The notes beneath the pieces are model-generated. The model was not told the DNA's origin. It made no database searches and saw nothing but the letters and a program-made list of their open reading frames with translations. Both the position numbers and the translations under genes were made by a program. A stretch of 64,000 nucleotides of DNA from Malacoraja senta (Eukaryota): positions 27,220,001 through 27,284,000 of the forward strand of contig CM075987.1 in NCBI GenBank assembly GCA_038087875.1, in the 5' to 3' direction. Shown one piece after another: positions 1-64,000 of the stretch (its first letter is position 1; the number at the start of each line of letters is the position of its first letter).

Positions 1-745
1 ATGAGAGGGACACACACAACACTCTGCATTGATTACACTCTGCTCACTGACATGTTTTTGTGCACTATCTTTAGAGCGGGGACAGTGTAATCCCAGGATT
101 ACATCAGCATATGTGTCTCATGCTGGAGGAATTCAGTCGTAACCGATACATGGGGAAGGGGGGTGTGGGGGGGATGGAGCCTGAACAGCAGGGATCACAA
201 ATGCAAGCACATCCTTCCTCCGTTCATTGCGACGGGCTGGGCATTCATTGGCATCTGGTTGTAACTCCAAGTATCTCCCTGATGGACACAAGCAACATAT
301 CTCCCTGTCCCAAACTATCTCCGTTCCCTCCTGATGTAAGGGAGACAAACAGCTGAGGATTACAAACCCATACAGGCTCTGCCTTCTCTCCACGTTACCT
401 CATATGAGACGGAACAGCTGTAACGCTGTCTGCAAATATCACCGCCAGAATGATCACAGCTCAGGTCGAAGAGAAACTCGCTGGGGAAAGTGAGTTTAGA
501 TTAGTTTATTGTCACGTGTACCGAGGTACAGTGAAAAGCTTTTGTAGCACGCTAACCAGTCAGCTGCAAGACAATACATGGTTACAATCGAGGCATTTAC
601 CAGTGTGTAGATACTAATGATGTAGCTAGTAGTTCAGGACTGCTCTCCAGATAGGATGGTTCAGTTGCCTAATAACAGCTCACATACAGTGAGTGCCTGC
701 ACGAGGTCTTCCTGAATGGTCCAATACAGGAAAATAGAAGCAACA

Positions 746-1041
746 ATAGACAATAGATAATAGGTGCAGGAGGAGGCCATTTGGCCCTTCGTGCCAGCAC
801 TGCCATTCAATGTGATCATGGCTGATCATCCACAATCAGTACCCCGTTCCTGCCTTCTCCCCATATCCCCTGATCGCTATCTTTAAGACCTCTATCTAGC
901 TCTCTATTGAAGCTATCCAGAGAACCGGCCTCCACCGCCCTCTGAGGCAGAGAATTCCACAACTCTTTGTGTGAAAAAGTGTTTCCTCATCTCCGTTCTA
1001 AATGGCTTCCTCCTTATTCTTAAACTATGGCCCCTGGTTCT
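746..1041 (-). mobile_element. CR1 LINE 3' end
   Basis: (tagacaa)n tail and ggtgcaggagtaggccattcggcc-like 3' UTR. Confidence 0.85.
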
Positions 1042-1070
1042 ACAGAATATAAGCCAAGTGGATGAAGTGG

Positions 1071-1293
1071 ACACAGAGTGCTGGAGTAACTCAGTGGGTC
1101 AGGCAGCATCTGTGGAGAACATGGATAGGTGACGTTTCACAGAGTGCTGGAGTAACTCAGTGGGTCAGGCAGCATCTGTGGAGAACATGGATAGGTGACG
1201 TTTCACAGAGTGCTGGAGTAACTCAGTGGGTCAGGCAGCATCTCTGGAGGACATGGATAGGTGACGTTTCGGGTCGGGACCCTTCTTCAGACA
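1071..1293 (-). repeat. Three 66-bp tandem units of a Penelope-derived terminal repeat
   Basis: cacagagtgctggagtaactcagtgggtcaggcagcatctgtggagaacatggataggtgacgttt x3; a similar array at 4258-4530 runs into the gap. Confidence 0.9.
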
Positions 1294-1363
1294 GAATGTT
1301 GGGGTGGGAGAGATAGAGAGTTCAAATAGAGGAGGGGCCGGTCACAGAGTGGTGAGTGATAGA

Positions 1364-1740
1364 TTATAGGGGAGATCTTATAGAGGTGTGTAAAATCATG
1401 AGAGGAATAGATCGGGTAGACGCACACAGTCTCTTGCCCAGAGTTGGGGAATCATGGACCAGAGGACATAGGTTTAAGGTGAAGGGGGAAAGATTTAATA
1501 GGAACCTGAGGGGTAACATTTCCACACAAGGGGTGGTGGGTGTATGGAACAAGCTGCCAGAGGAGGTAGTTGAGACAGTGACTATTACAAATGTTTAAGA
1601 AACATTTGGACAGGTACATGGATAGAATAAGTTGAGGGATATGGGCCAAACGCGGGCAGGTGCGACTAGTGTAGATGGGACATGTTGGACGGTGTGGGCA
1701 AGTTGGGCCGAAGGGCCTGATTCCATGCTGTATCTCTAAA
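1364..1740 (+). mobile_element. CR1 LINE 3' end
   Basis: RGDLIEV..TRGH motifs and 3' UTR. Confidence 0.85.
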
Positions 1741-2436
1741 CTCTCCTTCACTCTGACTCCAACTATAGTTTCACTCTCTCTCACTCTCTCTTTGCAAGCA
1801 GGAACTTAATTAGAAATAAATGACTCACGATGTTTGCAAAGAAGATCTGATATTCTAATAGTGGATTTGTCTTCATTGAACCCGAGATGTCATCTATCCA
1901 TGTTCCCATGAGATGCTGCCTGGCCTGCTGAGTTACTCCAGCACTTTGTGTCTTTATTTGTAAACCAGCATCTGCAGTTCCTTCTCTCTACACACAAGTC
2001 AGTGCAGGATCAGGCCCTTCAGCCCACAGTGTCTGTGCTGAACACGATACCAAGTTAAACTAACTCTGCCTGGATATGATCCATATCCCTCCATCCATTG
2101 CATATCTAGTATTGTTTATATGTTTCTATCTAAATTCAGTCTGAAGAAGGGGCTCGACCCGAAATGTCACCCAGAATTAAATGAGAGCATAAAATAGATG
2201 GGGTGGCATGGTGGGGCAGCGGTAGAGTTGCTGCCTCACAGCGCCAGAGACCCGGATTCAATCCTGACTACGGGTGCTGTCTGTGCGGAGTTTGTACGTT
2301 CTCCCCGTGACCTGCGTGGGTTTTCTCCGGGTGCTCCAGTTCCCCCCCGCACTCCAAAGACGTGCAGGTTTGTAGGTTAATTGGCTTCAGTGAAAAACAA
2401 ATGTCATTGTCCTTAGTGTGTGTAGGATAGTGTTAG

Positions 2437-2803
2437 TGTACGGGGTGTACGGGGTGTACGGGGTGTACGGGGTGTACGGGGTGTACGGGGTGATCGCTGG
2501 TGTACGGGGTGTACGGGGTGTACGGGGTGATCGCTGGTGTACGGGGTGTACGGGGTGATCGCTGGTGTACGGGGTGTACGGGGTGTACGGGGTGTACGGG
2601 GTGTACGGGGTGTACGGGGTGTACGGGGTGTACGGGGTGTACGGGGTGATCGCTGGTGTACGGGGTGTACGGGGTGTACGGGGTGTACGGGGTGTACGGG
2701 GTGTACGGGGTGTACGGGGTGATTGCTGGTGTACGGGGTGCACGGGGTGTACGGGGTGATCGCTGGTGTACGGGGTGATCACTAGTGTACGGGGTGATCG
2801 CTG
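2437..2803 (+). repeat. G-rich minisatellite (gtgtacgggg)n with 19-bp variants, expanded inside an HE1 SINE
   Basis: Visible tandem units; flanking SINE sequence spans 2203-2935. Confidence 0.95.
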
Positions 2804-2935
2804 GTCGGCGCGGATTCAGCTGTACTGCTACAAGTAAGAATTTCATTGTTCCAGCATGGACATAGGACAATAAAACATTTGACTGTAGACTTTTGACTCG
2901 ATGGGCGGAAGGGTCTATTTCTACACTGTATCTCT

Positions 2936-3790
2936 ATAACCATATAACCATATAACAATTATAGCACGGAAACAGGCCATCTCGGCCCTTCTAGTCCGTG
3001 CCAAACACTTACTCTCACCTAGTCCCATCTACCTGCATTCATAGAAACATAGAAACATAGAAAATAGGTACAGGAGTAGGCCATTCGGCCCTTCGAGCCT
3101 GCACCGCCATTCAATATGATCATGGCTGATCATCCAACTCAGTATCCTGTACCTGCCTTCTTTCCATACCCCCTGATCCCTTTAGCCACAAGGGCCACAT
3201 CTAACTCCCTCTTAAATATAGCGATTAAATAGACTCAGACCACAACCCTCCATTACTTTCCCATCCAATTTATTTTTAGATGATAAAAACGAACCTGCCT
3301 CCACCTAAACTTTTGTCCCTTAATTCTCAAGTCATGTCCCCTTGTTTGAATCTTCCCTACTCTCAATGGAAAAAGCTTATCCACGTCAACTCTGTCTATC
3401 CCTTTCATAATTTTAACGACCTCTATCAAGTCCCCTCTTAACCTTCTGTGCTCCAAAGAATAAAGACCTAACTTGTTCAACCTTTCTCTGTAACTTAGTT
3501 GCTGAAACCCAGGCAACATTCTAGTAAATCTCCTCTGTACTCTCTCTATTTTGTTGACATCTTTCCTATAATTAGGCGACCAAAATTGTACTCCATACTC
3601 CAGAATTGGCCTCACCAATGCCTTGTACAATTTTAACATTACATCCCAACTTCTATATTCAATGCTCTGATTTATAAAGGCCAGCACACCAAAAGCTTTC
3701 TTTACCACCCTATCTACATGAGATTCCACCTTCAGGGAACTATGCACAGTTATTCCTAGATCCCTCTGTTCAACTGCATTCCTCAATTCC
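2936..3790 (-). mobile_element. CR1 LINE 3' fragment with a nested second CR1 tail (~3041-3222)
   Basis: ORF 3253-3786 carries RT C-terminal motifs; two distinct tails are present. Confidence 0.85.
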
Positions 3791-4530
3791 TCTAATCTAA
3801 ACTAAACTAAAATGAAATGGGGAAATTTGCACAAAATTCATCAAACCACAGTTTATAATTGCAAATTAATTGACATTAACTAACAGTTATGGTCTCTCGT
3901 GGTTGCTGTAAATTCTGAGTTACTGCATCTTACTGCAAGCTCACGACACATCCAATCAGCCTGGCTCCAGCACTGTTATTTTGGGATAATTGACACTTCC
4001 CGCACACTGCATTTTTTAATTCTATAAATATAGAAGGTAATTAAGATTTCCTCTCCATATTGTGACAACAGAGCTGTCTTTGCAAATGGCAAATGACTAT
4101 TAAAAGATGACATTTATCGCAATGCAAAACTCAAGATATGTTTCATGGTAAGAGGTTGATTTTATCAATAACATTTCAGTGATATTATCAATAGCTGGCC
4201 AAAGACCTCATCATCAAAAGTTACAATGAGAACAGGTAACATTAAGATGGAAAAAGGCACAGAGTGCTGGAGTAACTCAGCGGGTCAGGCAGCATCTGTG
4301 GAGAACATGGATAGGTGACGTTTCACAGAGTGCTGGAGTAACTCAGCGGGTCAGGCAGCATCCGTGGAGCGAAGGAAATGGGCAACCTTTCGGGCCGAAA
4401 CCCTGAAGGAAATAGGCAAAGTTTTGGGCCGAAACCCGGAAGGGTTTCGGGCCGAAAAGTTGCCTATTTCCTTCGCTCCATAGATGCTGCCGGAACATGG
4501 ATAGGTGACGTTTCACAGAGTGCTGGAGTA

Positions 4531-4730
4531 NNNNNNNNNNNNNNNNNNNNNNNNNNNNNNNNNNNNNNNNNNNNNNNNNNNNNNNNNNNNNNNNNNNNNN
4601 NNNNNNNNNNNNNNNNNNNNNNNNNNNNNNNNNNNNNNNNNNNNNNNNNNNNNNNNNNNNNNNNNNNNNNNNNNNNNNNNNNNNNNNNNNNNNNNNNNNN
4701 NNNNNNNNNNNNNNNNNNNNNNNNNNNNNN
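4531..4730. other. Assembly gap (200 N)
   Basis: Run of N; the left flank is a tandem-repeat array. Confidence 1.
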
Positions 4731-6057
4731 TTCTCCCCTTAACCTCTGACACCCGTACTAATCAAAAATCTATCTACATATCACCACCTTAAAAATATCC
4801 ACTAACTTGGCCTCCACAGCCGTCTGTGGCACTGTATTCCACAGATTCACCACCCTCTGATTAAAGACATTTCTTGTAGCCAATAACTACAAACCTGTAC
4901 GTCTTTGGTGTGAGGGAAACCGGAGCAGCTGGAACAAACCCACGCAGGCCACGGGGAGAACGTCAGGATGGAACCTGGGTCTCTGCCGCTGTGAGGCAGC
5001 AACTCTACTGCTGCGCCACCGTGCTGCCTGAATTAGACTGCGATTTCAGTTTTTCTTTTAAAAAGCGACTTTAAGACAATGAAGAATGAAGATCTCATCT
5101 TTAATAAAGGCACGTGTGCTCAGAATAGGCACTGGAAGTAGTTCACATGTTAATTACATAGAGAGTCCATACAGGAAATAGCTCCGCAAACTATGATACT
5201 GAGGATGACGACAATGAGCCCAAGGCCGTGCTCTTGTCCTTCAGAAGTCTGACTGGAGTTCTGTTCCATCTTAACAATCGAGACGGTAAAACCATTCAGC
5301 GGTGAACATTAGACGTTTGTAATCCTCCTACATGGTTAATGCTAGTCTGTCTTTCCTTTTGCTATCTTCCCCTCCTTGCGCTCACAGGTGACGAGAACTT
5401 TAGCCAATCTGTGCACAGGAGGGTGTGGTATTGAGAAAGGAGGTGGATAGTGAGGCAACCTGCTTGGGGGAGGTTGGCTGAGGAGGACATGTTGACCAGA
5501 ACCTGGGCCCACTCTTTTAAATTAGGCCTCCAGGTCCCTATGTCCACAACTGAGACCGCCATCTTCAGTCATGCTGCTTTGCCTGTTGGATGAAGGGTGG
5601 GCTGTGATTCATGATGACACCGAGGAGAATTCTACCAATGATCCACACTGCAGCTGAAGGCATTGGCCACAATCTGGGAACGGCCCTTCTTATCCCAGCC
5701 AGACTTTGGTATCTTGCTCAAGTCTCGTGTCCACACCAGCTGACATCAGCCAGAGCAGATTCGCTCTGAAACCATCATGAGCTACGCAGTTCAGTCTTCA
5801 GTGATTCCCTCTGGAGAAGGCCAGGGTTCGCTCAGGGGGCGGGGGAGAGAGCCTGCCCAACACTAATCATACTTTGCCAGAGGTCAATCTACTAGTGTAC
5901 TGCAGAGATCTTCCAACTCGCCCACACACTGGCCAGTCCCACTGCAGCCGAGCTTTACAGTGGCACGTCAGAAAATGGACTTGAACAAGAGGAACCAGGA
6001 GGCCACAACATGCTAACTGGTCCACCAACAATGCAGAACACAAGAAAATATAAGGCA

Positions 6058-6063
6058 TTTATT
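6058..6063 (-). terminator. Candidate polyadenylation signal (AATAAA) of PNPLA7, implying a ~3.1 kb 3' UTR
   Basis: Minus-strand AATAAA followed by the U/GU-rich tract tattttcttgtgttctgcattgttgg. Confidence 0.55.
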
Positions 6064-6294
6064 AAAACAATAAATATTCTCACTTGTTTAAGGAGCTAAC
6101 AAATACATTCATCTCTTCCCATTCCACCTCAAGTGGTCATCACAAGCTGAGACAGTTATTCTCTGGAGTTTGCAGTGAGTATATAGAGTGTTAAATTGAA
6201 AAAGAGCAAGGGGTATGTATGCTGGATATTAACTGGTGTGTTTTACTCCTTATCATTGTCTTTGTAGCTCAAACCAGCTCCCCTCTACATCCTA

Positions 6295-6477
6295 GATAGA
6301 TAAAAATGCTGGAGGAACTCAGCGGGTGAGGCAGCATCTATGGAGCGAAGGAATGGGTGATGTTTCGGGTCGAAGACCTATTTCCTTCGCTCCATAGATG
6401 CTGCCTCACCCGCTGAGTTTCTCCAGCATTTTTATCTACCATCGATTTTCCAGCACCTGCAGTTCCTTCTTAAACAA
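6295..6477. mobile_element. Palindromic Penelope-derived terminal-repeat element in the 3' UTR
   Basis: About 65-bp near-perfect inverted arms; imperfect flanking duplication ccctct(ct)a(c/t)atcct. Confidence 0.75.
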
Positions 6478-8094
6478 CCCTCTCTATATCCTGGCCAGTT
6501 AAATGCAGCTGAATTCTCTGCCACTGGAAAACAGCGAGAGTCTAGAAGGCTCGGTGTCAGATGTTGAACCGAGAGAAGCAGACCAGCTGGAGAAGGGGAC
6601 CGAGCTTGTGTATCACTCCACAGCCTGCTTGGTGGCCTGTGACCATCTTTCTCCAGCACCGCTCACCACTGGCACCACTCTCTCACACACTTTGGCAGGT
6701 TAATGTTACAAGTGATGGCTATAAAATCAAGGCAAGTCCACCACATTTGGTTTGTAGAAAGAAAAGCAAAATATATATATCCAACATACAAATCACTTAT
6801 TATTATTGTTATAATATGTGGTCTAAATGGTTTCTAACCCAAAGTTGGCAGCGTGTGCACTGGTTGGAGTTTTGCATTTAGTGAGCAGCCTTGAATGATT
6901 GAGGTCAGCAAGGCAATAGACACCCAGTCTCTGCTCCGGCTAACATTCCACAACCATAAATATTGCATTGATTATTGCAAGGAAAAAATAATAATAATGA
7001 ATTCCTTCACCCAGCCAGGGCTGGGACGGCTGCAAAGGCGGGCACAAATTCCCCACGACCGCTCTTCACAAAGCCCTCTTTTTGGCTTCTTGTGTTGTTG
7101 CTGCTCCCGTGAAGGTTTCGACTTGTTTCAGGGCTCTGATCGTGCGTGGCGTATCTCTCCCCCATCCCGCCCCCCCCCCCCCCCCAGTGGAGTGCGGTCT
7201 TGCTACAAGACACGGTGAAAGGCTCGGGGCGGCTCAGTGCTGCCTTTCAACATCTTTCTTTAGAAAAGCTACTGGTATAAACACGAGTGAAAAGGCGCAG
7301 GGCTTCACGGGGCTCCTGTGATGGAAGGTGAGCAGTGGTCTCAGTAAGATATCTGCATCGACTTGCTCAAACTGTATATCTGCCGTGCTGGAGGAAGGTT
7401 ATGGGGAGAAGGCAGGAGAATTGGGGGGGGGGGGTTAGGAGGGAGAGATAGATCAGTCAAGATTGAATAGCGGAGTAGACTTGATGGGTCCGAATGGCCT
7501 AATTTCATTCCTATTTCTTATGACCTTAAGAGTTCTTTCACTCGGTCCCAGGGGTAACAGTTCCTCAGGCTGAGAGGGCAGCTCTTAAGGAACCGAACTG
7601 GGCTCCCGGGGAAAGCTGCAATGGGCTGCTCATTGCTTCAAGGTAAGATAGAGAGAGACAGACACAAAATGTTGGAGTGACCCAGCAGCTCAGGCAGCAT
7701 CTCATGTGGAAGAGGTGATAATGTAGGGATACAAACTGTGAAATTAGCAGGGTGGGGGAGGGACGGAGAGAGAGGGAATGCAAGGATTACTTGCAATCAC
7801 TCTAATGACAATTAACCCTCGCATTCCTTTGCACCTCTATCCTTCTCCATCCACTCCCAGTTTGAAGAGTCTCGAGCAAAAAAGATCACGCTCAGTCTGA
7901 AGAATGGTCGACTCAAAACGTCACCCATTCCTTTTCTCCACAGATGCTGCCTGTCCCGCTGAGTTACTCCAGACCTTTGTGTCTTTCTCCGGTGTAGTTC
8001 CTTCCTCCACAAGGCAGCCTGGCCTTGTCGGGGAGGGAGATGGCTTGCTGGGCCGTTCCCATTGGACCGGCTTCATGCATTACAGGATGAGCTG

Positions 8095-8358
8095 CAGGAA
8101 GCAACTGCAGATGCTACTTCACACCGAACATAGACACAAAATGCTGGAGCAACTCAGTGGGTCAGGCAGCATCCCTGGAAAAAAAAGAATAGGTGACGTT
8201 TCGGGTCGGGACCCTTCTTCAGACTTAAAGTAGAGGTGGATTCCAAGATGGGACTCTCCTTTCAGTCTGAAGAAGGATCCCAACCTGAAACGTCACCCAT
8301 CCTTCTCTCCAGAGATGCTGCCTGTCCCGCTGAGTTACTCCAGCACATGGTGTCTAAC
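8095..8358. mobile_element. Palindromic Penelope-derived element in the 3' UTR
   Basis: Arms ~8131-8225 and ~8263-8356 are inverted copies. Confidence 0.75.
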
Positions 8359-9189
8359 TTTGGGGGATTGGAGGTGTGGCCATGGCCAGAAGCATTGAAG
8401 CCAGGGAGGAGGATGCGTGTCTGGATTGTCAGTGTGGTGTGGGGAGAGGGCTGGTCACTGACCTGGTCCAGTCACCACAAAGTGAGGAAGGACCACAAAC
8501 AGGGCCAGGGTTTTTGTGAAGGGCTGCAAGTCAGGCCGTGACTCTTCTTCTGTTTGCCTGCGGTCCGTGGGGGAAAGAGGGAGGTGAGCGTACACTGGGG
8601 ATGGGGGGTGCGGGTCACTGTCTCCAGGCAGGTTGACCAGAGGCACGCTGACCCGCCCCATCTCTCCACTAATGTCCCATTCGGCTGCAGAAGTGCATCG
8701 TAAGGCAGATGTAAATCCCGACGGATCTCACGTTTGAAACACAGCAGCCTTGGCGGGTGGGCCTAAACGCCACAGGGCGAGGGCTGTGGTGAATTAAAGT
8801 GCTGAATGAGTCATTATGACCCTTCTGGCATGTCACAACTCTCTATTGAATGGGCTGAAAAGTGAGGTAATTTTTTTTAAGGCCTTGAAATGTTCAGGAA
8901 AAAAAAACGATCTACATTTCAATTATGAACCTAACCCCCTCCCCCCCGCCCCGCCCACCCACCCCGCCCCAAGGCGTCAATCCCACACGGCGTATGTTAA
9001 TTGTTTGTGAGCATGAGGGCAATGCTTACACGAGCACCTCTCCCTCCAAACACTCTGGCCTGCGTTACTTCCACAATATGTGGCAATGTCCAAGTGCGGT
9101 GACAACCACCAGGGGAGGCAGTGGGCTGAGGAACTAGTGAACCCTGGGCTGTGCGGGAGGCAGCACAATGAGGTTGATGGCTCAGTCCA

Positions 9190-9252
9190 TCAGGCCAGCG
9201 CGCTGGGAGCTCCACCAATGGATTTCCTCTGCCTGCATCCGCTCTCTTCATC
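9190..9252 (-). CDS. PNPLA7: PNPLA7 probable terminal coding exon DEESGCRQRKSIGGAPSALA*
   Basis: Pyrimidine-rich acceptor gtctccttgttcatgtcttgcag|GAT; phase 0 fits the previous exon; acidic-then-RxR tail resembles NTE-family C-termini; TGA at 9190-9192. Confidence 0.75.
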   Translation of the reverse strand, partial: DEESGCRQRKSIGGAPSALA

Positions 9253-9341
9253 CTGCAAGACATGAACAAGGAGACAGACACGTTACACTTTTACGTTTGC
9301 CTCGAAGGTCGACACTAATTTTTTTTTAAGGCCTTGAAATG

Positions 9342-9872
9342 GAGGACTCTCTCTAACTTCTACAGGTGCACAGTAGAGAGCATGCTGACCGGTTGCATCG
9401 TGGCTTGGTTCGGCAACTTGAGCGCCCTGGAGAGGAAAAGACTACAAAAAGTAGTAAACACTGCCCAGTCCATCATCGGCTCTGACCTCCCTTCCATCGA
9501 GGGGATCTATCACAGTCGCTGCCTCAAAAAGGCTGGCAGCATCATCAAGGACCCACACCATCCTGGCCACACACTCATCTCCCTACTACCTTCAGGTAGA
9601 AGGTACAGGAGCCTGAAGACTGCAACGACCAGGTTCAGGAACAGCTACTTCCCCACAGCCATCAGGCTATTAAACCTGGCTCGGACATAACACTGAACTT
9701 TACTAGCCAATACTGTTATTTGCACTTTATCAGTATATTGACCATTGTGTATATATTTATAGAATGCCTTGTAGTAAATGCCTACTATGTTAAGTTGTGC
9801 TCAAGCAAAGCAAGAATTTCATTGTCCTACCAGGACACATGACAATAAACTCACTTGACTTGACTTGACTTG
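9342..9872 (+). mobile_element. Rex1/Babar-type LINE 3' fragment
   Basis: FYRCTVESMLTGCIVAWFGN..LLPSGRRYRS..FPTAIRLLN C-terminus; (cttga)n tail. Confidence 0.85.
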
Positions 9873-10249
9873 AAAATGCTGGATTAACTCAGCGGGACAG
9901 GCAGCATCTCTGGAGAGAAGGAATGGGTGACGTTTCTGCAGACTGAAGAAGGGCCTCGACCCGAAATGTCACCCATTCTTACTCTCCAGAGATGCTGCGT
10001 GTCCCGCTGAGTTACTCCAACATTTTGTGTCTACCTTCGATTTAAACCACCATCTGAAGTTCTTTCCTACACATTTTAAGTTTGCCTTTCAACTCTAGAT
10101 TCTACATTTGCTCTCGGCTGGTTGTCATGGCTACAATCCAAAGGTCTTTTTTTTAATTTCCCAAATAATGTCACGATTAAGGAGACGGAGGAAAAGGAGC
10201 TCTGCTCGAGCACGGGCTGATTCAGGCCATCGAGTGGACAGAATGCGCG

Positions 10250-11100
10250 ACCTAGGATGTTGCCAGGACTAGAGGGTGTGAGCTACAGGGAGAGGTACAT
10301 GGAGCGCAGGAGGATGATGGGGGATCTTATAGAGGTGTATAAAATCATGAGAGGAATAGATCGGATTCACGCACAGGGTCTCTTTCCCACAGTAGGGGAA
10401 TCAAGGCCATTGGTTTAAGGGTGAAGGGGGGAAATTTTTAATAGGAATCTGAGGGGTAACTTTTTCACGCAAAGGGTGGTGGGTGTATGGAACGAGCCGC
10501 CGGAGGAGGTAGTTGAGGCTGGGACTATCCCAACATTTAATTAAGTTAGACAGGTGCATGGATAGGACAGGTTTGGAGGGATATGGACCAAACGCAGGCA
10601 GGTGGGACTAGTGTAGCTGGGACATGTTGGCCAGTGTGGGCAAGTTGGGCGGAAGGGCCTGTTTCCACGCTGTAAGACTCTAGAAATCGGGTCACATGGT
10701 GTCTCACTGACTAGAGGATCACGTTGAAGGGATCAGTGCAAAGCCCAGAGGCAGATAGACCGCGATCCGGGAGAAACAAAAGCATTTACGTCATTATGTT
10801 TTCATTAAAATGTCAGTGGGATTTATAATAACTCAGCGTGGAGTAGAGCTACCTTTAGGAAGGAGATGAGAAAGGATTTCTTTAGTCAGAGGGTGGTGAA
10901 TCTGTGGAAGAAGGCTGTGGAGGCCAAGTCAATGGATATTTTTAAGGCAGAGATAGAAAGATTCTTGATTAGTACGGGTGTCAGGGGTTAAGGGGAGAAG
11001 GCAGGAGAATGGGGTTGAGAGGGAAAGATTGACCTGCCATGATTGAACGGCGGAGCAGACCCGATGGGCCGAATGGCCTAATTCTGCTCCTATCAATTAT
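10250..11100 (+). mobile_element. Two CR1 3' fragments (~10250-10682, ~10851-11100)
   Basis: Similarity to the 3' ends of the other CR1 copies in the window. Confidence 0.8.
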
Positions 11101-12311
11101 GGACTACACTGCATTGAAACATCAGGACACTCTCCACAGACAACGTATGGAGCTGGGTTTGGTTTTGTAACACACTGGCTCAAGGCGATGGAGATTTATC
11201 AACTAATCCAGGCTGATATATGTAAAAGCAAGGATAGTAAGAGGCTGGCGGCTGACTTATTTGAGCTCTGGAGATACTTTAAGTCTATTAAGTCTTTGTC
11301 AAACTGAACAGGCTTTGAAATCTTTGATGGTTAATTATCTGTCACGCTCCGTTTTATTCCTTCCATTTGTCAAGAGACATTTTTAGTTCAGGCAATCTGC
11401 TCTTAAATAACATTTTCTTCTTAAAGTGGCTCCATTCAATGATGTTATTTTACAGAGATTTGTACCACGTTTCATAAACGTGAGTCTTTAAACATGTAAA
11501 TGATGGAGTGATTAACGGTGAATGCTTTGCCCGAGTGGAGGGCAGATTAAGGACGACAAAACTAAAGTTGTAACAAAGAACTGCAGATGCTGCTCTACGT
11601 GAAAGGACGCAAAGTACTGGAGTAACTCAGCGTGTCATTTCTAGAGAAAACAGGTACATGCATAGGACAGGTTTGGAGGGATATGGACCAAACGCAGGCA
11701 GGTGGGACTAGTGTAGCTGGGATATGTTGGCCGGTGTAGACAAGTTGGGCCGAAGGGCCTGTTTCCACACTATGACTCTAAAAGGAATAGGTGATATTTC
11801 AGGTCGAGACCCTTCCTCAGACTGGACCTGAAACGTCACCTATTCCTTCTCTCCAGAGAAGCTGCCTGACCCACTGAGTTACTTCAGCTTTGTGTGTCTA
11901 TCTTCGGTTTACACCAGCATCTGCAGTTCCTTCCCACACACTGTCTCTGGACCGCGGACTATCTTTGATCTGACTTGAGTCTGAAGACTCAGACTATCTT
12001 TGAGTCTGAAGAAGGGTCTCAACCCCAATCATCACCCATTCCTTCTCTCCAGAGATGCGGCCTGTCCCGCTGAGTTACTCCAGCATTGTGTGTCTACCTT
12101 TGATCTGACTTTACTGGACTTTACTAAACATTATTGACGTTATCATGCACACTGTTGACGGCTTGATTGTAATCATTTATTGTCTTTCTCATGTATCGAC
12201 TGATTAGCACACGACAAAAGCTTTTCACTGCACCTCGGTACATGTAACAATAAACTTAACTCAAATCAAACTTAACTCAAATCACTCAAGAAAAATATAT
12301 ATCCATCTTAC

Positions 12312-12418
12312 ACTGTTGGAGGCCTCATCTTCATTCTGCTCACTCGGGAAACCATCGAAGTCTTCCCGCTCTGTGTCAAAAGCATCCTCTTCATAGTCGG
12401 TCTGGTAGTCAGACTCAT
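12312..12418 (-). CDS. PNPLA7: PNPLA7 exon (D)ESDYQTDYEEDAFDTEREDFDGFPSEQNEDEASNS
   Basis: ctctgcag|AT acceptor, AGT|gtaaga donor; 107 nt, phase 1 to 0; acidic DESDYQT motif. Confidence 0.9.
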
Positions 12419-12432
12419 CTGCAGAGAAAGGC

Positions 12433-12790
12433 ATAGTGAAAGGCCTGGATAGAGTGGATGTGGGGGACGATGTTCCCACTAGTGGGAGAGTCGAGGACTA
12501 GAGGTCACAGCCTCAGAATTAAATGACGTTCCTTCAGGAAGGAGATGAGGAGGAATGTCTTTAGTCATAGGGTGGTGAATCTGTGGAATTCATTGCCACA
12601 GAAAGCTGTGGAGGCCAAGTCAATGGATAAATTTAAGGCAGATTGACAGATTCTTGATTAGTGTCAGGGGTCAGGGGTTATGGGGAGAAGGCAGGAAAAT
12701 GGGGTTAGGAGGGAAAGATAGATCAGCTATGATTGAATGGTGGAGTAGACTTGATGGGCTGAATGGTCTAATTCTGCTCCTATGACATGA
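12433..12790 (+). mobile_element. CR1 3' fragment abutting a PNPLA7 splice acceptor
   Basis: atagtgaaaggcctggatagagtggatg... through the 3' UTR. Confidence 0.85.
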
Positions 12791-13039
12791 GTTTATGTGA
12801 AGGCAGCAATCGCTATGTTCTGTTGGAGCAGAGTTAGTGTGGCTTTAGTTGTGACTGTGGAGTGAACGGCCCTTTCACAGCAGCTGAAGGCTCAAGGCCA
12901 ACTGGAAGAATGCCATTCACGACTCGCACATTGACTGGTGACTCACACTGTGGTATAAACCACACACACAACAGCACACGCCAGACCCCACGTCTGTCAA
13001 CTATGTTTCAACTAAATTTAAAACGGTAATGAGAACACA

Positions 13040-13335
13040 GCACGGTTGTGCAGCGGTAGAGTTGCTGCCTCACAGCACCAGAGACCCAGGTTCCATCCTG
13101 AACTATGGGTGCTGTCTGTACGGAGTTTGCACGTTCTCCCCGTGACCCGGGTTTTCTCCGGGTGCTCCGGTTACCTCCCACACTTCAAAGACGTACAGAT
13201 TTGTAGCTTAACTGGCTTTGGTAAAATTGTAAATTGTCCCTAGTGTGTGTAGAGTGCGGGGATCACTGGTCGGCACGGACTCGATGGGCCGAAAGGCCTG
13301 TTTCTGCGCTGTATCTTTAAACTGGACTAAACTAA
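13040..13335 (+). mobile_element. HE1 SINE
   Basis: Same consensus as 26452-26772. Confidence 0.85.
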
Positions 13336-13849
13336 CCACAATTCAGTATTAAAACTGGCCAACAGAGGTATGGCTCTCAGTCCAATCAATAGCTTTGTGC
13401 ACAGTTGGACATCCAACTTCTAACTGGAACCCACATGCATTTTGGGAGCAAAGGAAAGATCTCTCTGCTGTTGACTAAACTGATCCATAGCAAGATGGAA
13501 AATAGGGTCAGTCAATATTGGTTGCCTAGATGAGGTCAGGATCTGGTGCTGTCTGGCTAGGTTCATACAAGAGCAACAGTTGCTGGACAAATATATCCAA
13601 GGGGTGTTTGTCACTGGACCTCATCTTCAGAACATCTTCAGAAACATCTCCAGAGATGCTGCCTGACCTGCCGAGTTACTCCAGCGCTTTGTGTCCTTTG
13701 TGTCTTACGGGTGCTGTCTGTACGGAGTTTGCACGTTCTTCCTGTGGCCTGCGTGGGTTTTCTCTGGGAAGCACCGGTTTCCTCCCACATCCCAAAGACG
13801 TGCAGGTTTGTAGTTTAATTGGCTTGGTAAAAATTGTAAATTGTCCTAG

Positions 13850-14188
13850 TGGTAGATGCACAGAGTCTCTTGCCCAGAGTAGGGGAATCGAGGGCCAGAG
13901 GACACAGGTTCAAGGTGAAGGGGAAAAGATTTAATGGGAATCTGAGGGGTAACTAGTTCACACAAAGGGTGGTGGGTGTATGGAACAAGCTGCCAGAGGA
14001 GGCAGTTGAGGCTGGGGACTATCCCAACATTTAAGAAACAGACAGGTACATGGATAGGACATGTTTGGAGGGATATGGACCAAACGCAGGCAGGTGGGAC
14101 TAGTGTAGCTGGGACATGTTGGCCAGTGTGGGCAAGTTGGGCCGTTGGGCCGAAGGGCCTGTTTCCACGCTGCATCACTCTATGACAC
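13850..14188 (+). mobile_element. CR1 3' fragment inserted into an HE1 SINE
   Basis: SINE sequence resumes at ctagtgtgtgtaggatag after the CR1 tail. Confidence 0.8.
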
Positions 14189-14266
14189 TAGTGTGTGTAG
14201 GATAGTGCTCGTGTGCGGAGATTGTCGTACAGAGTCTTTGTGCAGTGTTTAAAGTTCAATACTCAC

Positions 14267-14348
14267 CGTCCATAGCAAGGATCTTTGCAGGCTCGATTCT
14301 GGAGACTATTTCAGCCAGATCAGTGAAGGTGGTGTTCGGACAAGTGAC
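14267..14348 (-). CDS. PNPLA7: PNPLA7 exon [27 protein letters not shown](D)
   Basis: ccaacag|GTC acceptor, G|gtgagt donor; 82 nt; conserved [13 protein letters not shown]. Not present in the ORF track. Confidence 0.92.
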
Positions 14349-14580
14349 CTGTTGGAAGGAGAGTATTGATGTTATACAGAGCAGGAGAGAAATACTTTTT
14401 CCTTATATCATCTATTATTATATTGTGTTCCCAGTTTAGCTGCAACAGAAATACAACTATCCCTTTGCCTCCACAGATGCTGCTTGACCTGCTGAGTTTC
14501 TCCAGTTGTTCTGGGCAAGGCACAAACAGCTTAGCCAGTCACCCTCTGAGAGATCCTCCCTTAAAACACCAGGTGCCACA

Positions 14581-15134
14581 GGGCGGCAAGGTGGCGCAGC
14601 GGTAGAGTTGCTGCCTTACAGCGCCAGAGACCCAGGTTTGACCCTGACTACTGGGGCTGCCTCTATGGAGTTTGCACGTTCTCCCTGTGACCACGTGGGT
14701 TTTCTCCGGGTGCTCCGGTTTCCCCCCACACTCCAAAGACGTACGGGTTTGTAGGTTAATTGGCCTTTGGTAAAATTTGTAAATTGGCCCCAGTGTATAG
14801 GATAGTGCTAGTGTACGGGGAATGCTGGTCGGCACGCACTCGGTGGGCCAAGGGGCCTGTTTCTGCACTGTATCTCTAAACTGAATTGGAGCTTTACAAC
14901 GTCAGAGACCCGGGTTCGATTCTAACTACGGGTACTGTCCGTACGGAGTTTGTACGTTCTCCCGCGACCTGCGTGGGTTTTCTCCGGGTGCCCTGATATC
15001 CTCCCACATCCCAAAGACTTGCAGGTTTGTAGGCTAATTGGCTTCTGTAAATTGATGTGTAGGATAGAACAAGTGTACGGGCACGGACATGATGGGCCAA
15101 AGGGCCCCTTTCTACGGTACATCTCTAAACTAAA
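14581..15134 (+). mobile_element. Two tandem HE1 SINEs
   Basis: Same consensus; copies at ~14581-14884 and ~14893-15134. Confidence 0.85.
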
Positions 15135-16423
15135 CAACTGACATCCGCTGTGCGCACCCAGCTTTTATCACCAACGTTTGCGTTTGAATTGACAGTAAGC
15201 TAAATGATCTACTCGCATTACAGCAAGAGCACGTGATGCTTTTAACAGAGAAAAACATTAAAATCACATAACTGCAATGAGCAGTAATAAGCAGAAAAAA
15301 TTTACAAAGAGAACCCTCGTCTCCTCCCAATCAACTTCAGAATAGAATTTAAGCAGCTGTGATAGGTGAAAAGGAGGAGAAAATGATGGGAGAAATTCCG
15401 AGGTTTGGAAGTAGACAAACCAAGAAAGGGCAATGTGAAATGGGCAAGAACTTGTCACCTTCACCCTGTGGGTGGCACAGTGGGTAGAGTTGCTGCCTCA
15501 CAGCGCCAGAGACCCGGGTTCAATCCTGACCTCGGGCACGATCTATGTGGAGTTTGCACCTTCTCCCCGTGACGGCGTGGGTTTCCTCCCACATCGCAAA
15601 GACGTGCGGGTGTGTAGGTTAACCGGCCCTCTGTGAAACTGCCAAGAGAGGTGGGGGGCTACCGAGAGGGTGGGGGATCACGAGAGGGGAGTTTGCACCG
15701 AGACAGGGAAGGAAATACCCAGCGGTGGAGGGGATGCTCAGAGAGGAGGGGGATGCCCGGAGACAGGGGGGGGGGGGGGGGAGATTGCTGAGAGGGGGGG
15801 GAGATTGAGAGAGAAGGGCTGGGAGGGGGGAGGGGGGGAGATGTCAATAGGATGCTGCCGAGCCTCTTGAATCATTTGCTTTTATTCCACTACCTCCAGC
15901 GTCTGCTATATTTTTCATTTTCATCTGTCCAACCCTCCCCTTCAGCCACGTGGCTGGAAAGACCAAGCAGGATCCGTGAGCAGATCCTGGAGGGTCTGGG
16001 CAGCAGCTGCTTCAAACACAGGAATGTTAGCTCTAATGATTCTGCAGGCAGCACAATCAAATGAGAATCGCAGTCAAGAGACAAGTACTGTGAACTGCAA
16101 ACAGCTTGGGTCTCTTGTAAACCAGACGAATCCTACAGCAGAACCAAAGTAAGTTATTAATTTGCAATTTGAAAGGAAGAGTGGCTCTGGTGGAATTGTT
16201 CTTTGTTAGACGGCTGCTGGGAGATTACAGTCATTATTACTGATCGGCAATAGACAATAGGTGCAGGAGTAGGCCATTCGGCCCTTCGAGCCATTCAATG
16301 TGTTCATGGCTGATCATCCCCAATCAGTACCCCGTTCCTGACTTCTCCCCATATCCCCTGACTCCGCTATCTTTAAGAGCACTTGTGAATGGAACTGCTA
16401 CTGGGAACAGCGATTCATTGTCG

Positions 16424-16823
16424 TGATAGTCCCAGCCTCAACTACCTCCTCCGGCAGCTCGTTCCATACACCCACCACCCTTTGTGTGAAAATGTTAGCC
16501 CTCAGATCCCTATAAAATCTTTCCCTCCTCACCTTAAACCAATGTCCTCTGGTTCTTGATTCCCCTACACTGGGTTAAAGACTCTGCATTTACCTTATCT
16601 TTTCCTCTCATGTTTTACATCCCTCATAAGATCACCCCTCTTCCTCCTGCGCTCCAAGCAATAAAGTCCTAGCGTGCTTAACTTCTCCCTGTAGCTCAGG
16701 CCCTGGAGTCCTGGCAACATCCTCGTAAATCTTCTCTGCACCCTTTCAAACACTTAACATCTTTCGTAGAATAAGGTGACCAAAACTGAACACAATACTC
16801 TAAATGTGGCCTCTCCAATGTCT
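16424..16823 (-). mobile_element. CR1 LINE fragment, head-to-head with the 16824 copy
   Basis: Reverse complement of CR1 ORF2 C-terminal sequence. Confidence 0.85.
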
Positions 16824-17716
16824 TGCACAAAAGTGGGTGGATTTGCAGATAGTGAAGATGGTTGTGAAAAATTGCAGCAGGATCTGGATCGATTGGCCTT
16901 GTGGGCTGAGGAATGGTTGATGGAATTTAATACAGAGAAATGTGAGGTGTTGCATTTTGGGAAGTCGAACACGGGCAGGACCTACACAGTGAATGGCAGG
17001 GCTCTGGGGAGTGTTGTAGAGCAGAAGGATCTAGGGGTGCAGGTGCATGGTTCCTTGAAGGTGGAGTCGCAGGTGGTCAAAAAGGCCTTTGGCACATTGG
17101 CCTTCATCAGTCAGAGCATTGAGTATTGGGAGGTCATGTTGCAGTTGTATAAGACGTTGGTGAGACCACATTTAGAATATTGTGTTCAGTTCTGGGCACC
17201 ACGTTATAGGAAAGATGTTGTAAAGCTTGAATGGGCGCAGAGAAGATTTACGAGGATGTTGCCAGGACTAGAGGGTGTGAGCAATAGGGAGAGGTTGAGT
17301 AGGCTGGGTCTTTATTCCTTGGAGTTTAGGAGGATGAGGGGTGATCTTATAGAGGTGTATAAAATGATGAGAGAAATAGATCGAGTGGATGAACAGAGTC
17401 TCTTGCCCAGAGTAAGGGAATCAAGGACCAGAGGACACAGGTTTAAGGTGAAGGGGAAAAGATTTAATAAGAATCTGAGGGGTAACATTTTCACACAAGA
17501 GTGGTGGGTGTATGGAACAAGCTGCCAGAGGAGGTAGTTGAGGCTGGGACTATCCCAATGTTTAAGAAACAGTTAGACAGGTACATGGATAGGAGAAGTT
17601 TGGTGGGATATGGACCAAAGGCAGGCAGGTGGGACTAGTGTAGCTGGGACATGTTGTCCGGTGTGGGCAGGTTGGGCCGAAGGGCCTGTTTCCACACTGT
17701 ATCACTATGATTCTAT
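16824..17716 (+). mobile_element. CR1 LINE 3' fragment
   Basis: RT C-terminal motifs RPHLEYCVQFW and RGDLIEVYK plus the typical 3' UTR. Confidence 0.9.
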
Positions 17717-17892
17717 AATTGTAACATGACGGCCCATGGCCAACCAGGTCTCACAAGGATTGGGACCACCATAGTTGATCAATCAAATTAAAAAATGTGG
17801 ACAAACGAAAACAAAAGGAGCGTTTCTAAAGCAGCCATCTTTATTTGAAACATACAAAATGTACCATGTGGTGACAGAGTTTTGATGAAAAG

Positions 17893-18183
17893 ATGCAGCA
17901 TGGAAACAGGCCCTTCGGCCCGCTGAGTCCATGCCGGCCAGCGATCATTTGTTCACACTAGTTCTATGTCATTCCACTTCCTCATCCACTCCCTACACAC
18001 CAGGTGCATTTTACAGGGGACAGTTAATCTACAAACCCACCAGTCCCTTGGGACGTGGGGGGGAAACCTGAGCACCCGGAGGAAAGCCACGCAGTCACAG
18101 GGAGAACATGCAAACTCTGCACAGACAGCACCCGAGGTGAGGATGGAACCCGGGTGTCTGGCGCTGTGAGGCAGAGGCGCTAC
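17893..18183 (-). mobile_element. HE1-related SINE
   Basis: Reverse complement of the consensus. Confidence 0.8.
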
Positions 18184-18692
18184 AAGCCTTGACAGGGAGA
18201 CTTCACAATCAAAGTTAGCGCACAGCATTGTAGCTAGTCTGTTGTCATGGATACTGGACAATCACTTACACATTTGCATTTGAAATGTTTAGTAAAGCAA
18301 TTCAAATTCAGTGGCATCCAGAATTTTACAAATAAATGTACATGGAATATCATGCACAGTGAAAAGGCGATGAAAGAAAATATTCTGTTTTATGTTTAAA
18401 GGCACAAATCAAATGTAGCTGACTAGTAGAAACCAATTGTGAGCTGTGAGCCAGTGAGCAACTTGGACGATGGGTTTCCTTCAGCTGATTTTTGAACAGA
18501 AGAAAGGTCATAAAAAAAAGACTCAAACTGAATACAGATGATCAGTCTTCATTTGTATGTGTATTTGAAGTGTAGCTAATACACGTTGTGAGTTATTAGA
18601 GTTCACCAGTGAGGAGAATGCTGGCTGTAGTAAAAGCACTTCAGCATTCAGGTACTCACTCAAACATAAATATTAACATAAATACAAACATA

Positions 18693-21257
18693 AACAGTAG
18701 TAGTGGAGTTGGGGATGGCATCAAACAGGAAATTAGAAATGCGTGCAACAAAGGGAAAACCATTATAATGGGTGACTTCAATCTACATATAGATTGGGTG
18801 AATCAAATTGGCAGGTGTGCTGAGGAAGAGGATTTCTTGGAATGTATGTGGGATAGTTATCTAAACCAACATGTAGAGGAACCAACGAGAGAGCAGGCTA
18901 TTCTAGACTGGGTATTGAGTAATGAGGAAGGGTTAGTTAGCAGTCTTGTTGTACGTGGTCCCTTGGGCAAGAGTGACCATAATATGGTTGAGTTCTTCAT
19001 TAGGATGGAGAGTGACATTGTTAATTCAGTCCTGAACTTAAAGAAAGGTGACTTTGAGGGTGTGAGACGTGAATTGGCCAAGATAGACTGGCCAATGATT
19101 CTTAAAGGGTTGACGGTGGATATGCAATGGAAGGCATTTAAAAACTGCATGGATGAACTACAACAAGTGTTCATCCCAGTTTGGCAAAAGAATAAATCAG
19201 GGAAGGTAGTGCATCCGTTGATAACAAGGGAAATCAGGGATAGTATCAAAACAAAAGAGGAAGCCTACAAATTAGCCAGAACAAGCAGCCTACCAGAGGA
19301 CTGGGAGAAATTCAGAGTCCAACAGAGGAGGTCAAAAGGCTTAATTAGGAAAGGGAAAATAGATTATGAAAGAAAACTGGCAGGGAACATAAAAACTGAC
19401 TGCAAAAGATTTTATAGATATGTCAAGAGGAAAAGATTAGTTAAAACAAATGTAGGTCCCTTGCAGTCAGAAACAGGCGAATTGATCATGGGGAACAAGG
19501 ACATGGCAGACCAATTGAATAATTACTTTGGTTCTGTCTTCACTAAGGAAGACATAAATAATCTGCCGGAAATAGCAAGGGACCGGGGGTTAAATGAGAC
19601 GGAGGAACTGAGTGAAATCCAGGTTAGCCGGGAAGTGGTGTTAGGTAAATTGAATGGATTAAAGGCCGATAAATCCCCAGGGCCGGATAAGTTGCATCCC
19701 AGAGTACTTAAGGAAGTAGCCACAGAAATAGTGGATGCATTAGTGATAATTTTTCAAAACTCTTTAGATTCTGGAGTAGTTCCTGAGGACTGGAGGGTAG
19801 CTAATGTAACCCCACTTTTTAAAAAGGGAGGGAGAGAGAAAACGGGGAATTACAGACCAGTTAGTCTAACATCGGTGGTGGGGAAAATTCTGGAGTCAGT
19901 TATTAAAGATGGGATAGCAGCACATTTGGAAAGTGGTGAAATCATTGGACAAAGTCAGCATGGATTTACGAAAGGTAAATCATGTCTGACGAATCTTATA
20001 GAATTTTTCGAGGATGTAACTAGTAGAGTGGATAAGGGAGAACCAGTGGATGTGTTATATCTGGACTTTCAGAAGGCTTTCGACAAGGTCCCACATAAGA
20101 GATTAGCATACAAACTTAAAGCACATGGTATTGGGGGTTCAGTATTGATGTGGATAGAGAACTGGCTGGCAGACAGGAAGCAAAGAGTAGGAGTAAACGG
20201 GTCCTTTTCAGAATGGCAGGCAGTGACTAGTGGGGTACCGCAAGGCTCAGTGCTGGGACCCCAGCTATTTACAATATATATTAATGATCTGGATGAGGGA
20301 ATTGAATGCAACATCTCCAAGTTTGTGGATGACACGAAGCTGGGGGGCAGTGTTAGCTGTGAGGAGGATGCTAGGAGGCTGCAAGGTGACTTGGATAGGT
20401 TGGGTGAGTGGGCAAAGGCATGGCAGATGCAGTATAATGTGGATAAATGTGAGGTTATCCACTTTGGTGGCAAAAACAGGAAAGTAGACTATTATATGAA
20501 TGGTGGCCGATTAGGAAAAGGGGAGATGCAACGAGACCTGGGTGTCATGGTACACCAGTCATTGAAAGTAGGAATGAAGGTGCAGCAGGCAGTGAAGAAA
20601 GCAAATGGTATGTTAGCATTCATAACAAAAGGATTTGAGTATAAGAGCAGGGAGGTTCTACTGCAGTTGTACAGGGTCTTGGTGAGACCACACCTGGAGT
20701 ACTGCGTACAGTTTTGGTCTCCTAATCTGAGGAAAGACATTCTTGCCATAGAGGGAGTACAGAGAAGGTTCACCAGACTGATTCCTGGGATGGCAGGACT
20801 TTCATATGAGGAAAGACTGGATAGACTCGGCTTGTACACGTTGGAATTCAGAAGACTGAGGGGGGATGTTATAGAAACTTACAAAATTCTTAAGGGGTTG
20901 GACAGGCTAGATGCAGGAAGATTATTCCCGATGTTGGGGAAGTCCAGAACTAGGGGTCACAGTTTAAGGATAAGAGGGAAGACTTTTAGGACCGAGATGA
21001 GGAAATCATTTTTTACACAGAGTGGTGAATCTGTGGAATTCTCTGCCACAGAAGGTAGTTGAGGCCAGTTCATTGGCTATATTTAAGAGGGAGTTAGATG
21101 TGGCCCTTGTGGCTAAAGGGATCAGGGGGTATGGAGAGAAGGCAGGGATGGGATAGTGAGTTGGATGATCAGCCATGATCATATCAAATGGCGGTGCAGG
21201 CTCGAAGGGCCGAATGGCCTCCTCCTGCACCTATTTTCCATGTTTCTATGTTTCTAT
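18693..21257 (+). mobile_element. CR1/HER1-type LINE, 5'-truncated, slightly decayed (FVDD, 9-bp deletion, terminal frameshift)
   Basis: ORF 18609-21062 aligns by eye with the 37161 copy; (tgtttcta)n tail. Confidence 0.95.
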
Positions 21258-21282
21258 AACAAATTATGACTGCAACCAGATT

Positions 21283-21589
21283 AGCATGGTGGCGCAGCGG
21301 TAGAGTTGCTGTCTCACAGCGCCAGAGACCCGGGTTCAATCCTGACCATGGGTGCTGTCAGTACAGAGTTTGTACGTTCTCCCTGTGATCACGTGGGTTT
21401 TCTCCGGGTGCTCCGGTTTGCTCCCACACTTCAAAGACGTACGGTTTTGTAAGTTAATTGGCTTCCGTAATATTGCAAATTGTAAAATTGTCCCTAGTGT
21501 GTAGGATAGTGCTATCGTGCGGGGATTGTTGGTCGGTGCGGACTCGGTGGGCCGAAGGGTGTGTTTCCGCGCTGTATCTCTAAACTAAA
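21283..21589 (+). mobile_element. HE1 SINE
   Basis: Same consensus. Confidence 0.85.
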
Positions 21590-21809
21590 GATCAAGAAGA
21601 GTTCTACCAAACACTGTATGAGCGGCGCGTGCGTACACACACTCACACGGGACAAAACGCATGCACAGGTCACGGGGAGAACGTACAAACTCCGTTCAGA
21701 CAGCACCCGTAGTCAGGATGGAACCCAGATCTCTGGGGCAGTAAAGCAGCAACTCTACCGCTGCACCACCGTGCCTCCCCAGGTGATTGAAACTGAAAGC
21801 CAAACTTAC

Positions 21810-21926
21810 ATCAGAGGGCCGTGTCTTGGCAACCTGGTCAATGGGCCTGTCTTTCAGGATCTTGTCAATGACTCCGTTCCTATTCCACAACTCAAACAGT
21901 GTCTTCCCATGCTGGTACCCGACCTC
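21810..21926 (-). CDS. PNPLA7: PNPLA7 exon EVGYQHGKTLFELWNRNGVIDKILKDRPIDQVAKTRPSD
   Basis: cccacag|GAG acceptor, GAT|gtaagt donor; 117 nt. Confidence 0.93.
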
Positions 21927-22504
21927 CTGTGGGAAGAAAGGGTGAAAGATCATTTGAAAAGCAACGCTGTTAAGAGCATAAAACTAATAGGATATAGGAG
22001 CAGAATCAGGCCATTCAGCCCATCAAGTCTACTCCGCCATTCAATCATGGCTGATTCATTCAACCAATCATTCCTATTCTCCTGTCGTGACCCGAAACAT
22101 CGCCCGTTCCTTCTCTCCAGACATGCTGCCTCACCCGCTGAGTTATTCCACCATTTTGTCTACCTTTGATTTAAAGTTCTTATGTATACACATATGTATA
22201 TGTGTATGCGTGTATATGTGTGTGTGTGAGAGAGCGTGTGTGAGTGTGTGTGAGATTGTGTGAAAGTGTGCGAGAGAGGGAGAGAGTGAGAGTGTGTGAG
22301 TGTGTAAGTGTGTACATATATATAGTTACATATACACTGAAGTGTTTCAGTAGTTTATGATGATGTTTACAGAGTACTATGTTCACGTATCAGTTGTGCT
22401 GCTGCAAGTATGAACATCATTGTTCTGTTCCAGGGTATATGACAATAAAACACTCTTGATTAAAGGTACAGATAACAATCAGGGTGCCACAGAAATCTAC
22501 TTAC

Positions 22505-22657
22505 AGCAATTTCATTGAATTTTCCGAACTCCAGCGTTCCGTAGCGATCGATGGGGGGCCTGATGTACTCACAGTAGTCGCTGTTCTTCACCACCTCCAG
22601 CTGCCGCACGCAGCAGACGTAAGCCAGCCGCGTCTGGATCTCAGCCATGCCCAGAAC
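22505..22657 (-). CDS. PNPLA7: PNPLA7 exon [51 protein letters not shown]
   Basis: ctgcag|GTT acceptor, GCT|gtaagt donor; 153 nt. Confidence 0.95.
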
Positions 22658-22847
22658 CTGCAGGTCATAGAGTCGCAGAGTGATACAGAGTGGAAACTTG
22701 CCCACACCGGCCAACTTGTCCCAACTACACTAGTCCCACTTCTGTACCTCTTGCCAGATTTGAGAGGGGAGAATTGGGAGTGGCCGGGCTGAGACTGGTC
22801 CTTCATTATGCTGCTGGCCTTGTCGAGGCAGCATGAAGTGTAGATAG

Positions 22848-22848
22848 C

Positions 22849-22880
<32 letters not shown>

Positions 22881-23090
22881 CTGTGTGTGTGAGTGTGCGT
22901 GTGCGTGTTAGTTGTGTGTATGTTAGCTGTCTTTGCGTGATGTGTGTGTGTGAGAGGGAAGGAGAGAAAGAAGGGAGGGTGGGAAGGAGAGAAGGGAAAA
23001 GAGAGAGAGGAAGGAAGGAGGGAAGGAGAGAAGGGAGTGAGGGAAGGAGAGAAGGGAGGGAGGGAAGAAGGGAAGGAGAGAAGGGAGGGA
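22848..23090. repeat. (GT)n microsatellite followed by a polypurine (GGAA/GA) tract
   Basis: Directly visible low-complexity sequence. Confidence 0.9.
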
Positions 23091-24752
23091 GTGGGCCGGC
23101 GGCGGGAGAGGATGCCAGGGTCCAGGCGGACGCGTGTGAGCTGAGGCCGTGGTTTGTAAACGTTGCTCCAAACCCCGGCCCTCCCTGTATTGTTCACCGC
23201 GTCTCCCTGGGGAGAGAGAGGGGTGGAGCCGGGGCTGTGTGTGTGAAGCACGGCGACTGGAGGGGCGGGAGCGTGAGGGAACGACCCACCTCCCCCTCTC
23301 CCCCTTACACCCCCTTCCCCGTCTACCCCATTCTTCCCCCTCTACTCTCTCCCCCGTCCCCCTTGGATTACTCTAGCGCGGGGTCCAATTGGCCGGCCCT
23401 GGGCGTTGGTGTGCTTTCTTGGTCCTTGCTTTGATGTGGCTGGTCCAGGAGAAGTTACTGGTGATATTTATTCCTGAGAATTTGGAGAACATGCCTTCCA
23501 ACTCTTCCACCTTCCTCTGGCACTGGAAATGAGCTGAGGCTGGCACAGGATCATATTGAACGGTGGGGCAGGATTGAGGGGCCGAGTGGCCCACTCCTGC
23601 TCCTATTTACATTTGCTCTTCCGTTTTAACTTGTGCTGCCATCATCGTAGCTAAACCTCCGTCCTTGTCACCTAGCAACACAGTGCTTGCATCATCTCTA
23701 CATGAAATGTTGGCTGAATTACACCAGTCTGATTATTCTGCTGGGATTCTCTCCATGGTTTAGTCACACCTAGAACCTTCTCAAATATCTGCACTTCTCC
23801 ACATCTGGACACTTACACATCTTAATTTCCTTTACTTCTCTATTATGGAGATACATTCATTTGCCTAGGCTCTGGAATATACACCAGCCTACAACATTCA
23901 TGTCTATAGTGGCATCTACGAGACTTCTGGATTGGAATTCAGTTTAGTTTAAAGTTGTCACTTGTACCGAGGTACAGTGAAAAGCTTTTGTTGCGTGCTA
24001 ACCAGTCAGCGGAAAGAATATACATAATTACATAAGGTCATAAGCAATAGGAGTAGAATTAGGCCATTCGGCCCATCAAGTCTACTCCGCCACTTAATCA
24101 TGGCTGATCTAGCTTTCCCTCCTAACCCCATTCTCCTGCCTTCTCCCCATAACCCCCTGACACCCGTACTAATCAAGAATCTATCTATCCCTGCCTTAAA
24201 AATATCCATTGACTTGGCCTCCACAGCCTTCTGTGGCAAATAAATCCACAGATTCACCACCCTCTGACTAAAGAGATTTCTCCTCATCTCCTTCCTAAAT
24301 TTACTTCCTTCCATTCTGAGGATCTATGACATCCAGTCCTAGACTCTCCCACTAGTGGAGAAATCCTCTCCACATCCACTCTATCCAAGCCGACCACAGT
24401 GCACAGAGGAAATGTTGCTGTTGGGAGTATAGATGTAAAAGAGTGGAGTGATTGACTATCTCACACAGAGTCGCCCGTGTTGGGCGCCATCTTGCCTGGA
24501 TTGGCATGTGGATATGCAGGGAATGGAGGGATATGGATTAGGTGCAGGCAGATAAGAGATGGTCTTGACATCATGTACAGCACAGACATTGTGGGCCGAA
24601 GGGTCTGTTCTTGAGCTGTACTGCTCTATGGTCTCTCCTCCTCGACGCAAGTTATTCATTCCAATCTCTCTACTTGGTATCTTATTGGACCCCATAACCC
24701 CTCAAAACCACTTCAGCACCTTTAGAGGCACAACTCAATGATGTTGAGAATT

Positions 24753-25024
24753 GGGGCGGCACGGTGGCGCAGCGGTAGAGTTGCTGCCTCACTGCGCCAG
24801 AGACCCGGGTTCCATCCTGACTACGGGTGCTGTCTGTACGGAGTTAGTACGTTCTCCCCGTGACCGCCTGTGTTTTCTCCAAGATCTTCGGGTTTCCTTC
24901 CACACTCCAAAGACGTACAGGTTTGCAGGTTAATTGGCTTGGTATAAATGTGAATTGTCCCTAGTGTCACGGACTTGTGGGCCGAAAGGCCTGTTTCCGT
25001 GCTGCATCTCTAAACTAAACTAAA
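24753..25024 (+). mobile_element. HE1 SINE
   Basis: Same consensus. Confidence 0.85.
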
Positions 25025-25569
25025 GATCACGAAGAGTTCTACCAAACTCTTGATTTGGATTTTGTGCGACTGTTGCTTGACTTGCAGTATTAGGGCCTGA
25101 AGCATAAATTTGACATCTAAATTAGACTCATGGTTGAAGGAATATTGAATTAATGAGAGCAAATGCGATTAGAACTGTTTGTTCCATTGTAAGATCAACA
25201 CTAACGTAGTCTGATTAAGTTATAGTCTGGCTTGTTTCTATGTGCACCAAGTTATAATTTATAATGCGTTAGAATGAAAATATTCAGAACAAAGATGAGA
25301 AAAAAGATGAGAAAAGATTTAGATGTCATCAGTTCAACTGGAAATATTAGTTTTGTGCCGAGTTACACAGTCTGAAGAAGGGTCTCAAGCCGAAACGTCA
25401 GCCATTCCTTCTCTTCAGAGATGCTGGCTGTCTCGCTGAGTTACTCCAGCATTTTGTGTCTGTCTTCGATTTAAACCAGCATCTGCAGTTCCTTCCTACA
25501 CAATTTCTATCCTACTTTGCAACATATCCAATTTCAATGGCAGGGAAAATTCCCCTCAAAACCGAATTA

Positions 25570-26430
25570 AGTTGGGAGGTTATGTTACAGGGTACAAGGT
25601 GTTGGTGAGGCCACATGTGGAGTATTGTGTTCAGTTTGGGGTATTCGGCCTTAGGAAAGATGTTGTTATTCTGCAAAAACTGCAGAGAAGATTTACAAGG
25701 ATGTTGCCAGGACTTGTGGGCCTAAGCAATAGGGAGAGGTTGACCTGGCTAGGACTTTATTGCTTGGAGCTCCGGAGACTGAGGGGGTGATCTTATTGAG
25801 GTGTACAAGATCGTGAGGGGAATAGGTAGGGTGAACGCACATGGCCTTTTATCCAGAGCAGGGGAATCAAGAACCAGAGAACATTGGTTTCAGGTGAGAG
25901 GGGAAAGACTTAATAGAAATCTGAGGGGCAACTTTTTCACACAGAAGGTGGTGGCAATATGGAACGAGCTGCCAGAAGAGGTCGTTGAGGCAGGTGCTAT
26001 AACAGCATTTAAAAGACTTTTGGACAGGTACATGGACAGGAAAAGTCTAGAGGGATGCGTGCCAATCACTGGTTGGTGGGACTAGTGTAGATGGGGCATC
26101 TTGGTCTACCTTGGAGTGCATACTGTCGTTGTGTCCTTGGGCAAGACACTTCACCCACCTTTGCCTGCGTATGAATGTGTGTGAGTGATTGGCGGTGGTC
26201 GGAGGGGCCGTAGGCGCAGATTAGCAGCCACGCTTCCGTCAGTCTGCCCCAGGGCAGCTGTGGCTACAGAAGTAGCTTACCACCACCGAGTGTGACTGAA
26301 GAGTGAATGAATAATGCGATGTAAAGCGCCTTGAGTATTAGAAAGGCGTTATATAAATCCCATCCATTATTATTATTATTATTACCTGGGGATGTTGGGC
26401 CGAAGGGCCCGTCTCCATGCTATACAGCTC
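25570..26430 (+). mobile_element. CR1 3' fragment interrupted by a CORE-SINE
   Basis: RPHVEYCVQF..TR motifs; 3' UTR is split at ~26110/26385. Confidence 0.8.
26112..26383 (+). mobile_element. AFC-like CORE-SINE (5'-truncated) with L2-type tail
   Basis: gtgtccttgggcaagacacttcaccc CORE-like motif, gtcagtctgccccagggcagctgtggctac body, tgtaaagcgcc..gaaaggcgttatataaat and (att)n tail. Confidence 0.65.
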
Positions 26431-26451
26431 CTTGAACTCTAAGAATGAACT

Positions 26452-26772
26452 GGGCAGCACAGTGGCGCAGCGGTAGAGTTGCTGCCTTACAGCTCTCACA
26501 GCGCCAGAGACCCGGGTCCGATCCTGACTACGGGTGCTGTCTGTACGGAGTTTGTACGTTCTCCCCGTGACCTGCGTGGGTTTCCTCCGAGATCTTCGGT
26601 TTCCTCCCACACTCCAAAGACGTGCAGGTTTGTAGGATAATTGGCTTGGTGTATGTTTAAATTGTCCCTAGTGTGTGTAGGATAGCGTTAATGTGCAGGG
26701 AGATCGCTGGTCGGCGCGGACTCGGTGGGCGGAAGGGCCTGTTTCCGCGCTGTATCTCTAAACTAAACTAAA
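26452..26772 (+). mobile_element. HE1-type tRNA-derived V-SINE (full-length representative)
   Basis: A box tggcgcagcgg, B box gggt(t/c)cgatcc, V domain gtttgtacgttctccccgtg..ggtttcctcccacactccaaagac, CR1-like tail, (taaac)n. Confidence 0.88.
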
Positions 26773-26975
26773 ATAATAAAATGAAAGGCAGCCAACTGTG
26801 CTGTCCATGGCAGTCATTAAGCACGGTGATTCAGTAGAAATACGGTAGCAGCTGTTACTGCTTATTTAACTTCAAACACTGCTGATTTCACGCTAGACTT
26901 ATTTCCACAACCTTGCCACCACCATCTCTACGCTGGCAATGTCGCCAATGGACCAACACTTGTTTTTATGTTTAC

Positions 26976-27124
26976 CTTCACTTTGGCCGCCCAAGGATTA
27001 AATCGTTTCCACAGCAACCACCAGCCAGACAGCGAGTCCCCGTAATTTGTCAGATCCGTCTCGTCCTGGCTGCCAACGTCTATCGCGATCACAACCTTCG
27101 CGCCCATGGACCTGGCAACATCGG
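26976..27124 (-). CDS. PNPLA7: PNPLA7 exon (A)[49 protein letters not shown]
   Basis: ttacag|CC acceptor, AAG|gtaaa donor; 149 nt, phase 1 to 0. Confidence 0.95.
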
Positions 27125-28283
27125 CTGTAACATACAAGAAAGCTGACACTCTTGACCGGGGGGGAACGGGGGAAAACCAGGCACGAAGTCTCAGACAGAA
27201 CAGCAGCAATGTTTTACAATACAAGAGAACAAAGATGGAGCAGTGGGGACCACATTGAGCACTTTGTGACACTGTCTGCGCCCTTTACGTAGCGACTCTT
27301 TGCATACCTTGTGTACGGTGTGCAAAACAAAGAATCTCGCCGCGACACGTCACATGTGATGATCAAGTATCATTTAATCAATGGAGCATCGAAGATAGAC
27401 ACAACAAGCTGGAGTAACTCAGCGGGACACGCATCATCTGTGGAGAGAAGGAATGGGTGACGTTTCGGGTCGAGACCCTTTTTTATTCTGAAGAAGATGC
27501 TGCCTGTCCCGCTGAATTACTCCAGCATTTAGTGCCTATCTTGGGTGTAAACTATCATCTGCAGTTCCTTCCTACACATACTCCCTTTGAAACAAAGGCT
27601 GGTGACCCGCAGAACTACAAAAATGATCCAGAGACGAGATGGCATGAATCTATTTTTTATTAAACATGGTGAGCTGTGATCTGGAATGCATCACTTGAAA
27701 GTGTATGCTGGAAGACCCCCAAATGTGCTAAACGAAGGAGGCGTGCTAATAGGGGGGGGAAAGAGGTGGTTAATCTGGCATTATGATGCAGAAAGGATGT
27801 TTCCACCAGTGGGAGAGTCTAGGACCAGAGGGCACAGCCTCAGAATAAAAGGACATACCTTTGGAAAGAAGATGAGGAGGAATTTCTTTAGCCAGAGGGT
27901 GGTGAATCTGTGGAATTCATTGCCACAGATGGCCAAGTCAATGGATATTTTTAAGGCAGGATTGACAGATTCTTGATTAGTGCGGGTGTCAGGGGTTATG
28001 GAGAGAAGGCAGGAGAATGGGGTTAGGAGGGAGAGATAGTTCAGCCATGATTGAATGGCGAAGTAGACGCGATGGGCCGAGTGGTCTAATTCCACTATCA
28101 CTTATGACCTTTTTTTATAAGTGGGCCATGGGACAAGGTTCAACAGGCACAAGCAAGTTAATATTATCTTACCGCTGGCTGGTTAGCACGCAACAAAAGC
28201 TTTTCACTGTATCTCGGTACACGTGACAATAAACTCAACTGACATGACTGTTCCTTCATTTTTTAATTCTATTGTTGTAACTA

Positions 28284-28472
<189 letters not shown>

Positions 28473-28489
28473 TCATCAGCATCACTAGT

Positions 28490-28708
28490 GTTAAAAAAGG
28501 AACTGCAGATGCTGGAAAATCAAAGGTACACAAAAAATGCTGGAGAAACTCAGCAGGTGCAGCAGCATCTATAGAGCGAAGGGAATAGGCAACGTTTCGG
28601 GCCGAAACCTGAAGGAAATAGGCAACGTTTCGGCCCGAAACGTTGCCTATTTCCTTCGCTCCATAGATGCTGCTGCACCCGCTGAGTTTCTCCAGCATTT
28701 TTGTGTAC
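28490..28708. mobile_element. Palindromic Penelope-derived element with a 16-bp target-site duplication
   Basis: catcagcatcactagt at 28474-28489 and 28709-28724; internal inverted arms. Confidence 0.8.
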
Positions 28709-28734
28709 CATCAGCATCACTAGTCTACTTCAGC

Positions 28735-29011
28735 TTAGTTTAGAGATACAGTGCGGAAGCAGGCCCTTTGGCCCACCGAGTCTCCCCACACCAACACTAT
28801 CCCACACACACACTAGGGACTAATCTTCCGAAGCCAATTAACCTACAAACCTGTACGTCTTTGGAGTGTGAGAGGAAGCCGGAGCACCCGGAGGAAACCC
28901 ACGCAGGTCACGGGGAGAACGTACAAACGCCGTACATACAGCACCCGTAGTCAGGATCGAACCCGGGTCTCTGGCGCTGTGAGGCAGTAACTCTACCGCT
29001 GTGCCACCGTG
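28735..29011 (-). mobile_element. HE1 SINE
   Basis: Reverse complement of the consensus. Confidence 0.85.
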
Positions 29012-29469
29012 CACTAATGTATAGTGTGACAAGCAAATTTGTTGGCATAACTTTGACAAATGCAAGATCCATGCCAGTATACCTATTCTTCATAACTGTA
29101 CTTAATTTACCACACGGGGGAGATTGGAATTTCCATTGTAATGTATGGAAAATTAAAAAAATCTTTCATCAGTGTCACTGTGGTAGAGCTGGTGCCTCAC
29201 AGCGCCAGAGACACCGGTTCGATCCTGACTACGGGCGCTGTCTGCACGGAGTTTGTCGGTTCAACCCCATGACCGGGTGAGTTTTCTCCGGGTTTGCCCT
29301 CCGGTTCTTGATTCCCCTTCTCTGGATAAAATATTCCAATGTCATCCTGGGTAGGTGAAGCACGGAAGCACAAGTTCAAAGAAGGGAGTCAAATAATCTC
29401 AGGTTTTGTGTGTGAGAGTGGAAATAAAACACAAGTTGCAGGCAGAGGGAGTGCTCTCAAGAAGCTGGT

Positions 29470-30130
29470 CACAGAGTGAGGCCAAATGCAAACTGGAGGA
29501 ACAGCACCTCATATTTTGCTTTGGCAGCTAACAACCCAGTGGTATACAACCCAGTGGTATAAATATTGATTTTTCTAACTTCAAGTAACCCCTGCATCCC
29601 CTCTCTCTCTACATCCCTGCCCCACCCAAGTCAATACCAGTTTCAAAGTCGTCTTGTTGAGTCTCATTGTCTGTAACTGGTTTTCACCTAGCGCACAGCT
29701 AACAATGGCCTGCTTCATTTATCATCCTAACTTTTTTGCATATCTTTCATTCATTTGTCTGTGGAATTCTCTGCCTCAGAGGGCGTTGGAGGCCAGTTCT
29801 CTGGATGCTTTCAAGAGAGAGCTAGATAGGGCTCTTAAAAATAGCGGAGTCAGGGGATATGGGGAGAAGGCAGGAACGGGGTACTGATTGGGGATGATCA
29901 GCCATGATCACATTGAATGGCGGTGCTGGCTCGAAGGGCCGAATGGCCTACTCCTGCACCTATTGTCTATTTGTTCTGTATCTCTCTACATCACCGTCTA
30001 TATCTCTCGTTTCCCTCTCCCCCGACTCTCAGTCTGAATAAGGGTCTCGACCCGAAACATCACATATTCCTTTTCCCCAGAGATGCTGCCTGACCCTCCG
30101 AGTTACTCCAGCTTTGTGTCTATCTCCAGT
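29470..30130 (+). mobile_element. Penelope-like element remnant (ORF C-terminus plus terminal repeat) with a nested CR1 tail (~29757-29970)
   Basis: SEAKCKLEEQHLIFC..QPSG..NIDFSNFK* resembles PLE GIY-YIG C-termini; ends in the gtctgaa.aagggtctcgacccgaaac terminal repeat. Confidence 0.75.
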
Positions 30131-32346
30131 GTTCCCAAAGCCAGTGAATGTATATTCATTGTCCCATGGAGATTATTAAAATATTGACAAAACATGGCAC
30201 AAACTATTGCAGGAACCGAGCCTTCACCAAGCAATTCTCAAGATGTTTGCTTTTCTTAACAACCACTTTGTTACAACTGCAACCAAATGACTTCAGGCAC
30301 CACTGATTAGTTTGCAAAATGTAATTACTGCCTGCATTCTGATTACAATTAATTTGGTATTTCATATAATCATAATGGAAATGTGTGCAAGTTTAAATGG
30401 CAAATGAGAATCAGCAGTAAAAATAGTGTGGTTTGAGTTATTTTAGTAGGGGGATTGAGAAAGGCACTAAATTATGGGAAGATAAGATAAAATGAAGCAC
30501 AAAGATATCTCCGCCACATACGCGGCAAATATGCGTGATAAAGTCATACAGGTGATGTTTCGGATCAGGACAACAAGGAGGTCTAATACTTCAACTTTTC
30601 TATTTGTACGGAGTTTGTACGTTCTCCCTGTGACCTGCGTGGGTTTTCTCCGGGTGCTCCGGTTTCCTCCCACACTCCAAAGACGTACAGGTCTGTAGGT
30701 TAATTGGCTTTGGCAAAATTGTAAATTGTCCCTAGTGTGTGGGATAGTGTTAATGTACGGGGTGATCACCGGTCGGCGCAGACTCGGTGGGACGAAGGGC
30801 CTGTTTCCGCGCTGAATTCTTAAAGTTCCAAGTGTTTAAAGTTTTTTTATTTTATTCAGTCAGTTTCCTTATGATTTACTGCTCAGTTACTTGCAAAAAT
30901 ACAATCGCTCTGATACAAAGAAAGAATAACCTTGCCTGAAGAAATGATCATTGAGGACCTGTATTATTATTCTTCAAGCACTCTGAGAGACGCTTGAACC
31001 TTAGTACTTGATCTCGACGACTAAAGGGCCTGTCTGTTTCTGAAGAGAATGAAGAATCTGGAGGCTCTCAGCTGAATGAGACCACTATATGTCCAAGTCA
31101 AAGGGTAAAGACAATTTCTCTTCAACAATGGAAATAAAACTGCATCTCCAGGAATATCATCTCTCTGATGAGGAGAATATTTCCAATTCCAGCAGACTCT
31201 GGTAATTTATTTCTTCCACGAGGCATCCAAACAGACAATTTGTTATCATAATTATACCTTCAAGAGCCGGAACCCAAAGTTACTTCCTAGAGCTGGGTCA
31301 TGCCATAAATGTACTGAGCACAATTATTGGTTTTGCTCACATTAGGACAATGTCTATGTTAGATAGTCACAACAAGCTGGAGTAACTCAGTGAGTCAGGC
31401 ATCATCTCTGGAGAAAAAGGATGGGTGACCTTTAGGGTCAGAACCCTTCTTCAGACCTAGAAAAGACACAAAGTGCCAGAGTAACTCGGCAGGTCAGACA
31501 GCATCTCTGGAGAAGAGGAATAGGTGACGTTTCGGGTCGAGACCCTTCTTCAGACTGTCAGAATTCGTCTAAGTTAGTTCTATGAATGAAGGCGATGTCC
31601 TCATGAGTTCCTGGGAGAGTGACAGGGGCTAACACGTGTCAGACCAGAGGTGGACATTAGCACTTCATCCACAACATGGATTTTACAGTTTGTATCCCAG
31701 GTCCCAGCAACAGCAGTAGGAACACAACCCCTCTTTGGTTGACATCCTTGGCTGGGCAAAACAATGCTTACCAATCCACTTGGAGCCGACTTTCAAACTC
31801 GTAAGGATTGATTCCAACACCAAGATAGAAACATAGACAATAGGTGCAGGAGTGGGCCATTCGGCCCTTCGAGCCAGCACCCCCATTCAATATGATCATG
31901 GCTGATCATCCAAAATCAGTACCCCGTTCCTGCTTTCTCCCCATATCCCTTGATTCCATTAGCCCTAAGAGCTAAATCTAACTATCGCTTGAAAACATCC
32001 AGTGAATCGGCCTCCACTGCCTTCTGTGGCAGAGAATTCCGCAGATTCACAACTCTCTGGGTGAAAACGTTTTTCCTCATCTCAGTCCCATATGATATGT
32101 TAAAGATAATACAAATTAAAGAGGCAACTTCTCCTCCATGATCAAGTTCATTATGGGGGCACAGGTGCTGGGAATAAATTGTGTCTTCTGCTTAATGTGG
32201 AATGATAAGGCAGCAATCGATTGCCCAGCTCTGAGGATGGCAGAAAATAAAACCAGACAATCTACCAAATAAATAAAAAATCACAGGCGGGCTCGAGTAA
32301 ACATCAAAATAGACCATTGTGGCTTTGCTTACAAGATCCAGTCACA

Positions 32347-32605
32347 TTTAGTTTAGTTTAGAGATACAGCACGGAAACAGGCCCTTTGGCCCACCGAGTC
32401 CATGCCGACCAGCGATCCTCATACACTAACACTACCCTACACACAATAGGGACAATTTACAATTATACCAAGCCAATTAGCCTGCAAACCTGTACGTCTT
32501 TGGAGTGTGGGAGGAAACCGGAGCACCCGGAGCAAACCCACGCAGGTCAGGGGGAGAACGTACAAACTCCGTACAGACAGCACCCGTAGTCAGGATTGAA
32601 CCCGG
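32347..32605 (-). mobile_element. HE1 SINE (5'-truncated)
   Basis: Reverse complement of the consensus. Confidence 0.85.
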
Positions 32606-32696
32606 TGCTATACAGTATACCACCCTCAGTATGGTGCTTATAGTCAGACTTTCATCTTCTGGTTCAACTCTGGTTCAACTTCCTGCATCTAGCCTG

Positions 32697-33062
32697 TCTT
32701 ATGGGGTTGGACAGGCTAGATGCAGGAAGATTGTTCCCGATGTTGGGGAAGTCCAGGACAAGGGGTCACAGCTTAAGGATAAGGGGGAAATCCTTTAAGA
32801 CCGAGATGAGGAAAAACTTTTTCACACAGAGAGTAGTGAATCTCTGGAACTCTCTGCCACAGAGGGTAGTCGAGGCCAGTTCATTGGCTATATTTAAGAG
32901 GGAGTTAGATGTGGCCCTTGGGGCTAAAGGGATCAGGCGGTATGGAGAGAAGGCAGGTACGGGATACTGAGTTAGATGATCAGCCATGATCATATTGAAT
33001 GGCGGTGCAGGCTCGATGGGCCGAATGGCCTACTCCTGCACCTATTGTCTATGTTTCTATGT
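32697..33062 (+). mobile_element. Young CR1 3' fragment (same subfamily as the 37161 copy)
   Basis: Near identity to 39440-39810, including the diagnostic cttatggggttg. Confidence 0.9.
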
Positions 33063-33339
33063 TACCTCCTTTATGACTGTATTAAAGAGCACTGAATTAT
33101 CAAGGGTCCCTTCAAAATTCCATGTTTATAAAATGAGGCATTGGTAGAATTTGTTGCATTCGAGATGATTCAATCAATCAAATATGATTATATTTTAAAT
33201 GACATCTCTCCTCTTACTTTCAAAGTGTTTGCAGGGTTATGATGCGAACATAAACCAACGGCAAGTTAGATTATTTTCCCAAACGGCCAAGGTTTGTTGG
33301 GTAAGTTCATCAGATCTGAATTTAATCACTTCTTTAGTC

Positions 33340-33765
33340 AGTTTAGTTTAGTTTGAGATACAGTGTGGAATCAGGCCCTTCGGCCCACCGTGCCTCCACC
33401 GACCAGCGATCCCTGTACACAAACACTATCCTACACACACTAGGGACAATTTACACATACACCAAGCCAATTAGCCTGCAAACCTGCACGTCTTTGGAGT
33501 GTGGGAGGAAACCAAAAATCTCGGAGGAAACCCACTCAGGTCACGGGGAGAACGTGCAAACTCCGTACAGACAGCACCTGTAGAGAGCTCCGGTTTCCAC
33601 CAACGCCCCAAAGACGTACAGGCTTGTAGGCGAATTGGCTTGGTATAAATGCAAATTGTCCCTAGCGTGTGTCGGATAGTGTTAGTGTGCGGGGATCGCT
33701 GGACAATGCGGACTCGGTAGGCCGAAGGGCATGATTCAGCGACGTCTCTCGAAACTTAACTAAAC
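33340..33765. mobile_element. Head-to-head pair of partial HE1 SINEs
   Basis: Minus copy 33340-33582, plus copy 33588-33765. Confidence 0.8.
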
Positions 33766-34376
33766 ATGTTGTGTCCTTTTGTATATGAACCAACATCTGC
33801 AGTTCTTTGTTGCTGGATCAATTATTAGATGAGTACGTACTCATCACTGAGAGAACATAGAGGAGGTGGCAGAGGGGAGACCTCGGCAACCTGTTATTAC
33901 ATAAAAGCTTTATGAAATAAAGTTACATTACCTTTTGACGCATCTTAAGAAACCAAAGGTAATTAGTAAACATGAAAAGTTCCTCGGCTATTTGGGAAGA
34001 GACCAGCTGAACATTATTGGTTCCCAAATTATTGGAGGTGGCTTTTCCAAAATTGGTCTTTTCTCGCTGCAGCAAGTTGGGTCTGAAACCTTATTTGTTT
34101 GATTCAAGGGCCCCTCCCTGCCCACGTCTGGTCAAATGGGGACAGACACAAAATGCGGGAGTAAAGGGCCTGTCCCACTTACGGGTGCTGGCAGTCGCCA
34201 AACAAATCGGGTAAGTGGGACAGGCCCTTAACTCAGTGGGACAGGCAGCAGCTCTGGAGAGAAGGAAGGGGTGACGTTGTGGGTCGAGACCCTTCTTCTG
34301 GTCAAATGGGCACTGGTCACTGAATCCCAGCCACCCTGTTGAGGTGGGGAAGGTGACGTATCCAAGCCACACTCAC

Positions 34377-34446
34377 CATCAGTATGAACCCGCATGGCGG
34401 ATGCCGTTATGTCCGTCGTGATGTTGAAGTACGGAATCCACAGGTC
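34377..34446 (-). CDS. PNPLA7: PNPLA7 exon [23 protein letters not shown](G)
   Basis: ttgcag|GAC acceptor, G|gtgagt donor; 70 nt, phase 0 to 1. Confidence 0.95.
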
Positions 34447-35141
34447 CTGCAATTAAAAAACAACCTCTGTTCAGTTACCTGAGGGGCAACCCTTTCACAC
34501 AAAGGGTGTATGGAACGAGCTGCCGGAGGAGGTAGCTGAGGCGGGGACTATCGCAACGTTTAAGAAACAGTTACACAGGGACATGGATAGGACAGGTTAA
34601 GGGAAGAACCACAAATGGAATGTGTAAAATGGAATACATTGTAACAGTGTCGGCGCCCTTGATGTGGCCACTATTGGCATACCTTGGGTACGCAAGCAAA
34701 GAATTTCACTGTGACTCGTCACGTGACAATAAAGTGTTCATTCATTCATCATTCATTCATTATATGAACGGGGTACTGATTGGGAATGATCAGCCATGAT
34801 CATATTGAATGGCGGTGCTGGCTCGAAGGGCTGAAAGGCCTACTCCTGCACCTATTGCCTAATGTCTATTGTCTATTCATAGAGGAATATGGGCCAGATG
34901 CAGGCAGGTGAGACTAGTGTAGATGGGACATATTGGTCGGTGTGGGCAAGTTGGGCCTGTCTCCACACTGTGTTACAAGGAAGCCAACATACTTCCCTTG
35001 ATGGGAATTTTCTGCCTCAATAATCATGTGGGTCCCTTCAGGGATAGCGGTGAGTGGAAGCAGTGGACAGATGGGAGTGATCATCTACAGTAGGAAAGTT
35101 TACCACAGGTAGCCGAGACAAGTGACAATGCATCTGCTTTA

Positions 35142-35400
35142 AAGGTAGATAAAAATGCTGGAGAAACTCAGCGGGTGAGGCAGCATCTATGGAGCGAAGG
35201 AATAGGTAATGTTTCAGGTCGAGACCCTTGTGGAAACTCAGCGGGTGAGGCAGCTTTTATGGAGCGAAGGAATAGGTGACGTTTCAGGACCCGAAACGTC
35301 ACCTATTCCTTCGCTCCATAGATGCTGCCTCACCCGCTGAGTTTCTCCAGCATTTTTGTCTACCTTCGATTTTTCCAGCATCTGCAGTTCCTTCTTAAAC
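35142..35400. mobile_element. Penelope-derived element: tandem plus inverted terminal repeats
   Basis: Two direct copies followed by one inverted copy of gaaactcagcgggtgaggcagc..gacgtttc. Confidence 0.75.
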
Positions 35401-35662
35401 ATGGATATGCTTTAGATATGCATCTTGGCCGCCATGGACAAGTTTGGCCTGCTTCTGTGCTGTATGACGCTATGTTAAGATAATTTCTGGGCAGGGGGAG
35501 ATAGTGGCAGAAACCTATCATCATTCCCAAGTTTCGGTTTAATTAAACGGTGTGCCATTGCAGATGCGGTGGCAGTTTGGTTTGCCGGCAACCGAAGAAC
35601 AAGGGTGGAGGAGAGGATTCTTTCAGCCGATTCCAAACCGATTCGACAGCCCCAAAGCGTAC

Positions 35663-35779
35663 CTCTATCTGCTTGTCCTCAAAGATGTTGCTGATACTTC
35701 TGTTAAAAGCTGATCCTGAGAACATGGAGGTGATGGGATACGTCAGATCCAGCACTTTACTGAAAACATTTGTCATTTC
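35663..35779 (-). CDS. PNPLA7: PNPLA7 exon [39 protein letters not shown]
   Basis: gacag|GAA acceptor, GAG|gtacg donor; 117 nt; conserved [12 protein letters not shown]. Confidence 0.95.
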
Positions 35780-37160
35780 CTGTCAACAAGGAAAAAAAAG
35801 TTGTAACTTTGCAAAAGGAATCATTTCAGTCAAACAAAGAAGACGAACTACAGTCAACGGTTCGAAGATCTTTTTTGTTCCAGAAACCATCTTTTTACGC
35901 AGCTGAGTTGCAGCGGCACGGTGCCGCAGCGGTAGAGCTGCTGCCTCACAGCGCCAGAGACCCGGGTTCGATCCTGACTATGGGTGCAATCCGTACAGAG
36001 TTTGTACATTCTTCCCATGAGCTGCGTGGGTGCTCTGGATGCTACCCGGCTCGCTGAGTTACCCCAGCACTCTGTGGAGGTGGAAAGGATGTTTCCACTA
36101 GTGGGAGAGTCGCGGACCAGAGGGCACAGCATCAGAGTAAAAGGACGCACCTTTAGAAAGGAGATGAGGAGGAATTTCTTTAGCCAGAGGGTGGTGAATC
36201 TGTGGAATTCATTGCCACAGATGGCTGTGGATGGCAAGTCTTTGGGCATTTTTAAAATGGAGATTGACTGGTGCTTGCTTGATATGGGTGTCAAAGGTTA
36301 CGGGGAGAAAGCAGGAGAATGGGGTTGAGAGGGGGGGGAGCAGATAGATCAGCTGTGATTGAATGGAGGAGTAGATTCGATGGGACGGATAATTCTGCTC
36401 CTATGATGTATGAACTTACGAGGCAGTCCTGAGTCAGACAGTATATAAAATTAGGGAGCCTGCAAGACACAGAATCTTCTGATCTTGGAACTTCACCACA
36501 AGCTCAAAAGAAAACACACTGGGGAAAATTCCAAAGACCAATCAATACCGACATCAGGTGGATTTCACAAATGACCAACCCTTCAATAGGAATTATTGAA
36601 GCTGCAGACATTAGCTGTCTCTACTTTGTATTAGGAAGATACATTTCAGTTATCGACTCTCAGGAGCACTTGCGGAATTAGTCAGCCAAAACGCCCAGAA
36701 CAAATTGTAAATTGTGCCCAGTGTGTGTAGGATAGTGTTAGTGTGCGGGGATCGCTGGTCGGGGCAGACTCAGTGGGCTGACGGCCCTGTTTCCGCGCTG
36801 TATCTCTAAACTAAACTAAAGCTCGGATAACACTACAGGGCAAACTCTATACATGAAGAGTGTTGATTGCAAATACATCCCATCTATTGTAAACATCAAA
36901 AACCATACATGGGCCTAACGTTCAGATCAGGTATTAATGCAGTTTTCATTAAAGAGAGCATTTTTATAGGGCAGCACGGTGGCGCAGCGGTAGAGTTGCT
37001 GCTTTACAGTGCCAGAGACCTGGGTGTGATCCTGACTACGGCTGCTGTCTGTGTGGAGTTTGCACGCAGCAGTCACCCCGTACACTAGCACTGTCCTATA
37101 TACACTAGGGACAATTTTTCCAAAGCCAATTTAACCTACAAACCTGTACGTCTTTGCAGT

Positions 37161-39812
37161 GTGGAATCGGTATGGGTAGAGCTGCGAAACACTAAGGGGC
37201 AGAAAACGCTGGTGGGCGTTGTGTACAGGCCACCTAGCAGTAGTAGTGAAGTTGGGGATGGCATCAAACAGGAAATTAGAAATGCGTGCAACAAAGGCAA
37301 AACAGTTATAATGGGTGACTTCAATCTACATATAGATTGGGTGAATCAAATTGGCAGGGGTGCTGAGGAAGAGGATTTCTTGGAATGTATGAGGGATAGT
37401 TATCTAAACCAACATGTAGAGGAACCAACGAGAGAGCAGGCTATTCTAGACTGGGTATTGAGTAATGAGGAAGGGTTAGTTAGCAGACTTGTTGTGCGTG
37501 CCCCCTTGGGCAAGAGTGATCATAATATGGTTGAGTTCTTCATTAGGATGGAGAGTGACATTGTTAATTCACAAACAACGGTTCTGAACTTAAAGAAAGG
37601 TAACTTTGAGGGTATGAGACGTGAATTGGCCAAGATTGACTGGCAATTAGTTCTAAAAGGGTTGACGGTGGATATGCAATGGAAGGCATTTAAAGACTGC
37701 ATGGATGAACTACAAAAATTGTTCATCCCAGTTTGGCAAAAGAATAAATCAAGGAAGGTAGTGCATCCGTGGATAACAAGGGAAATCAGGGATAGTATCA
37801 AAGCAAAAGATGATGCGTACAAATTAGCCAGAAAAAGCAGCATACCAGAGGACTGGGAGAAATTCAGAGACCAGCAGAGGAGGACAAAGGGCTTAATTAG
37901 GAAAGGGAAAATAGATTATGAAAGGAAACTGGCAGGGAACATAAAAACTGACTGCAAAAGTTTTTATAGATATGTGAAGAGAAAGAGATTAGTTAAATCA
38001 AATGTAGGTCCCTTGCAGTCAGAAACAGGTGAATTGATCATGGGGAACAAGGATATGGCAGACCAATTGAATAACTACTTTGGTTCCGTCTTCACTAAGG
38101 AAGACATAAATAATCTGCCGGAAATAGCAGGGGGCCGCGGGTCAAAGGAGATGGAGGAACTGAGTGAAATCCAGGTTAGTCGGGAAGTGGTGTTGGGTAA
38201 ATTGAATGGATTAAAGGCCGATAAATCACCAGGGCCAGATAGGCTGCATCCCAGAGTACTTAAGGAAGTAGCTCCAGAAATAGTGGATGCATTAGTGATA
38301 ATTTTTCAAAACTCTTTAGATTCTGGAGTAGTTCCTGAGGATTGGAGGGTAGCAAACGTAACCCCACTTTTTAAGAAGGGAGGGAGAGAGAAAACGGGGA
38401 ATTACAGACCAGTTAGTCTAACATCGGTAGTGGGGAAACTGCTAGAGTCAGTTATTAAAGATGGGATAGCAGCACATTTGGAAAGTGGTGAAATCATTGG
38501 ACAAAGTCAGCATGGATTTACGAAAGGTAAATCGTGTCTGACGAATCTTATAGAATTTTTCGAGGATGTAACTAGTAGAGTGGATAGGGGAGAACCAGTG
38601 GATGTGTTGTATCTGGACTTTCAGAAGGCTTTCGACAAGGTACCACATAAGAGATTAGGATACAAACTTAAATCACACGGTATTGGGGGTTCAGTATTGA
38701 TGTGGATAGAGAACTGGCTGGCAAACAGGAAGCAAAGAGTAGGAGTAAACGGGTCCTTTTCACAATGGCAGGCAGTGACTAGTGGGGTACCACAAGGCTC
38801 AGTGCTGGGACCCCAGCTATTTACAATTTATATTAATGATCTGGACGAGGGAATTGAAAGCAACATCTCCAAGTTTGCGGATGACACTAAGCTGGGGGGC
38901 AGTGTTAGCTGTGAGGAGGATGCTAGGAGACTGCAAGGTGACTTGGATAGGCTGGGTGAGTGGGCAAATGTTTGGCAGATGCAGTATAATGTGGATAAAT
39001 GTGAGGTTATCCACTTTGGTAGCAAAAACGGGAAGGCAGACTATTATCTAAATGGTGGCCGATTAGGAAATGGGGAGATGCAGCGAGACCTGGGTGTCAT
39101 GGTACACCAGTCATTGAAAGTAGGCATGCAGGTGCAGCAGGCAGTGAAGAAAGCGAATGGTATGTTGGCCTTCATAGCAAGAGGATTTGAGTATAGGAGC
39201 AGGGAGGTTCTACTGCAGTTGTACAGGGTCTTGGTGAGACCACACCTGGAGTATTGCGTACAGTTTTGGTCTCCAAATCTGAGGAAGGACATTATAGCCA
39301 TAGAGGGAGTGCAGAGAAGGTTCACCAGACTGATTCCTGGGATGTCAGGACTTTCATATGAAGAAAGACTGGATAGACTTGGCTTATACTCGCTAGAATT
39401 TAGGAGATTGAGAGGGGATCTTATAGAAACGTACAAGATTCTTATGGGGTTGGACAGGCTAGATGCAGGAAGATTGTTCCCGATGTTGGGGAAGTCCAGG
39501 ACAAGGGGTCACAGCTTAAGGATAAGGGGGAAATCCTTTAAGACTGAGATGAGGAAAAACTTTTTCACACAGAGAGTGGTGAATCTCTGGAACTCTCTGC
39601 CACAGAGGGTAGTTGAGGCCAGTTCATTGGCTATATTTAAGAGGGAATTAGATGTGGCCCTTGTGGCTAAAGGGATCAGGGGGTATGGAGAGAAGGCAGG
39701 TACGGGATACTGAGTTGGAGGATCAGCCATGATCGTATTGAATGGCGGTGCAGGCTCGAAGGGCCGAATGGCCTACTCCTGCACCTAATTTCTATGTATC
39801 TATGTATCTATG
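37161..39812 (+). mobile_element. CR1/HER1-type LINE, 5'-truncated, ORF2 (partial APE endonuclease plus RT) uninterrupted for 850 codons
   Basis: GDFN and SDH endonuclease motifs; NYRPVSLTS, YLDFQKAFD, GVPQGSVLGP and FADD RT motifs; 3' tail (tctatgta)n; inserted into a minus-strand HE1 SINE. Confidence 0.95.
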
Positions 39813-40059
39813 AAACCGGAGCACCCGGAGAAACCCCATGTGCTCACAGGGAGAAGGTACAAACTCCGTACAGGCAGCACCCGTAGTCAGGATTAAACCC
39901 TGGGCTCTGGCACTGTGAGGCAGCAACTCCACCGCTGCGCCACCGTGCCACCCTGGCAGAGTGCCTTTGGGTGAACTGGCTCAAAGGAGCAAGTGTGTGT
40001 CTGCACTGATTAACAGGGCTGGGACCAGGAAATGCAGCCTCATTTTGAGTGTTCTCTCC

Positions 40060-40800
40060 TCAAGACCATAATGCATGAAGCAGAATTAGTCCATGCAGCT
40101 AGCTCATAGAGCCATTCAGTCATGGCTGATCTATCTCTCCCTCCTAACTCCATTCTCCTGCCTTCTTCCCATAACCCATGACACCCGCACTAATCAACAA
40201 TCTGTCAATCTCCACTCTAAAAAAATACCCAAAGCAATGGCCTCCACAGCCGTCTGAATTCCACAGATTCACCACCCTCTGACTAAAGAAATTCCTCTTC
40301 ATCTCCTCCCTGAGGCTATGCCCTCTGCTCCTAGAGCCTCCCTTTACTGGAAACATCCTCTCAATGTCCACTCTGTGCAGACCTTTCATTATCCAGAAGT
40401 TTCAATGAGATTCCCCACCCCCCTCATCCTTCTAAACATCAGCGAGTACAGACCCAGAGATTTCAAACGCTCCTCATAACCCAAACATCCCGAGATCACT
40501 CTCGTAAACTTTCCTCACACCCTCTCCCCAGCGCCAGCACAATCTTCCTCAGATACCGGGCACCAAACTGCTCACAATACTCCAAATGTGGCCTGACCAG
40601 CGCTGTCTAAAACCTCAGCATTACATCCCTGCTTCTATATTCTCGTCCTCTCAAAATTAATGCTGGCGTTGCATTTGCCCTCCTGACTGCCGACACAATC
40701 TGCAAATTACCCTTTTGGGAAATCTGCACCAGCATTCCCGTGTCTCTTTGAAGCTTTGATTTCTGAATCCTCTTCCCATCCAGACAGTAGTCCACCCCTT
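40060..40800 (-). mobile_element. Old decayed CR1 fragment
   Basis: Degenerate RT C-terminal motifs in ORFs 40144 and 40607. Confidence 0.75.
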
Positions 40801-42001
40801 TATTCCTTGTTCTTCTAAACCTCTTTGCCACTCCACTGCTCACCATTTAACATCGTTATGTTGTGCTCGCCACAAAGTAACTCCCATTTCCTCCTTTTAT
40901 AACAATATTTTGACAAGAGATTTAACCATGTTATTCCTATTTTGCTTTATCATAGCGAGAAACCATTTCATCAATAAAAGCCATTTGCAAGGTTAACCTG
41001 ATCGTTGTCATTGATCACATTTGCTCGTTGGCGTCTCATGTCCGAGAAGCATGCCCATGGATTATGTATTTAATCCTTTGTCAATTCATTCACATACAGC
41101 ACGGAGCACTTTTAGGTATTATTAAATGAAATTGGGACTGCAAGTTACAAAGATGTAATGAAGGAATAAGTGCGTCATTGTTTCGGCAGCGCTTTGAGAA
41201 TGTTGAAGTCTCTACAGGGTGCATGTAATATAGAGTGTGCAGAATGACACCAGCAGTGGGACGTTGCAGTTATTAGAAGAGAATTGCTCGAGATACCGGC
41301 ATTGTTTCCAGGTTTCAGAAGGAGATTTAATCCATTTTAATGTGAATAAAGAAAGAGGAGTTAATGTCAAGGAGCCATTGATTTTATAAAGCACGAAAGA
41401 GCACACAGAAAGGTTAAGAGGGATGTCATTGCACAGTGGATTGCAGCTTGCTCTGTCAATGCTTGGCTGCAGGGGGTGGTTGAAATAAAGGCCAATCTTA
41501 TAAGGTTGAATAATTTTCAAGCAAAAAGAGCTGAATAAAGCTACTGTGATATAATCCAGCCAGACTATTAAACTCCAGTGGATTGGATTGATTTTTCTGT
41601 GAAAAAGAAATATAGACAATAGGTGCAGGAGTAGGCCATTCGGCCCTTCGAGCCAGTACCGCCATTCAATGTGATCATGGCTGATCACATAGAGTCTTAC
41701 AGCGTGGAAACAGGCCCTTCGGCCCAACTTGCCCGTGTTGACCAACATGTCCCATCTACACGTCCCACCTGCCTGCTTTTGGCCTATGTCGCTCTAAACC
41801 TGTCCTATCCATGTACCCGTCTGAATGCATCTTAAACGTTGTGATAGTCCCTGCCTCAACTACCTCCTCCGGTGGCTTGTTCCATGCACCCATCACACCT
41901 TGTATAAAAAAAGTTACCCCTCGGTTTCCTATTAAATCTTACCCCCCCCCCTCAGCTTAAAACCAATGTCCTCTGGTTAAATGCAATTAGAAAAAACAGA
42001 T

Positions 42002-42300
42002 ACGGCACAGTGGTGCAGCGGTAGAGTTGCTGCCTTACAGGTTTGAATCTGACCACGGGCGCTGTCTGTACGGAGTTTGTATGTTCTCCCTGTGACCTGC
42101 GTGGGTGTTCTCTGGGAGATCCGGTTTCCTCCCACATTCCAAAGACGTACAGGTTTGTAGGCTAATTGGCTTCGGTAAAATTGAAAGTTGTCTCTAGTGT
42201 GTGTAGTATGCTAGTGTACGGGGTGATCGCTGGTCGGCATGGTCTTGGTGGGCAGAAGGACTGTTTCCACACTGTATCTCAACACTAAACTAAAAGACTA
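42002..42300 (+). mobile_element. HE1 SINE
   Basis: Same consensus. Confidence 0.85.
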
Positions 42301-44849
42301 AAGAAACAGGGAAATGCTTTTTGATTTGCATTCCAGACAACATTAGTGACTTTGATTTTCTTTCTCGGACACAGAATGAGTTAAATCACTGACAGAAGTT
42401 GCCCATTGCGGTCTGCGTCAGCACCTCGCAAAAATCAATCCCATCTCCCCACTCTCACTTCAACAGCCTGTGAATTATTTTCTACCAACTGCCTATCAAT
42501 TTCCTTCTTGCGCACATAAATAGCATTGAAATAAACGCAATCAATTGACGAAGGGCCAACTTCAATGTGATTCGAACAGATGTGATTCAGGTACGTTGGA
42601 ATCAAAGCTGGGCATGCCAAAACTACAAGACAACAATACAAGACTCTAAGGTGGAAATGATTCAGCTAGTGTGGACACATTGTCATGAGAAGAAGCAAAG
42701 ATAGAGCCTGAGCTTCCAGGATGATTAAAACTAGAAAGAGCAAAATAGAGCAGAGAAAAAAAAAGCACATGATGACAGATTGTTAACAGAAGTGAGAGCC
42801 AGGCTGATAACAGAAGGAAATAAGAAAGGCAGAGAGTGCCTGGAAACGGCTGGCAGCAAATGCAACCGGGTGTTCAAAAATATCATCTCGGCATGTGGAC
42901 AGGAAGAAGTTGTAAGAGGAGAGGCGGGACAGAGCACAGACCAAGAGGAACATCTGAAGAAGGGCCTCGACCCGAAACGTCACCTATTCCATCCATCCAG
43001 AGATGCCGCCTGTCCCGCTGAGTTACTCCAGCTTTTTGTGTCTGTCCAAGAGGAATATTTACTGATGGAGGGACAGGCATGGCTGATGTACTCAATCATT
43101 TCATGGTAGTTTTCACCAAAGGAGATGTTTTTTATAATTAAGGTGCAGCTGAGATTCTGGAAGGTAAAATTAGAAAACGGAAAGGGCTAGCTGGACTTAC
43201 TGCTGATAAAGCACGTAGCCCAAGTGAGACACATTCTATCTGGTTGAGTCAGTTTTAGTTTATTGTCACGTGTACCGAGGTACAGTGAAAAGCTTTTGTA
43301 GCATGCTAACCAGTCAGTGGAAAGACAATACATGATTACAATCGAGCCGTCCACAGTGTACAGATACAGGATAAAGGGAATAACGTGAATAATGTTATTC
43401 CCTAGGGAACAAGGGAGCATGGGAGAAATTGCATGGCCGTAATCTTCCAAACAGATTCTGGGTTGGTTCCCCAAGGACGAGAAACTTGCAAATGCAACGC
43501 CCTCATTCAAAGAGAAGGAAAGGACAAATCCAATAAGGTCGACTTGTCAGCATCAACTCAGTGCCAGGGATGTTCGGGACAGAATGAGAAACCACTTGGA
43601 CAAGTATGGATCAACTGGAGAAGGCCAGCATAGATTTTTGAAGGTAAATCATGTCTTTTGATGAAACAACTAAGATGGTTGCAGTGGGGAATGCCATTGA
43701 TGAGGGACGTGTGCACGTCTAAAAGGCATGTGATCAAGATTGGAACCCCATGAAATAAAAGGCCATAATACCATGGAACAAAAAACTGCTAAGCTACAGA
43801 AAGCACAATAGCAATGTCAGGGGCGGAGCGGTAGAGTTGGAGTCTCACAACGCCAGAGACCCGGGTTTGATCCTGACCACGGGTGCTGTCTGTACGGAGT
43901 TTGTATGGGAGGAAACCGGAGCACCTGTAGAAAACCCACGTGATCACAGGGAGAATGTACAAACTCCATACAGACAGCACCCCGTAGTCAGGACTGAAGC
44001 CGGGACTCTGTTGCACGGGGCACAATTTCCAAAGGAGGAGATGAGATGTGCAGGAGATCACAACTGGCCCCAGTATCACCAGCTGCTCCAGCAATGACGA
44101 TGCTTCCACCATAGGGTCAAGATGGGGATGCCCGCTGATCAATGCAATGTTCAACTCCATCCATAACTCCCGAGCAAATGAAGCACCCACACTTGTACCT
44201 AGCTAAATCTAGACAACACATGGCAGCATTTTGTGTCTATCTCACACTTGACGTCCTCCGAGCGAGGGCTATATGTATGTAGTTTGTTTGTTTATACTAT
44301 TCTTATAACAAATGTAAAGCACTTTGGCCAACGAGAGTTGTTTTTTAAATGTGCTATATAAATAAATGTGACTTGACTTGTCTTATCTTCGGTGTAAACC
44401 GGCATCTGCAGTTCCTTCCTCAACTCAACTGCTAAACTAAACCAAAGCCTTTCCACCAATTAAAATGTATAAATCATTAGCATGACAAGCAAGGGACTCA
44501 GTCTCGCTGCATCCGGCCTGAAGGCATATATATCTACAACGAGAAATACTTATTTAAACAAATTCATCCACAAAGCTGCAATTGAGGAAGTCTGTTCCCC
44601 AAGATGTTGACAGCAATTCTGGTATAACAGCATCAACTGGGTGATATTTTCCACATGGATGTGAGATGATGACACAATAACAGCATTAGTCAACCATTTG
44701 TCAAGCACACACTAGAGGGGAATAAAAGCAACCTCCTGCCACACATACATTCCGTCGCCAGGCACAAGGCAGAAGAGCACGGTGGTCTCACCTCCCCCCT
44801 CCCCTGCTCCTTATGTCCATGCCCACCCTGGACCTGATCTCAGTCTCCA

Positions 44850-45332
44850 TGAGTCGAGTTTAGTTTATTGTCACGTGTACCGAGGTACAGTGAAAAGCTT
44901 TTGTTGCGTGCTAACCAGTCAGCGGAAAGACAATACATGATTACAATCGAGCCATTCACAGTGTACAGATACATGATAAAGGGGATAACGTGAAAAACAT
45001 TTAGTGCAAGATAAAGCCAGTAATGTCCGATTAAAGATAGTCCGAGGGTCTCCATGAGGTAGATAGTAGTTCAGGACTGCTCTCTGGTTGTGGTAGGATG
45101 GTTCAGTTGCCTGATAACAGCTGGGAAGAAACTGTCCCTGAATCTGGAGGTGTGCGTTTTCACACTTCCACACCTTCTGTCCGGTGGGAAAGGGGAGAAG
45201 ACAGAGTGGCCAGGGGTGCGACTCATCCTGGATTATGCTGCTGGCCTTACCGAGACAGCACGAGGTCATGGAGTCAATGGAAGGGACGCTGATATGTGTG
45301 ATATTCTGAGATGCGTCCACAATTCTCTGCAA
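44850..45332 (-). mobile_element. Rex1/Babar-type LINE 3' fragment
   Basis: QRIVDASQNIT..SIIQDESHP remnants and gtacacgtgacaataaact tail. Confidence 0.75.
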
Positions 45333-45352
45333 TTAGGGTTAATGGTTCAATG

Positions 45353-46095
45353 TTTAGTTTTTTAGTTTAGTTTAGAGATACAGCGCGGAAACAGGCTCTT
45401 CTAACCACCGAGTCCGCGCTGACCAGCGATCGCCCTATACGCTAGCCTATCCTCCACACGAGGGACAAATTTTACACTTACCAAATTACCGAAGCCAATT
45501 AACCTACAAACCTGCACGTCTTTGTAGTGTGGGGGGAAACCAGAGCACCCGGAGAAAACCTACAGGGTCACAGGGAGAACGTACAAACAGCGTACAGACA
45601 GCACCCGTAGTCAGGATGGAATCGGGGTTTCTGGCGTTGTACGGCAGCAACTCTACCGCTGCACCACCATGCCGCCCCAAATGGTTCTTCATTATCACAT
45701 CTACCAAGGTTTATTTTGTGCGTACAAAGCAGTAACATATAGCCATACACAGATACAATCCCAGATTAAGTACAGAGTACTTAGGGCGGCATGGTGGCGC
45801 AACAGTAGTGTTACTGCCTCACAGCGCCAGAGACCCGGGATCGATCCTGACCACGGGTGCTGTCTGTACGGAGTTTGTACGTTCTCCCCGTGACCTGCAT
45901 GGAATTTTCTCCAAGTACTTTGGCTTCCTCCCACACTCCAAAGACGTATGGGTTGGGTTCATTGGCCTGGTATCATTGTAAAATTGTCCCCAGTGCATGT
46001 GTAGGATAGTGTTAGTGTGCGGGGATCGCTGGTCGGTGCGGACTCAGTGGGCTGAAGGGCCTGTTTCCACGCTGCATCTTGAAACTAAATGAAAC
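45353..46095. mobile_element. Divergent pair of HE1 SINEs (minus 45353-45677, plus 45784-46095) just downstream of the catalytic exon
   Basis: Consensus match on both strands. Confidence 0.85.
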
Positions 46096-46173
46096 TATTA
46101 GAAACAGCCCACCGAGTCGACACGCAGGAGTGGCCGGGTTTTGGCGCCACAGGTCTCCAGCCGCTGCTCCTAC

Positions 46174-46330
46174 CTTGGCCCATTCTATAGCTCTGTTCCT
46201 CATGCGGTTGGCGTTCCTCTCCTCAGCGTACAGCGCTCCCATGAAGGAGCCGATGGATGTCCCACCCACCATGTCGATGGGGATGCCTGCCTCGTGCATG
46301 GCACGGATAATGCCCACTTGGGAACACCCC
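46174..46330 (-). CDS. PNPLA7: PNPLA7 exon [52 protein letters not shown] (catalytic GxSxG)
   Basis: tctgcag|G acceptor, AAG|gtagg donor; 157 nt, phase 2 to 0; Ser codon at 46255-46257. Confidence 0.95.
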
Positions 46331-46389
46331 CTGCAGACACAAACATAGCTCGTCAGCTCACACAAGGCAGGGCAACATAGACCAACAGG

Positions 46390-46925
46390 AGGCTCCGCAC
46401 GATGGCTGCCTCGCTCACAGTCTGTCTCGTCCTATGGCTGTTTTTAGTTGGTTGTTAAACGTATGTTTTAGTGTGTTTTCTGTTTTGTATTCTGTGGGGG
46501 GATGTGGGAAACTTTTTTAATGTCTTTCCTCGACAGAGAAAAGACATTTTTTCCGTATCGTATCTCCGTCCACGCTGCGGCCTAACATCGAGGAGCTCAC
46601 GGTCCCTGATGGGAATCGACCTCGGAGCTCCAACCAGCGGGAGCCTGCGGACAAACATCGAGGAGCTCGCGTTCCCTTGGTTAGGGACTGACCTCGGGAG
46701 CTCCAAGCTGCAGGAGCTTCGACCGCCCCGACACGGGAGCTTAGATAGCCGGCTGCGGGAGCTTCGATCGCCCCGACTGCGGATGGTTCGACTGCCCCGT
46801 CCCGTCACAGTGCGCTGGGGTGGATGTTTATGTCCATTTTTAGGTGTGTCTTGCTGCTTTTTTGATATGACTGTACGGCAAATCAAATTCCTTGTCTGTT
46901 CTTACATACTTGGCTAATAAATTCT
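46390..46925 (+). mobile_element. Unclassified GC-rich interspersed repeat with internal ggagct..cgccccgac subrepeats and a LINE-like 3' tail
   Basis: Internal repeats; tail aaattccttg..catacttggctaataaa resembles Rex/L2-type 3' ends. Confidence 0.5.
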
Positions 46926-47835
46926 TTGTATCTTGAAACATTTGCCAGCACTGTCGTAGAGGGCATTTTCTTTTCTTTCAGTTGACTTTGGTTTAGTTTA
47001 AATACACAGCACACAAACAAGTGTTCTCCGGGTGCTCCGGTTTCCACCCATTCCATAGACGTACAGGTTTGTAGGTTAATTGGTTTACTTTAGATATACA
47101 GCACACAAACAAGGGTGGCCCAGCAGTAAAGTTGCTGCCTCACAGTGCCAGAGGCCCGGGTTCGATCCTGACTATGGGTGCTGAATGTATGGAGTTTGTA
47201 CGTTCTCCCTGTGACCCGCGTGAGTGCCAGTTTCCTCCCACACTCCAATGACAAACAGTTAAAAAACAATGTTGTCCTTAGTGTGTGCTAGTGTAACAGG
47301 TATCGCTGGCCAGCGCAGACTCGCTGGGCCGAAAGCAGGTACATGGACAGGACATAGAGGGATACGGGCCAAATGCAGGCAAGTTTGACTAGAGTAGATG
47401 GGACATGTTGGCCGGTGAGGGCTGAAGGGCTTTGGTTCCACACTGTATGATTCTATGGCTCCATAACACCTTGTGTTCTTTTGTGTATTAACCAGTATCT
47501 GCAGTTCTTTGTTTCAACAATCTCCTCACTACAAAGATGCAGAAAATCAAAAGCAAACCACACCTGCCTTGACGTGTTATTCATCAAGCAGCATACACTG
47601 TCAGATGAAAGAGGAGTCTCTCACAAGTGTTTTTATCCATTTTCCTTTCAAAACAAATCCAATCAAAAAGGCTCAGAATTTTATGAAGCTGTGTTTGAAA
47701 GAAACCAAATGTGATCCTAGCCTTCAGTGTAGGAAACAAATGTTTTAATTGATAAATTAAATAAATAGACATTTTATTGCAGCAAAGATCTGTTAAATAA
47801 ACGCTCACTAACTGGGAGAGAGGCATATTGAAATG

Positions 47836-48138
47836 AGTTTAGTTTAGATATACGGCATGAAACCAGACCGTTCGGCCCACTGAGTCCGCACCAACCAGCG
47901 ATCCCCACACACTAACACTACCCTACACACACTAGGAACAATTTACATTTTATACCAAGCCAATTAACCTACAAACCTGCACATCTTTGGAGTGTGGGAG
48001 AAAATCAAAGATCTCAGAGAAAACCCACGCAGGTCACGGGGAGAATGTACAAACTCCGTACAGACAGCACCCGTAGTCAGGATGAAACCTGGGTCTCTGG
48101 CGCTGTGAGGCAGCAACTCTACCGCTGTGCCACCGTGC
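47836..48138 (-). mobile_element. HE1 SINE
   Basis: Reverse complement of the consensus. Confidence 0.85.
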
Positions 48139-48623
48139 TTGTGAGATGTGCTCACATATTCACTAATTCAGCAGAGAATGGGTTTGGTTCAATGAGTAAA
48201 CGTTTCCAGTAACTGCGACATGACCCACATCTGTGACTAAGCCAATTTTATTTCAATAATGCATTTCAGCATGTTCTTTTTGCAAAATAAGTAGAGTTAG
48301 AGTCAAGAGGACATCGACAAGGCTTGTGAGCTCCTAGGATCACATAACCTGCCAGTGATATCCTATTATTCGTGTGATGATGGATATTGGCACATGCAGT
48401 GGATGGTAACCATAACCCAATACCAAGTAGCCCTTATTTATCCCAGCACATTGGATTAACAATGGTGCACGGTGGAGCAGCAATAGAGACACTGCCTTAC
48501 AGCACCCGAGACCCAGGTTCGACCCAGACTACAGGCGTTGTGTGTATGGAGTTTGTATATTTTCCCTGTGACCGCGTGGGTTTTCTCCAGGTGCTCCGGT
48601 TCCTTCTCACCATCACATTCCCA

Positions 48624-49876
48624 TTGTGAGCAGTTTCAGGCCCCAAATCTGAGGAAGGATGTGCTGGCGTTGGAGAGGGTCTAGATGAGGTTTAAGAGAA
48701 TAATCCCAGGAATGAGTGGGTTAACATATGATGAGCGTATGAACGCACTGGGCCTGTACTCGCTGGAGTTTAGAAGGATGAGAGGAAGCCTCATTGAAAC
48801 GTACCAAATAGTGAAAGGCTTGGATAGAGTGGATGTGGAGAGGATGTTTCCACTAGTGGGAGAGTCTAGGACCAGAAGACAGAGCCTCTGAATAAAAGGA
48901 TGTTCCTTTAGGAAGGAGATGTAGGAATTTATTTAGCCAGAGGGTGGTTAATCTGTGGAATTCATTGCCACAGACAGCTGTGGAGGCCAAGTCAGTGGAT
49001 ATTTTTAAGGCAGAGATTGACAGGTTCTTGATTAGTACCGGTGTCATGGGGAGAAGGCAGGAGAATGGGGTTGAGAGGGAAAGGTAGATCAGCCATGATT
49101 GAATGGCGGAGTAGACTTGATGGGCCGAATGGCCTAATTCTGCTCCTTTCACATGAACATGAATACATGAGAATATAAGACAGAATTGCAACATGGATTT
49201 AAAATGGATTTGAGCGGAAGGAATCTTGGAGTGTACATGTGTATCTCAGAGGCAGTATGGTGGTTAAGACAGGAATGGAATATCGTGTGGCAGGAGAATG
49301 GGGTTGAGAGGGAAAGATAGATCAGCCATGATTGAATGGAAGAGTCGACTTGATGGGCCAAATGGCCTCATTCTACTCATAGAATTTATTCTACTCATAG
49401 AACGGGGTACTGAGGCAAAGACAATCAAACTGAATAATGAAAAAATGGATTGACTGAGCTTATATTCACTGGAATTTAGAAGGATGAGAGGGAATCTTAG
49501 AGAAACGTATAAAATTCTTAAGGGATTGGACAGGTTTGATGCAGGAATTATTTTCCCCAATGTTGGGGGGAGTCCGGAACCAGGGGTCATATTTTAAGAA
49601 TAAGGGGTCGGCCATTTAGGACTGAGATGAGGAAAAACCTTTTTTCATCCAGAGAGGTGTGAATGTGTGGAATTCTCTGCCACAGAAGGCAGTGGAGGCC
49701 AATTCACTGGATGTTTTCAAGAGAGAGTTAGATTTAGTTCATAGAGCTGACAGAATCAACAGACTTGGGGAGAAAGCAGGAACGGGGTACTGATTTTGGA
49801 TGATCGGCCATGATCATATTGAATGGCTCGAAGGGCCGAATGGCCTACTCCTGCACCTATTTTCTATGTTTCTATG
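48624..49876 (+). mobile_element. Cluster of CR1 3' fragments
   Basis: Repeated LGLYSLEFRR..TRG motifs and 3' UTRs. Confidence 0.8.
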
Positions 49877-52143
49877 AATATGGGGAAGGTTCAGCACCTG
49901 TTTTCAATCCAGTGATGCAAGTGAGGTTGATGGTAGACAAAAATGCTGGAGAAACTCAGCGGGTGAGGCAGCATCTAGATGCTGCCTCACCCGCTGAGTT
50001 TCTCCAGCATTTTTGTCTACCTTCGATCTTTCCAGCACCTGCAGTTCTTTCTTTTTATAATAACCATGGGATCCAAGGCAATGATGTTATCTTTACAGAA
50101 ACACGCATAAAACTGTTTTAAAGTTAAACTTTGCTGTAACCCGCCTATAAGATGCACCAGGAGCCATCACCCGCCCACGTCTCTACCCTGTTGGCTATGC
50201 CCTCAGGCAATATATCACAACATTTAAAAGCAAGTCTGTCAAAGTCAGAAATAATTTCAACACCTGTAATGTGTTAGCGCGGTCTTTCTGAGTTTTTACA
50301 CACAAATCATATCAGGAAATAGTCAACAGCATAGCAGTAATTAATCAACAAACATCAATCAGAACAGAACTTCTCAGAGGCTAGATGGTGCCACTTGGCC
50401 TCCATCATCATACACTTCAATCTAATCCCTGAGTGTTGCCACTTGAAGATGCTGTGTAAATACTAACCAATGCATGAGAGAGTACCAGGAGATAAAGAGA
50501 ATGCAGATGTGAAGGAGGTAGAAGCCATGAAAGGGAAGAGACAGCCCAGAGAGATGACACTCACAACGTTATTCTTAATATAAAGTACGGGTCCACCAGG
50601 GATTTTGCAGCAACTGGTGGTCCAGCGCCTCCTTTAATCCGGACAAAATTACCAGAACGCACTTGAAATCCCCCCGAAAATGTGGCCATTAGGACGGGTG
50701 AGGCGGCCGATCACGACCTCATCGGGACTTCCGCGCCCAATTACATCTGCTCCCTGCGGCCGGGGCTCTGGAGCTCCGGCCCGGCCAGACCGGCAGATAC
50801 GTTTCCATAGCCGACTTTCCATAGCCGGTATCTCGCCCTCTCCCCAGTGATCTCTGTTGGTCCGGCAACGCGGATAATACGGCAAGGCTCTGGAACCAAG
50901 GGTGCCGGAAAATCAGTGGCAGGTACATGGAAGCAGATATGTTTCTGTTTTAATGTAGTTAATTTATATGAGAGTCCAGATGCCGTACTATTCTGGCCGC
51001 TGTGGGTGATTGAGATGGAGGTGGAGAATGCGTCTTGTGCTACTGAAGGGAATGTGAAAGCATGAAATAGCCTTTGCCTTCAGGCACAAGAGTGGGATAA
51101 CTGGAAGGGTGAAACAGTGCGAAAGCAGTAAAGGACATAAGCTGTTAATAGAACAGAGACCGTGAGGACCGTTAGAGAAAATTATAGGATGTTTGATGGA
51201 GATTGCCAGAGCTGGAGGGAAGACTGAATCACCCGGCCCACTCTCACTTCTTGTTTCCAGAGTCCAGCCTGTCCTGACGTACATTCACACTTGGTTGGAG
51301 CAAGGCAATGCCACACTAAATAACATTCTGATATTGAGTATGACTTTCCAGAAACGATTAGACAGCTACATGGATAGGACAGGTTTAGAGGGATATGGGC
51401 CAAACGCAGGCAGGTGGGACTGGTGTAGATGGGGCATGTTGGTTGGTGTAGGCATTGGGCCGAAGGGCCTGTTTCCACGCTGTATCACTCTACGACATGG
51501 TGAATTCACCTGTTAAAATAAAGCAATATCAGAACCCTGGGTTCGATCCCCGCTCCGGGTGCTGTCTGTACGGAGTTTGTACGTTCTCCCCGTCACCTGC
51601 GTGGGTTTTCTCTGGGATCTGTAGTTTCCTCCCACACTCCAAAGACGTGCAGGTTTGTAGGTTAATTGGTTTGGTATAATTAATAATTGTCCCTAGTGTG
51701 TGTAGGATAGTGTTAGTGTGCGGGGTTCGCTGGGCCACAGGGCCTGTTGCCGCTCTATCTCTAAACTAAACTAAACTAGACAATAACGTTTAAATTCAGA
51801 GTAAACCTCAGGTTTATTCCTTTTTTAAACAAGATTTCGGCACAGTAATGTAGGTCAGAACTATGTAGACCATTCCATCCAAAGCTAAAGATAGAACTCT
51901 CCTGGCAGAGCAGTTCAAAAATCAGCCCTTATGCAGATTTACTGAACAGAATAGATGTGACACGTTGCAAGGCAGTGAGATGCTACATCACGAGCTGTAA
52001 CATCATACACTGGTTCTTGGGGAAAACGCTCAACTCTTTAAAAGACCCAACACTAGGGAAGTTTAATTATCATTGCACATAGTCTACCATTTCTGGACAG
52101 TTTGAGTTTAGTTTATAAGTTTAGTTTAGTTTAGAGATACAAC

Positions 52144-52534
52144 AAAATAGCCCGAGAAAAAAAATGAGGAGAAAAAAAGAAACAAAAGAGAAGAGGAAAG
52201 GAGATTGAAAGCGATATATCTATTTGATAATCCTACCGCCCCCCCCCCCCGTCACCTGTTTCTGAACCATTATATTTCTATGATTGTGTTGCACCATATG
52301 CTTGTAGAAAGTCGATAAAGGGAGACCATATCAATAAGAAGAGGTCTACCTTACCTACTAGGAGTTGTATTTCTTCAACATATGCCGTTTCTGACATTTG
52401 AAATCCACATTTTCACCGTTGGTGTTGCCGAATTTTTCAAAAATTTAAGTATGAGTTTTTTTGCCATTATTAAACCATAATTAAGTAAGGATTTTTGATA
52501 CGTATTTAGCTTATTCCCATCTTCCATTGATCCA
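52144..52534 (-). mobile_element. L1/Tx1-clade LINE 3' fragment inserted into a SINE tail
   Basis: Minus-strand remnant resembling IFG..LLNYGLIMAKKLILKF..PTVKMWIS..IWSPFIDFL; agatacaac repeated at both flanks. Confidence 0.6.
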
Positions 52535-53084
52535 AAGATACAACGCCAAAACAGGCCCTTCTGCCCACCGAGTCCGCACCGACAAGTGATTCCCGCACAC
52601 TAACTTCATCCTACACACACGCTCATAAGTTCTAGCACAATTAGGCCATTCGGCCCATCAAGTCTACTCCGCCATTCAATCATGGCTCATGTATTTTAGT
52701 GTATTTTCGAAAAACACAGCACAGAAACAGGCACACCGAGTCCACACCGACCAGCGATCACACAAGCATTATCCTATACACGAGGGACGGTTTCGTTTTT
52801 ACCTAAGCTAACTAGCCTACAAGCCTGTAAATCCTTGGAGTGCAGGGGGGGGGGGGACAACCGGAGCACCCGGTGAAAACCTACGCAGGTCACGGGGAGA
52901 ACGTACAAATTCCGTACAGGCAGCGCCCGTAGTCAAGATCGAACCCGGGTATCTGGCGCGGTGAGGCAGCAGCTTTACCCGCTGCACTACCGTGCTGCCC
53001 TTAGTTGCGAAGATGAATCAAAGATTGCTTTCAGGAGCCCCCCCCCCCCCCCTCCTCCTCCACCGAGCATTCCTGCTGACTTGA

Positions 53085-53243
53085 GCGACAGAGTGAGAGG
53101 GAATGCAATGGTTACTTGAAGTTAGAGAAATCAATATTTATACTGCTGGGTTGTGAGCTGCCCAAGCAATATATGAGGTGTTGTTCCTCTAATTTGCATT
53201 GGACCTCACACTGACAGTGGAGGAGGCCCAGGACAGAAAGGTC
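53085..53243 (-). mobile_element. Penelope-like ORF C-terminal remnant
   Basis: DLSVLGLLHCQCEVQCKLEEQHLIYCLGSSQPSSINIDFSNFK* on the minus strand. Confidence 0.72.
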
Positions 53244-53627
53244 TGAGTTAAAGTGTTTGGCAATCTAAATGCGTGGCAGTCAAAAACTGCAGGTCATAAG
53301 TGCAAGATAAACACTAATACAACATAATACAAAGTACAGAGGAGAAACTAGTTCACCAGGGAATGCGTAGAATGCTGCAACCTGCCGTCACATCGAGCAG
53401 TTGGAAGCTAAAAATGACACAGGAACAGCAGCATATTCCATTCAAAGCTAAAGATAGAACTTGTGGATGATGCAGAATCGGAAGAGGTTTTTTTTGGGAA
53501 CGTAAGCAGGTTGGTTGGCCTATTTCTGTGCTGTTAGTTCAATGTTAATCAATGAATTTTAGTCATCATCCTTGTACTTCAGTTTTGGTTCTGTAGCGTC
53601 GTGATACAGCACCACCTGCCAAAACCC

Positions 53628-53942
53628 ATGGCATGGTGGCGCAGCGGTAGAGTTGCTGCCTCACAGCGCCAGAGACCCGGGTTCGATCCTGACTACGGGT
53701 GCTGTCTGTACGGAGTTTGTACGTTCTCCCCGTGACCTGCGTGGGTTTTCTCCGGGTGCTCCGGTTTCCTCCCACACTCCAAAAACGTGCAGGTTTGTAG
53801 GCCAATTGGCTTTGGTAAACATTGTAAATTGTCCCTAATGTGTGTAGGGTAGTGTTAGTGTGCGTGGACCGCTGGTCGGCACAGACTCAAGTGGGCCAAA
53901 GGGCCTGTTTCTGCGCTGTATCTCGAAACTAAACTAAACTAA
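53628..53942 (+). mobile_element. HE1 SINE (well preserved)
   Basis: Intact A/B boxes, V domain and tail. Confidence 0.88.
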
Positions 53943-55092
53943 AAAAGCCTCAATCCATGTGGTGAACTGATGGCGTGGAATACTGACATAGCTGATTGAT
54001 GAGGTGGTTTGTGTAGGAAGGAACTGCAGGTGCTGGTTTAAACCGAAGATAGACACAAAAAGCTGGAGTAACTCAGCGGGACAGGCAGCATCTCTGTAGA
54101 GAAGGAATGGGTGACGTTTCGGGTCGAGACCCTTCTTCAGACTGGTTAGGGATCAGAGAAACGAGAGATATAGATGATGATGTAGAGATGAGGTGGTATG
54201 CTGTACACACAAAAAACCCTCCGTTTTATTAGTCACACGTACCGAGGTAGTGAAAAGCTTTGTTTCGCATGTTATCCATGCAGAATACATGGATATGATC
54301 AGTTCAAACTCAACCATAGATAGAGCAAAGGGGAAGATGTAGCGAACAAAATATAGTTCTCAGCATTATAGTGCATCAGATAAAGTGCAATGTCCTCAGT
54401 GGGGTAGAGGTGAATCGAGTAAGATAGAAACAAAAAGCGGGTCAGGCAGCATCTCTGGAGAGAAGAAGTATGTGACGTTTCAGGTTGAGACACTTCGTCA
54501 GACTGAGAGTCGGGGGAGAGGGAAACTGGAAGTATGAAAAAGTACAGATCAAATCAGAGCCAGTACTGATGCCTCAGGAAAGGTGGAGCCCACAATGGAA
54601 CAGTACATCTACAACTGTCTGCATTCTCTTGTGGTCTTGGGCAGAGCTGTTCCCAAACCGAGGCACGATACAACCCACCAGTATGCTTCCTATGGTACAT
54701 CTGTAGAAGTTTGTAAGAGTCTCTGGAGACATTACCTTCATCTCCACAGGAAGGATAGGTGTTGATATTTTACATAACCATCTTATATGAAACTTTTGAT
54801 TAGTATGGGTGTCAGGGGTTATGGGGAAAGGCAGGAGGTTGAGAAGTAAAGATAGATCAGCCATGATTGAATGGCAGAATAGACTTGATGGGCCAAATGG
54901 CCTAATTCAGCTCCTACAACTTATGAACCTCACCCCACCCCCTGACAGGAATTTAAAGCATAGGTAAAGCGAGTTTGAGAGAAGACTTAAAGGGCAACTC
55001 GTACAGGAGGCTTCAAAGGGAAATAAATAGTTTCCTGACAGGCCAAACTCTACCCACCAGTCACGTGCAGTCAGTTCACAGCTTGCAGTTTC

Positions 55093-55965
55093 ATGTTTGC
55101 TGATGATACAAAAGTGGGTGGTTTTGCAGATAGTGAAGATGGTTGTGAAAAATTGCATCAGGATCTGGATCGATTGGCCAGGTGGGCTGAGGAATGGTTG
55201 ATGGAATTTAATACAGAGAAATGTGAGGTGTTGCATTTTGAGAAGTCTAACATGGGCAGGACCTACACAGTGAATGGTAGGCCTCTGGGGAGTGTTGTAG
55301 AGCAAAGGGATCTAGGAGTGCAGGTGCATGGTTCCTTGAAGGTGGAGTCGTAGGTAGATAAGGTGGTCAAAAAGGCTTTTGGCACTTTGGCCTTCATTAG
55401 TCAGAGTATTGAGTGAAGACGTTGGGAGGTCATGTTGCAGTTGTACAAGACACTGGTGAGTATTGTGTTCAGTTCTGGGCACCATGTTATAGGAAAGATG
55501 TTGTCAAACTGGAAAGAATACAGAGAAGATTTATGAGGATATTGCCAGGACTGGTGGGTGTGAGCTATAGGCAGAGGTTGTGTAGGCTGGGTCTCTATTC
55601 ATGGAGCGCAGGAAGATGAGGGGTGATCTATAGAGAAGTATACATTTATGTGAGGAATAGGTCGGGTAGATGCACAGAGTCTTTTACCCAGAGTAGGGGA
55701 ATCGAGGACATAGGTTCAAGGTCAAGGTGAAGATTTAATAGGAATCTGAGGGGTAACTTTTTCACACAGAGGGTGGTGGGTGTATGGAACAAGCTGCCAG
55801 AGGAGGTTGTGGAGGCTGGGACAATCCCATCATTTAAGAAACAGTTGGACAGGTACATGGATAGGGCAGGTTTGGAGGGATATGGACCAAGCGCAGGCAG
55901 GTGGGACTAGTGTAGCTGGGACATGGTGGGCCGAAGGGCCTGTTTCCGCGCTGTATCACTATGAC
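55093..55965 (+). mobile_element. Decayed CR1 LINE 3' fragment
   Basis: FADDTK RT motif, followed by stops and frameshifts. Confidence 0.88.
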
Positions 55966-56669
55966 ATTTGTGTTGAACTCTCCTGTATCTGCTCAGCTGA
56001 ATCAGCCCTCTCCCCATCAGATCCACTGGAGATCAAAGCTATAAAACGCAGCTATAATTGAAGCTGTATAAACAATCCTCTGCTTCCTGATGCCGGCTGA
56101 CACTGCAAGGTCCGGCAGCAGCTCCAGCCGTCATCGTGTAAGGCAGCACCTGACATCTCAGACGTCTAACGTCCTGCAAGGCCAGAGGGCTAACAAAGGG
56201 CATGACATAACCTTTCTGCACAGCGCATCTTTGATAAGGTCAATCCTTTGTGCAAGGCGTGAAAGCTCATGGAAAGAAAACTATTAGCAAGTGAATCGAC
56301 CAGAATAAATATGAAAGGCAAGAGAAAACAAAACACTCCTCAACCTCTATTGGACTTTGGTTAGGCTACATTTGGAGTATTTTGTGCAATTCTGGTCACC
56401 CCATTACAGGAAGGATGTGGTGGCTTTGGAGAGGGTGCAGAGGAGGTTTACAGAACGCTGCCTGGATTAGAGGGCATTAGATACAGGGAGAAGTTGCTTA
56501 AAACAAACTTTACCCGCTTTTCATTTCATTGTCCCAGCAAGAAGTCACCCATTTGCAGATGACGGGAGTGGGTGCATTGTAATGGAGGGGGGGGGGAGGG
56601 GAGAAGGATGTTGAGGGCAGAATGGGGTAGGAGATAACAGGGACTACATTGGAGGATATCATGACGAGA

Positions 56670-57297
56670 TCATAAGGTCATGTGATAGGAGCAGAATTAG
56701 GGTATTCGGCCCATCAAGTCTACTCCGGCATTCAATCATGGCTAATGTATCCTAACCCCATTCTCCTGCCTTCTCCCCATAACCCCTGACACCCGTACTA
56801 ATCAAAAATCTATCTATCTCTGCCTTAGAAATATCCACTGACTTGGCCTCCACAGCCTTCTATGGGAATGGATTCCACAGATTCACCACCCCGACTAAAG
56901 AAATTCCTCCTCATCTCCTTCCAAAAGGAACATCTGTTAATTCTGAGGCTATGACCTCTAGTCCTAGACTCTCCCACCAGTGGAAACATCCTCTCCACAT
57001 CCACTCTATCCAAGCCTTTCATGATTTGTTAAGTTTCAATGAGTTACCCTCTCATCCTTCTAAACTCCAGCGAGTACAGGCCCAGTGCCGTCAAACGCTC
57101 ATCATATATGAACCCACTCATTCCTGGGATCATTCTTGCAAACCTCCTCTGGACCCTCTCCAGAGCCAGCACATCCTTCCTCACATATGGAGCCTAATAT
57201 TGCTCACAATATTCCAAATGCGGGCTGACCAGCGCCTTGTAGAGCCTCAGCGTTACATCCCTGTTTTAGTATTCTAGCCTTCTTGAAATAAATGCTA
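56670..57297 (-). mobile_element. CR1 LINE 3' fragment
   Basis: KGLDRVDVERMFPLVGESRTRGH on the minus strand. Confidence 0.85.
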
Positions 57298-57829
57298 GCT
57301 GTGAAACTTTATTCTAACTTGCCCTTGTTAAGTCGTGCCATCTGTCAAAAGCCCGCTGTGGGACAGCTCAACTCTGATGCACCAAGTTTGCATCTTAAAT
57401 ACCCCCATACAATACATCTGCTTCAGGCAGTTAACACCATCATATCTGCTTCTGATGGTGGTGAATGATAGATTTAGGTTGTGATTGTCCCTATAATGAA
57501 ACCCCTGCCATCTATTACTGTGGCTCACCTGACACCATCTGTGACTCTGGATGTAATTCATCTCTGAACATTAAATGGGCATGTGTAAAAGGCAACCCTG
57601 CCTGCCCGACATGCTCGATGCACTGGTGATAATCTGCTGCATGAGTGCTCCTTTGGGAATGATTAGCTGGAGATTACACACAGGGAAACAGCCAATGCCA
57701 TCTTCTGGTATTGACAGCCTGTGCAGAGGACTGGTAACTTTCACCTTGAGACTCACACCAGATTTATTAGTTTGAAAATGTAATGGATGTTGGAAATCTA
57801 AAATAAAACGGTTAATTCTAGAAATACTC

Positions 57830-58280
57830 GGACGGCACGGTGCTGCAGCTGGTAGAGCTGCTGCCTTACAGCGCCAGAGACCAGTGTTCGATCCTCATCT
57901 CCAGTGCTGACTGTGTGGAGTTCGTACGTTCTCCCCATGACCGCCTGGGTTTCCTCCCACAGACGTACAGGTTTGTAGGCCAATTGTCCGTTAGAGTTCC
58001 GTTTAGAGATATAGCGTGGAAACAGGCCCTTCGGCCTACAGAGTCTGCACCGACCAGCGATCCCCGTACACTAGCTCTATCCTACACACTAGGGGCAATT
58101 TATAATCTTTAACGAAGCCGATTAACCTGCAAACTTGAACGTCTTTGGAGTGTGGGAGGAAACCGGAGATCCCAGAGAAAACCCACGCAGGTCACGGGGA
58201 GAACGTACAAACTCCGTACAGACAAGCGCCCGTAGTCAAGATCAAACTTGGGTCTCTGGCGCTGTGGGGCAGCATCTCTA
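57830..58280. mobile_element. Tail-to-tail HE1 SINE pieces
   Basis: Plus 57830-57985, minus 58002-58280. Confidence 0.8.
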
Positions 58281-60597
58281 CCTGGACCAACTCAGCAGGT
58301 CAGGGAACATCTCTGGAGAACAGGAATGGGTGACATTTCGGGTGGGAACCCTTCTTCAGACCGATTCATAGTTACATGGGCAGAATTCCTTTCATCTGGG
58401 GTGAGAATGTTGGTGATCCAACATTTGTCCAAAGTGACATTGGAATTCAGAAGCACCATAAAAGCCACCGGCCTGTGAACAAACCATCTCCTCGTGGACA
58501 GCCCGTAAGAATGATGGTCCACTCACCCAGTTTGTTCCTGTCAGTCCTCTGTCTCGGTGACACAAGAAGATAATTTGTGCACCAAGATTCATTTCATCCC
58601 GCACTGGCGAACATCACTAATCATCTATTACTGCTCCCAATGAAATAATCAATGGGGTGAAGCTAATTTGCACCTTACTTAGACACAAAATGCTGGAGTA
58701 ACTCAGCGGGACAGGCAGCATCTCCAGAGAGTAGGAACGGGTGACGTTTCAGGTCGAGACCCTTCTTCAGACCAAAGGTCATAGAATGCTATAGCATCTT
58801 AGCTTCAGACTGATGGCTGAACACCTTATTTAAATGGAATGCACTTGTTTTTCTCTGTAATACGTACTAAGAACCAGTCTTGTCCCTCAAGGCAGTCTGC
58901 TTCACGTGTGATTCAAGGAAGTGCCATTGCACAATTCAAATTAAAACTCAAGGACAGGACTCATATTTTAAAAAAAAGCCTCAATATGCCCCAGTAAAGA
59001 ATGAATTTCCATTGTAATAGTTCAGAGCACCAACAAATCATAACTATACCTTACCACATTTATCAGTTCAAGCAGCCCAGGAGACGTATTTTGCAGGTGA
59101 TTAATTGAAGAAATGCCCTTTAAATAATGTGTCTTTTTTAGATAATTAGATGTCACTTCGCAACTTTATTTGTAAAAGGCGGTGAAGGATTCACCCGCGA
59201 CCAATTGCATGCTCGATTTACGAAGCATGGCGTGAAGCCTGTCAAACCGTACAAAATGCCTCTTTGATATTTGAAGAATGAGCTCAATTCGGGACATTCA
59301 GCCCGAGACTCGTCACCAAATCCAACTCACGGCCGAGGGAAAAGAAAGGTCCTTGGTGACATTCGCAACTTGTGAAATTCAGACGGCATAATTAACGGCT
59401 GAAGCTGTGAATGCTTTTTCTGCAGCTCACATTGAAAGAACATCAGACAGTATTCAGATGTAAATCCGATGAAATGGCTTTAAATGAACACAAATTATGG
59501 TGTGCTTCCACAGCGGCGGAAGGAAGAAAGGACTAGGATTTCAGTAGCACTTTTGAGAAGCTCGGGGCATCCCAGAGCACTTTGTAAACAGCGAGATGGG
59601 TTTTAAATATTTAGTCTCTATTATGATGTGGGAAATGCAGCAGCCAAATTGCTGCACAATTTCACTCACAACAACAATATAGTCATGTGTAGGAAGGAAC
59701 TGCAGATGCTGGTTTATACCAAAGATAGACACAAAATGCTGGAGTAACTCAGTGGGACAGGCAGCATCTCTGGAGAGAAGGACGTTTCAGGTCAGGACCC
59801 TTCTTGATCTATGTCCCACTGCATCGTATGACAGCCTTCCTCACTGTCTGCAACACCGCCAACTTTGGTGGCATCTGCAAATCTATCTACATTTACGTCC
59901 ATGTTATTTATATCTATCACAAAGAACAGAAGTTCCAGTACAGATCCCAGCGTAACTCCACTGGTCACAGGCCTCCTGCCATAAGAACACCGTTCCAGTC
60001 TTCTATGAGTAAGCTAGTTCTGAATCCAAACTACCAAAGTCACTGTAAATCCCATGCATCTTAATCTTCTGCATCAGCTACCAGGAGAGACTTTATCAAT
60101 TGCCTTACTACGATCCATCCACACAACATCCACTGCTCTACCCTCATCAAACACCTTTGTCACCTCCAAAACAAACTCAATCAAGTTAGCAAGACAAGCC
60201 AAAGTCGCACTCTTTAGTCAGAGGGTGGTGAATCTGTGGAATTCATGGTCACAGATGGCTGTGGAGGCCAGGTCCGGCACAAACATTGTGGGCCGAAGGG
60301 CCTGTTCTTGTGCTGTAAATCTGTGTTCTATTTTACACGACACTGAAAGCAAACAGGTGGGTCCAGTGGCCAATTCACAAATGATACAGTGCCCTTCACT
60401 GCTAGAGGGTCTGTGTACAGTCAAATACAATGCAAGTTAATCAACTAGCTGCTATGAATTAAAAATAAAACCAGCAAATGATGGGAACAGCCAGGGAGCA
60501 GCATCTGGGCAGCACGGTACACCGCAGCGGTAGAGTTACTGCCTCATAACACCAGAAACCCGGGATCCATCCTGACTACGGGCGCTGTCTGTGGAGT

Positions 60598-61283
60598 TAG
60601 AAATATAGAAAATAGGTGCAGGAGTAGGCCATTCAGCCCTTCGAGCCAACATAGCCATTCAAAATGATCATGGCTGATCATCCAAAATCAGTACCCCGTT
60701 CCGGCTTTCTCCCCATATCCCTTGATTCCATTAGCCCCAAGATTTAAATTCAACTCCCTCTTGAAAACATCCAGTGAATTGGCCTCCACTGCCCTCTGTG
60801 GCAGTAAATTCCAGATTCGCAACTCTCTGGGTGAAAAAGTTTTTCCTCATCTCAGTCCTAAATGGCCTACCCCTTATTCTTAAACTGTGACCCCTGGTTC
60901 CGGACTCCCCTAATATCGGGAGCATTTTTCCTGCATCTACCCTGTCCAATCCTCTATGTATTTTATATGTTTCTGTAAGATCCCCTCTCATCCTTCTAAA
61001 TTCCAGCGAATACAAGTCCAGTCGACCCATTCTTTCATCATATGTTAGTCCCGCCATCTCGGGAATTAACCTCGTGAACCTACGCTGCACTGTCTCAATA
61101 GCAAGAATGTCCTTCCTCGAATTAGGAGACCAAAATTGCACACAATACTCCAGGTGTGGTCTCACCAGGACCCTGTACAACTGCAGTAGGACCCCCTTGC
61201 TCCTAAACTGAAATCCTCTTGCAATGAAGGTCAACATGCCATTGGCTTTCTTCACTGCCTGCTGTACCTGCATGCTTACTTTC
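60598..61283 (-). mobile_element. CR1 LINE 3' fragment inserted in an HE1 SINE (60507-60597 / 61284-61460)
   Basis: ORF 60731-61345 RT C-terminus; SINE halves flank it. Confidence 0.88.
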
Positions 61284-61660
61284 AGTTTGCACATTCTCCA
61301 TGTGCCCGCGTTGTTTCCTCCGGATGCTCCGGTTTCCTGCCACATTCCAAAGACGTGCAGGTTTTGAGATTAATTGGCCTCTGTAAAAATGTCCCTCATG
61401 CGTAGGATAGAGCTAGTGCATGAAGACTCGCTAGGCCGAAGGACATGTTTCACACTTAAATTTCTCTCATGGACAGGTACATGGGCAGGATAGGGTTAAA
61501 GGTATATGGGCCAAACTCTGGCAGGTGGGACTAACCTAGATGGGGAAACTTGGTGGGCATGGGCAAGTTGGGCCGAAGGACCTGTTTCCGTTCTGTATGA
61601 CTGTATTGTTTCCATGGGTTTCCTGAAGGATTAACTTGAGTGCTGAAGTGTAACGGTAGC

Positions 61661-62029
61661 TCCCCGTCACTGCTGGGACTCACCTTGCCCCTCCACCGCC
61701 CAGCACCAGCGCAATGGAGTTCCCCGTCACTGCTGGGACTCACCTTGCCCCTCCACCGCCCAGCACCAGCGCAATGGAGTTCCCCGTCACTGCTGGGACT
61801 CACCTTGCCCCTCCACCGCCCAGCACCAGCACAATGGAGTTCCCCGTCACTGCTGGGACTCACCTTGCCCCTCCACCGCCCAGCACCAGCACAATGGAGT
61901 TCCCCGTCACTGCTGGGACTCACCTTGCCCCTCCACCGCCCAGCACCAGCCCAATGGAGTTCCCCGTCACTGCTGGGACTCACCTTGCCCCTCCACCGCC
62001 CAGCACCAGCGCAATGGAGTTCCCCGTCA
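61661..62029. repeat. Tandem array of six 60-bp units overlapping the PNPLA7 exon end and splice donor
   Basis: Six consecutive units, identical except one base (g,g,a,a,c,g at 61711, 61771, 61831, 61891, 61951, 62011). Confidence 0.98.
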
Positions 62030-62102
62030 AAATCCTGGCCAAACGAGAGAAATCAGAGTGACAGTCAGGTGTCTTCTGGCAGATCCTTTCGTACATCTCC
62101 AG
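61984..62102 (-). CDS. PNPLA7: PNPLA7 exon [39 protein letters not shown](R), start of patatin domain / oxyanion motif
   Basis: Acceptor tcttccag|CTG, donor GCAAG|gtgagt; 119 nt, phase 0 to 2; conserved [18 protein letters not shown]. Not present in the ORF track. Confidence 0.93.
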
Positions 62103-63243
62103 CTGGAAGACACAAGATCAAAACACACAGATGAATTCAGGTCAACAAATATGACACACCATGCAAAGGTATAATCATGCAGGTGAAGGAATTAGTGAGA
62201 ATGAGAATTAATAATTTACCTTGTATGGGTGGTGAATCTGTGGAATTCATTGCCATAGACGGCTGTGGAGGCCAAATCAATGGATATTTTTAAGACAGAG
62301 ATGGATAGATTTTTGATTAGTATGAGTGTCGGGGGTTATGGGGAGAAGGCAGGAGAATGGGGTTAGGAGGGAGAGATAGATCAGCCATGATTCAATGGCG
62401 GAGTAGACTTGATGGGCCGAATGGCCTAATTCTGCTCCGAGAACTTATTAAAGCAAAGGTCAGACGAAATAACAACACGGCCAGTGTTCACTATATGTGA
62501 ATATATTCAAAATCACAAAAAAGTGTATGACTCAATATCAGTAATTTACTTGCCGAGTTTTGTAAATGTCTTACTATTTGCTTTGAGACCCTACTTCATA
62601 AGTTCACGTTACTAATCAAGAATCTGTCAATCACCGCCTTAAAAATATCCATGAACCTGGCCTCCACAGCCGTCTATGGCAATGAGTTCCAGATTCACCA
62701 CCCATACAAGGTCAATTATTAATTCTCATTCTCACTAATTCCTTCACCTGCATGATCTGCCCTTGATGATCAATTATACATTAATTGTTCAGCACTAACC
62801 ACTGCTCCGAGGATTCGTAATGCTTAATTCAATCTTTTTCATCTTGCCACAGCTGATGCTTTTTCAACGTAGGAGCCTAAAGTAACCCGACACTGATTTT
62901 AATTTGAAACCGCTGGAATATTTACTCGGTACAGCCTAATTGCTGTCCGCAAACAGTTTTCAAGGTTATGGGACGAGATTCACTTGTTCATTCATTGCCC
63001 TGTGTGGTCAGTTCACTGGCATCTGTGATTGACATTAACTCCAATACAGTAGAGTCATGGAGTGATACAGTGTGGAAACAGGCCCTTCAACCCAACTTGC
63101 CCACACCGGCCAACAATGTCCCAGCTACACTAGTCCCACCTGCCTGCGTTTGGTCCATATCCCTCCAAACCTGTCCTATCCATGTACCTGTCTAACTGTT
63201 TCTTAATCAGTGACTCTGAGAATCTGAGGATTTCTTAATCAGA

Positions 63244-63800
63244 GTGCCTCTGAAGATCCTCCAGTGCGTCTACTCAGCGGCTGTGGAAAGCATCTTGTCC
63301 GGAAACATCACAATCTGGTTTGGGAATTGCTCTGCCCAGGGCAAGAAGGCTCTGCAGAGAGTAGTGCGTTCGGCCAAACGCACAATGGGAACTACACTCG
63401 CCCCCCCTGCAGGAACTATACATCAGAAGGTGCAGATCCAGAGCCAACAAGATCATGGGAGACCCCTTCCACCCCAGCAACGACTGTTCATGCTACTACG
63501 GTCAGGCAAATGCCTCTGTTGCCATGCTGTGAGAACAGAGAGGTCGAGAAGGAGTTTCTTCCCAGAGCCCATTAGGACTGTAAACTCCTATCTCACCAAT
63601 TTACTGTTGTGTTGTGTCTTTTTAAAATGGCTGTTTTTTCTTTTTTTTCCTCCCACAAATATGTAACATGTGAATATGTGATTCTGTTCCATTCCGTTTG
63701 TAGGTTTGTTTGTTTGTTTGCACAATCCGCGAGCATTGCCACTTTTCATTTCACTGCACATCTCGTATGTGGATGTGACGAATAAACTTGACTTGACTTG
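63244..63800 (+). mobile_element. Rex1/Babar-type LINE 3' fragment inserted in a minus-strand CR1 tail
   Basis: YSAAVESILSGNITIWFGN..FFPEPIRTVN; aataaacttgacttgacttg tail; CR1 halves at ~63050-63205 and 63804-63896. Confidence 0.8.
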
Positions 63801-64000
63801 ATCATTGGGATAGTCCCAACCTCAACTACCTCCTTTGGCAGCTTGTTCCATACACCCACCACCCTTTGTGTGAAAAAGTTACCCCTCAGATTCCTACAAT
63901 CTGCCCTTGACGATCAATTATACAGCGGAGTCATTTGGATTCCAGCTATTTAAAGCTGGCGAGCTCAATCAATTATTTCTGCATTGGTCACTGCTGTTGG

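Follow-up and report, generated by a model that had tools for sequence, protein, structure and literature searches.

Minisatellites whose first monomer lies across an exon-intron boundary have been described in the human genes F7, CBS, IFI6, LMNB2 and PDGFA, according to the available portion of the report by Borensztajn et al. 2006 (PMC1557585). In F7, where a 37-bp unit is present in 5-9 copies, splicing is confined to the most upstream donor, and the same portion of the report (PMC1557585) lists LMNB2 (100 bp, 10-15 copies) and PDGFA (81 bp, 16-18 copies) as using the authentic donor only, and IFI6 and CBS as using the authentic donor together with the next two. In minigene assays of F7, whichever functional site lay furthest upstream was chosen every time, in three cell types. 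The F7 pseudo-sites are nevertheless functional, each becoming active only if all sites upstream of it have been destroyed, and pseudo-sites raised to CAG/gtgagt reached about 70-90% use against the weak authentic site, with the first site still used (available text of PMC1557585). As far as that text goes, strong donors of equal quality in series were not among its direct tests. The CBS repeat is a 31-bp VNTR at the border of exon 13 and intron 13, written c.1444_1467+7(16_21), such that each unit holds 24 nt of exon and 7 nt of intron, and its units differ by single-base substitutions, as given in the accessible part of PMC2630376.

Published results conflict for strong donors in series, with natural minisatellites using the first site and pairs in vitro using the last. 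When two identical strong donors were placed 174-176 nt apart in vitro, the intron-proximal site won (Hodson 2012, PMC3413131). Sequence between competing sites can also matter, as is evident from PLP/DM20, where a G-rich stretch between competing donors favours the upstream one (PMC1919487, from the portion available). Here we describe an array of this architecture in the skate Malacoraja senta. It is not a new kind of element, given the human examples, and its value is that of an example: it is non-mammalian, its reiterated donor is strong and matches the full consensus, and its repeat unit is mostly conserved coding sequence.

A 60-bp array across an exon-intron junction

The array was found in a 64-kb stretch of DNA, referred to below as the window, and its features lie on the minus strand, which is the coding strand. 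Tandem Repeats Finder reports a single tandem array at 61661-62029 with a period of 60, 6.2 copies, 99% matches and no indels, and its score of 717 is the highest of the 25 rows returned for the whole window. Six full units, starting on the coding strand at 62029, 61969, 61909, 61849, 61789 and 61729, are followed by a 9-nt partial seventh. Chance is excluded as an explanation for six 60-nt units at 99% identity. Each unit consists of the final 46 nt of a PNPLA7 exon and the first 14 nt of the intron that follows, and the exon-intron junction itself is contained in the first monomer, unit 1.

The donor at this junction is reiterated unchanged in successive monomers. Within the window the 9-mer AAGGTGAGT is confined to the array, with one copy in each unit (6/6), and it starts at 61986, 61926, 61866, 61806, 61746 and 61686. 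Donor 1, AAG/GTGAGT, occupies 61978-61986 and ends the exon at 61984. The identical 9-mers that follow are donor 2 at 61918-61926 (exon end 61924), donor 3 at 61858-61866 (61864), donor 4 at 61798-61806 (61804), donor 5 at 61738-61746 (61744) and donor 6 at 61678-61686 (61684), the last being closest to the 3′ splice site. The motif fits MAG/GTRAGT at 9/9 positions and ranks first for consensus match among the 10 PNPLA7 donors that the window contains. A sequence-only reading of this stretch had given the unit 46 exonic and 14 intronic nt and had placed six identical AAG/GTGAGT donors at these exon ends, and the unit map of 61661-62029 agrees with it throughout.

Only one position in the unit varies. 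Position 19 (62011, 61951, 61891, 61831, 61771 and 61711) reads c, g, t, t, c, c in units 1-6 on the coding strand, which is the series g, g, a, a, c, g that had been read from low to high on the plus strand. The remaining 59 unit positions are invariant, leaving 357/360 unit bases unchanged. The variable base, which is the C of a CpG, stands second in the Ala codon GCG, and unit 1 retains this codon. Every unit also carries three runs of at least 3 G.

Four other reading frames are open across the array (61531-62174), one of 173 aa on the coding strand and three of 164, 175 and 133 aa on the plus strand. Because the unit is stop-free in these frames, their length is a trivial effect of repetition and a trap for ORF callers.

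In layout the skate array resembles F7, with an authentic donor followed by identical pseudo-donors that share one acceptor, and its six copies fall within the 5-9 of F7. In contrast, the F7 unit, as given in the available text (PMC1557585), includes only 4 nt of exon and a weak donor, TGG/gtgggt, with a consensus value of 74, whereas 46/60 nt of the skate unit are coding and its donor has the full consensus. The same source establishes polymorphism and exclusive use of the first donor for F7, features that are putative in the skate array. The closest structural match, judged from the accessible part of PMC2630376, is the CBS repeat, in which a mostly exonic unit reiterates the end of a coding exon together with its donor and units differ by single bases, although CBS carries 16-21 copies of a shorter unit and uses two of its pseudo-sites, compared with six copies of 60 bp in the skate. 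In the portion of PMC1557585 available, an exon-intron junction is reiterated, as in the skate, in IFI6 (6-16) intron 2, in LMNB2 and in PDGFA intron 4. These repeats have more copies (10-25) and lie in different genes; LMNB2 and PDGFA, whose unit size is similar to the 60 bp of the skate, use the authentic donor only.

The constructs C174C, G176G and Ad1CC of Hodson (PMC3413131) also present identical strong donors in series, and the G176G donor, AGG/GUGAGU, is close to the skate AAG/GUGAGU, but they contain two sites 174-176 nt apart in vitro rather than six sites 60 nt apart. A tandem duplication in dog HCRTR2 was rejected as an analogue, since whole exons are duplicated there (PMC11912018, in the part available).

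The PNPLA7 gene and the consequence of each donor

Exons were located by tblastn with the Leucoraja erinacea protein, and their borders were refined to GT/AG by script before joining. The exon that enters the array is an authentic 119-nt PNPLA7 exon at 61984-62102. It codes for 39 residues and contributes the first two bases to an Arg codon, and its terminal 46 nt supply the exonic portion of unit 1. Its acceptor is tgtgtcttccag, with the AG of the 3′ splice site at 62103-62104, and a small correction to the earlier description places the exon start at 62102. The next exon, 157 nt at 46174-46330, encodes (R)GCSQVG...GTSIG... and matches Pfam Patatin (E=4e-09). The intron between the two is 15,653 nt long and ends in cag/GGGGTG; the acceptor at 46330, with the joined reading R-GCSQVG...GTSIG, had been assigned correctly. 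Ten downstream PNPLA7 exons at 9190-46330, extending to the stop codon, are in frame from donor 1.

The 11 exons in the window, joined from donor 1, encode 416 aa in an open frame that closes with TGA, and the product is identical to Leucoraja erinacea PNPLA7 residues 928-1343 at 409/416 positions (98.3%), without gaps. The nine best named matches in a large protein collection are all elasmobranch or chimaera PNPLA7, at up to 98% identity, and the window PNPLA7 differs by a few residues from its counterparts in Leucoraja erinacea, Amblyraja radiata and Rhinoraja longicauda, which marks the animal as a skate of another species. On these protein comparisons the gene is PNPLA7, as had been named from the letters, and the orthologue rather than the paralogue PNPLA6. 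The protein encoded by the 119-nt exon is identical to that of Leucoraja erinacea; Amblyraja and Rhinoraja differ from it at one residue, upstream of the repeated part. Of the 6 members of the Leucoraja protein cluster, five are annotated skate proteins of full length, and 5/5 of these read GGGGAR-GCSQVG across the junction. The sixth member is a Logan fragment, which covers C-terminal exons only and does not come from this species.

Upstream of the window there are another twelve exons in order, covering aa 407-928, and their exonic parts are free of stops, while residues 1-406 were not found in the 100 kb of flank examined. The 1.94-Gb assembly holds one PNPLA7 locus. A paralogous NTE-family locus, with 59-88% identity to the PNPLA7 query, appears to be split between two contigs, with the C-terminal exons on the unplaced contig C4020 (C4020:1335-34374) and the N-terminal exons on contig C16 (C16:7424173-7441460); it is probably PNPLA6. 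With the 51 aa of the next exon as the query, no transcript fragment of this species appeared among the best 120 of 1167 longer proteins or among 40 proteins of near length, of which the best match was 82% identical, and these searches gave no skate transcript fragment that spans the junction. A search for the single-copy state in relatives, with an alternative-frame ORF running from unit 6 into the intron as the query, returned 0 candidates.

The domains of the orthologue are NTE_Ploop (759-954), three cNMP_binding stretches and Patatin (959-1124). The 15 repeated codons span the NTE P-loop-like end, the first nine Patatin residues and a glycine-rich loop, which we take to be the oxyanion hole. 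GTSIG, in the exon at 46330, is the GXSXG motif with the patatin nucleophile serine, and the DGG aspartate is encoded in the exon at 28444.

Reading past donor 1 gives GCA AGG TGA, with the in-frame stop at 61980-61982, exactly where the sequence-only reading had put it. With a unit length of 20 codons, the frame is regained in each unit, and the same TGA is met again in all of them. Joining in silico from donors 2-6 lengthens the exon to 179-419 nt and in each case yields TGA after 40 codons. It had been claimed that only the most upstream donor preserves the frame, and this holds: the products of donors 2-6 stop before GTSIG and would lose both its serine and the DGG aspartate. Donor 1 is thus, by its predicted reading frame, the only one that gives enzyme. 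As with 'poison' sites, the stop reached from donors 2-6 lies well upstream of the final exon junction, by 1125-1365 nt, with 10 junctions downstream of it. A stop more than 50-55 nt upstream of the last junction makes an mRNA a substrate of nonsense-mediated decay, and by this usual rule the mRNAs spliced from donors 2-6 are predicted substrates.

Origin, surroundings and assembly of the array

If five units are taken away, 69 nt remain in which the 9-nt sequence TGACGGGGA has two copies spaced 60 nt apart, one exonic and one intronic. The exonic copy (62021-62029) forms the start of unit 1, and the intronic copy (61661-61669) is the partial seventh unit; the 9-bp repeat had been noted before in both exon and intron, and its copies are read on the coding strand at 62029-62021 and 61669-61661. 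Its presence at both ends does not depend on the phase in which units are drawn, and it thus follows from the sequence itself. Direct repeats that flank a duplicated segment are a classic footprint of slippage or unequal exchange. The two copies suggest that the array was seeded by such an event between them and may then have expanded to six units. The strong AAG/GTGAGT and its 15 preceding codons would have been reiterated within the intron as a by-product. The neighbouring t, t and c, c at the variable position suggest that mutated units were themselves duplicated, and the near-identity of the units points to an array that is young rather than to a conserved element.

The surroundings are rich in similar repeats. 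In a neighbourhood of 264 kb, made up of the window and 200 kb of flanks (G000:C11:27120001-27384000), there are 11 minisatellite arrays with a period of at least 20, at least 2.8 copies and at least 90% match, the longest being 1,089 bp with a 95/47-nt unit (L032:915-2003). The window lies on a 28.5-Mb contig, 1.2 Mb short of its end, and several human genes with boundary-spanning minisatellites are also situated near chromosome ends.

Other repeats in the window were noted in passing. A second young minisatellite at 1072-1270 has a 66-nt unit in 3.0 copies with 98% matches, and a G-rich minisatellite at 2436-2805 is built of GTGTACGGG-type units with periods of 9/37/73, about 37 short copies and 84-85% matches. 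At 4371-4443 and 28578-28641 there are roughly two tandem copies each of a similar 33-34-nt unit with the palindrome TTTCGG..CCGAAA, and the two sites resemble fragments of a single dispersed element. The intron also holds, immediately past the array and separate from it, a dispersed repeat on the minus strand at 61500-61616. It was recognized by a search of the skate's own genome, in which no part of the query except its final ~100 nt matched elsewhere, with 2005 first-look candidates; among the 41 matches listed, 39 are at 83-87%, one is at 78% and one is the sequence itself. It is probably a SINE-like element.

It is unlikely that there is no real array at this site, or one of quite different copy number, with the variable base produced by assembly or polishing of noisy reads. 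The assembly is indeed fairly fragmented here, with three runs of 200 N in the 264 kb (window 4531-4730, L016:5783-5982 and L027:8427-8626), a spacing that leaves contigs of only about 70-110 kb. A search of the own genome with the exon and array returned no second copy or haplotig, and the locus is thus present once in the assembly, without an alternative haplotype contig for comparison. The variable base bears on both sides of this question. Its change in blocks had been offered as an argument against a simple assembly stutter, and against that it does speak; however, three states at the C of a single CpG, with the other 59 positions constant, could reflect trouble in polishing or base calling.

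Nevertheless, the nearest gap is 57 kb from the array, and another ten arrays in the same 264 kb, reaching 1,089 bp, indicate that repeats of such size are routinely resolved. Moreover, the 9-nt direct repeat that closes the array is what genuine slippage commonly leaves behind, and assemblers usually collapse repeats and seldom invent them.

Donor choice

We favor, with a probability of roughly 0.6, the reading that the minisatellite across this boundary is real and largely harmless, and that donor 1 is used. By analogy with the human genes, productive splicing to 46330 would start mostly or entirely from donor 1 (61984), with units 2-6 treated as intron. Splicing that escapes to donors 2-6, most plausibly to donors 2 and 3, would lead to the stop after GGGGAR and to removal of the mRNA by nonsense-mediated decay. 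That donor 1 probably does most of the splicing, and that the array may be nearly neutral, would be consistent with the intact gene, the minisatellite-rich region, the precedent of F7, LMNB2, PDGFA, IFI6 and CBS, and the G runs. The three G runs in each unit may favor the upstream donor, as in PLP/DM20, a parallel that is suggestive only. On the other side, the proximity rule seen in vitro would point to donor 6, and the leak to the second and third donors in IFI6 and CBS would argue against exclusive use of donor 1. The precedents behind the analogy are all mammalian, and the host here is an elasmobranch. The intact downstream exons make a weak argument, because the array is probably too young for decay to show.

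Alternatively, the array may be real and the downstream strong donors may take a large share of splicing, such that most transcripts stop after GGGGAR and are degraded. Variants of this idea are an allele that is private to the sequenced animal or heterozygous in it, or a copy number that scales PNPLA7 output. We consider a hypomorphic, null or dosage allele of this sort improbable. It could follow from the intron-proximal rule (PMC3413131) or from plain competition among six equal sites. The skate AAG/gtgagt differs from the F7 mutant donor CAG/gtgagt only at position -3, and pseudo-sites of that sequence accounted for about 70-90% of use in F7 minigenes, as reported in the available text of PMC1557585; the skate donors should therefore be able to compete.

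The full consensus of the skate donor, the best in the gene within the window, and the position of the stop far upstream of the last junction also fit an allele of reduced output. Going by the titles of earlier work, the 31-bp VNTR in CBS has reportedly been linked to multiple alternate splicing and to reduced enzyme activity. Set against these points, unit 1 and all other exons examined are intact, and in the five natural boundary minisatellites the most upstream donor is used, either alone or with its two neighbors (available portion of PMC1557585). The sequence-only reading had invoked the tendency of the intron-proximal donor to be favored. This is borne out by pairs in vitro (PMC3413131), but natural boundary minisatellites reverse it, as far as the available part of PMC1557585 describes them.

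A narrower version, in which the array is polymorphic and its equally strong donors cause a measurable, copy-number-dependent share of transcripts to be spliced from donors 2-6 and decayed, appears to us quite doubtful, and a copy-number 'dosage dial' for PNPLA7 is speculation. The notion that copy number sets dosage is also not a new idea, since the 31-bp VNTR in CBS provides a precedent: its copy number was reportedly linked to enzyme activity by Lievers in 2001. An RNA structure that hides the donors was rejected, because the 463-nt RNA of exon and array folds no better than shuffled sequences (z = +0.27, with 60/100 shuffles folding at least as well).

The harmless minisatellite with donor 1 in use thus remains our preferred reading, and under any reading the locus holds a warning for annotation, in that a gene model with any donor except the first truncates PNPLA7. 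If the copy-number version were true, a minisatellite would act as a dosage dial for a lysophospholipase, and the locus would offer a natural test, with six sites and outside mammals, of 'upstream scanning' versus 'intron-proximal' donor choice. Given the conflict in published results for strong serial donors, donor use in this skate would be one useful observation on 5′ splice-site selection.
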